A stretch of DNA of 63,289 nt, counting the filler, from Perkinsus olseni (taxonomy: Eukaryota), in NCBI GenBank assembly GCA_013115125.1. It is 23 parts of 23 records of this genome, joined end to end, with 100 filler letters (N's around TTAATTAATTAA, not from the genome) between each part and the next. Parts side by side here need not be neighbours in the genome. Positions count along the whole stretch, not along the records: positions 49,810 to 52,430 come from JABANN010001529.1; 22 more parts are not named here. One strand, 5' to 3'. Below are positions 1 to 63,289 of this stretch, in pieces. The notes beneath the pieces are model-generated. The model was not told the origin of the DNA. It made no database searches and was given only the letters and a program-made list of their open reading frames with translations. The translations under genes were made by a program, and so were the position numbers. Within the stretch, counting starts at the first letter, position 1; each line of letters opens with the position of its first letter.

Positions 1-1592
1 AGGGTGTCAAGAGACCTTGAATGGTAGAGTCAGTGGTGGCATACGCAGTGGAGGGCATAGAGTCCTCGGTCGAGTTGGAGCCAGTGGTAAGGCAGTTGGA
101 AGCGGCCTAATCGGTCTGGGAGGCCGTGTCTCGGCGCGTGATCAATAGCGAACTACCGTTGAGAGAGCAAGGTGGTCAGCCCTGCGGTACCGCTTGCAGT
201 GGAACTTGTTCGAGTCAAAGCGATGTTGAGAGTCGGCCAGTCGACCAAACCTTTTGCACCTCTCGTCCTTGCGAATGATCTGGTCAGGGCTGGCTTTACA
301 GCGAGCCGCAACATGCCCAGGTTTGCCACAGCAAAGGCAAGAGTCCTCCGCTAGGCCGAGCTCAGCTGCTGCGGCTATGCATAGTGCTCTAACGTTGGGG
401 TCGTCATCGACGTTACGGCCCTTGTTCTTGTCACTCTTGGGAACTGACTTGGTGAGTGAGTTGATGTCGGGGAGGTCATCGATGACGGCCAGTAGAGTGT
501 CTTTGAAGGTGTCGAAATCCATCTTATTGAGCGGATCAGTCAACGAGGCGGCAAAAATGGCCTTGGGACCCTTTTAAGACGCCGGATGATGGAAGAGTCC
601 TGAGCTGCTTCATCGGGGACGACCGACTGCTTGACATGCCACAGTTTCTCGAACCGGGTGCAGTAGTCGAGGGTGGACTCGGATGGCTCTTGTGATAGGG
701 CGTCGAGGGAGTTCTCCAGAGACCTAAACTCAAGGTTTGTGCTGTACCGTTTGTCCATGACAGTCCATACCGCAGAGATGCCGTTGTCAATAACAGCATC
801 ACGTGAGACTTTGTTGCGGATGTTGGACTTCAACGGCTCGGTGATAAAATGTAGGGCAACCTCCGCAGCGACGTCATTTGGAAGTGAATGACGATGACGT
901 AGGAGGTCGCAGAGCGCGACGCGCCAAGGGAAATAGGCACCGGTAGGGTTGCTGGAGAAGAGGAAGTGTTTGGGCACCGTATCACCGACGATGGACTTGA
1001 CGGTTCTCCTGACGACATCGCAGGATGAGACGACACCAGTGACGTTGTTGTGGTTGGTACCGTTGGAGGCAGTAGCTGAGACGTTGGTCGATGGTGTCGT
1101 AGCGCCAGGAGTAGGGACCGCAGATGTTGATCCCCGATACGACGAATGGCTCGAGGTGATCGGATGGGCAGAGACGTAGCGCTCATTGGACACGGCGGTG
1201 GAGATGGCTTTACGCAGATCGAGGCGTCCGACTAGGACTTTACCACCGTCGAGGTCAGCAGCAGCACAAGTATAGCCCAACGTATCACCGGGGTGAGCCA
1301 GCATGAGTCCTCCCCACCAGCAGAGTCTGGGTAGACCAGTTCTTCGGTCAACCAGGCGTAGGAATTCTGCCAGAGGTCACAGAGCTCAGGGCCGTTGTGG
1401 ACTGCGTGACAGTCCGCTTGGAAGAGCGCGTTGTCCCGGAGCGTCTCCCGTAGTGTCCCACCGAAGGGAGTGAGGACTTGTGAATATTGATTGTCGGTCT
1501 CAGTGTGAATCTGCACCTCTAGGGCGAGCATGTTGACAATGAGAGCTCTTCTCTCATAGTTGTCGCCATAGTTGTTAGGAGTTCACGCTCAT
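1..1592 (-). pseudogene. Frameshifted LTR-retrotransposon gag (capsid-like region plus CCHC zinc knuckles)
   Basis: ORFs 1232-1531, 540-1304 and 142-543 join into one Gag-like protein through single-base shifts in short homopolymers. It has the gag motif 'LSQEPSESTLDYCTRFEKL', an intact knuckle CLCCGKPGHVAARC, and degenerate knuckles (CKRFGR..., CKRYRRADHLA). Confidence 0.8.
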
Positions 1593-1767
1593 CGTCTTCG
1601 CCACTAGGAGTGCGCAATTCAGAGAAGGACATTGAATAATGCAATAATAATAACCAATACAAACCTGTATTAGTGGTGAGATAGCGTTATACACATTAAC
1701 ACGATATAGTTAGCATCACTACCGAATCTTTGGGGACAAACCGTTACAAAGATACACGAAACTGTCA
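1593..1767 (-). mobile_element. Putative 5' LTR and primer-binding site of the gag element
   Basis: On the minus strand an AT-rich segment starting TGACAG is followed by TGGCGAAGACG directly upstream of the gag start. Boundaries are uncertain and there is no second LTR to compare. Confidence 0.35.
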
Positions 1768-1989
1768 AGGCGAGGCGAAATGTGTGGCATCAAACGGCGC
1801 GAAGTATCATCATCATCATTATCAGAAGGCGCAGATTCGAGATTCATTCGGACACGTTTTCGATCAAATCGCGAGTGCCTTCGTCACCACATGGAAGCGC
1901 CTGGATGGCATCAAGAGGATCATGAAAGACACGCACATGCCTTGATCGCCGATCAATGATCGGGCGTCATGGTGAGGTCCGCCTTGTTA

Positions 1990-2675
1990 CTATTCCGCTG
2001 TGACGCACCGAACTTCGGAGTCCGGAGGGTCCGAAGAAAAACGCTTAAGAGCTGGAGTGATCAGTGAGCTAGGGAGTAGAGTACTGTGACCTTGAACTGG
2101 AGGTGCCTTGGTCGTTGTTGTTCCAGCTGCACGCTGGGCTCGCTCAGGCTGTAACTTAAATGGATATGGGGATGTTTGCTTCCGATTCGGCACTCCAGTG
2201 GCTGGAGTCTAGGCGGGGTTCATCAAATGAACAAATGCGCCTTACTCGTCCCATGATCAGGATGACGCGAGATCTCTTCTTGGAGCAGGAAATGCCTCGG
2301 TGGCTCGGTCCAGGCGATCTCTAGTGGATAACAACTCTGAAGTGAGGTTCTTGAGTAAACTGCCTAGAGTAGTAGACCAGTAGTCTTCTCCGGCTGAACT
2401 ACTACAAGTAGGGTTATGGACACATATCTTGGTAATACATATCTCACAAAGCACGCCAATGATGTTCAGAACTGGCATTGTCACTGAGAACTCAATCCCG
2501 AGTGACAGTATTGTGATCGGATTGCAGCAATTATTGCGACACGAGGCTTGTTTCGCAATAATTGTGAAGAGCGACTCGCTGACCTCTCACCTCGCTTCCT
2601 TTGTCATCCGTAGCATTGATATCATACACCACTTCCTCAGTTACGTAAAATTCCTGATTCGTTCCGCCCAGGCTT
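1990..2675 (-). CDS. 3' exons of a spliced hypothetical protein
   Basis: Short open segments (SLGGTNQEFYVTEEVVYDINATDDKGSE followed by a GTGAG donor; EDYWSTTLGSLLKNLTSELL...; PFKLQPERAQRAAG...TAE*). No recognisable motif. Confidence 0.3.
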
Positions 2676-2717
2676 GGTAACACAACAAACGCAGGTATGA
2701 GCATACTGTAGATAGGG

Positions 2718-2817
2718 NNNNNNNNNNNNNNNNNNNNNNNNNNNNNNNNNNNNNNNNNNNNTTAATTAATTAANNNNNNNNNNNNNNNNNNNNNNNNNNN
2801 NNNNNNNNNNNNNNNNN
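2718..2817. other. Artificial contig linker N44-TTAATTAATTAA-N44 (first of 22)
   Basis: Identical 100-bp linkers start at 2718, 5530, 8332, 11133, 13931, 16709, 19487, 22260, 25027, 27792, 30544, 33296, 36044, 38790, 41526, 44259, 46985, 49710, 52431, 55151, 57866 and 60579. Contig lengths between them never increase. Separate 99-N scaffold gaps lie at 15490-15588 and 59266-59364. Confidence 0.99.
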
Positions 2818-3049
2818 AATAAGTATGCTTCTATTCCCAAGTATTTCCCTTGTGTTATGCCAAGCTCAACCAGTAACACAGCTGACACTAGAGCAACGCG
2901 TGATCAGCCGAGCCAGACCTCAAGGCGTATAGAGACTGAATTCGGACTGACATTACGCGCACCTAGAAGCTAATCCAGGCACAGCAATAGATGCGGCGTC
3001 CACTCATCGATAACTATCATACTAAATTGATGTAGCGAACTGCGCTTGC

Positions 3050-3250
3050 CTATTACATCGATGATGAAGTCCTTCCGCAGATGGTCGGGGCCGTATAAAG
3101 ACACTTGGACTAGGGAGATGGACTGTGTTTCCGGGTCCCTCTCCGAGTCGATGCTAACAATGGTCATCCCAGACGACCACAGCTCGACGAGGGGCTCCAA
3201 CTGCTGTCTGGCGCACACTAGATCTACTCCATCAACGCTTGATGAGTCTG
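3050..3250 (-). CDS. DEDD-family 3'-5' exonuclease domain exon (RNase D/WRN/EXD-like), partial
   Basis: 'TIVSIDSE....SISLVQVS....DFIIDVI' matches the Exo I D-x-E motif and the following 'LxQ' and 'IID' strands. It is followed by an AG|GCAAG (GC-type) donor. Confidence 0.65.
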
Positions 3251-3545
3251 AGAAGGGAGCGAGCACTCACACAGAGATGCCACCTGGTGCCCCCCCCCCT
3301 GAAACCGCGCCACTGGAAACGAGAACCCGCGAGGAGAAAATTGAAGTACGATATCACTTTGACTGAATAACAGCCCACGTCCACCCGTCAATATTCCCAA
3401 GATTTTTCCGTCACAAAAGAATATGGGTGCCCTTTAGCTCTCCGCTCTGTGATGTGGCCGCTATCATCGCTAATGAGAGCGCTCTCACCGATATCCGTGT
3501 CCAGCTCAGGTGAAGCCCCAAGCCACGCATCAACGTCAAGTAGGA

Positions 3546-4168
3546 GCACCTGGCTTGCATCAGCCAGATGGAGCTGAGAGGAACCAGATAAGAACAGAAA
3601 CTGCCACGTATTTATTTACCAATGATAAAGGCTCCTCTAGATAGACGTAGCCCTCGTAACCCGCGGAGATTCGCAACGGAAGGCTGGACGCCACCAGCTC
3701 CGATGCGACGAGGCAGACAACGCCCTCAGAGTCTGGGAGGCAGAGCGGGCCGATGCTCCCAGGTGATTGACCTATGAAGAATAAGAGCAATGAAACTATC
3801 TAAACACGGAAGACACCACCACTGGAGCGTGGTATCAAGGTACTCGCAAGTGTCATATTCAAAAGGAAGGGAATGACCAGAGTTCGGGTGGTGGGGGGGG
3901 GACTCGAAACGGCGCGAAGACTTTCAGCGCTCGTTTCGCATCAAACGAAGCCAAGCAAACTTGGCAGATTCGCTATACGCCTGCCCGACGGCGCAATAAA
4001 CATATTACCAACACTAGCCTCGCAATTACTGGACATTGTCAATGTACTCTTAGGCGCCGATGCAAGGCCAAGTCGGGCCAACACAGCACTTTCGTCCACC
4101 CGCGTCGCTGATTCAAGACACACGAGGACTGTGTGGTAAGGCGATGCATCTGTGGTGAGGTCGTATAC
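3546..4168 (-). CDS. YbaK/ProX-like aminoacyl-tRNA editing domain (spliced)
   Basis: Exons 4168-4009 and 3771-3620 splice in frame through a GT-AG intron to give VLVCLESATRVDESAVLARLG...TLTMSSNCEASVG|QSPGSIGPLCLP...VVCLVASEL...LRISAGYEGYVYLEEPLSL. This follows the YbaK pattern (vD.k.la..lg; G..pG.i.P; sAG..g). Upstream exons probably reach the ATG at 5128. Confidence 0.6.
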
Positions 4169-6067
4169 CTGTAGAGCAAGGACTCGAAGACAAATATGAA
4201 TCCTGGGGATCGGACCCTCGACCTTCCAGGTGAATGACGCGAAGCATAACGGCTCGACCACTCCGGCAATATGATTAACGTCAGCTCATTGAGCCACGAG
4301 AAAGCCAAACGGTAGTACTATTCCGTGGAAAGGTTAACGCAACCCTACCCTCTTCCAGTAAGGTATCAAGACTTAAGCCCTCACGAAGGGATTTTTTTCT
4401 CATCAGGGTCCGCGGGCGTTCAGGCAAAAATGATCTCAGTAAGCCCGAGTCGCTGAAGTAACAAGTCGATGATCGGTTTGCGCAGGGGTCCAACTTCTAC
4501 CATTGAGCTCCTCAATTTGAGAGGCGTATCCTGCCGAGAAGCCGTTACGCCAGCGGTCGAGGATATCACGTTAGCGAGAAAATACAGCAGCGGTAGGGTC
4601 GACGTAGGGGCATCCAACGAATTCGAGATTGTACGGGTCGGACTAGCGGCGAGCCTCCACTGAAGAGTTGAGGGAGGCGCTCTCGCCGGTAAGAATTTTA
4701 ACTTCGGGTAACTTTCGATGCGAGGCAGCACTTCATCGTACTCAAGGCTCTGATGAAGTCTACGCTGATCAATCAACGCTCGATCGGGCGAAGGGACGGA
4801 GCCGAGTTGTACATAACGATATCATTATGTACAACTCGTCTCTGTCTCCCCGACCATTATTAATGATACCATAATGAGAATGAGTCGAGTTCGTTGCGTC
4901 AAGCTGACTACAACTGGCGGACGCTGCCAGTATCACTGGCGTTAGCAAGACCCCCCAAGATCCCTTCATTACTACCATGCACTTAAGGTCGATATAATTC
5001 GAGCCCCCTTCACTGGTGGCATAGGAGGCCCCCTCGCCATTGAGTTTCGCTATGACGTCTGCGTGGGTGATAAGGGGAGGAGGAGTGTCAGTGGAAGCTG
5101 TCGAGGAAGATGATGATGTGGGTGCCATACGACAGGGAGAATAACAACACATAGACAATCTACTATGCTGAGAATCATGACGAATGATTCCGGTCGAAAT
5201 CTTGAATCTGATGCCTCGTGAAAGATGCCTAAATTAAGGGGATGTCCGTAAGATTGAAGGACCGAGCTCTAGGAGTTGTAGACTAGAAGTCGAGGCAGGG
5301 TCGCGACTTGAACAGTGACTCTGAATCTCCCGAGCTCTTCGAGTTCGGATCTTAGACCAACTTGTTGGGTTTCGAGATCCTGAACTGAAAATGGGAAGGC
5401 CATCAAGATAGCAAGATGAACCGGTAAGAATTCAGGTGTAGCGTGCGGGTCCCACCTCAACTATGGCTCCAGTGATCCTCACGTGTAACCCCTTTCTATA
5501 TATTACCAAACTTAGTCGACTGGGTGGTGNNNNNNNNNNNNNNNNNNNNNNNNNNNNNNNNNNNNNNNNNNNNTTAATTAATTAANNNNNNNNNNNNNNN
5601 NNNNNNNNNNNNNNNNNNNNNNNNNNNNNCTCGCCGAACTGCCATAGCTAGCGAGAGTATCATAGCACATCATAATACCGTCCAGGTATCTAAAATCATC
5701 AGGCAGTCAATACTTCTATCACTTCGCTCCGCCTCACTTGACTGCCAATACTGAAGCTCCAGTGACATGGGGCTGAAGGGTTTGCTGTTCCCTAGGCATC
5801 ATATGAGACGTTAAATGCACCAATAATCAACAAAGCCTTTGTAACACCAGTGTTTCTTCACCGTTGTTAGCATACAAAACTTTTAGGACGGCACTGTCCG
5901 GTCCGGGGCGAGGTATTTCGGGGCGCGGCGAAGAATATTCCTCTCCGGTCAGACCAAAAGCACGGCGCTTGCTGCGCGCGTAAGAAAAGAACAGTATTAT
6001 TCAGAATCATTCATCTCTATATATCCTCCGTGGCGAACGTCCTCGAAGTCAAATTCAGTTACCTAAT

Positions 6068-6770
6068 TACAAAGCAAGATCCAATAATGCATGCGAAGCG
6101 GTGAATCGAGCACTAAAGGAAGGTCAGGAAGGGTCCCACCTCAGTAAGTTGCGCAGGGCAACGATCTCCCCAGGATACATCGAAAGGGGGACTTCCATAG
6201 CCGCTTTTTCAGTGCAACTGATGGAGGTGTGCAACAGCTATGCACGGAGGACCGAGGCGAACCTGAAAACTAGAGGCGAAGATGGCAAGATGGAGAAGAA
6301 GTATGTAACGGAGGCTGGCAAGTGGAAGAGAACTGAGACGGCAGCGAACATTTGGACGAATGAGGAGAAGACGAGATATTACTTACCATCCCATACGCTC
6401 GTCAAGCGTTGCCGACGAGGGACGAGCGAGCTGCAGCACATTATCGAAGGATTCGAGGGCAAATACGAAAGTGATGATGCCTCAGCTTGGGCGTCGTGAG
6501 ATGAGATGCAGACTATCATGACCAACAGAACGGTTGTCGAGAGAACAGCCCCTCACTACGAGTGCACCTGCTCACATGGGAGGACCGGTGTGTGCAAGCA
6601 TGTACTAGGGGTATACTTACTCGAAAGTATACCCCTGATGAGTGGCTATGACTGGAAAGACTTCCAAATACCAGGTGGAAGTCCAGCTGGGCGTCCACAG
6701 TAAGCAGCATACACACTCGGATAGAAACTCGCCCATCGCAGGTACGACCACACCGCGGCGCGAGATTGAC
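6068..6770 (+). pseudogene. Mutator-like (MULE) transposase relic with SWIM zinc finger
   Basis: RSNNACEAVNRALK (MULE catalytic Glu motif tNNxxExxN) lies in frame with the SWIM motif YECTCSHGRTGVCKHVLGV and 'AGRP'. There is an in-frame TGA at 6497-6499 and further stops after 6700. Confidence 0.75.
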
Positions 6771-8207
6771 GAGGAGCATTAACGAAGGAGCCTCGGCCTA
6801 GTGGCCCTTCTTGCAACTTCCCAGCACCGCAGTTATCCCCACTGCAGCGAAGATAGTATCTAAACCACAAGCACCCAGAACCCTAGAGTTCACCGGCCCG
6901 GTGATAGTCGGCCCGGGGACCGGGTCCTGGTCCCCGGGGGACCAGGACCCACAAGCTACAAGAAGCCACCTGACTCGCTCCTCAGCAAGGACTCCACAAG
7001 ACGCCAGGTCTCCATCAGCGAATCTGGACCTGACACAGATCACGAGTCCACGACGACCACGACGACGACATCCATCACATGCAAGTAGATCGCGGTACAT
7101 CGCTGACTGGCCTGAGCGATGACGATGTTGCACTTGGTCATGCCGCTGCTGACGACGGGCCGTCGTCGGCAGCGATAAGGGCAACTCCCCTCGGGGTCAT
7201 ATTGCCCGTGGCACCTGTAGGGCCGTCGTCGACGGCCCTATACACCAAGAACCCCCAAGGCCTTCTACACACGAGACCTCCAAGGCAACTGGGTCACTCC
7301 ACTACGGAAGCGGCTGAGGCACAAGCAACGCCGTTGCCGTCCGTCGCCGTTGCCGGGCCGTCGGCCCGACTACAGGCAGATCGGGCAGCGTGATCGACTC
7401 ACTTGGCTCGATCGGAAATTGTCGAGCTCCTCAGAGTCTACCGCAAGCAGGCACTCATGAATTGACAGGAAGACGGCCAACTATGAAGACTGTGGAGAAT
7501 CTCCACAATCCACTCGAATCCACTCCAGGATCGCCCATCTCCACTGGAGATGAGCGATTGGAGCGAAGCTGCGAGGGACGATTACTATACTAACTCTCAA
7601 TGGCATTGAGTCAATGCCGCGCTAGTAGCGCGGCGCTACCGATGCATGAGAACCAACTACTTCCAATCCTCTTGTATTGAGTTGAGTGAGCTGAACGAAA
7701 CACTATCAAAAAAATCTGTAAGGAACAGATAACACCTAGTAAAGAAAGCCGAAGGAGAGCCGCACTACACATTAGCTGAAGCAAGTTCAAGACAACCGAA
7801 CCTCTACACCTTCAGAATGACAGTGAGAAATATGCAAAGCTCAGATTCTGAGCCTCAGAAAGATTGAGGGTGAACAAGATCTATATCATTTTTCTAAGGA
7901 GAGTGTGGCGTGCGATGGCTCAGTTCTGTTCTCGCACGCCAGATATTTCATTGTGTGAAACGGTCAAGCTGAACTAAGCTCGACGCTAGTAGCTTTCACC
8001 GTTATCTGACCGAATCAGCGTGTGATTGATCGCTACTAGTGAGTCGCAGTATTGACCGTTCTGAATGCCCTTCTTCTTTTTACTCTCTCTTTCTTCGATC
8101 CTCTCTTGGATCTACTCTCTCTGATCGTCAGCTCCCCCTGGTCGTCCGCTCCGTAATATCTGATCTGCTATCTGTACCTCTTCTATCTCCTGTGCGTCGT
8201 GTTCAAC

Positions 8208-8331
8208 ATGGAGACATACACACTGTGTAGTACACAGTACCTTCCGGCGGACAAACTGGGTGTACGGGGGTTTAGCGCCATGCTGTATGCCCAGGGAAAT
8301 GTCGCCGAGCGGGAAGGGCCCCAGCGAGGCG
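8208..8331 (+). CDS. 5' start of an unknown ORF after a pyrimidine-rich leader (truncated by contig end)
   Basis: The ATG at 8208 follows a CT-rich tract (about 8068-8190) and the frame is open to the contig end. It may be a retroelement ORF1/gag start. Confidence 0.25.
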
Positions 8332-9430
8332 NNNNNNNNNNNNNNNNNNNNNNNNNNNNNNNNNNNNNNNNNNNNTTAATTAATTAANNNNNNNNNNNNN
8401 NNNNNNNNNNNNNNNNNNNNNNNNNNNNNNNTCGCGGTTGACTGTCACCTTTCATGCACCGCCGGAGATGCTTGAGGAGGACATATGCAAAGGCCTACCG
8501 TGCAGGCATGACCCGAATGGATGATACGGCCTCTGACTATTGTTGTTGTAACCACCCACTTCATAGCCCAACCACGCTCCTCAAGTAGTTAATGCCCTCC
8601 GGATAACTTGCACATGGAGTACTGGCGCTCTACGGGGGGAGCGACGAACAAGGAAGGATTACTCCCTCGCTCAAAAAACAAGTCTTATGACAAACTGCCT
8701 ACAATGAGCCAATAATGAATCCCGTACACGAATCACCGATACGACCCTCAGATCATCATAGACTCGTCTCGAGTAATGGTAGTACTAAGCGCTGTGTGCG
8801 CTTTGCGCATGCGCACCGTTACATGAGGTAAACGCACGCAAAATAGACAATCGCTGTCTGGTGACAGCCGTCACAATCCGCACATTAGTCTTAGGCCGTT
8901 GGACGAGGCAAAGTACAAAATCCAAGGCGAAATTGTGTTCAAGAGCGTGGCGAGGAATGCACACAGTTGCCGGGACAATTGGACGCACAAAGTGCAATGC
9001 TGGTACGCAGCAGCAATGGAGGTTCATTGTCACTATAGTACAGGTTTCTCTTCCACTCCGTAATTTTCCCGATATCACATGCACTATAACTCAGTACAGT
9101 GTGGCTATTTGAGACGGGACTCAAAGAGTGGTGAGACCGGACTCGAGAGGGGTTCGGGAAAACGTGTGTTCAAGAGCGTGGCAAGGCTCTTCCGAGAAGT
9201 CGCGGCACAGTGGGTTGGGACAACGCACAAGCACCCTTCCTGTTTCCTTGGGAAACCGTACCGGTCGAGTTAGTCGTTCCAAAAGGTTGGGCTGCACCAG
9301 GTTCAGTAAGACGGGATTCCGATCACGGGAATCTATCCTATGATTTCTTCCTCGACGGGATATGTTCTTGCTATTCACTTATAGTTGCCGGGTAACTCAG
9401 CGATGCTCGTGAAAAGTTTATCTTACTAAT

Positions 9431-10860
9431 ATGGTTTACCGTGAACCAATTCCACCTAGTATCACCGAAGTGCCGATATTTTGCTTCGGGGCCAATATGA
9501 GCGTCGATTCCCTGAGGGCAAGAGGTATCAAGACCGTAGAGAAGTCTTCTATGAGAGCAGTAAGATACTCCCTTCTCCGGGTTGCCCGCGCTGGGATGTT
9601 ACATGAGCTTTTGTTTATGAGGCCAGCATACCACATGCCGGTCCTAGTAGACTACTAGTGTACAGTAGTTGGAGCGGCAGTGCTCAGAGCATCAAAACTC
9701 CCAGGTTTGTCCGCTTAAAACAGTTTCGTTTGCAGGTCCTATGCGGCTTCGATCTGGTATTCGACGTTGAAGCATTAAAGAGCACCTTCATGGAGGGGAA
9801 CTATGCTAATATTCGCCCTCGTGATGGTGCGCAGGTAGTGCGTCGTTAACGATCGACGTTTCGATCTCGACTATCACATTGCTTAAACTCAGTGACCGGC
9901 TGAAAATGACTTTGCCGCAGTCATGGTTGTCGATCTACAGGTTCACGGCGTTGTCATGTGGGTAACCCGCAATGGTCTCGATCGTCTTGACAAAGTTGAA
10001 GGCCCATTTTACGAGCGAAGATGGGTGACAGTTTATCCATATGACAGAACCGCCATTCTGACTTTGGTCTACATACTTCCCCGTAGACCCAACTCAACAG
10101 GAGGCAGACCGGGCAGAAGGTGACCTGCTCACCAAGTGCATGCTAGTTGGGTAGCGCGCTAGTTAGACACTTAAGACCAGGCTAGTTTCAAACCATCGGA
10201 GCAGATTCGTAGAAGAAACTCGTAGTCGAGGATCATTAGCCATATTCACTGGCAGGGTCGGATTCCGAGCTGCTTTTTATCCTAAATCAATGGAACGGTC
10301 GAGCTGATAAAGAGCAGCAACTTGACATTACTACTTCAGGTACCTGAAGACAATAATCTCAGGCGCCGAACGAGCTCACTTGAGCTCTGAGTGGATGGAG
10401 CGCCTGCGGGCTATACCCTGCCAGGATTTTTCTAAATTCGATGTTTTGTCGGCTGAGAGGAGAGAGCTGATAAACCGAAAAGTATTCAAGGAAGAGGATA
10501 TCGTAAGTGCTGCCGTAACGATGATGCGCCGGAGGAGAGTTGGAGATGAAATTTTAGGTCTCATCTCGCACCGAAGAGAAGCCTCTCCTTGTGTCTCTGC
10601 TTGGTGTCGTTCTGGAGGTCCCTGCGGGTTTAAACGAGACCGAGTCATTGCTTTTTTGCAATTCTGCCGACTCCACGTTGGACTTAGCGCGTCTCGTTTC
10701 TTATGAGAAGCCTCCTAATGTGATGGCGAATGTAACTCCAGAACAGCGTGGTTTCCTTGAGACGATGTTGGTCTCTGCTACATCAAGCCCCAACGGAGCT
10801 CGCATTGTGGGAAAGCTCTCTAGTTTTGATGCTTACTGGGGACCCACTGCGTGCCTGTAG
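9431..10860 (+). CDS. Gamma-glutamylcyclotransferase (GGCT/AIG2-like) with a C-terminal cytochrome b5-like heme/steroid-binding (MAPR-type) domain; 5 exons
   Basis: Exons 9431-9559, 9736-9834, 9941-10119, 10340-10502 and 10558-10860 join in frame through GT-AG introns. GGCT motifs: IFCFGANM, ANI, VHGVV, LDKVEG..Y, P.RRYLKTIISGA. C-terminal segment: FKEEDI...PLLVSLLGVVLEV...DSTLDLA...VTPEQ...IVGKL. Confidence 0.85.
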
Positions 10861-11394
10861 GGCGCCGGTGGCGTATTCTATATCTCACGCTGCGTTCCAT
10901 GGAACTCTCAACTCTTTTACTCTAATGATGAGGTAACCTCACTTCTTTCAGTGGGAGACCCTCACCATTCATCCTATCGGCGAGAACCAGTAAGTAGTGA
11001 CTATTGTGACAGACCCGCGACTCGCGCTGCGGAACGCGGTCAATGCAATGCCTTGAGAGGATGATGCTGAGCGGAAATATAGCATTCCGGTGGTGTATGC
11101 CGACGTGATGCGAGTCGCATTGATCGGTCCAANNNNNNNNNNNNNNNNNNNNNNNNNNNNNNNNNNNNNNNNNNNNTTAATTAATTAANNNNNNNNNNNN
11201 NNNNNNNNNNNNNNNNNNNNNNNNNNNNNNNNGCTGTAGATGTATGTCCGGCCGTTGGGAGGGCGGGCTGCGGCGAAGGCGTACTGACTGGAGGCAGCGA
11301 GGCCGGCGAGCCCCAAGCATGACAGAGAGACAAACTAAAAGATACTCTCCTGCAGTCTCCGTAGGCGAACACCACCCGCAGGCTGTGGGAAATC

Positions 11395-13042
11395 TCACAC
11401 TTGACATGGTTCGGGTGTCTCCAGTAGGAATGGATGGACAGCAGCCGTCCTGGCCGATAGGCGATCGTCTGGGTCGAGTGCCAAGAGCGAGGCAAGGAAG
11501 CTCAGGGCATGCCTGACGGTACGGCACTCGACCTGTTCAGCAGAGAGCCTCGGCCCTACCGCCAGCGACCGAGGGGTATCCCGTGTTGCTTGGTGTCGTC
11601 GAGCAGGAGGGGCAAGTCTGAGACCTGCCGAAGCAGCGGTGACGATGATGAGGAGTAGCAGTAGCTGGGTGTCAGTACCACTTCTCTCTGCCTCTGGGCT
11701 ATCTTACAGGGGTCCTTGCCTGACACGGCGAACAGCCCTCCCTGAGGGTAAGCCACGAATCCTCCTTCGCGATGGCGCGTGGAGGACCGGCGGCCATGAC
11801 CATCACTTGGCTCGAGGTAGGCCCGACAGGGGTACGATCTAGCGAAGCAGCACTGGACCATTGCATGCCTCCTAGCCTTTCCGTACAGCCACAGCGGGGC
11901 CATCGTGGCCCACTCCAGTATCATCGCCCCCAAGGCCCAGGTGTCCACCTTCCACCCGTCTGCTGAGGTCCCCTTGGTGGCGTTCAGGGCCTCAGGGGGC
12001 ATGTACCTAGTAGGAGGGGGAGGGGATAGTCGGCGGGAGGGCATCATCTCACTGACTCCAGTGTGGCAGCGGCCTCGAACAACGCCTTCTCCCGTCCAGG
12101 CCTGACCGCTGAGCCGAGGTCGATTAGCTTGACCGCAGAGTGTGACGAGGCAGCGTCCAGCATGACATTATCGGGCTTGATGTCACCGTGGATATAACCG
12201 CAGTCCGCTAGCTCCAACAGACCCTCTGAGAAAGTATCCAAAGATCACCCATGCATTCTACGGGTGAGGTTATCCCTCCCTTGCTACCCAGGATCTGCCG
12301 TACGACATCCTGCACGAATACTCGGCCGAAATCGCCCCTGTCCGCTATGACCCGATGGAAGAGGGGAGTTGGCCTCACACAGTAGATCCGCTTCCCTCCG
12401 ACGAACTCCCCTTGGAGGGTCGTAAAGGCCCGGCCGATCGGCACTCCCGGGCACAGCTCAAGCACCATCCAGAGGGCCCGCTTGCGCTCGAGGACTTCTA
12501 TCAACCCACACACCCGACTAGGGCCACCGTTGCCCCGCCCCCTCTCGAGGGCCCGAAGGACGGCTATCTCCCTATATGCCGAACCGAAGTCGGCCTGTAC
12601 CTTCGCTGCTTGCCGCTCGCTGACCAGGTTGAGGTGGAGACCAGCGACGGTCTTATCGACTCGTTTGAGCGCTACTGATGCGGCAGATGCCCGGCAGACC
12701 CCTCGATAGACGGTAGCACAGCCTCCCCTGATAGGTGGATAGTGGGAAGCCTTGAGACAGGCGGTGGACGTCCTACCGGCCGAGTTCGTCCACCAAGCTG
12801 TACCCTGGTGGGCCGGGATTGATGCTCCCGCGAGAGCTCCGACTTCGACGCTCCCGACCGCCAGCAGCGGTGGAGGCGACGACCATCTCGTCCGGGGGGA
12901 GGGGCATAGGTCTGGCTTCAACCTGATCACTATTGAGTGCCGGGGCGTATTGATAACGAAGCAAGACAACGCGGTCGAGGGTAGCGCACTTCACGCGATC
13001 CATACTCTCTCCCCGGTCATCCAGCCTCTCCCTCTCAAACAT
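11395..13042 (-). CDS. Serine/threonine protein kinase (multi-exon; N-terminal exons probably extend toward 13900)
   Basis: LGR|GGCATVY glycine loop across an intron, VALK, alphaC E (YREIAVL), IHGDIKPDN, IDLGSA, YMPPE, DTWALG and LLALDPDDRLSARTAAVHPFL. Stop TGA at 11395-11397. Confidence 0.93.
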
Positions 13043-14030
13043 CCGTCGCCACCACCATAGGTGATATTTGGTGTGGCATAAGTCGGCCGAGGGGGACTGC
13101 GGCGCTTGAGAAGAGAGGCAGATCTCTTGTCGATGTCAGTGGGGCTCGGCCATCCCCCGGCATCCTGGCAGCCAGCAGGGAACAGTACCTCCTGCAGTCT
13201 TACCACCTGTTGAGCATTCATCCAAAGACTGAAGGACCCCATCCAATTCGACACAACTCGAGTCATCCCAAGGAGAAGTGGGAGAAACGTGGTACTAGTA
13301 GTAGTGGTTCTATCATACATATCAGATACGGCCGTAGCCTACAGCTGCCTCGGCGGACTCCTGCGTGTGAGGGTCTGACAACAACGCCAATGGGAGCTGG
13401 ACTCAGCAGGGGTAAGTGTTACCATCAAGGGCCTGCTTGAGCCTCCGACGGTGCTTAGCTGTCTTGAAGTGGGCTACCAGTGCTATATCGGTTATGAAGT
13501 ACCTGAGGAGGCAAGGGTATCTCTCACAGGCCCGAATCCGTGATGTTGATGGTCACTTGGCACAGGAGACGCAGTAGTGCTGCCCTCGACCAGGCAAGTC
13601 CTCATCAACTGGCATGTTAGAGAACTTCTCAGGAGCCTTCAAGTCGTCATGAATCTGATAGAAAAACCGTAAAATGGCTTCGATGATGACTATCTCCACC
13701 CAACCTGATCGATGTCCCTCGTATGCCTCTTTGCCTTCACAATACCTCCTCTGGTATTATTAGCGTTCTTCTTACGACGTTTCTGAATAGCCATTCCCTC
13801 AACCCACTGACTGTGAAGCAGGAGGAGGACTGCAGACCGCACCCAAAAGGATGCCCCCGATAAACACAACCCCCCCAGGAATCCGAAACAGCCCGGAGGA
13901 GATGGTGGTCAATGACGTTGCAGCAGATCGNNNNNNNNNNNNNNNNNNNNNNNNNNNNNNNNNNNNNNNNNNNNTTAATTAATTAANNNNNNNNNNNNNN
14001 NNNNNNNNNNNNNNNNNNNNNNNNNNNNNN

Positions 14031-16708
14031 TGACTTGGCCGTCTGGGACGTGGCCTGAGTAGACTGCGTGGAACTTGTCGACGTCTAACTTGAGCAAGTA
14101 TCCCAGAACCGACTTCTTGACGTCTTCATCTCCATCCGCAACCAACCAGTTGCAGAAGGATTTAACGGGGTCGTTGCCGAAGCCGTGACCTGTGAAGACG
14201 TGAGAGCCAAACTCGTAGCCAAGTCGTGCTTCTTCTTTGCTCCTTCCGCCGTAGTAGAGGTCGTCGACGTACTTGAGTAATAGCATCTTCGTGGGGATAG
14301 CTGGTCCACGTCGTATATACTCCACGCCAGTCGCAGAGGGCATTAATAATGCCTGCTCGATCTGCGCGTTGGAGAGTAGTCGTGGTGACGAGCTGGTGGC
14401 ACGAGTCTGACGTTGTACAGACAGGGTAGACGTAAGCAGTTGTTCCAGCTCCAATACCACGTCGTGACTGCTAGCTTCCAGCATACAGGGTGCATTGTTG
14501 CTGCCGAAGGCGATGCTCGACCACAAGACAGTGTAGTTCCCGATGCACGTGTAGCTGGAGTAGCCGACGTCATAGAGAGAAGCCTTCATCTGGCAAAACG
14601 CCTTAGAGACGTCAGCGGAGATGAAGTAAGGGAAACTTCTCAGCTGGAGTAGTACTCCTTGTAAGTCGTTCTGGGTCTTCCCGCCACGTCTGGTAAACTT
14701 GTTCAACGTGCGGAAGTCCAGGACGATGCGGCAGGGCGTCGTAGGGTGACTATCTCGGAATACCATGTGTGAGGGCGTGTAGTGGTAGGGTTTGATGACG
14801 ACCGTACCATCCAAAGCCGTATCACGTGTCATGGCATCCCATGCCGCCTGGCACTCGTCGAAGGTTGGGTGGTCGAGGTTGCCGTTGACGTAGTTGTCCT
14901 TGACGATTGCACAGAAGCCTCGAGTAGTGTAGACTTGTAGTGCCGCTTCGAATGCTTGTCGTTGTTCTGGGGAAAGTCGTCTTGTCGAGGCAGCACCACG
15001 ATGAGCAGCATTCTTGAAGTTATTGGGTGGACGTTCCTCCCCTAACCAAGGTAGCCGTACACATGCTCGCCCTAGGGGTGTTGTAGCATCCCACATCCAA
15101 TGACGTTGTAGCACATCCCATGGAGGAAGGTTGTCGTCGGAGTCGTGGTCCACGTCTTCTTTGTCATTGTTCTCGTCATGGTGGGGGGTAGCAGATTCCA
15201 CGTTGGAGGAGGTTTCCGTCGGATCAGTAGACATGTAGTGGACGTAGTAGTTGCTGCTAGTAGGATCTTTTCCCGATTGGTTACAGTCGGCTTGGCCAAC
15301 AAACAAGTCGTCCGGGTAGATCCTAGTGGTGGGGAAGAGCGCGTTGTAGAGCTCGACGTCAGATAGTCCACTATGGGAGCCTTGGTGTAGGAATAGTCGA
15401 CGTACATGGTTGATGGTGTACGTGACCGTGATGTCTTCTTGATCCTTCTCTAACAGTTTGTCGTAGGTGGAGACGTTGTCGTTGAACCGNNNNNNNNNNN
15501 NNNNNNNNNNNNNNNNNNNNNNNNNNNNNNNNNNNNNNNNNNNNNNNNNNNNNNNNNNNNNNNNNNNNNNNNNNNNNNNNNNNNNNNNAGCCGAGTAGGG
15601 GCTGAAGTCGTGGTCGTCGTTGGTGGTGACGTGCATACCATGTGGGCTCACTCGTATAGTTGTACGTAGTTTACCCAAGGTGGGGCAACCTAGTAGTATC
15701 GGTACCGACAAGTCGTCAGACACTACGATGAATTCGTCGTGGACCGTGATGCGGTTGGTAGAGACCTTGAGCATGACGGTGCCATCGACGTGCAGGGTAC
15801 CTCCATCGGCCACCGAGATATGCCGAGGTGTATTGGTGTAGACGTCTACATGCGGAGCTAGTCGTTGAAGTGCTTGCCTAGTAATGAGGGACACCTCTGC
15901 TCCTGTATCAAACAGGGCTGGTATGACGTTGTCCTCTATGCAGACGTTACCAATCACCATGACCATAGGCTTAGTGGTCCTTGACGTGTCTCGGTCAGAC
16001 GATGAAGAAGTCGTACAGACTCGTTGTTGAGGATGTTCCTGTAAACGATCATTGTCAATGATCACCTGAACCCTAGCCGTTGATCTCGGAGTCGATTGTC
16101 TTTTGCCAGTCGTTGGAGAGGATGTCGGCGTCTTAGACGTACATACGTAAGCCAAGTGACCAGGGTTGTTGCAGCGGTGGCAGACCAGTTTGTCGCTCTT
16201 GATCTTGCACGTCGCAGCTTGATGTTGAGGGTTGCCACAGATTCGACAACGTGTAGAGAGGTCGGCCGGTTCTGGTTGTTCACAATCTTTAGCAGAGTGT
16301 CCACGTTTGAGACACCGGTAGCACTTCAACCCAGATAGATCACGACCCATATTGACGTGATGTTGCCGAACCTCGTTGTCGTCCGTGGTGTAGCCACCAG
16401 AATCATCAACCGGGTTGACAGACTCTCGCCTCGGGTAGGGAGGACGTTGTTGCCAAGGCCGACGGCTGCGATAACCACTGTCGTCACTTCGTCTGCCGTA
16501 GCTGCCTCTAGAGTCGTCTCTGGTCTTCTTGTCGGAGGGTTTGGTGTTGTTGTCGGCCTCATTGACGTTGGTCATACGCCTATGCTGACGTAGTACGACT
16601 TCCTTGAACTCCATGTAGTCGATCTCTTTGTCGTCGAGGTAGTCATTGACACGAAGTCGTAGCTCAGCGCCCTTGAGACCGTTGTAGAGCTTCCACTTCA
16701 TCTTGTAC
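14031..16708 (-). mobile_element. LTR retrotransposon gag-pol fragment: three CCHC knuckles, aspartic protease, BEL/Pao-type reverse transcriptase
   Basis: Knuckles CYRCLKRGHSAKDC, CRICGNPQHQAATC, CHRCNNPGHLAYVC. Protease LFDTGAEVSLI...ILLG. RT motifs VRLPW, HYTPSHMVFR...TTPCRIVLD, NDLQGVLLQLR...ADVSKAFCQM, AFGSNNAP, YVDD, SVLGY. The frame is open on both sides of an N gap. Confidence 0.95.
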
Positions 16709-17684
16709 NNNNNNNNNNNNNNNNNNNNNNNNNNNNNNNNNNNNNNNNNNNNTTAATTAATTAANNNNNNNNNNNNNNNNNNNNNNNNNNNNNNNNNNNN
16801 NNNNNNNNCGGCGTATTTTCGGGCGAGCGAGATTTCTTCCTTAGAAAATATACTTTCTCCTTAGGTTTCTGCATTTCACCCGTATAATCGACCGTAAATC
16901 CACACTGTGGAGTCCACAGCCAGGACTTGGCTACTCAACAACATTAGCCGACTCGGCCTGATGCACGAACAAGCTGCTCGAGGTCTGTCGAAGTTCCGGA
17001 TTCACGAACGTCCCACCACAGTCAGCAGTCTGAGCTACCCAACTACAGTAGTCTTCTGACCAGTTTACCCCCGGTAAGATTCGAAACAATGAATTGGGTG
17101 GATTTAGGCCGCCAACCGAAACCTGCTGGCGCTTCACTCCCTGCCCGAACTAACGAGTCAGATCTTACTGCGGATTCCGGTGTGCATGGATGAACCTGTG
17201 GGTTGGCCCATGAAATGCGACCCTGGCGTTTAAAGGCCCAAAGCGGAGGAGAGTGAATGAAATACTGTACATTCGCGAGCGGTGATCGAACGACGGTAGT
17301 CTGAAGGACTACTATATTATCTAATAGTAATGGAACCTAACGCCGTATAGAGAAGCGCGTAGACGCCGAACCACTCGCGGGGAGAGGGGAACTACTGGCA
17401 ACTGAACTTATAATTCGGCGCAAAGGGTGGAGCTAGCTGTGTCTGACTTTCCCAAGAAGCAATGGCAGACCCCACTCGAGTCACCCCGATGAGTGAGGCC
17501 CAGGATTTCCCTTAGCAGGCTTGTCAAGCAATATTCCCTTTGACCTTAACGCGTGGTCCTGTGAGTGCATGCCCGTTTTATGTAGTAGGTGATAGATGGT
17601 CATAACGCAATGATGATGCCATTCACACTAACATCATAAGAACATCAACATGAACATGAGATCATCACCGATATAGAATCATCC

Positions 17685-18833
17685 TTATGAGAAGTCTCTC
17701 CCAGTGAGTCCGACGTGGATAGACTGCACTGCCCTTGCCAAATTAGAATCAGTGTGGTACGGCTGAATGGCGATGTCCATTGTTTCAGCCCTCACTGGAT
17801 TCATTTCATTCAGCTTGTGAGCTAAGCTGATGGTATTGTCTCTCATCCTTAGACTAAGGTCCTTATACGGGAGCGGTTGAAGGTTCTGTGCCACTTCAAG
17901 TGCCTCCAGATCAACTGGGTGTAGCTTGGCAAAGCATCTGCCTCTGAGCGCAGGAAGGTCAACTCATCATCCAACGACAAGTCGACAACGTACCTCAGGA
18001 AGTCCGCAGAAGTCGAGCTTAGCCGATCCACCTTGGATTGATTCCCACTCATTAAAACTGATAGGATCTCCTGAAAAGGGATCCACACAGAGACTTTATT
18101 GAAAAACCTCGGAGTTCCCTACGTTGGGGTCATTCTTTGACTTGGCAATGGCTCTCTGCGAATTACGCTTGAGCACTCTATTGCGCACAGCAGTCTCGAG
18201 ACCAATAGCGAAGATCGCTTTGTTGAGCTTCGCATCCTTAGAAAAGGCTTTGAAGAGGCCACGTTTCTTCTTTTCAGCAGTCTCGGTGACGATGACTTCC
18301 TTCCATCCGTCCATTTCGGTTCTTCCGGCTATGTCATTGCCCAACGCCTTGATGTAGGCCTTACACCCCCTTTCAGTGGCTTTATCACCGTACTTCGGAG
18401 GGGCTTCCACGATTTGGAAAAGTGATCATCCAGACCATGGAAGTCAAAGTAGTGGTTGATATCACATTCCTTCTGAGGTGCGCTAAAGAGGAGGACAACT
18501 AACCCTCGCCTGATAGTGTGGACATACCTCGGCGACGGGGTCTCCTGAGCCACACTAACGTATGTGAGCTCGCCGTGTAACTCCTCGTTCTCTTCCGTGT
18601 CCTTATTTCCCCGTCTCATCATGGCCCGACGGTGACCTTGGTATCAGCCTCGCCAACCGAATAAGTCAAACTCAGTGAGCACGTTGCCGAGTCCTGTAAT
18701 GGATGGTATCGATAACTTTCTGGCACCTCTAGCTAATCACTGTAGTATCCTTCGCCATAGCAGCAGTAGAGGCAACAGAGCATGGAGCTGTCGCTAGCAG
18801 GAGAAGGATGATGATGGAGGGGTGATGGACCAT
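17685..18833 (-). pseudogene. Fragmented lineage-specific secreted-type protein
   Basis: A signal-peptide-like start (MVHHPSIIILLLLATAPCSVA) is followed by stops and overlapping same-strand ORFs in different frames (18329-18622, 18096-18410, 17849-18088, 17685-17894). Confidence 0.35.
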
Positions 18834-18894
18834 TATGGTGCACAGAAGACTAATATGTTAACACTATATACCATCATGTCGCCCATTGGCATCA

Positions 18895-19341
18895 TCAAAG
18901 TCTGATCCTCGATGGGGAAATCATCTTACAGGAGAAAAGTGAATTATTAAACAAGGCGATACTACTCGCTCCAGCCCATCGGCCATTTGTATAACAGTCA
19001 TCGGGTTCCTGGTCACTCCGGCTTCGGATTGGCCCTTTCTTCTCCTCTACCCGTAACCGCAGATTGCCCAATATGCCCGATATGGTAGGACTCTTAGAGG
19101 AGGTATTCACCACAGCTGCCCTCTCTTCAAATCTCCACCACTCAGGTTTACTCGGGGTGTTCAACAATCCGTCAAGGTATTCGACCCGTTCTTCAACAGC
19201 TCCTGGGATGGAACACCCGCCCCGTGCGCGTGTCAGCGGGTGTAGACTTAGGGAGATGTAGAGTTGTTCTAATGGTGATGATATCTGTGACGGTATCAAT
19301 ACTACACCCACCGCCCTACGCGGGAAGAGGATTCCCAACAA
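18895..19341 (-). CDS. Hypothetical protein fragment
   Basis: 148-aa ORF with no recognisable motif. Confidence 0.25.
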   Translation of the reverse strand: MLGILFPRRAVGVVLIPSQISSPLEQLYISLSLHPLTRARGGCSIPGAVEERVEYLDGLLNTPSKPEWWRFEERAAVVNTSSKSPTISGILGNLRLRVEEKKGPIRSRSDQEPDDCYTNGRWAGASSIALFNNSLFSCKMISPSRIRL

Positions 19342-20280
19342 CTAGTAGATACCATAGATAATCGTGACAATACCATAATAACTAGTCGATAGGGGAGCGG
19401 GAGAGAGTCCCCAGTGTGTCGCTCACGCCACCAGCTTGAGCCGCTGGAGTAGTGAAGTCACCGGGGTTAACCATCCTGTAGACTCANNNNNNNNNNNNNN
19501 NNNNNNNNNNNNNNNNNNNNNNNNNNNNNNTTAATTAATTAANNNNNNNNNNNNNNNNNNNNNNNNNNNNNNNNNNNNNNNNNNNNAACGCTGCTCTCAG
19601 AGCGAGGTCATCGTCAGCTGGGAACGTCCTTCCCTCCCGCTAAGCGGGCCCCGCTTCCACAACATTGGGACATTCATCCAACTACCACCGACGTACCTTT
19701 CTGACTCAGAAATTCTGAGGGGGATCAGACTGATCTCTCGTAGAGAGGTTCGTCGGTCTATTGAACAGACTAAACTGATCCTATCAGGTTAGTCTGTCGA
19801 GTAGAATGAGCGTGCTTCGATTGCTTATATGATCATCGTGAACATGCGTAATAATGAACATATACTGGGTTTAGTGATTCGCAGGTGATCGATACAAGTG
19901 TGATGCAGGTTCTCGAAGTAGAGGGAGGTGGGCCTGAAGAGGGATCTGATCTCTTTATGAGGGTCGGCATGGCTCAGTCCAAGCGGGAAGATATGCCGGA
20001 CGTCACGGTTCGGGGCTTCAGCTGCGGACAAATCAGACTGGTAAGTGTCCGCGTTAGAGCGCTGGTCGTGTAACCGTCAGGCTTAATCTGTAGGGTTCGT
20101 GGAATTGTCGTGCATGTTTTGGTATTGGGCCCGTGATCTGTTCATCTCCCGCTGCGTGATACAATCATTTTTGGGATTGCCCTAACAGGGGAAGCCTAGT
20201 GTGTAGCGCTGGTTGGGCTATTCCAACCAACCTCTTTTACATCTTGAAAAAGATAGCGGACAGGGAGCCACTTGATACTA

Positions 20281-20987
20281 CACCTTTTCCCGACCAGATA
20301 AAATATTTTTCCATTTGATTTAAAGGAGTGTGGGAAACCGAATTTTATTTTAAAATAGTTTTCATCCACTTTAAATACTTTAGCAAATTTGAAAGACTCG
20401 TGTCACGCAAATTAAATCTCAGTTCCCATGCAATTTGAAATATTCTACAGTAGTTGTCAAATTGAAGGGAGCGCGCGAAGCTGCGCGCACCGTCGTTGTT
20501 CATTGCGTGTCTCATCGTGAAATTTTCATACCGTAGTCTTTGCCTCAATATGATCAACGCCAATGGCGTCGGCCTTCTAAGGCATAACATTCGCTGAGGT
20601 TAACACGCGATATGGTATATACTGTAATTCATAGAGTTGCTCCGGCATCTCGCACGTGGCAGCGCTCCTCCAATTCCATTCATTGCAGTATGTTTCCCGT
20701 TGACAAGAAGCGACAGCTTTAGAGCTCTACCGTGTTTCATGAGCTCAGAGTATATGTCCAAGATGGAGGAAGGAGGTCGCAGTAGCAGAATGATTTAGCT
20801 ATCGAAATTGGATCAGAATCTATTTGAATGGAGTGGCACGTGTTAGATCGAATTTGCTCATAAATTTAATTTGGGCGACAAAACGAATTTGGTTTGACAA
20901 TTCTTTAATTCCCATGGCACTCGCTAAATTGCTATCAAAACAGTTTAAATCGCAGGAAAAAACTTTTTATTTGCTCGGGAAAAGGTG
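20281..20987. mobile_element. Non-autonomous DNA transposon (MITE) with terminal inverted repeats
   Basis: Left end CACCTTTTCCCGACCAGATAAAATATTTTTCC versus reverse complement of the right end CACCTTTTCCCGAGCAAATAAAAAGTTTTTTCC. Weaker inverted similarity continues inward (AGCAAATT..A.....CGTG.CAC). AT-rich and non-coding; flanks are TA and TC. Confidence 0.75.
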
Positions 20988-22465
20988 TCGATGCGTGAAT
21001 CCGTTCGCATGGATCCTATCGTTTGCGTTCGCAGGATGCGTTGAGCGTGTTGATGCAAGTACGCCGATGTTCAGTCAGCCAACGGAACCTCTCTTGCTAC
21101 ATGTTGCGGAATTGAGGGTTCACGCAAACGAAGTGTTGGTCAGCTATTGTCGAAAGCGTGTTTCGTAGAACTTCTGGGATCACATGAGGGCGTGTGAATG
21201 TTTTCTCTCGTAGTCTACAAGTCGCAGAACTGTGACTTACGCTGTAGTTTGTGAGGGTTCGAGAGGGAGACAACTTTTCGTGTGTCTTGGGTTCTGTCTG
21301 CGGTGAGTTCTCATCCCTTCAGCAATTGCCCTCTTCATTCAGGTCGTCATTCCGGAGATTCTAGTCACTTTAGCGATTGAAATTCGCTCCCGGTTGGACG
21401 TTGGGGGGCCAATGCAAGCCATTCTCCAGTCAGCAAGTGAGAAGATCCAGAGGATGCTTGAAGAGGGGTTGGAGCTGGTAGGATGTCGTAGTTCTAGCTT
21501 GGATTGATCGAGCTGCTGACAGGCAAAGAACATTGCTCGCGGCAACTATGAGCATCGCAGCGTTGACTTGCAGCTCGACCTCGGAGCCCCGGTGTTGGTT
21601 TTGATACCTCGTGAGCCGAGAGCAGGTAGGTCGTGTTCCTCTCGAGAAGTTTCAGGGAGGAAAGTACGGAAGAGTCCGCTGCAGTCGGCATTAAAAATTC
21701 CACATTTTGAGCATTTCTCATCCGACTCGGCATGGTAGGGATGATTCTGCGAGGATCGCGCATTTCAGTTCCAGAAGACTGAAATTCGCCGTTCATATTT
21801 GAGAGTTACCCTTCAGATCATTGACAGCGTTAGCAACAGCTTGTTTCTCAGGCTGTTCTGATGCGATCCTCTTCGAAGTCGGCGGAGTCTCGCTCCGCTC
21901 AGAAATTCGAGACAAAGTAAACTCCACGCAAGGGATCAATGTTGAAGACGCGTAGTGCAAGTTTGATTCGGCGTCAAACCGTCAACCCACGGCCTCGTGA
22001 TAGGTTTGACCTGTATGACGTCGTTGCGGTCGGCAATAGCGCATGGTACTTGCCGTCCTGCTGTTGGGATCCATCACAAGAAGACGTGGGAGCTCAGAAA
22101 ATCTGGAAAAGGTCGGGATTTGAAGTAAGTAAATCTCCTTTTGAGCTGCGAGTCCTAGCGGAGAGTCTCTCGGGAAGTAGATGTCGAGGTACACGCGAGA
22201 GTGTGCCACCTTCCCCGAGAGAGGCTGCTGCCGAACGCTGTGATGTTGATTGAGCTCTCNNNNNNNNNNNNNNNNNNNNNNNNNNNNNNNNNNNNNNNNN
22301 NNNTTAATTAATTAANNNNNNNNNNNNNNNNNNNNNNNNNNNNNNNNNNNNNNNNNNNNTCACTTGTGATAAGTCTGTTACGGTTTACTTATCGCTAAGC
22401 AAGTCACGCGTCTAAGTTCATTCACGCGCAACTATTTGGTGTACGAAACGTGAACATCCCGGAAG

Positions 22466-23086
22466 GGGATGTTCACGACTCGTACAATGAACCAAATACT
22501 CGTACACAGAATACTCATACACCGGGAGGTGGTACATGTAGAACTCGTACGCACAAAACTTGTACACATAATGTTCGTACACATAACACTCGTACACGTA
22601 ATGCTCGTACACCATCATTTCGTACACCCTGCGGAAATTTCTTCAGGCAAGTCGTGGAGCCGCTCCGCGACTTGCCTGAAAAATTTTCGAGCTCTGCCGC
22701 GCCTTGCTAGCAGCTTATCTCCTCCCTGACAGGTATATCCACACCACATACACTAATAAACTTCCACTCACCCACTGGCGCGAACAATTCGCTCTCTATG
22801 GATAATATTACCTCCTTCGCTCCCCCATTGCTCTCAGCGCGGCCCAAAAAATGCGTCCCAAGCAGCGTAGTGTACGAGTCGTGCTCGTGTACGAGTTGAT
22901 GGTGCACGAGTTTTATGTGTATGAGTTTTACGTGTATAAGTTTTATGTGTACGAGTTTCATGTTTATGAGTTTCAAGTGTACCAAACGACGGTGTACGGA
23001 TCCAAGAGGTGAACGAGCATTCAGTGTACGAGTCGTGTACGAAATGAAAGTGTAAGAGTTTTCGGTGTGCGAATCGTGATACACCC
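22466..23086. mobile_element. Foldback/MuDR-like element with inverted arrays of ~15-bp subterminal repeats
   Basis: A left array of (A)CTCGTACAC units (about 22475-22628) faces a mirror array of GTGTACGAGT units (about 22869-23076) across a unique core. The termini GGATGTTCACGACTCG and reverse-complemented GGTGTATCACGATTCG are similar. Confidence 0.7.
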
Positions 23087-23819
23087 GGGGAGCCTATGGT
23101 CCGAGTCCTGGATCCGGTCGAGGTGTTCATCAAGGCTCGCACTCTTCTCCTTGAGAGGTACAGTGAAGACTGATTTTCTGTGTACAGGAAGCTCCAGAAA
23201 CGCCGTCTCGAAGCTGGGGAAACGGTTGAGGATTACCTGGGCTTCGGGTGGACTGCCTTGCCTAGGCAGATTCCTCCTGAAAAAAACGATATCCTCACAT
23301 GTGTCCAAATGTGGCACGGTTTGCCGGACGTGCCGAGTCTGACTGCCGTTCGCGCGACCGGAGGCTCTCTCGGAGGCCATCCCGCGTACTCGTCACGAAT
23401 TAGCATCGCTTGTTGGCTAATATGTGGCGCACTTTTCCATTGAGGGATGGTTAGGCATCGCGGCGGCAACGTTCACAGGGTTGTGCGCGTTGTTTGAGCA
23501 GGGTAAACAGTATGAAGACTCCTTGCCGCCGATCTGGCTTGGTTTGCATTACAATATTCGCGCGCACTTGCAGCCGCGGGAGATCCGGTACACGGGGCCT
23601 GGCAAGTCCTGCCGTCGGCCAGCTGGGCTCCCCACTGTAACAGCAGTGCGACGGCTACGGCCGCTGTTCTCTTTCTCCGCCCCGTTCGGGTCGAGAACCG
23701 TTGTTGGTTACGACCACGGCGCTGCCGTTGGCACATGAAAGTGCTTGAATGTGAATCTGTCATCCCCGGTTTGAGTGTCGTGCTGGATTTTTGCAAAGCG
23801 CTCCGTGTCGGGGAACCTC

Positions 23820-23995
23820 CATTCATACATCGCGGTTTCATACATTGCAGGTTTCGTCCCCAATTTTTCATTCATGGTAGGGTTCCTCCTGCTTGTTTCG
23901 TCCATATTACTTCCGCCCATCCTCTTTCATACACACCTCTTTCGTCCATGGGTCTTACGTACATGATTCTTTCATCCACGCCGTTTCGTCCAATC
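23820..23995 (+). repeat. Degenerate ~15-bp periodic array (TTTCRTMCA core)
   Basis: Repeated TTTCATACA / TTTCGTCCA / TTTCATCCA units, typical of DNA-transposon subterminal arrays. Confidence 0.55.
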
Positions 23996-24354
23996 ATGCT
24001 CAAACTCCGCTTCTTTCATCCAGGAGCCTATTTAAGTGCTTTTCGTTTCCGGGTTCCGAGTCCGAGGGAAATTTACCGGGAAACGAGGCCGAGGAGTACT
24101 TTTCCGAGACATCATCAATTCAAGTGCTCGGGCGAATTTTACGGGTATATTCTCCGATTTCTGACTACGGGTCAGAATTCCAACTGTTCAAGTGCCCCTC
24201 TAAATTTCCCGAGCTCGGAGAAAAAACGTCTCACTCAAGAAATTCAAAGTTGCACGTTTCGTGGATACGCGCAGCACAACTTTCAAGATGCGCTATGAGA
24301 TGCGCCTTGAAAATGCGAGAGTCATCTTGATCTTCAAGATGCGCTAAATGAGAC

Positions 24355-24995
24355 TGTTACTGAACGGCAGACTGTGAGTATATTTGGTTAGTTTTGCTAC
24401 TGTAGTGTAATATGTGTGGTATGGACATTCGTAAGGGGTGTAGTGTTCACTCGAAAAGGCAGGGGCTCGGAATCAGTACCCGTTTCTTGTCGGAAAATTT
24501 GTCCTCGGAACCTGATCCAATGAGCCGCACTTGAGCACATTTCGAGCTCGTAAGAGCGCAACTCGGATTCGGAAAAGTTCCGCCGAGCGCTGTGCGGTTC
24601 AGCGCAGTGTACGGAGACCTGTTAACTAATATGGTTGATCTGTCTCTTGTATGATAGTATCTATCGTTATACTTTGACGGTATTTACTATATTGTCTGTG
24701 CTGTCTATTGTGCTAGCCTCGGTGTTGTGAGGTAACCGATTTGTGCACGCGTGCTGTCTCCTCAAGGGTTGTGAGGATCCTTAGGGTGAGGCGTTCGTGA
24801 GCGAACAAGGTCGCTTACTTACTTTGGACTTGAGCCCAGGCTCAGGGTGATTTACCGTGATTTGAGATATCTCATCCGCCAGTGGCTACGCTTCGTTTGA
24901 ACGGTATCGTAGTCAGGGATTAGTTACGGTATTGCCTAACGAGTTAGGGATTGAGTTGAATAGTCACGATGGTATTGACTCGTAGTGGCAAGAGC
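24355..24995 (+). mobile_element. Possible LTR followed by a PBS-like TGG motif
   Basis: Starts TGTTAC, is GT-rich and non-coding, and ends ACTCGTAG|TGGCAAGAG, resembling ACTCCTAG|TGGCGAAGA upstream of the gag in contig 1. Confidence 0.3.
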
Positions 24996-25126
24996 TCCAA
25001 TAGATTCGTTGATCACGCGGATGAACNNNNNNNNNNNNNNNNNNNNNNNNNNNNNNNNNNNNNNNNNNNNTTAATTAATTAANNNNNNNNNNNNNNNNNN
25101 NNNNNNNNNNNNNNNNNNNNNNNNNN

Positions 25127-25255
25127 GATAGTAGTAGTGCTGGTCGTAGGTGATAGTAGTAGTGCTGGTCGTAGTTGATAGTAGTAGTGCTGGTCGTAGG
25201 TGATAGTAGTAGTGCTGGTCGTAGGTGATAGTAGTAGTGCTGGCCGTGGTAGTGG
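25127..25255 (+). repeat. Minisatellite (GATAGTAGTAGTGCTGGTCGTAGGT)n
   Basis: About five tandem 25-bp units at the contig start. Confidence 0.9.
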
Positions 25256-25575
25256 CTCTACTTGGCTTAGCCCACCGATACAACATCAGCCTTATAAGGA
25301 CACCCACGAGCTTATGCACCTTCTTCAAACTTCCGCTATTCTACCCTCGCGGATAATCTCGAGATAGAACATGTGGTTATACATCGGAAAACACGTTTGT
25401 GGCGCAGAGGTGTAAACTTGCTCCTTCGTGCACTCAAACGATGGCACTAAATTGATCGATTCAAGTTGGGACTGGAGAAAATCGAAGTACGCGTGTTCAG
25501 CTCCCAAAAAGCCTCGGGGCGGCGTGAAAGATGACTGGTTCGCCAGCAAGTGCGGCATCAACATGATGTGTTGTG

Positions 25576-27791
25576 AAGTACTCGTCGGCAAGTGATCGTG
25601 CAGGGAGATTGTCAACCTTTTCAACGACCGATGGTGAAAGTTTCTTAAGCCTCTTCGGAGAGGGAAGATCCTTCTTGTCAGTCGGGGGCTCAGATGTTGG
25701 ACTTCTACACCTAAACAGAATCATTTATGACGGGGCAACAGCAGCACGATGAGGAGGAGGAGAAGGCCTTACCGTTTAGTCGGGGAGGGCTGCTTCCGTT
25801 GCCTCAAGGCACGAGTAGCCTTCGCGCTTTGAGAAGGGCGAACGAAGTGCAAAAATTGCTGTCTTTCTCGGGCAATGGAAGATGCTTTGCGACCCCCTTG
25901 TCTGTTAAGTTGAAGATGAATCACACACAACGATGAACACTAAGAAGCGTTTCAAACCGTACGACTACGATAGTGCTGGCCGTGCAGTCATTGGGCGTTC
26001 CCAACACGATGTGAACCTTTCGAGATACCCTAGCGGCGACGACGTCGAAAGATGGTGTCCTTCCGAAAGAACGAGGCGAGCGGTTCTTTCTCAATTGAGT
26101 CCGCTGACTCCGCACCATCGAAGAGATCTGTCGAAGCGGCGGGCCATTCCCTACCGGATGAACCAAGTGGAACTTAGAATCGATACTGGATTTGCTTTTC
26201 ACGCGTAAAATGTGGTTCAAGTATCACTTCCCGAGCTTCAGAGCTCAGACCCGTCTCAACCCGGTAATGAGCAAGGTAGCACACATACTGCAGAGGTGTT
26301 GCTAACAAGTTTCGGCGTACTAGACATCAAACGCGAGCCTTGCTCATTCGCTCCTTTCGAGGGAAGGAATCTTTCTTCGTACGGTTACCAGGTGTCGCCG
26401 ACACGGATGGCGGCTGACGACGAATCGAGTGCACATGTCGCTTAATCGAGCACATCCAAAAGCTGCCTTAGAAAGATGCAGTGATAAACCTGTCAGTTCC
26501 ACCCTTTTAGAATATGTTCATTAGCATACTATATATACCTCGACCTTCCGATTGCGTTGCTACGGGGCAACGCGCGGTGTGAATGGGGCTCATGAAGAGT
26601 CGCCACTACTAGCCGTACTGGCGTGTTCAAGACGGATAACTCTTCTTTTCCAGCAACTGTCGCCGCCGTTGTCCTCGTTATCGCTGTGCAGTGCAAGATC
26701 TGTACGAGACTGACGCCCACCCGCGAGAGACACTGAGACTATCAACCAACAGCAACCTCGCTCACTGGGGTTAGATTAGGCGTTAATCTCCTTTAGTGAT
26801 CATCGTACAGTCTGGCGATCCGAGCAACGGGCATCTCACAGCCAACAACAGCAGCGGAATCGCGCTAGCCAAGCTATCGATCATTTAGGCGAGCGCGCTT
26901 CTCTTTGCAAGAATTCTGCGTGACACGTTTACGCGTACGATCGCCCCGCCGTCGCCTTTCCGTTCCTTTACCTTCACAGATTGAACACATACTCAAGGGA
27001 AGAAGTGCTGCAACACTTGAAAGCTGGCCTGTTTCGCCGTCCTACGTTAACGCTTGAGTGCGGTTGCTTCATATCTTGGGTTGATGCTTGCTCGTCGTGG
27101 ACCCGCTAGATCCGCCCAGTCCTGAGCGCTCGATCACGCGTCAAGGTCTCCCGAACCCCACTAGGAGCTCCTCAAAGGGCCCCCTTTGGTCACAGCGCTC
27201 GAGCCTCTCACGAGGTGGCGGCTGACGACTGCGGACGGCCAAGGAAACGCTCCGGACGAGAAACGCTGATATCCTTGATTGTGGTTGGTAGTTGTGCTCG
27301 GTATTCCTTCCATTGCGAATACAAGAGTACTCCTTCAGTGACATATCTTAGGTCGCTTCGTGGAAGATACAAAGTAGGTAGAGTTTCGACTTCTCCTTGG
27401 TTAGTGCTCCCGTTGATGATTACTGCAATGAGTCCAGTGTTACCTCGATCTCCCCCACCTAATCGGTTCGATCAGTACAGACGTACTCATCCCTCTGCTA
27501 GTCGCCAAGCTCATCATCAAACTCCCCAAAAGCGGTACGTCCAATACAACCCGAGTGGTCCGAAGATTCGGGATTGGCGGAAGCAGCCCTCCCCGACTAA
27601 ACGGTAAGGTCTCCTCATCGTGCTGCTGTTGCCCCGTCATGAATGATTCTGTTTAGGTGTAGAAGTCCAACATCTGAGCCCTCGACTGACAAGAAGGATC
27701 TTCCCTCTCCGAAGAGGGTTAAGAAACTTTCACCATCGGTCGTTGAAAAGGTTGACAATCTCCTTGCACGATCACTTGCCGACGAGTACTT
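25576..27791. repeat. Long inverted duplication (arms 25576-25798 and 27578-27791)
   Basis: The same peptide MILFRCRSPTSEP.TDKKDLPSPKR.KKLSPSVVEKVDNL.ARSLADEY appears on opposite strands, with a few substitutions and a small indel. The right arm is cut by the contig end. Confidence 0.92.
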
Positions 27792-28417
27792 NNNNNNNNN
27801 NNNNNNNNNNNNNNNNNNNNNNNNNNNNNNNNNNNTTAATTAATTAANNNNNNNNNNNNNNNNNNNNNNNNNNNNNNNNNNNNNNNNNNNNCCCTTCTAC
27901 CATGTGAGTCACTTTTTTATACAATAGCTATATAGGCCACCGTCCATCGGTAATCGCCTAATCCTTTATAATACGAGTTTACTTTTCCTTCCCGTACGTC
28001 TCAGCGGGAATGTCTGTTATTGACATTTGTTGTATAGTGTGTTGAAACTAAACTCTTTGATCTGGCTGACTGTTTCGAGTGTTTCGTTCAGTCATGACTT
28101 TGGATGGGTTCTGAGGTGTAGTTAATCGGAGCGTATGAGTGCTATGGCATGTGTCGGTCTGATGCAGTTGCTCCGACAACAGCGTCGGATGGCCACTCAG
28201 CAACCGAGCGTATTCATCGCCTTATCGTTCCTAAAAAGGGTGTTTACGCTACTGAGCCTGTCTATAATCATCTCGAGATTGAAATACATGTCTAACCAGG
28301 ATGTGGCTCATGCAAGTATCTCTTGTTAAGCCGATACACTTACCTTAGCCTTCCCCTCCTGCCGGCCGCACATAGTCGCTAGTGGACGCGCTCTCTCTTC
28401 TCCGTGGATGTGAGGAC

Positions 28418-30543
28418 ATGGTTGATGTCAGACCGACATTGTCAGGTGTGAGGGTCGTCGTCGTCGTCGTAGTATTTACACCTTCTCTTCTCCCACGATA
28501 CTACTCCCCCGCTTCATTCCACTGCTGCTGCTGGGCTCAGCCGCGGCTTCGAAAGAACCCGTACAAACTCATATTCACGTGAAGTACACCATTGCTAGAG
28601 GCGACGATACCAAAGAGCTCCTTGATGAAGCGAGAGAGTTGAAGAAGTGGGCGTCCACCCGCTCAGCATCGTCGAACATGATCAAATTCGTGAGCTTCCC
28701 ACCGCCTTGTCGAGAACTGTTGAGAGTGCGTCACCTCTGCAGATGGGCGATCTAATCACACAGCTGAATAGAACTCATACACAACAACAGATGATCGCCA
28801 TGAGGTCAGTCGGCAAGGCTGCCGATAAGCCACCACAGAGCTTCACTGAGGGCAAGAGAAAATTTCCGATATGAAAAAGTTGCAGAGCAAGAAATGTAGA
28901 AAAACGGTGGAGCTTCGTGCATGTCGTGAAGATCTCCCGTGCACGGTCGTACTAGAAGTTAGTCTGAGCTTGCCTCATTCCTCAAACGCCGAAGGTCACC
29001 GTATTCTCATTGTGATTGCTCTGCCATTCTCGTGCTTCCGCCGTGGGATTGTCCTTTCGTAGCCGAGCTCAGATCGGCCCCACCACTAGCAGGCACAGTG
29101 AAGAGGCTAGCTGTTGGTGAGATCGAGCAGCTGGTGGAGAAGGGAGAATTCCGACTTCCACAGGAACCGATATTGTTGCAAAACGGCACTGGTTGCTGTA
29201 TCAAGGAGTCTGACCTACGTCAATGGACGGCCGAGTAGGTTCTGCATACTCCAGCTTATACAAGCGGATCTTCCGATCACACATGTCTGCCGAAGCGAGT
29301 CGCATCATGCTACATTATTTCCTCGGATAATGGGGAGTACTCTTTTGTACTGTACAACTCAGCGCGGCCGACTTCGATGGCATTGTATCCTGGAGCAGGA
29401 TATAGAACTCTCTATCTCCATCAGGTCTATGTCCGGGAAGGACTTTTCCAAGGTGAAGATGAACTTCCTATCATCACGAGACAAACAGTTATCTAGAATG
29501 GGCGTACGAGTCCCTAGGAAGGAGATATCGTTCTCTAACTACCTCAGCAGGTGCTTCTCTAACAAAGTGAGCACCCGTCAGCTTACAGAGCTTCCCTCCG
29601 CGCGCGCCTTCCGGGCTCACCACTTCTGGCAGTGGAAACGGTCATGGCTGGTCTGACGAAGCCTTTGAAATTCGGCCTTCACTGAACCGATATCGGTCTC
29701 CATTCATCACGATGGCATTCATCTCAGCTACCCGGGTCTGGCACCGAGAATTGTGAAGTAGATCTTCCGTTGAGGTCCTGGCTGCCCAGGGAACCTCCGT
29801 CCGACTTCAACTCTCGCTACGACAATATCACTGCTCAGCTAGGAGAAGTAGTTATCTTTTCGTCCGTATGAGCCCGCTGAGCTGCGATCACAGATCATCC
29901 CATGGTCTCGTCTGATGACATGGCGAGAGCACATCTTTGAAGCTGGCTGGAATGACATCATGACCATAGTGGGATCCATTACTGGCAATGACAGGGAAGA
30001 GGCAGGCCACAGCCATCCGCCCTCTAGTCGCGTCACTCCCCTGTCTCAGCGAGAGGATCTCATCGAGCGGCTGTATACGGGTCGTTTACACAGGCGTCTA
30101 GTGGTCGGGCCATCAGGCAGTGGTGAAGAGCTCAGGCCCAACCCCATGGGAGAAACCCTGGTGGACTCGCTGCTGCACGGAAGGTAGACAGCATCCCGGC
30201 TCGATCGGCGACAGCCTCTCACCCCTTCAGTCGGCGGTGGCTCATCGTCCCGTACTCGGAGTTGCTTCGAGTTTCCGAGTCCGCGAAGGAAGCTCTGGAG
30301 CCTACTACTGCGTTTATCTTCTTCGAAGTAACGTGATATGGTCGATCTCCCAACTCTACAGCATCGCCCGAGTGACGACTAGGTAGGGCGATATTTTCGT
30401 CAGGAGAAGCTCGTGGAACTGCGCGAGGAGTTCGGCTTACGAGACTACTACGAATGCCAACAGCAGCCCGGTGAAACCTCTGAGTGTGGGGAGGGGGAGT
30501 GGGGCGTGCGAGCACCGGAACCTGAGGCAAGCGCAGTTCCGTG
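28418..30543 (+). CDS. JmjC-domain protein (JMJD6/JMJD8-like), multi-exon, 3' partial, metal ligands substituted
   Basis: EPILLQNG...W, ISFSNYL, RRLVVGPSGSGEELRPNP.G...DSLLHG|RRWLIVP and YECQQQPGE follow JmjC order. A signal-like segment ILLPRFIPLLLLGSAAAS lies near the N-terminus. The start position is uncertain. Confidence 0.75.
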
Positions 30544-30643
30544 NNNNNNNNNNNNNNNNNNNNNNNNNNNNNNNNNNNNNNNNNNNNTTAATTAATTAAN
30601 NNNNNNNNNNNNNNNNNNNNNNNNNNNNNNNNNNNNNNNNNNN

Positions 30644-30716
30644 CCGCAGGCGAGCGCTTGCTTCGTCTCTGTATTTGCACCACTCTACACTGCGCGGGCT
30701 TCGTGTAGTTCGTCAA
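30644..30716. repeat. Repeat terminus shared with 33397-33469 (probable LTR end ...TTCGTCA)
   Basis: A 73-bp near-identical sequence opens two different contigs and diverges sharply after GTTCGTCAA. Confidence 0.8.
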
Positions 30717-30997
30717 GCAAAAACCAGCACGCGAGCATTCCAACCTTTCAGCGGGTCAAGTGAGAGTTCACAGTCCAATTGAAAGCAGCACACCCTGAAG
30801 CGATACATCCCCATACAACCTATCAGGACTAAACAGAACTCTGAGCAACGGTGAATGAAAAGCTATGGTCATTAATAGTAAGACTGAGCTCAGATATGCA
30901 CATCGATAGTCCCCTCCTCAAGGCAGGAGGCGAGCCACTAGACATTCTGAGTCAATGAGACGTAACAGAAGATTGCGTGGCGTACCGAAGACCGATC

Positions 30998-32305
30998 TTA
31001 GGCAGCGGCTTGTCTACCATCCTCTAGTAAAGCAGTCTGCAAATCATGATCATGGTCCTCGATCTTTTCCTTTACTAGGAAGAACAAGGGTATCCTCATT
31101 AACAAAGCTACCGTGTAGATATGCGCAGTAATACCGAAAGCATAGCGGTAGTCGTGACCATCACATAACCACCCACCGAGGGCGGCACTCCCAGCCCACG
31201 ACGCTGCTGTGATGCTCTCCACTGCGTTCCATCGCCCTCGCTGCTTCGAAACGACGTAGTCCATTATTAGGGAACGATCCAACGGATACACTGCATTCTG
31301 AAATCCTCCTCGGATGAAGTAGACCACCAGTAGGAGGGGGAGCGAGTAGAGGTAGGAGAGGCCATAGAGGCAGGCCGTGCCGATACCCGCGAACAGGAAA
31401 CACGCCTTGACACGACCCAGAATCTTCGAAGTGCGATTGCAAAGATACGTTGCAATTCCAATAACAATGGAATAGGAACCGACTAGGATCTGCAGCTGCA
31501 TCGGGGAGAAGCCGTAGTCGTTCATGAAGAAGAGGGGAAAATATCGAACAGTCATGCCAGCACCAATCGACGTTATCACATCATTCAAAGATATAACATA
31601 CGGCACCAACCAACCATATCCAGCACGCAGTCGAGAAACCTTCTCGGAGTCGGTCAGGATCTTCACCTCCACGGTTTCACCCACTCCAGCGTCCCCACCC
31701 TTGATACTAATATTAGTATCCGAATGCTCATGATGCTCAACGTCTCGCCATAAGGTGTTAATCCAATTCGTCGGGAATTCTACCAGACCGACGATGACGA
31801 TTATCCGGTGGAGGATAGGGAGTTGCCACTCGTTGCCCAGGACGTGGACCAGAATCACACCCAAGAAGGGCCCAGTACCACCGGCCACGTTCTGCAGAAT
31901 CGACACTGTACTCATAGCATCAGCTCGATGACCATGTGGTAGGGAGTCAGCAAAGAGGGAATACGACGCAGAGGACTGTATCACCCATTGTGCTCCGTAC
32001 AGGAAGAATACAACATACAACAGGACCAAATTATCCGTAACGACACCGTATCTGAACAGTAGCAGTCCACAGATGTCCACGCCAGTGCTCTTCCAAACGC
32101 TTACGATACGGATCGATACGACGAAGTCAAACACGGGGCACTTACAAATATAGTACGAGTGCTGCTGTGAGCACCATGGACCCTATCTTCAGTAGCCGCG
32201 CACGACTGTAGTGGTCGATTAACCAACCAGCCGGCATGGCTAGAACCAAGGAGGCGGCACCGAATATCGAAGCCACGAGTCCCACCTCCGTATTCCTTTC
32301 ACCTG
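30998..32305 (-). CDS. Major facilitator superfamily transporter (5' end unresolved)
   Basis: Many transmembrane segments; MFS motif-A-like GWLIDHYSRAR and SKILGRVK; SLFADSLPHGHRADA, SLIMDYVVSKQRGRWNA, ALGGWLCDGHDYR. Confidence 0.9.
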
Positions 32306-33225
32306 AATGAGCACATGTGACTGAGATGATTCGACTCCATCAAATGTTCGACCTCTTCCCGCGAATATCATGTTCGATCCTGATCCTGTCTCTCGACAAG
32401 ACTTGTCGCGAAAGCATCATCTACGTTGATACAGCCAATGTAGCGCGAGAGAATAGAAAACACTACTACCGTCCGCAGTAGAAACATGGACTGCTCTGTT
32501 GATACGGAATAACGTTAAGAATGTTTATTGATTGCTCTTACGGCCCGACTACGGAGCCAGTAGGTCTGACGCAGACTGTCGGCGACGCAGATTCCGCGTC
32601 AGCAGCTTCTCCCCTCCAATTTCCCGTGAATCGCCGACGGTGTCTCCCGGTGGTATTCCGATGGGAAAATGTCTTCTCGTAGACGCAGGTTGGTTGTCTA
32701 TAATAACATCGACGTAGTTTAGCAAGAGATCACAAGTAACATTCGTAACACAATTACACCAAAATGGTGTCACCAATCAGCCCGACTCTGTAGAACGCCT
32801 GGCTTAGATCCAACAGACTGATCGCTAGTGAGGACACAAATGTTGCCAGAAGAGTGCTGCGATCTTGGCCACCGTGTATCCCATGTAACACGGCGCGGCG
32901 ATGCGTTCGTTGACCCTCCTTCAGTCAGACACTGGGCGGACGTTTGTGCTCTTATGGTCGGACTGCACCACGGGGAAGACAACCATCGGGCACATCCTCT
33001 TGTCTCCACGTCTGTCCTTTAGGTCCTGCTAAACTTTAGAGTTTGCCCCGCCTTCCCGTTTCATAGGCATATGCCCGCATGACCCTATCGTACTCACCAG
33101 AGCCATCGATGGGCGCGAAATGCAGCGTTTGCCTGATTGCATTATTCCCTACCGCGTCACAGAAACACATAAATAAAGCGTTGTCCACACCAGGCTGGTG
33201 TGTCTGTCGCAGTAGTGCCACACCG

Positions 33226-33227
<2 letters not shown>

Positions 33228-33295
<68 letters not shown>
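33228..33295. other. Poly-G run at contig end (likely sequencing artefact)
   Basis: 68 consecutive G abutting the linker. Confidence 0.75.
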
Positions 33296-33396
33296 NNNNN
33301 NNNNNNNNNNNNNNNNNNNNNNNNNNNNNNNNNNNNNNNTTAATTAATTAANNNNNNNNNNNNNNNNNNNNNNNNNNNNNNNNNNNNNNNNNNNNG

Positions 33397-33469
33397 CCGC
33401 AGGCGAGCGCTTGCTTCGTCTCCGTATTTGCACCACTCTACACTGCGCGGGCTTCGTGTAGTTCGTCAA
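33397..33469. repeat. Second copy of the repeat terminus seen at 30644-30716
   Basis: One mismatch relative to the first copy. Confidence 0.8.
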
Positions 33470-34000
33470 ACAATTTAGATCATGCAGCGCGAATAGTTGA
33501 TGCGGAGCACCAATCCTGCACTCGACACGGATGACGAGGCTCGCTCTTGTTGGAGGCTCAACTACGTGCACCGACCGTGATATATACGCATTCTTCGGAT
33601 TGTGCCGTCTCGGTTTGTCTGCCCTCTCTTGGAAAACAACAGTCGCATGTTGTCTGCTCAGGCTATGATCACGCAAGGGGGACTTGCTTGCTGCGATGGA
33701 TGTGCTGTTCTGGCGTGAAAAGGTTTATCCTTACCGTACATGATTGATGAGAAATCAAGCGGATGCCCGATAAATCTGCAAAGTGCAATGGAGTATCCTG
33801 ACGTCGAAGATATGTACCGCGCGGTGAAGAGGATCTTACAAGCGTTTCAAAGATATTCTTTTTTCTGTTATATGTCCTTACTCAAGGATTCTGTAACAAT
33901 ATGATCAGTGGTGGGTCACTATAATGACTATTCTTTCGACATCCGGTCACGTGGGCCACGTGGTAATCCTGTCAGTTGGACTTTTTTGACGCTCACCTCT

Positions 34001-34423
34001 ATGAAATCTGCCGCCTTTTTCGCTATCATCGTTGGTGCCTCCGCCACCTATTCCACCTGTCAAGATATGTGCGAGTCGCATGAGGCATGCGCCGCCTCCA
34101 AGTACGGGTCCTACTGCAAGAGCAACGGCGTCTGCTTCGGTTTCTACCACAAGGATGATGGTTATTGCTTCCAACCTGCCGAGCAAGAGTCGTGTGATGA
34201 CATTACTCTAATGCCCGTCTACTGCCCTGAGCATGAAGTGCCCGAGCCCACCTGTCAGGACGTTTGCAACGACCTTGACCAGTGCCGTATGTCCAAGTGG
34301 GGATCGTACTGCAAGACGTGGCAGGATCCCAAGGTGTGTTTCGGTATCATCAAGAAGGCTGATGGTTCCCTATGCTTCGCCCCCACTGATAAGCATTGTG
34401 AGGGCGAGCCCTATTACTGTTAG
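34001..34423 (+). CDS. Small secreted Cys-rich protein with two tandem modules
   Basis: Signal peptide MKSAAFFAIIVGASA, then two repeats of TCQD.C.....C..SK.GSYCK...VCFG......G..CF.P....C. Intronless, 140 aa. Confidence 0.88.
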   Translation: MKSAAFFAIIVGASATYSTCQDMCESHEACAASKYGSYCKSNGVCFGFYHKDDGYCFQPAEQESCDDITLMPVYCPEHEVPEPTCQDVCNDLDQCRMSKWGSYCKTWQDPKVCFGIIKKADGSLCFAPTDKHCEGEPYYC

Positions 34424-35033
34424 GCTAACAGTGTTAGCTTTTTTTCGTAGAGTGTGATTAGCCAATGTTTAATCTCAGTAGTTCCGGATCAATATGATAT
34501 TGTAGACTCTCGGAAGCAATCAATATTTTAGCTCTTGGGTATAAAGTGCATTTAGTTGGGAAGAAAGCGGGAAGGTCTTCGGAGTTGGTCGATGGTGTGG
34601 CCAAGCTTCCATTTTTCCAAAATGCCGAGTATGCTATCTGATGCTGTTGGCATTAGCGTGAGCGGCCTGTAGAGTCGGCTACTCGGTAAGTTGTATTTAA
34701 AGTTTCGTAAGTTCCTAAATCATTAAACTTTGACTATTTCAATCGAAATCGGGGCTCAGATCGATGTGAGTCGCGAGTTGGATAGGACTTGATCCGCACA
34801 CGGCTGTGTATGAGAGGATAAGCCGATCGTGTTACCCAGAGTGGTGATACGGCTGCGGAACATAATTGTGATGGTGCGCGTCACGTCATCGGAGCAATGA
34901 CAACTTCCATGCGCAACAGGTAGTTTGAGTTCAGCACACAGTAAAGTGATTATTCATGGTGTTCATTCGTCCATCAAAAATTGAGTTCATGAGATTGAAC
35001 GAGAATTCACAGACCAAATGTTGAGGACTTCAT

Positions 35034-35520
35034 TCAGCGAGATTTGAAGGGAAGTGAGAATGGAAGTTTGAAGGATGGTTTACTGGGTAATTTCAAGTGG
35101 CGTCTCAAGGATTTCCGCTGATGTGGCCTACCCACGATTGTCTCACGATAGCTACCACACATGCCTTTGTAACTGCCGTACTTCTTCTGCAATGCGCGCA
35201 GCACTTCTGAGCAGACTTTCTCCGGCTTCTTGGTCCTTCCCGCCGAGAGTTTCAAAGTGAAGTTGACTCCAAGAGGATCCATGATGGGATCGTCTTCACC
35301 GTAACTATTATATCTTTCATCCTTTCGACGCCACTCTGGCCACTTGTCATGGCCAGACGGATAATATCGAGCCAAAGTTGCATGAGCAGAACTGAGAAAC
35401 GGATATCGAAAAGGACAAGTAGCCTCCGTGCACACGAAGCCTTACAAATCGGCCTGGAATGTATCCCATTGACTCGTTCTAGGGCATATGATGTACACCC
35501 CTCCACAAATTCTTAGCATA
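35034..35520 (-). pseudogene. Lineage-specific protein fragment (apparently disrupted)
   Basis: A 133-aa ORF with upstream stops and frame changes. A 20-bp direct repeat lies at 35501-35520 and 35662-35681. Confidence 0.3.
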
Positions 35521-36143
35521 TCCGGTTTTTCGACTCGTGCACTGTCACCTGGACGAGTACGGAACTGTAACTCGAGGAGCTTTATTCTTATGCTTCCCAG
35601 GATATAACCTCCAAGTTTCAGGGCAAAAACTTGTTCTTACGCTCTTACGATAAAAAATTTTCTCCACAAATTCTTAGCATACACGGCTTAAAATTGCGCC
35701 TCAAAATACCAACTTTTACTCGGGAACTACATCTACAACTTTGCATCTGATCTAATGCGGTACACCAATGGAGAGAGCGTCTTTCAAAAAGCTATCACCC
35801 CATGTTTCGTCTCAATATTCGAAACTATCCAGCCAAAACTCATCAGGATAGCCGATACTCACTAAATCGCGCCGAAATAAGGTGTGAAACGCGTCATTTA
35901 GGGGGTGCTCAGACCTCACGACCCACTAGCAGGCTTCTGCCTTCGAATATTGAGATGAAACATAGAAGGATCCACGGGCCATTAGACGCGATCAAGAACT
36001 GTGTTGCATAACGAATTGGCACGGCTACCTGGTGAGAATTTTTNNNNNNNNNNNNNNNNNNNNNNNNNNNNNNNNNNNNNNNNNNNNTTAATTAATTAAN
36101 NNNNNNNNNNNNNNNNNNNNNNNNNNNNNNNNNNNNNNNNNNN

Positions 36144-36211
<68 letters not shown>

Positions 36212-36212
36212 G
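36144..36212 (+). repeat. (TTG)n microsatellite
   Basis: Perfect trinucleotide run at the contig start. Confidence 0.97.
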
Positions 36213-36221
36213 CTGGCGTGT

Positions 36222-37259
36222 TCATCTTATCGGTAGGCCAAAGGATTGTCCCACTAGACGTAGCCATTGGCTTGGACTCCTTTTCTCGATATCATCGGGT
36301 CCCAAGTCCTCCTCCTCTTGCTGTCGCTGTGCTGCTGCTCCTCTAAGATGCTTCATCATCCTATTGGGCATAGCTTGGGGATATCTAATAATATATTGGG
36401 ACCCGGTATACATGACCAATGCAGCACTCTGACCTCACCCTTTGGCCCATAATAGGATAGATAGGATATCAGGGTCACCACATAGAGCATAACCGGTGTT
36501 AGGGTCATATCTGATAATAACAACAACAAGGCTGAGTGATATGATTCATGATGATTGTTGTCTCTCACACAATAGGTAGTGTAAGCCTGCTGGCAGCACA
36601 CAGCTGGTGGGATACGCTACGCCATAGGTGCTCATTCAAAGGGTTGATGGATACATCGAGGATCCTAGGGGGTGGTATACCACTCTCCTTCAACTTAGAT
36701 AATACGTAACGACATTGGGGTACCTACGCTCACAATGATGATGAGGTAGTTGTGGTAGTAGTACCTGTGGACTGTAGAACATGATGGGACGAGTATCATC
36801 CAGTCTGCGATTACTATCCAACAGATACGATGTTACCGCACTATTAGGTGCTCTTCCACCATCTCTGGATGATGCAGTGGCAGCGGCTGCAGCCCAGGCT
36901 GCTAGGAAGGCCGCTGCCATTCTACGATCGTTAGATGTGCCCTTGGGTATCACACCGCCGCCCGCTCGAGTATTAGCCGAAGATGATGTTTCATTATTGG
37001 ATATGATCAAACCATCATCATCGTGATGATGATGATGGATAACATCATTGAGTGCAGATTGGAAGGCAGTAACCCCACAGTTATCCCCCGACGTGCAGGT
37101 ATAGATACCACCCCTGTGGACCAATGGACTGGATAGTAGTAATGATAGTATACCCTTACCGGTGTAGGGTAATAACATGACCACACTGAGCAGCACCCCT
37201 ACACTCAACCATCCACTCCTCAATCGTCGCCTTCCGCTTGGTATACGGGATGATGCCAT
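36222..37259 (-). CDS. Spliced hypothetical protein with N-terminal signal/anchor
   Basis: MASSRIPSGRRRLRSGWLSVGVLLSVVMLLP followed by several GT-AG-bounded exons. The 3' end is uncertain. Confidence 0.55.
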
Positions 37260-37399
37260 TAGTGGACTGCAACTACCATCAACGAGTATTAAACCAGTAT
37301 AGCAAAGGACGAGGTGATGGTATGAAGTCGTAGGTAATACTATAACACAATATGATGATGATCAATGATGATGACGATGATGGTATCGTTGGTGTAGTA

Positions 37400-38360
37400 T
37401 TACTCCTCCTTGCTCATCACATCGCTGTATTTCAGTTGGCTCAGTTTAACGATGCCCCTGATGAAGAGCATGACGATGAGTTGTGATTGTTATGGTATTA
37501 TTATTATTACAGATGAGCATCATAGATGGCATGCTGTACATATAGCCCGAAGAACAGTCCCACTGGTGGTGTACACAGTAAGACCCAAGATGATGCTCTA
37601 GGACCAGTACCATCAGGACCAGCATCAGTCCTAACACGAGGAGATACTCGATAACAAGTATGATCATGCTGTTGCTGTTGTTGTTACCATATGGACACAA
37701 CCCATCCTATTATGTATATAATGATTGGCATAAGGCCCCCTTTAATAATGCTCCATTTAACATTACCATACTCCTGCCGTAGTAGTTCTTGTACCGCGTA
37801 TTCATGATCCATAATGGCAATATCGTAGGTACGATTGAGGGACTTTAATAGTAGTCCACAGCCCAACAAGGTCACTGGTAAATAATGATACGATGATGAT
37901 ATCAATGTTGATGATGGTGATGCTAAGAAGGACAGTATCTACCATCACAGATAAGGGTAATAGTCAGCATGATGATGAGTATTACCAATGTTAATACAGC
38001 CGAATTTGAATTAACTGCTGCTACTAGATTCACTCCAGTGACCTGTTGTATTATTGCTGTTACATACCATCCCATGCATAACATAGTAAACATGAGGTGA
38101 TATTCACGCCAGCGTTTGGAGCACCTTAAGGGCACATCTTCATAACAGCAACAGCAGCAGCATGAGTAATAGTAAGACGACACTTATACTTATACCTCTC
38201 ATTATTACTACTATTACTCTTCTATGATATTATTCATATTCTTTATGAACTCCCGTTGACTTTTCTCATCCATTGGCTTCACCACATTCCTGTCAGGTCC
38301 CTCCTCCTCCCCCTCTTGGTGGGGTTTTCTATTATGACTACTCGCTTTAGAGGAGGCCAT
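37400..38360 (-). CDS. Spliced hypothetical multi-pass membrane protein
   Basis: ATG at 38360 (MASSKASSHNRKPH...), hydrophobic exons separated by short AT-rich introns, ending ...KYSDVMSKEE*. Confidence 0.6.
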
Positions 38361-38716
38361 TTATTACTCTCAATGACATGTTGATCATCATCATCACCAT
38401 TAATACAACTATGCACTTCTAACACAATACACCATCGATAATAAGGAACAGGAAACACTATAGTGATGATGATAAGTCTCGAATGAGTATAACCGTACTC
38501 TACTCATCCGTACTGGCAGCTGGGTGAGTATCATTCTCTTGCTCATCTTGTTTATCTTGCGTTTCCTCCTCATTACTACTAGTAGCAGCAGGATTCTCCA
38601 TGAAGAAGTACTTCAATCGATAGGCATCGGAGCCATTAAGGTAGTATCTAGGAATAAGAGGAAGAATAGTAATAACAACAACGATCGATAGGACTATCGA
38701 CAGGACTGTTGGTGTC

Positions 38717-38717
<1 letters not shown>

Positions 38718-38789
<72 letters not shown>
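38718..38789 (+). repeat. (TTA)n microsatellite
   Basis: Perfect run at the contig end. Confidence 0.97.
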
Positions 38790-38889
38790 NNNNNNNNNNN
38801 NNNNNNNNNNNNNNNNNNNNNNNNNNNNNNNNNTTAATTAATTAANNNNNNNNNNNNNNNNNNNNNNNNNNNNNNNNNNNNNNNNNNNN

Positions 38890-39876
38890 GATGTAGATCA
38901 TGTGCTAGTCTCGAGTATGGAGCTATTTTATGAAAGTGGTGTACCTAATATGGTACTGAGTGATCAAGGTTCGGTGTTCACAGCGCTAAGGTATCAACAG
39001 TTCCTGACCGAGCATTCTATCCTTCATGCCTATACATTTCCGTACGAGGAAACCCGGCGAGGATGGTTGGAACGGCCCCATAAAGAGATTGGGGTCATGC
39101 TACGTTGTCTCCAAGTTGAGTCCGGGAAGAAGTTGGAGGAGCTGAGCGTTAATGAGTTGCGGATGTGGGTATGCAGATTATGCTTTGTTCATAACAATAT
39201 GGTTTTTGATGAGGATGATAACGATAAGGAGTTAACCCCTTGGTTATGTAATAGAATTACTAGGGGTCTAGATGATGTTCTCTCTCCGCTGGAAGATGAT
39301 GATATTGAGAAGATTCGTGGTTGGTTGTCTTCTGGACTGTGTTTGGACGATTGTTATGACGTGTTAGATAGTGCTAGTAAGGAGTTACGTGAGGCCTGGT
39401 CGACTTCCATCGAACACATGAAGGAGCTCTGGTTGGAGAGAAGATCTGAAGTTAGGAAGCGCCTTGCTCGTTATCGTAAAAGTGACAATTTGAAGATCGG
39501 CGATATTGTGTGGAAGCGTAATATGCCGGTTAAGAAGTTGGGTGAGCTATTTTCCGGTCCTTTCGAAGTCTGTGGGCGAGAAGGCTCGACTATCAGGCTC
39601 AAGGATGTTATGAGTGGTGCTAAGACTAGTTGTCCCATCGAGATGCTTAAGAAGGGTAGACGTGGCCGAAAACGACCAGTAAAGGAATCCTTCATGAAGG
39701 ACGTGGCTGTGCAGGCAGTCGATGAAGACCCGAACAAAGTTATCAACCCTGATGATGTGACACGGCTTGCGGCAACACTGGCTAACGAGTCTGGGGTGAT
39801 GACGCGTTCTAAAAAGCGGCTGCTGGAGACGGTGTCGAAGCTTGCTGATAGTAACAAGGTCGCTCGTACCAAGTAA
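38890..39876 (+). mobile_element. LTR retrotransposon integrase core and C-terminus
   Basis: VLSDQGSVF (second Asp), RRGWLERPHKEI (Glu), and a GPY/F module LKIGDIVW....KKLGELFSGPFEV. Confidence 0.9.
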
Positions 39877-39912
39877 GAGTGTAGAGGCGGATCTCTAACT
39901 GATCTAAGCCAT

Positions 39913-40152
39913 GAGGCTTGGGGGAGTGTGACGAGATCCGAAGTTTTCTTCTTAGCTGTTCTGGTCCTCTGTTGATGTGATTAATCTTTTGTGTTACGCT
40001 GTCCCTTCTGAGAGTATGTGATGATTTGATTACTGTTAATATTTGCGCTCGCGTGCAATTCTATTGTGTCAATATCTTAGTGTTTGTGTCACGCTACGTG
40101 CGCTAGTTATGAAACGGTTTATAATAATAATAATAAGTAGACAAAGTTTACA
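39913..40152 (+). mobile_element. Polypurine tract and 3' LTR (39927 to about 40152)
   Basis: GAGGCTTGGGGGAG lies immediately before TGTGACG, 50 bp after the pol stop. The AT-rich LTR most plausibly ends at ...GTTTACA; the exact end is uncertain. Confidence 0.7.
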
Positions 40153-41525
40153 AGTCGGTGAAACGGTTACTCCTGTACCTCTTCTACCCTACCACTGGTT
40201 GCGTTACTGGGTTCATTTCTGCACACACTGTTCACGCCAAAACTCAACGTGACTCCGCAGTCACACATACTGCGGACACCGAGGATAGCATTCTTACTGC
40301 GGCCTCCTTACGGACCCATCAGCTAACGTCACCCGCAAGGATTCGGATACCCCACGACTGGACGTTCCCAAGCCGAACTTTTCCACCAACGAGGCGGAAA
40401 TATAATTATAGTAGGCTCCCGTATCCAGCAAGGCTGGCAGTACCTTGTCCTTCTCAAGAGGAATGTTTACCATAGGACCAGCCAGCTTTTCCTTAGCTTT
40501 AGACACAGCACAAGTATCTGGGTCGTTGTCCGCAATGTTCAACAGCCGTTGGGTAATCTCCACAGTCTTAGAAGGGTCGACAGCTTCAGAGTTCACCTGG
40601 GGAACACCGACCGACACAGGACTCGAGGACACAGGAGAAGCTTGGGATGTGGTAACCGCTGGTCGTTGTTCGGGGTCTCGAGGCTTAGGACGATCTTCGC
40701 TGGGGTCGATGTGAGCGAACTTACAACTTTTTCCGAAACGACACTTCCCAGAACGACGCCAACTGTAACAGATCTTCTTACTAGGCGCTCTTCTAGAGGC
40801 ATCACCGCCAGATTCGGAAACTGAGTTGACCTTTCCCGAACCTCCACGGGAACCATCTTTAGGTCCAGTAATCATACGCTCGCGCATAACCAAGGTAGTG
40901 GCCAATTGGCTATAAGATAGACGACCACCAGCATTGGCCATACGATCCACAGCAACCTCCTTCACATCTTGTCGAAGGGAACTGAGCAGAGCGGCCACTA
41001 ATCTTCCATTATCCAAGACCACACCATGAGAAGCAAGATCCGCTACAGTGGTCTCAAAGCGATTAAGGAAAGAGGCAGTCGATTCTGACCTTGATTGCCG
41101 TAGGGCTAAGAGCTCCTGCTCAGACTTCCACGAACCAGTATCACCATCAAGGCCAGCCGTTAACATCTCAAGCTCCTTCATAAGACGGTCATATTCCTCC
41201 TTCCACTTTCGAGCCGGGGCATTCGGGGGCGGAGCCCTCGGCCTAAGTCGTAATTGAACATTATCTGCAATGTTCCTCGTCAAAGCATAATACCTTAGCA
41301 CATAGTCGTTATAACCACGAGAGTCGCATAAGGCGTAGAACTTCCGACGCCACGATGGGAAACTACGAGTGTCAGTGAAACCAGAGTAACATGTACCGTC
41401 AATGATCTTAACGGACTCTACCTCTTTCCGAGATTCTCGGATCGATTTAGCGTCAATATCATCATCCAATATGACAACATCATCTGTAGCAGTAGGGCCA
41501 GTAACATTCCCAGTAGGCAGATCGC
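40153..41525 (-). mobile_element. LTR retrotransposon gag-protease with a CCCH zinc finger; protease disrupted
   Basis: Gag motif LRQSRSESTASFLNRFE; finger CYSWRRSGKCRFGKSCKFAH; protease ALLDTGAYYNYIS...VTLADGS, then a frameshift to the C-terminal NAILGVRSMCDCGVTLSF. Confidence 0.88.
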
Positions 41526-41625
41526 NNNNNNNNNNNNNNNNNNNNNNNNNNNNNNNNNNNNNNNNNNNNTTAATTAATTAANNNNNNNNNNNNNNNNNNN
41601 NNNNNNNNNNNNNNNNNNNNNNNNN

Positions 41626-41905
41626 CAACTCTGACTTATACACTATACTCCGCAGAATTAACTGGTTCGGTCTTGAGACCCTCAAGTTCACCTACAATGC
41701 TGTAGACAACCGTCTATTCCTAGCGGAGAGGAGCCAGAACGCCCAGCTATTCCAACTCCTCGGATGCGCCGCACCCATCGAGAACTACTCGGATGGGAAG
41801 TTGGTTGTTGTTGATGATGAAGATGAAGACCCCAAATTAGACTTCCCCTCAGCTGTCATGCAATCAGTACGGGATGTTATCGACTTCATCTTCGGAAAAG
41901 AATGA
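41626..41905 (+). CDS. 3' end of a hypothetical protein
   Basis: Open frame from the contig start: NSDLYTILRRINWFG...RDVIDFIFGKE*. Confidence 0.45.
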
Positions 41906-42053
41906 GATCCTGTATTTAAGCTCTTGTGTATTTTGCCCACAACCTCTTATGTCTAAACCGCAGGCGAGGATGCGCTGTATTCTAAATGTAATGTATTCCT
42001 TTAACTTTTTGGCTGTATTAAAGTGCGTTCTTCCTCTATGTTCCTATCTAACC

Positions 42054-42205
42054 CTGTGACATATCCTTTCACTCTTATAAGCACCTTGTAATCGTGCTTT
42101 CTCTGTTTCCTCTGCTTCTGAGTTCTCTGTGACATAGCCTTTCACTTTTGATAAGCACCTTGTAATCGTGCTTTCTCCGCTTCCTCTGCTTCTGAGTTCT
42201 CAGTG
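42054..42205 (+). repeat. ~72-bp tandem duplication
   Basis: Two copies of ...TTCACT..ATAAGCACCTTGTAATCGTGCTTTCTC..TTCCTCTGCTTCTGAGTTCTC between convergent genes. Confidence 0.9.
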
Positions 42206-42270
42206 TGTGCGGTGACCGACTGCGTGCTGTTAAGAACTCAGATCCCTCAGGTAATGCAGTGAAACAAACG

Positions 42271-44258
42271 TTAAGCCTCGTCGTCATCAGCATCTGCTCT
42301 GCCAGCCACAAACTTTGCCGCTGACTTACTATCGACAGCCGCGGCCTCGAGTGCCTTCTTCCGGGCTTCTGCTTGAGCCACATGCGTATAGTACCTACCG
42401 TCAGACATCTCCGCGCCAACAACCAACGAACATGGAAAAAGCTCGGAGGATACTCCCATCATGGGAGATGCGGCTTCGCCTTCCTTTCGAGGCTGCAAGT
42501 CGAGTGGAGAGAATGTATTCCGACTCGCGCAAGCTTCATACAGTCGTTCTCTATACGCATGTACTCACGCAGCTAGGAAGTCGCGAATCTTACATTCTGC
42601 CTTTCGGGATCTGCTCTTGCGGGTCTGGGTCCCCAGGTCGCGGCCGAGCCCAGAACTTCGTGCAGTTGTCATGACTTCCGGAGACCATTAGATGACCAAG
42701 TGGATGGTAAGCCAAGGCCCAAATGGATCTGAGAAGGGACTCTCAACCCCAGACCGACACAGAGCGACGCCCTGTCGATCGGAATTCTGGTATAACTGAA
42801 AAGACCCGGAGTGCGAGATATCGCGGTTCGAAGTTCAGCAGGTTCCTTATTTTCAGCTAGGTGAAGGGTGGGCAATATCTTACCCATCATGGGCTCCTAT
42901 TAAGGATTCTACTGGCTTAGAATCCTGTGCGACATCCCAGTGGCATATCTGGCCATCGTAACTGCCTGAACAGAATATACCAACCGCAGTTGGGTGCCAT
43001 GATAAACCTGAGGGTGAGGATGAGAAGAGCGGACTACTCGCAAGGACCCTACTTGTAATCTCACGCGTATGACCCTTGAACACCTTATCAATACTCATCT
43101 TCCTGACGTCCATCATTTTGATGAGCTGATCTCGACTGCCCGATATCAGCCACTGGCCATTGGGGCTCCATCGTACTCTTCCAACAACGGACTACAGGAG
43201 CACCAACGATGCGCAATGAATCGGAACTCGAAAGAAGATGGCCATGTCACCTTATGTGCGTAGATAGTAGTGATGGCCTCGCTCTGTCGGGGATCCCACA
43301 GCTTTATGTTGAAGTCTTTAGAGCCAGTGGCCACTAGGCTCATCGACGGATGCCAATCTATTGTCTTCACCTCCCATCCATGCCCGTTGAATGTACCTTC
43401 GATAGTCATAGTGGTAGTCTATCGGGTTGAATGATTTCTACGTTCCTCTTTGAAAGTAGGGAAGTCCCAAAGTTTCGCAGCATTCTCATCAGCACATGAG
43501 ACGAACTTCGCTCCCGAGGGCGATACGCCTGATGACAGACAAGATCGTGTTGTCTCCTTCCATTCAGCACCGTCGTCCTACTCAGATCCCTGAGTGTCTC
43601 TTGATGAGCTTCGATTTGTTTGAAGCAGAAGTAATTCGCGTTCCATACCTATCAGTGGCGTGCTGGCCACGATAAACCAACCAACTAACAGGTTCACTAC
43701 CTTTATTAATCCACTCGAGTCTCCGGAGAGAAGGTTCGCGCCATCGGGAGTCCACTTCATCGCTCGAATAGATGCCGTGTGTGCCTGACACGAGAATGGA
43801 GGGCTTGGACGCCGAGCGCAGTGATGGATACCTGCATCAAGTTCTCGAAGTTGAAGTGAACTCCATTCCAGAGCGTGAACTCTCCCGTCTGGGAACCAGT
43901 CAGGACACGCTGCCCTGAAAGAAAAAAAGATATGACCCTTCCTTGCGACAACCTCGGTACCATTGGGCTGCCACTCCACGCAGTTGATAGCACAGCGCAT
44001 CTTGTTTATAGCAGTATGAATGTACTTGCATAGAAAAGGAGACTCGTATCCTAGATACCCCGGCCCCATCTGAGAAGCCAAAGATCACACCTTCGCGAGA
44101 AAGCTCCTCCGCTACATCTTTCATGTAAGACAAGTGGGCCTTCTGATTCCCAGTCTTGTACAGAGGCCGATGCTGCGTCAACAACATATCTGTCTTGTAC
44201 TTTATTAACGTCGGATTGTAATCTATCATCCGCCGCAAGTACTTCCTGAACGACAGGC
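42271..44258 (-). CDS. WDR33: Pre-mRNA 3'-end processing WD40 protein (WDR33/Pfs2/FY), multi-exon, 5' partial
   Basis: [66 protein letters not shown]...[38 protein letters not shown]. Confidence 0.95.
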
Positions 44259-44358
44259 NNNNNNNNNNNNNNNNNNNNNNNNNNNNNNNNNNNNNNNNNN
44301 NNTTAATTAATTAANNNNNNNNNNNNNNNNNNNNNNNNNNNNNNNNNNNNNNNNNNNN

Positions 44359-44522
44359 GTCAGACCCTAGCCGTCAAGGAGTGCACTATCATAGCCGCCT
44401 TCCTCTTGAGACATTTTGATGATATGCGTTTTACTCTTGGTTATGATGACGTTAAGGAGACTATGTGGCTCAACCGTGTACCAGAAAACTTGAAAGTCAC
44501 CATGTCCCTCAGGAGCTACTGA
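44359..44522 (+). CDS. Cytochrome P450, C-terminal end
   Basis: (G)QTLAVKECTIIAAFLLRHFD corresponds to the helix after the heme Cys (CxGxxLAxxE). Confidence 0.75.
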
Positions 44523-46234
44523 GGAGGACTGCCTAGTCCTCCTGGTACAACCATTACTTCTACTTTCACAACTAGCGCTGCAACTAGCGCTGCAACTAGC
44601 GAGACGTCAGAAGTATATTCAGAGAGGTCACCTCGGGCCATACTTAAGCTTAAAGCACTATGCTTCTTAACGCTCAACGCGAACCAGATATCACCTCAAT
44701 CCTTTTGCGACGAAGTACTGGGTCGGACACTGGCTTTGCCGTTTTGTTTCCTAAATGGGCTTTACCGGTCAGAGGGTGTTGTGTTGTTAGTGGACGTGTC
44801 GATAAGAGGGAGGGTGGTAGGTGGTATGGCAGACCTTCTGGGGAAGTATCAAGGGAGCGAGGAGAGAAGGTTCAACTGGCCTGCTGTGGTGTGGCGAAGA
44901 GGATCTGCCAGCTCATAGTCGAGACGAGGACGATGGGCCTCGATAATCACAGCAGCTTCTTCGACTATGATGAGATAATCCAGCCGGCTGAGTGGGTCGA
45001 TGTAGCGGCCGGATGAGCAGGGCATTCTAGCGAGAACACCGGTGATGCTGGTTGCTCGTGTTTCTTAGCCTAAGATCCTCATGGTTCTGCGACAGGGCAC
45101 TTCGGAGGACTCGGGTTTAAACTCGGAGATCGAGGTCTGAACTCACCACTCGGAGGTCTACGTGATAGTGGCAGTGAAGGAGACGGTTGTGTTATGGTAC
45201 AGTATCATCATTCTGCACTTCTTTCTACGTACTCTTGTCGTGGTCGTCTGCTACTACTGTCGTACCACTGCTTTTGAAATTAGTGTATCCCCCATGTATC
45301 GATTGAATGCAGTAGAGAATAATAACACCACCGCATGGAAGACACACCAGTCTTATGATGGCCGGCGGCAATTTTGGGGGGCAGCCTGGCATGCAAGGAG
45401 ATATCAAGATGGAATTGTGTTGAAGTGCATCACGATTGGTTGGGGAGACTGTTCAGCGGTTCTAGGAACTCTAACAACGAGTATAGCTCCTTTACACCTG
45501 CGAGGCTCCCTTAGAACGGTGGCAAATTGCTATTACCAAAACGCGATCTCGTCGTAGGAGGTTGTCAGGACGGACCCAGGTTGGGTGATGCCGCGCAACC
45601 TTTCAAATGCTCTGACCGTGCGACGGCTGTGATTAGGTGTAGGAAGTATGAAGCTGCGGTGGAAGACAGGATGCACGTGAGTGCAGCTCGCTGCCCGGTG
45701 GATCTGATCCGGTCTCCTCTCCGCGCAAGGAGCGCGATTGGAAGATGTCCGCACGGTCCTAGGAGCAGTACAGTGAAGAAAGTAGTTCCTCAAGAATAAC
45801 GGGCTTTTGGCCGCCAACCGAGATGGGACGTGGGCGGCTCGGGGCTGGGTGCGTCAGTCGCCAACCGTCTAGCTCGCCTGTGACTCGAGTCGAGTTTTCT
45901 CGTCGCTAACGTGGCTCAGTCCGGTATCTGGGAGGTGCCCTGCAGCCTGTCACAGGATTCCTGTGTCTCACTGCCCTGAATGCGACGGTGCATGCGAAGT
46001 CGCCACCCTCATCCGAAGATACCAGAGTGCATTTCGCTCGCCAACGGTTTCTAGACATCCTGCATGTAATGGGCTCCATTGTCTATATCATCAAATCAAA
46101 GCTCGCTGGGGCTTAGCTTGTTCGCCATCTATTCCCGCGGGGCTTCTCTCCTCTCGCTCCCCTCAGTTTACAGAGTTGCTTGCGTGTATCTCCAGGCGTG
46201 TGTTTTGTAGATTTGTTCTCCCCCGATCGCGCTC

Positions 46235-46984
46235 ATGCTCTCCGCCCTCTCTGCCGGGATAAACCCAGAGCTCATCAGCATCGTCCGTCGTTATGCTCCA
46301 AGAGCCGTTGAAGGAGGTGCGGTACTCCTCGTCAGCTTGTGTGTGGCGAAGCTCATCGATACCCTTATCAAGTCTATCAAACCAGTGCCGTTCCCCGGCC
46401 CCAAGGTGAGCTCCTTCATCGGATCACTTAGGTCAGTGCTGGTGACGGCTCACTCAGGGAGTTCCCTTTTTCGGGATGGCTCTCGAACTTGACCAGGAGA
46501 AAGCCCTGGCCTGCATGCGAGTCTGGAATAAGCAGTATGGCAAGACTATCGGCTTCCGGTGAGCCATGATCAGCTCGTGGCCCTATAATTGGGTGTGAGT
46601 TTATGCTTTCTCTTTGGGGTCCTCAATAGATGTGGTCCGTCGACGAGCTATTGTAACGGTCTTTGTGAGTTGTGATTCCTCGTATTTCCCCGCCAGTTAA
46701 TTTTGTGGTCTTCAGGGTTTTTTCGACCCCGTACGTCGTCACCCAGAAACCAGAGACTATCAGGAAATTGATGAAGGATCGTGTCAAGGGCTACCACATG
46801 CGTCAGTTCAATTCGCTGGACCTGTTACCGAGGTCTGGCGTATTCCTAAGCGAGGGTGACCACTGGAGGCTCAACAGGAAGGCTGCAGAGCCCGCTCTGT
46901 CCGAGTCCAGCGCGGATAGTATGGTCCCCACTATGACCCAGATGGCCAAGAGAATGGTATGTCATCGGGCATGGGCACATCGTT
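46235..46984 (+). CDS. Cytochrome P450, N-terminal exons (3' partial)
   Basis: Membrane anchor, PFPGPK|GVPFFG, KQYG, PYVVTQKPETIRKLM, GVFLSEGDHWRLNRK...PAL; GT-AG introns. Confidence 0.9.
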
Positions 46985-47084
46985 NNNNNNNNNNNNNNNN
47001 NNNNNNNNNNNNNNNNNNNNNNNNNNNNTTAATTAATTAANNNNNNNNNNNNNNNNNNNNNNNNNNNNNNNNNNNNNNNNNNNN

Positions 47085-47274
47085 TATACCAATATCCGAA
47101 GTTATCGAATGTGTAGTCCACCATATTTATTCCACCAGACGGCAGGAAGTTTCCACCAAGGAACTCCGACGAGTAGATGTCGTCTGCAGCGTGACTGCTA
47201 CACCAGTCGACCTCGTTGGAGGCGTACACCGTTCCAATCAAGGCAGCAGCGAGACTCGAGACCAGAAAGACCAT
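47085..47274 (-). CDS. N-terminus of a secreted protein (truncated)
   Basis: Signal peptide MVFLVSSLAAALIGTVYA; the frame is open to the contig edge. Confidence 0.55.
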
Positions 47275-49494
47275 CCTTCTTTGAAGGGTAGAGGTGTCTG
47301 TAACGTTGAGTGGACCCCGTACGATATAGCGCTAGCCTAGCGTCGAGAGGGTAGACAAATTACGCAATCCAAGGCGCGTACCGAGGTAGAACACTTGGAG
47401 AGGACAGGCAACAATGCCCTGTGAGATTCAAACCACGTCACTGTAGGGAAGAAGCTGAACTTCGACGAAGAACGCTCATGACAATAGCGAACAGTCCACG
47501 CACCCTAGTTGCCACGATTGCTGTGGTAGTCAGGCAGCCATGGGGCACGGCATTTCGGCATGAATGGAACACTGTCAGCTGACCATGCACAACTGCAATT
47601 TCTGTTATGATGATGTGATCTCCTTTAAGCTCACAGAGATGTTACGGTCAAGAACAAGAACGTAGGAAGGAATACTGGTATGGTCAATATCGGAGTTTGT
47701 CGGGCAGCACCCCGCAGTGGGGAGGGGGGGAGAACTGTAAAGAAGGTCTGTTGAAGGTGGTTCACCCGTCTCCATTGAATCGCAATTTGGGACCGGCGCA
47801 TGTGAGGGGACGTAGAACCATTAAGGACTACACCGCGGCTATGGTGGCTATGCTTTCTAGCTCGAGAATTGCGCGTCGGTCCACATCCGCTGCAACGTTG
47901 TGGAGCTATGCCCCCTACCACGATGGTTTCACCCACTGTAAAACCTCAGGTCTTCCTCATGCAGCTCATATCATGCAATATGCTGGAGGTTTATAATAAG
48001 TTCGGTCGGTTATGGAAGATAGAATATTCGAAATGTGACCAAGCCATGATCAAAGTGACGGCTTCGCTGAGCGATCTCTGACGCCTCGTCACGAAGGTCT
48101 AGTACCAAAGTTGATCCAAAGCTCAACAGTCAAGGCGCCGATCCATCGATCAGTCATCGGGATTCGGCAGGGTCGTGTTTCCTAATTCTCAAACGAGGGA
48201 TGAACAACCCATGATGATTCGTGAAGAATCATAATGATGCGACGAGATGAGCCGGGAATGGTGGCTCGCTATATCAACTCAGGAGAGCTCACATTACAGG
48301 TGGTCAATTCGATAGACCGCAAGTCGCGGTCCGCAGCAAGTCATCTTGCATGTCACCGGAAACTGATATGCATCGAAATCGTCTCGAAGAAGGTTGTCGG
48401 CACTGTTGCGTTAGGCTCCAAGTTAGGGACACACAGAACTGTGCAGTTGCATTGCGAAAGATCGAGAAAGCTCAAGTGAGCAAGATACTTAAACTGGGGC
48501 TCATTTTGTGTTCCTGGATTTGACCCCACGGAGTCCGTGGCACGGACCGAGCATCGCCCGAGGGAATAGTTTGCAATGTAAATTTCGCAGTCGCGAGGCC
48601 CCGGGATGGTGGTCCCAGCCTGGAACTCCCAGGGCGATGCGTCTGTTTGGTCGTTGAGGTCTATAACAGTCTCCGTTGTGAGCGACGACTTGTGACTCAT
48701 ATTCCATCGCGCCAAACGGGGTTGGTTCTTTTCATTCTAGAAAGTTTTCTCCCCAAACGGGCCCCCTGATATGGCTCAGGCGTTCCTCGGTGGCTCTCAA
48801 GTCCGCCGTACGACCGAGGTTGCGGATGCTATTCACAGAATTGAATTCCGGGAATGCAGTTTGTCGAGCATCCACTGGATTCGGTCGCATTAGATGGAGA
48901 CGGTCGAAGCCTCAAAATCAGGTGATCGGAGCACGCATCGTTAGAGACATCGATACCAAGGACTCTGGCGGGAACTTCATGCTGAAGAGCCGCCCTTGGT
49001 AACCCATGCAGACTCTGCTTTGCAGAGAGAATATGAGATGTTCAATATGTGTGTTACATGCGTTGGGACGGAGCCCGTCTCCTGAGGTTATGAGTATCTT
49101 AGCAATACAATGATGATGGTCATCACACCTTTCACGGAGTACGTTCAGAGTCATGCGTCGCATGCCAGTGACACCGACATGTGGCGCATGACGTTGATGA
49201 TGGGGGGGTTGACCCTGGGTGAAGGGTTTGAATCCGGAAGGGACCTAGGCGGGACCGTCAGGAGCAGGAAATGTAGAACTGACGAATTAATTGGCGAACG
49301 CGTTGGTGAGCAGTGTTTAGCGGCGTATCTGGGGTGGACTACCTGGTGACGCTCAGGCTCCATCATGGGAGGCTGGTCTGGACCCCAAACCAGCCTCCCT
49401 TGGCTCGAACTTTGGGCGGGGTGGGCTAGGATCGAGAACTCGGATAACGATCCCGGTGTCTTGTCCATAACAAGCGACCGCTCTACCGTCCGAG

Positions 49495-49709
49495 CTATAC
49501 CATTCAGAAGTCTATTTGGAGGATAGGGCCGTTGCCTATATGGGGGTCGAGGATATCTATACCATTCAGAAGTCTATTTGGCGGATAAGGCCGTTGCCTA
49601 TATGGGGGTCGAGGATATCTATACCATTCAGAAGTCTATTTGGCGGATAAGGCCGTTGCCTATATGGGGGTCGAGGATATCTATACCATTCAGAAGTCTA
49701 TTTGGCGGA
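49495..49709 (+). repeat. 62-bp tandem repeat (about 3.5 copies, truncated)
   Basis: Unit CTATACCATTCAGAAGTCTATTTGGCGGATAAGGCCGTTGCCTATATGGGGGTCGAGGATAT with an exact period of 62. Confidence 0.97.
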
Positions 49710-49809
49710 NNNNNNNNNNNNNNNNNNNNNNNNNNNNNNNNNNNNNNNNNNNNTTAATTAATTAANNNNNNNNNNNNNNNNNNNNNNNNNNNNNNNNNNN
49801 NNNNNNNNN

Positions 49810-52430
49810 GCTTCCCAAACTTCCCCAACATAGGACGCCAGCGGTAAACCTTCGCACCCTCGATGAGATCTCTGCTAGCATGTCTCTTCACACGGCTCAT
49901 CAACTTCTCACGAACATCACGCCGTCGTAACCACCACACGTCAGCTAGCTCCTTTAATGCCACTATCCGCCCTTCACCTAATCGGTCCCGATACAACTGT
50001 GCAAGTTCCTCAGACCACCAAGTAGGAGGCTCGAGACCATCAAAGATCGCCTTCCTGATATCATCAGCCTCTTTCTTAGCATTAACGTCACCAATCATCC
50101 TGCTATGTCCTCGACAAACCAGGAAAGGACACAGTGGCGACCCATCAACATAGGGAGTCATATTGACGATAGTGACAGCTCTGCTCAGGATACGAAGGAA
50201 CTCGTCTTCAGTAGGAAGCTTGTGGTCAGCAGCCAGATCCCACAGACAACCACGAATGACAGCGTGCACGTCTCTATGGGCGCGCTCACCCCATCCTCTC
50301 AACTCTTCTCCACGAGGTGGGGCAGCTACCACCGTCGCGTCCCACTCGTCCGCAACCGACATGACCTCAGGCACATTGAGACCCTGGTCTACCATTAACA
50401 CCCTCGGAGGTCCTTCATCAGCAAGCAATCGAAGTAAGGCCCTGGAGGCACTTTCTCCGCCTTTATTATAGGCCACCTCAGACTTCACGAACTTCGACGA
50501 GTGACAGGACAGAGTGAAAACGTAAAGCTTCTTGGGATCACCACCTTCGTCCTTAGAGAGCTGATAGGGGCCCATAACATCATAGTAGGCGATGGCGAAG
50601 GGTTCGTACTTCACCGAGCATCCAGGAGGCCTTGCAGAGTGCGTCCGGCGTCTATTATCAGCAATTCTCCTCGCTTGGCAGCCTTCGCATTGCTGGTTCA
50701 GCATTCTCACCGTTCGATCGAGCCTCTTCCAATAGTAGCTTCTCCATACCCATCTGGTGAGAGTAGTACGACCCGGGTGTCCCCGATGCTTATCATGCAC
50801 CCATTTAGTAACAAGGGACTGCAGGTCTCGACGGACTTCCGGAACCACTATTTGATGGCAAACGCACGAGTCACGGCCGGAATCATCAAGAGAAACGCTG
50901 CCAGTGCGATAGATATGGCCATCATGCAGCTCATAACCGTCGATAACACCATCAGAGACCTTGAGCTTCTTGAAGATACCCTGAAGATCAGGGTCGGAAG
51001 ATTGAGCGTTCAACAACAGACGGCGAAGATCTTCATCTGGTTCAAGCGAGGGGACGTCCTTATGCAAGTCTACCACCGCATTCACCACCGCATCGGTAGA
51101 GGCCAGAGCTTCATCTAGTTCATCCACAACCTCATCACAGCCTGAAGTTGCGGTGACCGAGAACGTGGATATAACCTTGGCCTTACTCAGAGTGGCTTCG
51201 ATATTCTTGCCGGACAACAGCATCATCTTGGCCGGACTGTCATTTGTGCCTGGGCGCGTCCCAAGATCCGCAGGATTCTCCGCCCCAGAAATGCTACCGA
51301 TGCAGATGTAGCGACGATAATAGGAAGCCATATCGCGAAGACTTCCGCGCAGCTTGGTCATACGGCGCAACTCAAACTTCGGGAGGTACTTGGCGTCGAG
51401 AGCAGGCGACCGGCGGAGCCTCCAAGCATTAAGCTGAGAGTCAGTGAGAATCCACAGCGCCTCTACATCATAACCGTCACTCACCACCACGTCAATCTCC
51501 TTAAGGATTGTGCTGAGTAGTTCGGCAGCCAAGACAAGACCACAGAGCTCTAAGCGGGCAATAGACCATGAAGGATTGAGAGTACGCTGACGTGCGACAA
51601 TCCTCCTACCACTAGAGATGGCTCTCGCGTCCGCACAGATGCAGCCTGTACCAGCAGCATCGCAGTAGATGACAATACCAGAGCGGATGTCAGTGAAGCG
51701 TGGCTGAGGAGGGAGCTTGGTGTCGAAAAGGGCACGTATACCTTGAACTACCTCGTTTGGGACATCGGCTGAGTCCCAGCTGGCAGTGCTATGGGCTGCT
51801 TGTCGAAGGAGCCATCGTTCCCTCGCTGCTGCTTCAATGTGAATACCGAGTGGGTCGAAGTACTTTCCCAGAGTCTGAAAGCAATCACGTCTGGTCCTAA
51901 GGGGGCGTTCACTAACATTAGGCAGTATCACCGAGAGAGAATCCTCTACAAGATTCCACTGATAACCGAGAACCTTCACAGGTTTAGTAGATGTCGTTAT
52001 TGTAGGCGCTATCTGAGGCTGGGAGACATTGAACTCCGGATCATATCCGAGAATAGCTTTACTTGGCTGGCACTCCATCCGATATCTCTCAGCCAGCACT
52101 TTTCTACCGAGGCTGCGACGCTCCAACAGCTTATCTGGAGACCAGCTGGTATACAGCAGGTCGTCCATATAGGCGAAGAAGGCCGCGAGAGTACTACCAT
52201 CAAGATCATTGAGTACAATGCCAGCCTCCTCCAGCACACAGGATAGTATGGCAGGGCTGCAGACCAGCCCAAAGGGCAACCGCAGACACCTGAACACCGT
52301 GTTGTTGATGCGAAAGTTAATGAACCTAGAGTCCTCTTCCGGTAAAAGTACTTGGAGAAAGGCCCTGGTGATGTCGTCCCAGCAGGTGTACGGAGCCAAT
52401 CGCCATCTCAACAGTACTTTCTGAAGTGCC
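49810..52430 (-). mobile_element. LTR retrotransposon pol fragment: BEL/Pao-type RT and RNase H, followed by integrase
   Basis: RT: LLRWR...DITRAFLQV, RLPFGLVCSPAIL, YMDD, KVLGYQW...DSL, TRR.....GKYFDPLG. RNase H: YCDAA, SIARLEL, TDSQ, ENPADLGTR. Integrase: HHCC finger, YDVMGPY, VDQG, GWGERAH. One uninterrupted ORF. Confidence 0.96.
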
Positions 52431-54835
52431 NNNNNNNNNNNNNNNNNNNNNNNNNNNNNNNNNNNNNNNNNNNNTTAATTAATTAANNNNNNNNNNNNNN
52501 NNNNNNNNNNNNNNNNNNNNNNNNNNNNNNATTCATGAAAAGTAGGTTGGGCTTCAATAAGGAGCCCTTCCTAGAGATAGTGCGGTGCGCAGCACCAACC
52601 GCACATCAAACTTTGATGAGCATGCCTAGATTGCGCCCAAGTAGCTAGCGCATTCCAGATGTGGGTGCTGCAATGTGTACCGGGATAGTGGGCGACAGTG
52701 CTTGACTCATCTACGCGTCTGTGACGTACTATTGCTACGTACATTGGCTAGTCCTGCATCTGTATATAATATATCTGTACGCGCAGGGCGAGCGCGACGC
52801 GCGAAAAACGCGCGATCGATTTTTTTTCATCAATTGCAGAATAATATATCAGAAATAATTACAGATTCTGAATGAACATGAAATTCTCTATCATTATGAT
52901 AGAGAATTTCATTATCATATAATAGTATCATATGACATTCTCAATTTTCTGCGTCTTTATTAGACACTTCATCGCAAAAATCGGTCACCCGTGGAATATT
53001 CTCGCTTTGCCGCAGCACACTGTGGCCGGCTAGCCCATCAGCAATCAAGTGTTTGAGCGGCAGGCAAACAGAAGTGGAAGAAGTAAGCAGTGAAAATTTT
53101 TCACTGAAAAATTTCTTCTGTTTTCACAATGTCCTTCCTGATTCAAGAAGGTCCAGCGTTACCTCGGGTTCCGTCACTAATGAATCGCCCTCCCCCGTGA
53201 GCACTGCTGCTACCCCAGCTGTCGGCCACGGCTCCTTCATCATCGATTGTGACAATCATCTCGAGGGTGATTAATCGCCAGCTCTGTCCGCTGCCGAATC
53301 TGTGCTCAAAGGGCTGACGTATGATATCCCTAGCCTTGGCAACTCTGATGAGTAAGCGACCAATTGCAGTGAATTCGTACTCTTACCTGCTGCTGGTGCT
53401 TCTTCCGCACCCCGTAGATCTTTTATATCCAACCGGCGAGACCTGACTATATTCTGCATTCATGATGCATACATGATTTATAATACCATCGAGCACCACT
53501 GCGAAGTCAAGTAGTAGGTGCTCTCATCACCTGTTCATATAACGGCGTTATAATAACGCGGCTACAGCCGTTGTGCATGTCGTCGTCGTATTAAGGAAAT
53601 GATCCATGACTTTATAAACACATCTTTTTGGATTACTTAGCGAATCCCGCTGTCATCGATTTATCCTATGTATCAAAATGCGACTAATCGGCTTGACACT
53701 CGGTCTCCAATGGAGAAGGCTAAGAACTAGAGGGTACGGTCTAGTACGGAGTACGGTACGGGTACGAGTACGGCTCCGTACCCGTACTCCAACCAATGCA
53801 TTAGACCGGAGGGAATCGCGCATAACAACTGCTTATTATTCAACTTTGGGAACATCGTTAACTCGCAGAAAAGAAAACAGAACAAATCAAGTAAGTGTTA
53901 AAGATCTCAACTGATTGGCCGCCTGTGGCCATGGTGGCTGCGGCTGCAGTACCTAAAAGATCCGCTTCATTAGGTACGCCCTATGGTGATAGTCACCATG
54001 ACGCAATATGGTAGAACGGTTCTACTAGAGCCCAGGGTGACAGGTAGATAGCGCGTTACCCAGATTATGCTGATACGCCTCAGCTCATTGCTGCCGGCTG
54101 AGCCTTAGGCTGGCGTATTGGTGTTCCAGTCTAATGCGTTGTTCAATCTTGTAAGTACTGATCAGTTGATTTGGCGACCATGCCCGGTCTCCGCCCAGAT
54201 GACACATCGGCAATGAGCCCATCGGCGACTGAGGAACTCTCTGAGCCCAAGGGTGAGATTCAGGGTAGCTTGCGCCCGAAGGCGTCCGACCGAACCTGTC
54301 TGGGCCTTACACTGCAAGTTCTAAAGCAGCGTCATGAAGATCGCAGCGAGTCACTGGGTGACTGTCACTCCCTGAAAAGGTTGGTCCCCATTTGGGGTAG
54401 CTTGCTGAATCCACACTAACACTGTCAGTTACAGTGTTAGTGTCAGTCTGTCACAGAGTTACATTGCCACGGGTTGCATGATTCCGCGGTTGCACATTTT
54501 CACACATTGTCACATGAATTCTGAATTCCGAATTCATTTCGCTGTCGATCACAGGGGTGCGCGATAGACGGACGCTCAAAAAAACTTCCACTCGATTCAT
54601 AATTCCATGGTTCGAACTAGCTTGACAAGCATAGCCCGGACAAGCCCAGTGGCCATACACCTAGGTAGTAGGCACGAATCCCCCCCCGAGCACAGATTAT
54701 AATGCTTCTCGCTATACAGTATACGATTTGGTCACGCCACCAGGTCGGTTGGGCATAAGGCGGTCATCCACCTGAATTTAGTATCTACTCACAATCGAGA
54801 AAGCCCATGTCAAGCCATCACACATTGGAGATGCA

Positions 54836-55030
54836 CCCGTAAAACGCGTAGAACAGTTTTACGCGAAGTGTTTCACGCGTAAAACGCGATGTGTTGTGTA
54901 GTGATACCACTTCGCGGTATTAAGCGCGCGTTTAACGCCATAACGCGTGAAACGGCAATGCCATAACGCAGTATAACGCGTACTACGCGTTATCGCGGTA
55001 GAACAACGCGTATAACACAACGCGGTGCGG
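54836..55030. repeat. Degenerate ACGCG/TAACGC short-motif array
   Basis: Dense AAAACGCGT, TTTACGCG, TAACGCG and TAACGC units in both orientations. Confidence 0.6.
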
Positions 55031-55250
55031 CGGTTCACATCTATTTTCGCACTACCGAATCCGCGATTAACTTAAACACAGCTCAGCGCACTCGCGTGAC
55101 TCAGAAACAGCACATACGCGTTGCACCATGCACTCACCATAGCCCTAGTGNNNNNNNNNNNNNNNNNNNNNNNNNNNNNNNNNNNNNNNNNNNNTTAATT
55201 AATTAANNNNNNNNNNNNNNNNNNNNNNNNNNNNNNNNNNNNNNNNNNNN

Positions 55251-55323
<73 letters not shown>
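55251..55323 (+). repeat. (AGT)n microsatellite
   Basis: Perfect run at the contig start. Confidence 0.97.
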
Positions 55324-55326
<3 letters not shown>

Positions 55327-55399
55327 ATGATAATGAGGGTCGGCGATTTGATAGTTACTCTCTCGGACCATCCGGCTCGACTACTCTGACTCGTCTGGG

Positions 55400-57865
55400 T
55401 GAACTGAAGGGAGAATATCAAGCAGCCAAGAAGAAGAAGGGCGGTGGTAGCAGCAGCGCTACCAGCCGGGCCTTGTCGGTATGCTTCGGTATCGTGTCCA
55501 AAGGAGGAGACGATAGTAGCTATCGGACGATATTCTCGGGAAACGACAGAGGAGTGGTTAGTGAATGGCGAGTGGAAGTGAAGGAGGGTGATGACGGTAG
55601 TATAGGAGGGGAAGGGAACGATAAAGCCACGCGTGTATGACATTCCCATGCATCTACGTAACCGGTCCCGGGCTCGAATCCCACGTTGGGCATTTTTCAG
55701 GAACTCTTTCTATGGGCAACACTACCTGTGTATCGGATAGTATGCGTATCTTACCTCATACTAATGCCGGTGGTGGAGTATTGATATGGTCTTTGAAGGC
55801 TCTGTCGAAAGACAGGGTCGTATCCGGCGACTCTTCTGGCTGCTTGACACTGTGGGACGTCGACAAGCACGTCCAACTGCAGAGGGTAGTAGGAGGGAAT
55901 CCGATTAACCGTTCTCCGGAAAATGGGGGATTTATTCCGATTCGATCTGTGGTGTATCCCCTGGTGTGCAGATACGGGAGCATCAGGCGGATATCCTGTG
56001 TATGACTGTACGAAGAAGTGAGAAAAGGGATAAATGCCGGCGATGGGATTCGATCTACGGGTCTTTGGGATGATAGGTCATGGAGCTTTCCGTTAGGCTC
56101 GGAGAACCATGATTTGGCCATCTTTACAACCGGTGTCGATGCCAAGATATCGAAGTTCGCCGAAGCAAGCAATGGCGAGCTCACTGTGAAGACATCGTGA
56201 GGTTAACCCGTTTTGAGCCAGCTTGCTCACCTGGAATCTTTTAAGGTACTTCGTCAATCGTCGTGATGTTAACGCTATCTCCCTTCACCCGCAGCGGGAG
56301 GTACGCGAGGGTTGCTCCTATTTGGATCTGTCGGTACGTGTGCATGCGTGCAGATTCTTGTGTGCGGTGGTAATGATGGTCAATTGGTGATCACGTCCAC
56401 TAAGGCCCAGTTTACTCCTACTAAGCTTCCACAGTAATGAGAACGCTCCCAAGGCGCGATGAAGCTAGTTTACGATTTTTCTATCAGTTTCCACGGCCTA
56501 GCATCTTCGCCCTCGGGTGGCGGAGTTGTCCGTTGCAGCAGCTCACGGAGATTGGTGCTCACTGTGTGGCGGAATTCTATGAAGATATGGTAAGTCGGCA
56601 CAAGAGTTACCGAAGGAGTGGTATGGCAACACTTCCCTGGGCGCAGGTATATACCCGATAAAAGCGCTTCTGCCTCCATTGCTGGCTCTGGGTCGAACGA
56701 ATCTTTGGACACGCTGGCCAACGGCGGAGTTGGAGTGGATACCCCCACCCGAACGAACAAGCCGATCTGCCTGCAGGAGGTTGCCCTGAGTGCACCTGAC
56801 CACATCGTCGCTTCTGATATGAGCAAAAATGGCGAGTACGCTAGGCTGCGTTCAACTCCTTCGTCGATTGGTACCAAATTTCCTCAGAATCATCGCTTGT
56901 TGCACAGCCAGTGGCGGAGTACGTATCTTTTCCTTCGTACTAGACGAGCTCGAGCTGTCGAGGTTGGCTGTCGTGCCCGACCTCAAGAATGTCACGGCTC
57001 TCTGCCTTGACGACAACTCTCAGGGTTCCAGTATATGGTAATACCAAAAATCCCCTCTTTCATCGGCTAACCTGGTTGTTTTCAGCTACGCTGCTGATAG
57101 CGATTCGGGAAGGATCCAACGTCTCGACGCCTCAGCGCCTACCGAAGAGCATGCCCCTTGGGGTGAGCTGCTACGGATGGGCAGTAAGGGTGGAAACTGG
57201 AGTGTCGTTCAGGTTCCCCTTTCCGAGGCGTGGTCACTCGGATGGCTCTGTCCCCCGTCGCGAAGAACGGCAGCAGGTGTTTGGTGGTGGCCGACAGCTA
57301 CGGTGATGTCCACTGGTAGTAGAGGAGGTCGTGGGTTCGATCCCTGCAAGGGGTATTTTATTCAGCATGGGCATATCGGAGTCGGGCTCGGAACCAGCAT
57401 TCTCCCGTACGTGCTGCCTTCCTTCCCATCGCCGTAATAAGAAGGCTAAGCGCCGTCTCGGAGCCATCGAGAACCGCAACACTGGGAAGATCTTTGCCAC
57501 CTCGATCAGCTTCAGCAAAGATGGCAATCTATGGTGGGTAGAGAAATGCCGCTGCTGGGAATCGAACCCGGTACCTCTTCTCAGCTTCATCACTAGTAGC
57601 AGCTCGATGCTGTACTGCTTCAAGATTGGCCCGAAGGCGTTCGACCTTCTCTGGCACGTCGACGTTCGGACGAACATCATCAGCCAAACCAACCGGCAGC
57701 ACACCAAGGGCGTGGCTGTGGCGGAGTCTCGCGTCGAGATCCCCGGCCAGATCTTCCACACAGTGCAGGTGACCTCAGTAGAGGCGCGAACCAAGCAGGG
57801 CTCACCTACTACCAGTGTCAAGGTCGTACTGTAAGTTGATTCGGGGTTGAGGGAATCCACTTGCA
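55400..57865 (+). CDS. UTP4: U3 snoRNP-associated WD40 protein UTP4/cirhin-like, multi-exon, partial
   Basis: LIWSL.....RVVSGDSSGCLTLWD.....LQR|IREHQADILCM, IFTTGVDAKI, RDVNAI, LVCGGNDG and HIVASDMSKNG, in the order seen in UTP4. Confidence 0.78.
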
Positions 57866-57965
57866 NNNNNNNNNNNNNNNNNNNNNNNNNNNNNNNNNNN
57901 NNNNNNNNNTTAATTAATTAANNNNNNNNNNNNNNNNNNNNNNNNNNNNNNNNNNNNNNNNNNNN

Positions 57966-60578
57966 ACTAATTACAGTGTGATACAGCCTGTGCATTCATG
58001 TTTGGCAGAGTGAAGTGATGAACCTCCCAGTTTAGTTTCTCCAGTGTCTCCTTATATGCCTGACGAATAGAGATGCCGCATAAAAAATCTCCTACGCCCG
58101 CTTACAGTATATATTTCCGGGTCACTGTGCTGGACCCAGTCTTGGAACACTCCAACTTTGATTATACGATTCTTCCGCGGAGGCGCTGCCAGCGCATGTA
58201 GATGCACTGGGGGCCTGCCTCTCGATCCATACAGGTAGTCATAGACATGAGTTCCTGATGAGAAGAGACGGCTGCGATGCATGTAAACGTCTCTGGGTCG
58301 TCTGCCTGACTAGGAGTCCTACAGTATAATCATTCATCGAGATGAGTCATAACAATTTCTTGGCAGTCTTTCGCCGGCGGCAAGTCTACTGACACTAGGG
58401 CCGCCGTCGAAATGCACGACGACTGAGGAGTATGTTTTCATCATACCTTGGTGCTCGGTCTTGCCTATAACTCTGAGGACGTGCGCTGCATCAGCCACTG
58501 TTGCTGCAATGGGGCCACAGTGAGTGACAGTCGAAACAGGAGTCCCAGTAGTCTCAAAATTGACCTGTGCCAGACGAGAAGAATACCAGTGGCCTATGGC
58601 TGTCAGATAAGTTTACCCGGCCAAAGGTGGGCGCGAGACCAACCACTCCAGACCATGATGATGGTATTCGGATAGATCCACCACCATCCAGCCCGATAGC
58701 GAACGGCACCTGAAGCAAAAGGTAACCAAAACCCAAAACTAGGGCTGCTGAATTAGCCAGAGCACGTCTGTAATCGGCAGAGCTGATGAGGCCGACTCAT
58801 TCCATATCGCCCGGACTGCATACCCGGACCGGGTAACCCGGTACTGGAGATTCCGATGAGACCGGAACAAACTTAAGAGGATCAGATGATGGTCTATAGA
58901 CGCCGCATACGCCGCCGTCACTTACAATGCCGGAAGCCACGATTGTGGCACTACCGCTGGAGCTACCCCCAGAATAGCGTGATACGTCGAAAGCGTTGAC
59001 AGGGCCTTCATACCATTCTAAGGACAATTAGGAGCTCCGTTGTACTGTAGACATTCATTCACAGGTTAATTTCATCATCATCATCATCATCATCATCAGC
59101 GGTGTATGTAAATTTACTGTTATATCCAAGAGGCGAGGTCCCATACTCATGCATAGTTGCCGTTCCCAGGAGAATCGCTCCGGCATCGAGAAGAGCTTGA
59201 ACCACAGGGTCGTTAACATCCTGAATAATGAGTGGGCAATGGGCAATGGGCAATGGGCAATGGGCNNNNNNNNNNNNNNNNNNNNNNNNNNNNNNNNNNN
59301 NNNNNNNNNNNNNNNNNNNNNNNNNNNNNNNNNNNNNNNNNNNNNNNNNNNNNNNNNNNNNNNNCTGGGCAATGGGCAATGGGCAATGGGCAATGGGCCG
59401 CAGACGACACTGTGACTGGCAGCATCGCCGAGAAACTCGTTGGTCCAGCGATACTTCGAGGATCTACATACCGAGCCGATGGTGCCTGGGAGAGGGTTCT
59501 TCGGGTTCGTACCGTGCAGGTTAGGGAGGCCTTTAACCTGAAAAGGCTCGTCCGATAGCAGATAGGCCAAGATGCGAGTGGGTACTTACTCGTAGGTCAC
59601 CCTTGACCACGAATGGAACTCCGTCAAGCATGGAACGAGACTTGCTTTCGGCAAACCTTTTCGAACTCGCTTGCGCCATAATAATGATCTCATTGTGAGG
59701 TAGCATGCACTCTATAGCCTTGAGAGTGGGGTTCATCTCCGAGATTGCCCGAAGGGCGCGCTGAATGACGGATGAATGCACAGTTCAGAAGTACCAGGCA
59801 GCTCCACTAACCTTGATGACATTTGTAGGCATCTGTCTCTTTGAAATATATGCTCTATGATAGTCTTCAACTGTTCGGTAGGGATGCCGACTACCCTCCA
59901 ACTCATCGAAGAACTGCGTCGCATTCTGTTGAAGAACAACGAGGAGCTCCCAATCGAGAACGCACGTTTCCAGCCGCTCTAAAGTTCCAAGCGAGGAGCG
60001 CATTCGGGTATCGCCTCTAACCTCTGTCTAAGCGGATAACTTGATGAGCCATCTCAGATTGCGCCTCATGATAATCATCACGGGCAGGCGAGAATCTCTA
60101 GCAGAGAGTCTCAATGGGTCTCTCCAGACTCACCTGCTCTAGCCTTTTCTGCTCGTCTTGAGCATGCCTCTGAGCAGCCTCGAAACTATCGTCATCTGGA
60201 AGGAAAATGCACTAGGTAGCAGCGACTCGAGTCGACAAGAACTGAGTGAGTTCGATGTTTGCAATTGCGGTTGAATGCATCTCAGCCTGACAAACTCACC
60301 AAGGCGGTGAATGGGCATCGTCACGGATGGCGTCCGGTGATCGACCTGCAATGCCAGCTGCCGGAGTACCTCTGGCTGAATAGAAACACTAATGAGCGAG
60401 CTCGATAGATGGGGTGGCTGGACACGGCGATTTGCGCTTCGGTTCGACCTCACAGTCGATTACGGCAGAAATTTTGACGCGGGCGGTTTCTAGGCAGCGA
60501 ATTGCCTTAGGCAATTTGCCTATCGCCGAATTCTTACATGGTTCGCATTGAGGAGGAGCCTTCTGAATACACGGCCTC
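57966..60578 (-). CDS. Amidase signature enzyme (fatty-acid amide hydrolase-like), multi-exon, both ends truncated
   Basis: LDGVPFVVK, LLDAGAILLGTATMHEYG, NAFD..RYSGGSSSGSA, AIGLDGGGSIRIPSSWSGVVGL.PTFGR, HCGPIAATVAD. The Lys-Ser-Ser triad is intact. Confidence 0.93.
59233..59398 (+). repeat. Intronic (TGGGCAA)n heptamer repeat spanning a scaffold gap
   Basis: The heptamer repeats on both sides of the 99-N gap. Confidence 0.9.
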
Positions 60579-60678
60579 NNNNNNNNNNNNNNNNNNNNNN
60601 NNNNNNNNNNNNNNNNNNNNNNTTAATTAATTAANNNNNNNNNNNNNNNNNNNNNNNNNNNNNNNNNNNNNNNNNNNN

Positions 60679-60809
60679 GGGATACCCCCAGTTTGGACTT
60701 GCCCCGGCAGGACATCTATCAAGCGGTAGACAGCATCATTAACGTCAGCTGCGACGAAGTAGGTTAGGGAAACAAGAACGGCCAGTACCAAGTGCGGGAG
60801 GACTAGCAT
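60679..60809 (-). CDS. N-terminus of a secreted protein (truncated)
   Basis: Signal peptide MLVLPHLVLAVLVSLTYFVAA. Confidence 0.45.
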
Positions 60810-62490
60810 TATGATAAGGGAGAACAAGCAACTGATTCAACAGATGCTCCTCTTTATTACTGCCAACACGGGAGAATGTTTCGAAGCAAAAGCGATCTTT
60901 GAAGCACCTCGCTGGATGAACTAAGATTTCTAGCCATTTTGTGTGTCTAGCCTCGGCACACCATAAGATGTCCATTATCGCTGAGCTTTCTTCTATAATA
61001 TGAAGAACCATCATAGGAACCACAGTCATTGACGTGTCATCGCTCTTATGGGAAAGAACAAGACAATGACGACGCTGTCTTCGAAGTAATGCACTATACT
61101 CTGTGCAGCACGCACGCTCATACGCGCGTAGTAGTCCTCCTGAGAGACTTGGATTAAGCATTCACGTGGGTCTGAGCTACGTTGGAAATGACTACATCCT
61201 TCCTGAGAGCAAGGCCGCGGCGGGGCTGCCACTCGGCTCGAATGGTTCTGCTAAAACTAACTGCTTCCGTGGGCTACACGGTCGGCGCTTCCGAATACTA
61301 CCAACAAAAATAGGAAACAAGCGAGGAATAGTCTTCTCGCCGGGCAGGTGATCACTACTTCGACGTAATAGTCACAGGAGACGTTCAATCAGATTTTTCT
61401 CCAGGTGCCCGAGGGTCGCGTCTCTGGCAGAAAAGATCCAACCTGAGCACCAACGGAAGGTTTTCCTCGAAGCTTTATGAATGGGCGTTTTCGATGTACA
61501 GTACGGTGCGTCGAGTAGGAATGAGGTCCACCACGGATTTCAGTAAACCAACGGGGCTTTGGGGTGAGTTGGACGAGGAAAATGGCCTGGAATTGAGGCC
61601 AGGCGTTCTCCATCTGGCCACTACAAGTGCATAGGATCCACTGCCTCCTCGGAGGTAGCTTTAGTTCGGCGTGACTTCCGAAATGCTACGACTGAGGCCC
61701 TGCCGCCAGTAACACAGAAGGCCAAACTCAGAATGAAGCTTGGATTTGGCCGCTATAGCTATCCTGGCTGTGGTAAGCTCTTGTCTCTAGTCGACGAAAC
61801 AGGTTCTTCTGGCATAAACCTTTGAATACACTACCCGCAAACGAGCCGGGGAAATCTCAGACGCTAAATCTGAGGTCTACTCTGGAGACATCAACGCGGT
61901 CGAGAACTCCTGTCAGTGATAATGCCCTACGGTAGGGCCGCTGTCACCGTGCCATCTACTGTATCTGTCCATTGATGCATCTGAGCGCTTCGTTTCGCCG
62001 ATCTGTCCAGGGATATGCAAGATCTCCGTTTTCCAGTATGGTCGTTGTTCGTCATCCGGTTCATCTGCTCGTGGTTCTAAGAAGGACTTATTCAGGCCAG
62101 CTATCTCCACCCCCCATTGGGGGTCGTGCTACTACACTTAGTTGACTTAGCTAAACGCATGGAACAATGTGCACGTTCGACTCTATCATAAGCAATAGTA
62201 TTGCGATTAAGCCGGCCAGCAACGGATCGATGCACAGACTTACGTGTTTCAGTCTGCACGTCAGATGCTCGCCAAAGATAAGGGCGATAAGGCAAACATA
62301 TAAACCAAGAGCCTTGGCATGTGACATACAGTAAAACAGAAGTTCGTTGTGGAGTCGATCATGATCATTGCCTCAGGCTTGAGCATTGACGACCTCCCAC
62401 TGACAACTCAAGAAGGAAAGACAGATACGTAACCAGCACTACCTGTCTTTATCACATTAAATGGAGACTTCAAATAAGAAGATGAGCAAG

Positions 62491-62583
62491 CAAGAAAGTT
62501 CACATAGAGATTAACTCAAGAAAGAAAGTTCACATAGAGATTAGCTCAAGAAAGAAAGAAAGTTCACGTAGAGATTAGCTCAA
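62491..62583 (+). repeat. ~30-bp tandem repeat (3 copies) at the 3' end of the mucin-like gene
   Basis: AAGAAAGTTCAC(A/G)TAGAGATTA(A/G)CTCAA three times. Confidence 0.85.
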
Positions 62584-63289
62584 TTACAACTGCAGGGCTC
62601 CGCCGTCCCCCAACAGACGGAAGGATGTTCCCAGTGCTTACAATAGGAACTCTCTTTGAGACTAGCACAACGAAGATCTTCCTCGTAACAATTTTGACCG
62701 GTACTCGCAGGAGTGGTCGTAGAAGTGGAGACTCGAGCACAGGTACAAGGCTCATTGCTTCCCCAACAGACAGACGGGAGTTTATAGGTCATGCAGAAGG
62801 AACCAGAGTAGCCGTCGGAACACTTTCTGTCGGCCTCTTCGCAGTCACTCGAACTGCCCGACGTCGTCGTAGGAACCTCTGTCGTGGTCGTAGGAACCTC
62901 AGTCGTGGTCGTAGGAACCTCAGTCGTGGTCGTAGAAACCTCAGTCGTGGTCGTAGAAACCTCAGTCGTGGTCGTAGAAACCTCGGTCGTGGTCGTAGAA
63001 ACCTCGGTCGTGGTCGTAGAAACCTCAGTCGTGGTCGTAGAAACCTCGGTCGTGGTCGTAGAAACCTCAGTCGTGGTCGTAGGAACCTCAGTCGTGGTCG
63101 TAGGAACCTCAGTCGTGGTCGTAGGAACCTCAGTCGTAGAGACCTCAGTCGTGGTCGTAGGAACCTCAGTCGTGGTCGTAGGAACCTCAGTCGTAGTCGC
63201 AGTTGTCTCAACCCCACATATGCTGTCATCGATATCAATGGTCATCAAGTCAACAGCCTCGAAGTTGAACATATCAATCGCGTTGTAGC
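62580..63289 (-). CDS. Mucin-like protein: Thr-rich heptad stalk plus two Cys-rich modules (5' partial)
   Basis: (TTTTEV[P/S])n encoded by a 21-bp repeat (about 62866-63200), followed by C.E.D..C......S[FY]C......PSVCWG..EPC.C twice. Confidence 0.88.
   Translation of the reverse strand, partial: YNAIDMFNFEAVDLMTIDIDDSICGVETTATTTEVPTTTTEVPTTTTEVSTTEVPTTTTEVPTTTTEVPTTTTEVSTTTTEVSTTTTEVSTTTTEVSTTTTEVSTTTTEVSTTTTEVSTTTTEVPTTTTEVPTTTTEVPTTTSGSSSDCEEADRKCSDGYSGSFCMTYKLPSVCWGSNEPCTCARVSTSTTTPASTGQNCYEEDLRCASLKESSYCKHWEHPSVCWGTAEPCSCN

Follow-up and report, generated by a model that had tools for sequence, protein, structure and literature searches.

The window analysed here, 63,289 nucleotides in all, is not one genomic region but a set of 23 unlinked contigs of ~2.6 kb separated by artificial linkers (N44-TTAATTAATTAA-N44). 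The contig at 49810..52430 (minus strand, 2621 bp) is an internal pol fragment in which Pfam places reverse transcriptase (RT), RNase H (RH) and integrase (IN) in that order. Its single 873-codon frame (49811-52429, minus strand) is open at both ends and runs off both ends of the contig; by our own arithmetic, the chance of a random frame reaching this length is ~6e-19. No LTR, primer-binding site (PBS), gag or protease lies on the contig, and an NCBIfam search gave no match. We read the contig as a piece of pol from a multi-copy, P. olseni-like Perkinsus retrotransposon family, belonging to a lineage that is related to BEL/Pao and falls outside the sampled animal clade, and we put the probability of this reading at about three in four. 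The observations of the initial annotation are confirmed in part, and its interpretation is likewise partly supported.

The palm and fingers of the RT match RVT_1 (residues 19-157; 51959..52375, minus strand; 40.2 bits against a cut-off of 29.6) and include the YMDD motif at 52160-52171 (minus strand), with the N-terminal portion of the enzyme lying beyond the contig end. The thumb and connection leading into RNase H (residues 179-317; 51479..51895, minus strand) match PF05380 ("Pao retrotransposon peptidase"), the family that marks BEL/Pao in Pfam, at 40.4 bits (cut-off 22.3), or at 42.3 bits when half of the protein is searched. The RNase H region, with approximate bounds at 51230..51667 (minus strand), carries the motifs CDAAG (residues 256-260), ARLEL (291-295), TDSQ (329-332) and NPAD (385-388), its homology coming from the RT-RH profile comparison. 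The BEL/Pao motifs quoted by the initial annotation can be located in the frame, including DITRAF (19-24), LPFG (51-54) and YMDD (87-90), as can WGERAH (713-718) in the integrase.

The PF05380 score of the target is far below the 98.7-316.7 bits of animal BEL proteins (15 classical-type matches). A profile search of 1.84 billion representatives returned 8381 matches at E<=1e-3, and PF05380 is present in 33 of the 34 best database matches scanned. In hhalign comparisons of RT-RH, the target Perkinsus family (PerkT) scores 370 against animal BEL and 75 against Gypsy; a group of metagenome elements, termed here the X group, scores 504 and 157, respectively, and BEL against Gypsy scores 102. An Anopheles BEL protein matches 51221-52426 in tblastn at E 8.5e-19, and the Gypsy protein P0336 finds no match to the target at 1e-4. 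The Gypsy-type RNase H families (PF17917 and PF17919; RT_RNaseH and RT_RNaseH_2) have no Pfam match on the target, while Gypsy references score 92-121 bits on the Gypsy-type RT-RNase H families. Judged by sequence, the RT/RNase H half is BEL/Pao-like.

The integrase and its affinities

The integrase begins with an HHCC zinc-binding domain (H545, H551, C581, C584; 50666..50830, minus strand), identified by Pfam and alignment, where Integrase_H2C2 scores 38.1 bits over residues 534-588 (cut-off 25.5). The catalytic core, from D617 through D681 to E715 (50285..50581, minus strand), is placed by alignment and by an AF2 model. It is followed by a helical linker and the start of a C-terminal domain (49811..50284, minus strand), at which point the frame leaves the contig; this region aligns over its full length solely with Perkinsus and X-group integrases. 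The HHCC residues and the D617, D681, E715 triad are conserved in all five groups aligned. Even at E<=10, Pfam finds neither rve nor DUF5641 nor SH3_Tf2-1 on the integrase half, the negative for SH3_Tf2-1 (the GPY/F-type C-terminal domain) covering a partial tail that runs off the contig. The usual BEL C-terminal signature is therefore missing from the target integrase, in line with the initial annotation's remark that usual BEL signatures are lacking; DUF5641 occurs at E<=1e-4 in 10 of 15 classical-type BEL matches.

Two further features that had been taken to set this integrase apart from BEL do not do so. The context of the H2C2 finger was described as Gypsy-style, but five of six classical BEL matches also pass the Integrase_H2C2 cut-off. 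The supposedly unusual Glu motif can be matched in every column to its BEL counterpart at the catalytic residue, P..SP..GG-aromatic-E-R, and not to the Gypsy HPQTDGQTER; a hydrophobic/aromatic pair before this Glu, the HHCC finger and the DDE core are all shared with BEL/Pao.

Profile comparisons of the integrase place PerkT nearest to the X group (274) and to other Perkinsus families (241), followed by BEL (131, E 2e-17) and Gypsy (62, E 1e-7). The X group, whose proteins align to the Perkinsus integrase along its whole length, is about equally close to Gypsy (240) and to BEL (220). The Perkinsus profile scores about 24-39 bits on the Gypsy H2C2 finger (25 best of 122 listed), and its whole-integrase match to most animal BEL proteins, at 8-39 bits, does not exceed these finger scores. 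The lineage profile matches Ty3 Gag-Pol at 1.9e-33 and the PFV integrase at 2e-29. Structural matches of an AF2 model of the integrase (pLDDT 76.2) include the PFV integrase (E 1.9e-11) and that of Ty3 (E 8.5e-9), with Ty3 7q5b among the top PDB entries; an earlier model built from 7 close sequences was too poor for use (pLDDT 42.7). Direct phmmer searches of the PDB gave 0 matches for the whole frame and two chance-level matches (E 1.7 and 2.4) for the integrase half. Taken with the conserved HHCC and D,D,E residues, the predicted fold, like that of the PFV and Ty3 integrases, indicates that this is a very divergent but real integrase.

Two other contigs of the window, unlinked to the target contig, fall in the same broad group. 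The contig at 14031..16708 (minus strand) encodes a gag with CCHC knuckles, an aspartic protease and an RT fragment, and comes from a different Perkinsus family within this lineage; its frame contains a gap of 99 N, and its best local matches are the P. olseni proteins P0139 and P0086 (279 and 253 bits). Its retropepsin had been called Gypsy-like, but the families matched on 14032-16707, Asp_protease_2 and gag-asp_proteas, are matched by classical BEL proteins too. The contig at 38890-39876 carries the C-terminal two thirds of an integrase (38890..39873, plus strand) from a further family, with X-group proteins P0027 and P0053 as best local matches (50 and 46 bits). This integrase does share the GW.ER.H motif around the Glu, as initially described. 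Its tail holds a GPF tripeptide, and SH3_Tf2-1 has no match on it at E<=0.01.

Placement relative to animal BEL and Gypsy

Trees of IN and RT-RH were built by "quick" searches with SH-aLRT supports only; they have a weak backbone (supports 2-62) and are unrooted because no Copia or other outgroup was included. Searching IMG/VR with a Copia integrase motif gave 0 loci at first and, when repeated, a single locus whose frames were broken. The Gypsy panel holds chromovirus/Tf2-like elements only (16 rows in the IN tree), a search for further Gypsy in IMG/VR having returned just two contigs already in the panel; a search there for the X group gave 36 pattern matches, of which 0 were confirmed. Group assignment relied on the alignment pattern, not on Pfam, for 12 of 27 "animal BEL" rows and for 7 of 19 X rows.

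All 16 Gypsy rows of the IN tree fall into one clade (SH-aLRT 100) with no Perkinsus or X rows inside, and in the RT-RH tree Gypsy sits on a stem 3.53 long (support 100), with the target family on the BEL side. Animal BEL forms a clade in both trees (support 99 for IN, 98 for RT-RH) that contains no Perkinsus row. Within the limits of unrooted trees and a weak backbone, both place the target family beside the animal BEL clade as sampled and not inside it, in support of the initial proposal of an element beside BEL. For IN, the sister of animal BEL is the Perkinsus protein P0050 (support 90); for RT-RH, P0050 and P0069 together hold this place (support 89). Both trees put the target family beside the Gypsy stem.

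The placement of P0050 and P0069 next to animal BEL (89-90), with the other Perkinsus families outside, might be explained by horizontal transfer of the lineage from animal hosts into perkinsozoans, or the reverse, so that the elements would represent a displaced branch of animal BEL/Pao. Perkinsus, a parasite of oysters and clams, lives inside molluscs, which would offer the opportunity. This placement also fits animal BEL arising within a protist grade, or long-branch attraction. The animal BEL clade (98-99), however, includes no Perkinsus rows despite the animal rows having been those scoring best to the Perkinsus profile. The Perkinsus families are moreover deeply diverged (mean RT-RH path 3.6-4.0), and the lineage occurs in three Perkinsus species and an environmental relative; this depth and spread rule out a recent transfer and are still compatible with an ancient one. 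We consider transfer improbable as an account of the whole lineage.

A little less probable still is the recombinant proposed by the initial annotation, in which a BEL-type RT/RNase H would have been joined to a Ty3/Gypsy integrase, either in the target family or in an ancestor of the lineage. Such an origin could account for the lack of a DUF5641 or rve match on the integrase, for an H2C2 finger that scores equally well on Gypsy and BEL, for the GPF tripeptide in the tail of the 38890 integrase and for an X-group integrase equidistant from the two superfamilies. The mean path from the target family in the IN tree is also shorter to Gypsy (5.14) than to animal BEL (5.81), and the AU test retains a tree with the target family and Gypsy as neighbours (p-AU 0.622); that tree improves on the free quick search by 3.91 lnL units. 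However, the RT-RH tree likewise puts the target family beside the Gypsy stem, and therefore both halves of the protein agree. Their nearest relatives are identical as well, namely other Perkinsus families and the X-group metagenome elements. The target integrase profile scores 131 to BEL versus 62 to Gypsy, the surroundings of its catalytic Glu follow the BEL pattern, the Gypsy IN clade (100) excludes every Perkinsus and X row, and SH3_Tf2-1 has no match on the target integrase half (E<=10) or on the 38890 integrase (E<=0.01). A Gypsy-derived integrase is therefore not supported, given the same relatives for both halves, the profile scores and the same spot in both trees.

We favour instead an integrase that would be the lineage's own and not taken from Gypsy. 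The animal BEL integrases, with their long stem and DUF5641 tail, are better read as the derived ones, and the "Gypsy-like" look would arise because the integrase of this lineage keeps features that those of animal BEL have lost or changed. Ty3/Gypsy chromoviruses (Metaviridae) do share with the target the domain order, a similar Integrase_H2C2 finger and the integrase fold. They differ in that the target lacks RT_RNaseH, RT_RNaseH_2, SH3_Tf2-1, a chromodomain and the HPQTDGQTER motif; its RT-RH profile score to Gypsy is only 75, and in both trees the Gypsy sequences group apart in a clade of their own.

Skipped segments within RT and RNase H

One contig from run X7, probably RNA although the RNA label of this run is a guess, is 100% identical to the target but lacks eight GT..AG segments of 44-63 nt, all on the minus strand. 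The first (62 nt, residues 27-48; 52288..52349) reads GT..AG if the cut is shifted 2 nt to the right, and its loss shifts the frame, with a stop 26 codons on. The second (63 nt, residues 78-99; 52135..52197) includes YMDD, and is followed by segments of 44 nt (residues 123-137; 52019..52062), 57 nt (residues 167-185; 51875..51931) and 48 nt (residues 227-242; 51704..51751). The sixth (60 nt, residues 274-294; 51550..51609) takes away the ARLE of RNase H and the seventh (51 nt, residues 316-332; 51434..51484) its TDSQ; the eighth (45 nt, residues 415-430; 51141..51185) reads GT..AG if the cut is shifted 1 nt to the right. Segments four and six are also missing from gene models P0002 and P0018, and segment seven from P0003 (P. 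marinus), P0018 and P0021. RNA of the target family thus appears to be spliced at eight places inside RT/RH. In the raw reads of RNA run X21, 0 reads fell on the stretch within the 4% of the run that was sampled.

Under this reading, only the unspliced RNA would encode Pol, and translation of the spliced RNA would end 26 codons after the first junction. The frame that the initial annotation called uninterrupted is therefore so in the DNA, over 873 codons, but not in this probable RNA contig. Its further claim, that the open frame reflects recent activity, gains from near-identical copies and transcripts, but the sole probable RNA contig spanning RT/RH cannot encode RT. Comparable behaviour is known from single-ORF Ty1/Copia elements: in the parts of the reports on which we draw, alternative splicing yields a Gag-only RNA from Arabidopsis EVD (Oberlin et al. 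2017, PMC5580714) and from barley BARE (PMC3735527). As in those descriptions, splicing downstream of gag in an element with gag-pol in one frame would stop translation early. The target differs from them, as they are described there, in having eight short segments within RT/RNase H and not one intron around the protease, and it belongs to another superfamily. By analogy, splicing in the target family would leave the element with more structural protein than Pol.

The same eight segments could instead be true introns of a domesticated or decaying host gene derived from pol, as the public gene models imply, and the loss of all eight from the probable RNA contig and of some of them from the gene models of relatives is what such a gene would display. 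Yet splicing cuts out the coding sequence of conserved catalytic motifs and destroys the frame, and therefore the "exons" alone encode nothing coherent. As the unspliced frame is open over 873 codons with all catalytic residues, and several near-identical and diverged copies exist, a host gene is very unlikely, and we retain the reading of a multi-copy retrotransposon.

Relatives, host and wider meaning

The frame is 97% identical over 763 residues to the P. olseni protein P0001. Further relatives, at 79, 76, 49, 44 and 39%, come from P. olseni, P. chesapeaki and P. marinus ATCC 50983, and scaffolds 190 kb and 745 kb long in the last of these carry some of them. The stretch is present in 20 runs from 11 studies, and 14 contigs of DNA run X1 carry it, 8 at >=99%, 1 at 95-99% and 5 at 90-95% identity. 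The protist host named by the initial annotation is accordingly Perkinsus, and the 97% match and the large scaffolds mean that the contig is not animal contamination. Derivation from the mollusc host or another animal, which that annotation had raised and which could appeal to the animal distribution of classical BEL/Pao (ICTV profile) and to a second organism label on some runs with the stretch, is scarcely credible and already close to refuted by relatives in three Perkinsus species and on the 190 and 745 kb scaffolds, by a non-classical group whose every named member is Perkinsus, and by a related element inserted between Perkinsus-like host genes.

Because the target contig carries no LTR, PBS, gag or protease, the LTR nature of its family rests on these relatives. 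In the last-mentioned element (locus L010), 91-nt direct repeats 5523 nt apart surround a gag-like ORF and a pol ORF, the whole making up a ~5.6 kb unit that sits between host genes; at two other loci, L012 and L013, the terminal repeats are identical and measure 107 and 123 nt, respectively. The L010 repeat can be read as TG..CA, but no matching target-site duplication was seen at its ends. The L010 flanks are intron-poor eukaryotic genes, the best named match of the SF3b1 gene being Perkinsus marinus (72%). The interval 12140-12240 between two kinase ORFs gave no informative yardstick of host intron size. The relatives P0001 and P0005 have a DSG protease motif upstream and an RRM_1 domain in place of zinc knuckles, with no DUF1759 and no CCHC; DUF1759 is likewise missing in 18 Perkinsus/X matches with weak PF05380 and in P0025.

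The family shares with BEL/Pao (Belpaoviridae, genus Semotivirus) the RT-RH-IN order, a protease upstream in relatives, a PF05380 RT/RH and its best database matches. The ICTV profile describes Belpaoviridae as "metazoan-infecting" and gives an LTR length of 0.2-1.2 kb, the PBS being for tRNA-Arg or tRNA-Gly. In contrast, the target resides in a protist, Perkinsus, and neither tree places its family within the animal clade as sampled; its relatives lack the DUF1759 gag, carry an RRM where BEL/Pao has CCHC knuckles and have LTRs of only ~90-125 nt, and its own integrase lacks the DUF5641 tail.

We propose that the target family copies itself as other LTR retrotransposons do. Transcription would be followed by translation as Gag-Pol and by cleavage with the element's own protease; reverse transcription would then take place in the particle, and the DDE integrase would insert the product.

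The lineage is diversified and has so far been found in Perkinsus species and environmental relatives, with several Perkinsus families and metagenome elements among its members. The literature searched, with Repbase and subscription journals outside its scope, gave us no description of elements like BEL/Pao from Perkinsus or from any other alveolate. What the evidence supports is a lineage of perkinsozoan protists that is related to BEL and undescribed, as the initial annotation had thought possible. A precedent is offered by Troyka and the Kuafuorterviruses, a deep LTR lineage that was recently separated after having been classed for a long time with a neighbouring superfamily (PMC12440569, PMC11673190). 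As far as the parts of these sources on which we draw describe it, and set against the target by description only, that lineage is animal, with 3-bp target-site duplications and CG..CG termini.

Among the large superfamilies of LTR retrotransposons, BEL/Pao is the one treated as animal-only, so a deep, diversified relative in Perkinsus and an environmental alveolate bears on the origin of the superfamily and on the ancestral form of its integrase, and the perkinsozoan lineage provides a natural outgroup with which animal BEL could be rooted. An RRM at the nucleocapsid position, and the apparently efficient splicing of eight short coding segments that bear catalytic residues, are both unusual for an LTR element. 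It is possible, though on balance rather unlikely in its entirety, that the perkinsozoan elements form a surviving non-animal stem or sister grade of Belpaoviridae. BEL/Pao would in this case be older than animals or have been exchanged between animals and parasitic alveolates, and the DUF5641 integrase of animal elements would be derived. Within the lineage, the target family would have exchanged its zinc-knuckle nucleocapsid for an RRM and would use conserved, exitron-like splicing inside RT/RNase H to balance structural against catalytic protein. It is worth noting that public Perkinsus gene models treat such elements as host genes, some of them named "casein kinase I"; with elements modelled in this way, Perkinsus gene counts and intron statistics are distorted.

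A BEL-related pol frame in Perkinsus

The contig at 49810-52430 carries on its minus strand one frame (49811-52429) of 873 open codons that overruns both contig ends; we compute a probability of ~6e-19 for such an opening in a random frame. Three Pfam domains exceed the cut-off, namely RVT_1 (residues 19-157), PF05380 (residues 179-317) and Integrase_H2C2 (residues 534-588). Despite its name, 'Pao retrotransposon peptidase', PF05380 covers here the stretch between RVT_1 and the RNase H motifs, which start at residue 256. Every motif quoted in the initial annotation is found in this frame and, with the open frame and the Pfam domains, the observation that it reported is largely real.

A search of 1.84 billion representative proteins with a profile of the target family (alignment A3) gave 8381 matches at E<=1e-3, of which 30 reach E<=1e-30. 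Thirty-four proteins taken from 150 listed matches were scanned with Pfam, and 33 contain PF05380, the exception at the threshold used being P0025 of P. olseni. Fifteen are classical BEL proteins, one of them from a pseudoscorpion, with PF05380 at ~99-317 bits and with a DUF1759 gag and/or a DUF5641 integrase tail in 11 (DUF5641 in 10). Eighteen are of a second kind, in which PF05380 is weak (29-64 bits), the H2C2 finger is strong, rve is usually present, and DUF1759 and DUF5641 are absent. This kind comprises further Perkinsus families and metagenome proteins of ~1200 amino acids (group X), and every member bearing an organism name is from Perkinsus. Judged by sequence, the reverse transcriptase (RT) and RNase H of the target are BEL-like.

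The best protein match of the target is a P. olseni protein (97% identity), followed by others from P. olseni (79%, 49% and 39%), P. marinus ATCC 50983 (76%) and P. chesapeaki (44%). Annotations of P. olseni, P. marinus and P. chesapeaki include further families of this group, and scaffolds that carry some of them measure 190, 286 and 745 kb. The stretch is present in 20 public runs from 11 studies, and the DNA run X1 contains identical copies together with copies diverged to 90-95%. These matches, scaffolds, runs and copies make animal contamination of the contig very unlikely and indicate that the family is multi-copy; the initial annotation had named animal host contamination as what could undo its reading, against which stand the near-identical P. 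olseni match and the relatives on scaffolds as long as 745 kb. Public records label proteins of this lineage 'hypothetical protein' and in some cases 'casein kinase I isoform delta'. The P. olseni models P0026, P0169, P0183 and P0185, named 'Casein kinase I isoform delta', hold pol domains of the lineage, for which fusion of models or misnaming is the probable cause.

A metagenome scan provided six group X loci. L010 has two 91-nt direct repeats (8095-8185 and 13618-13708), 5523 nt apart, which enclose a gag-like ORF and a pol ORF with RVT_1, PF05380, H2C2 and rve; we saw no clear target-site duplication around the repeats. The 5.8 kb contigs L012 and L013 each end in identical repeats, of 107 nt in the first and 123 nt in the second. 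Whereas BEL LTRs measure 0.2-1.2 kb (ICTV profile), the repeats of these environmental relatives are thus far shorter, in units of 5.5-5.7 kb. L010 is flanked by intron-poor eukaryotic genes (SF3b1, RPL27A, PACRG, P4-ATPase and others); its SF3b1 best matches metagenome proteins (74-82%) and, among named organisms, P. marinus (72%) and P. olseni (71%), then dinoflagellates (71%) and chromerids (68%). By these flanking genes and the SF3b1 matches, an environmental alveolate close to Perkinsus carries a related element in its nuclear genome, and group X is an LTR element of a Perkinsus-like protist.

The ICTV profile calls Belpaoviridae 'metazoan-infecting' and gives vertebrates, insects and nematodes as hosts. 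No protist BEL is mentioned in the available portions of de la Chaux and Wagner 2011, of Kojima 2025 (the Troyka paper, PMC12440569) or of the Kuafuortervirus paper (PMC11673190). Within the full-text literature, a scope outside which Repbase and subscription journals lie, we found no description of BEL-related elements in Perkinsus or other alveolates. The proposal of an undescribed BEL-related lineage in a protist is therefore supported by the BEL-like RT and RNase H, the Perkinsus host and this literature, its root being left open.

Relationship of the integrase to BEL and Gypsy

The initial annotation described a BEL/Pao RT and RNase H joined to a Gypsy-like integrase, with a recombinant (chimera) as one of its two readings beside an ancient sister of BEL/Pao. 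Gypsy references were obtained by searching a short Gypsy integrase motif, which gave eight IMG/VR loci (L001-L008), two of them with intact frames and the full chromoviral Pfam set; a profile from these two retrieved 120 polyproteins, so that the Gypsy panel is chromovirus/Tf2-like. The other six loci have broken frames, and chromoviral Gypsy elements also occur as stand-alone 5-6 kb contigs in viral and metagenome collections.

In hhalign comparisons, the target RT-RNase H scores 367 against group X, 400 against other Perkinsus, 370 against animal BEL and 75 against Gypsy; the target integrase scores 274, 241, 131 (E 2e-17, 254 columns) and 62 (E 1e-7), respectively. Both halves thus share their closest kin, and by these scores BEL is nearer to the target integrase than Gypsy by a factor of about two, which leaves the chimera with a Gypsy integrase unsupported. 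For the lineage as a whole the scores tell otherwise: the integrases of group X (BEL 220, Gypsy 240) and of other Perkinsus (BEL 227, Gypsy 223) score above the BEL-Gypsy comparison itself (137), so that the integrase of the lineage is 'central', nearer to each than BEL is to Gypsy.

Unrooted trees were built by IQ-TREE quick searches (LG+C20, SH-aLRT support) with 73 of the 81 chosen rows each. Left out of the integrase tree were P0001, P0047 and P0372 (too short), P0007 and P0043 (no finger match) and P0337, P0346 and P0414 (beyond the reach of the profile); the RT-RNase H tree omits P0002, P0003 and P0006 (gapped gene models), P0372, P0044 and the Gypsy rows P0337, P0346 and P0414. Pfam assigned 15/27 BEL and 12/19 group X rows, and the others were assigned by alignment pattern, later landing in the same clades. 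In the RT-RNase H tree, the stem leading to Gypsy measures 3.53 (support 100), the animal BEL clade (98) is sister to two Perkinsus proteins (89), and the target family is a branch adjoining the Gypsy stem (support 34). In the integrase tree, Gypsy forms a clade (100), as does animal BEL (99). The animal BEL clade has a long stem (1.54) and, as its sister, Perkinsus P0050 (90), which is also among the RT-RNase H sisters; branching among the remaining Perkinsus and group X families is poorly resolved, and the target family again lies close to the Gypsy stem. Since its neighbourhood is alike in both trees, the two halves are not in conflict.

The split that the initial annotation named as support, RT with or beside BEL and integrase outside it, does not appear as a conflict between halves. 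The mean integrase path is shorter from the target to Gypsy (5.14) than to BEL (5.81), the RT-RNase H values being 6.09 and 4.39. Holding the target family and Gypsy integrases together is not rejected by the AU test (p 0.622), and the tree so constrained surpasses that of the free quick search by 3.91 lnL units. These integrase path lengths and the AU result count against a simple statement that the integrase is BEL. Attraction between the target and Gypsy branches is possible because both are long.

All five aligned groups conserve the residues H545, H551, C581, C584, D617, D681 and E715. Ahead of the catalytic Glu the sequence is patterned as in BEL (a P..SP-like start, G, a hydrophobic/aromatic pair, then E-R) and does not match the HPQTDGQTER motif of Gypsy, and a His three residues past this Glu is specific to Perkinsus and group X among the aligned groups. 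For the target integrase half alone, Pfam at E<=10 returned zinc-finger families only, without rve, DUF5641 or SH3_Tf2-1. A predicted model of this half (26 sequences, pLDDT 76.2) finds as best Foldseek matches PFV integrase (E 1.9e-11), Ty3 (8.5e-9) and lentiviral integrases, and the lineage profile matches Ty3 Gag-Pol (1.9e-33) and PFV integrase (2e-29). No BEL integrase is among the listed sequence or fold matches, so these predictions confirm an integrase and do not discriminate BEL from Gypsy.

The integrase thus described is probably the lineage's own rather than a demonstrated import. Its Gypsy-like look is best traced to two sources: features common to BEL, Gypsy and the Perkinsus/group X lineage (the Integrase_H2C2 cut-off is passed by 5/6 classical BEL matches), and the more derived state of animal BEL integrases, with their long stem and DUF5641 tail. 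On balance, we regard the lineage as related to BEL and as lying outside the sampled animal clade, with its root position left open by unrooted trees.

Probable splicing and an RRM domain in the lineage

Both splicing and an RRM domain add interest to this BEL-related protist lineage. Four public runs were aligned to the target contig. Run X7 (organism A; its RNA label is a guess) yielded one 3524-nt contig, at depth 152 and with zero mismatches, from which eight segments of 62, 63, 44, 57, 48, 60, 51 and 45 nt are missing. All eight start with GT and end with AG on the coding strand, two of them only after shifting the cut by 1-2 nt, and contigs of the DNA run X1 pass unchanged through five. 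Rather than insertions, the segments are coding: residues 27-48, 78-99 (YMDD), 123-137, 167-185, 227-242, 274-294 (RNase H ARLE), 316-332 (RNase H TDSQ) and 415-430. A spliced molecule thus exists, as one contig of a run whose RNA label is a guess. The metatranscriptome run X19 gave three identical contigs that cover 49828-50701 only.

Gene models of relatives lack corresponding residues: 167-242 and 274-293 in P0002 (P. olseni, 90% identical), 314-332 in P0003 (P. marinus, 79%), 167-185, 274-300 and 314-332 in P0018 (61%), and 315-332 in P0021. At the level of gene models, this shows intron-like sites in other copies and species.

The spliced form is out of frame because two segment lengths are not divisible by three, and translation continued in the original frame meets a stop 26 codons past the first junction. 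Only unspliced RNA would therefore be expected to serve Pol production and as template. The spliced RNA could arise as a side effect, in a host whose splicing defines very short introns. It could also be a regulatory device for Gag-protease excess, a tentative reading to which we give perhaps one chance in three; it would resemble the alternative splicing of one-frame Ty1/Copia elements (PMC5580714; reportedly also BARE, PMC3735527).

Outside the window, the longer relatives P0001 (residues 30-104, E 7e-9) and P0005 (residues 162-238, E 1e-8) contain RRM_1 between a gag-like N-terminus and a DSG protease, and a profile including both matches nucleolin, PABP and other RRM structures. CCHC knuckles occupy this position in other families of the lineage. 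LTR retrotransposons are, to our knowledge, seldom found with an RRM at the nucleocapsid position. P0001 and P0005 are gene models and may reflect a fusion artefact, but two species show the same arrangement.

Other contigs of the window

The window consists of 23 pieces sorted by falling length (2717 down to 2611 bp) and separated by 22 linkers of the form N44-TTAATTAATTAA-N44 (for example, 49710-49809); of its 46 N runs, those beyond the linkers are two 99-N gaps within contigs (15490-15588 and 59266-59364). It thus chains together short contigs of a fragmented assembly and is not a single locus; 49810-52430 is exactly one contig. The elements at 14031-16708 and 38890-39876 lie on separate contigs, and no part of the window can serve as genomic context for another. 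The first (14032-16707) matches P. olseni P0139 and P0086 at 279 and 253 bits, and the integrase of the second (38890-39873) matches group X integrases at 36-51 bits; by these matches, both contigs belong to the Perkinsus/group X assemblage as well.

The plus-strand integrase fragment at 38890-39873 shares its contig with a minus-strand gag-like frame (40297-41523), the two being convergent element fragments placed tail to tail. This frame has a CCCH rather than CCHC zinc finger, weak Retrotrans_gag and Retrotran_gag_2 matches and the start of an aspartic protease. A 278-aa minus-strand frame at 543-1376 may be another retroelement gag (Retrotrans_gag, E 0.0025, below cut-off). Host-type genes, both on the minus strand, are an MFS transporter (31001-32182, E 8e-30) and two adjacent frames with weak protein-kinase matches (11559-12990), divided by a frame change near 12167-12211. 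The contig starting at 55251 opens with a simple repeat (55251-55330) that translates as poly-Ser or poly-Thr.
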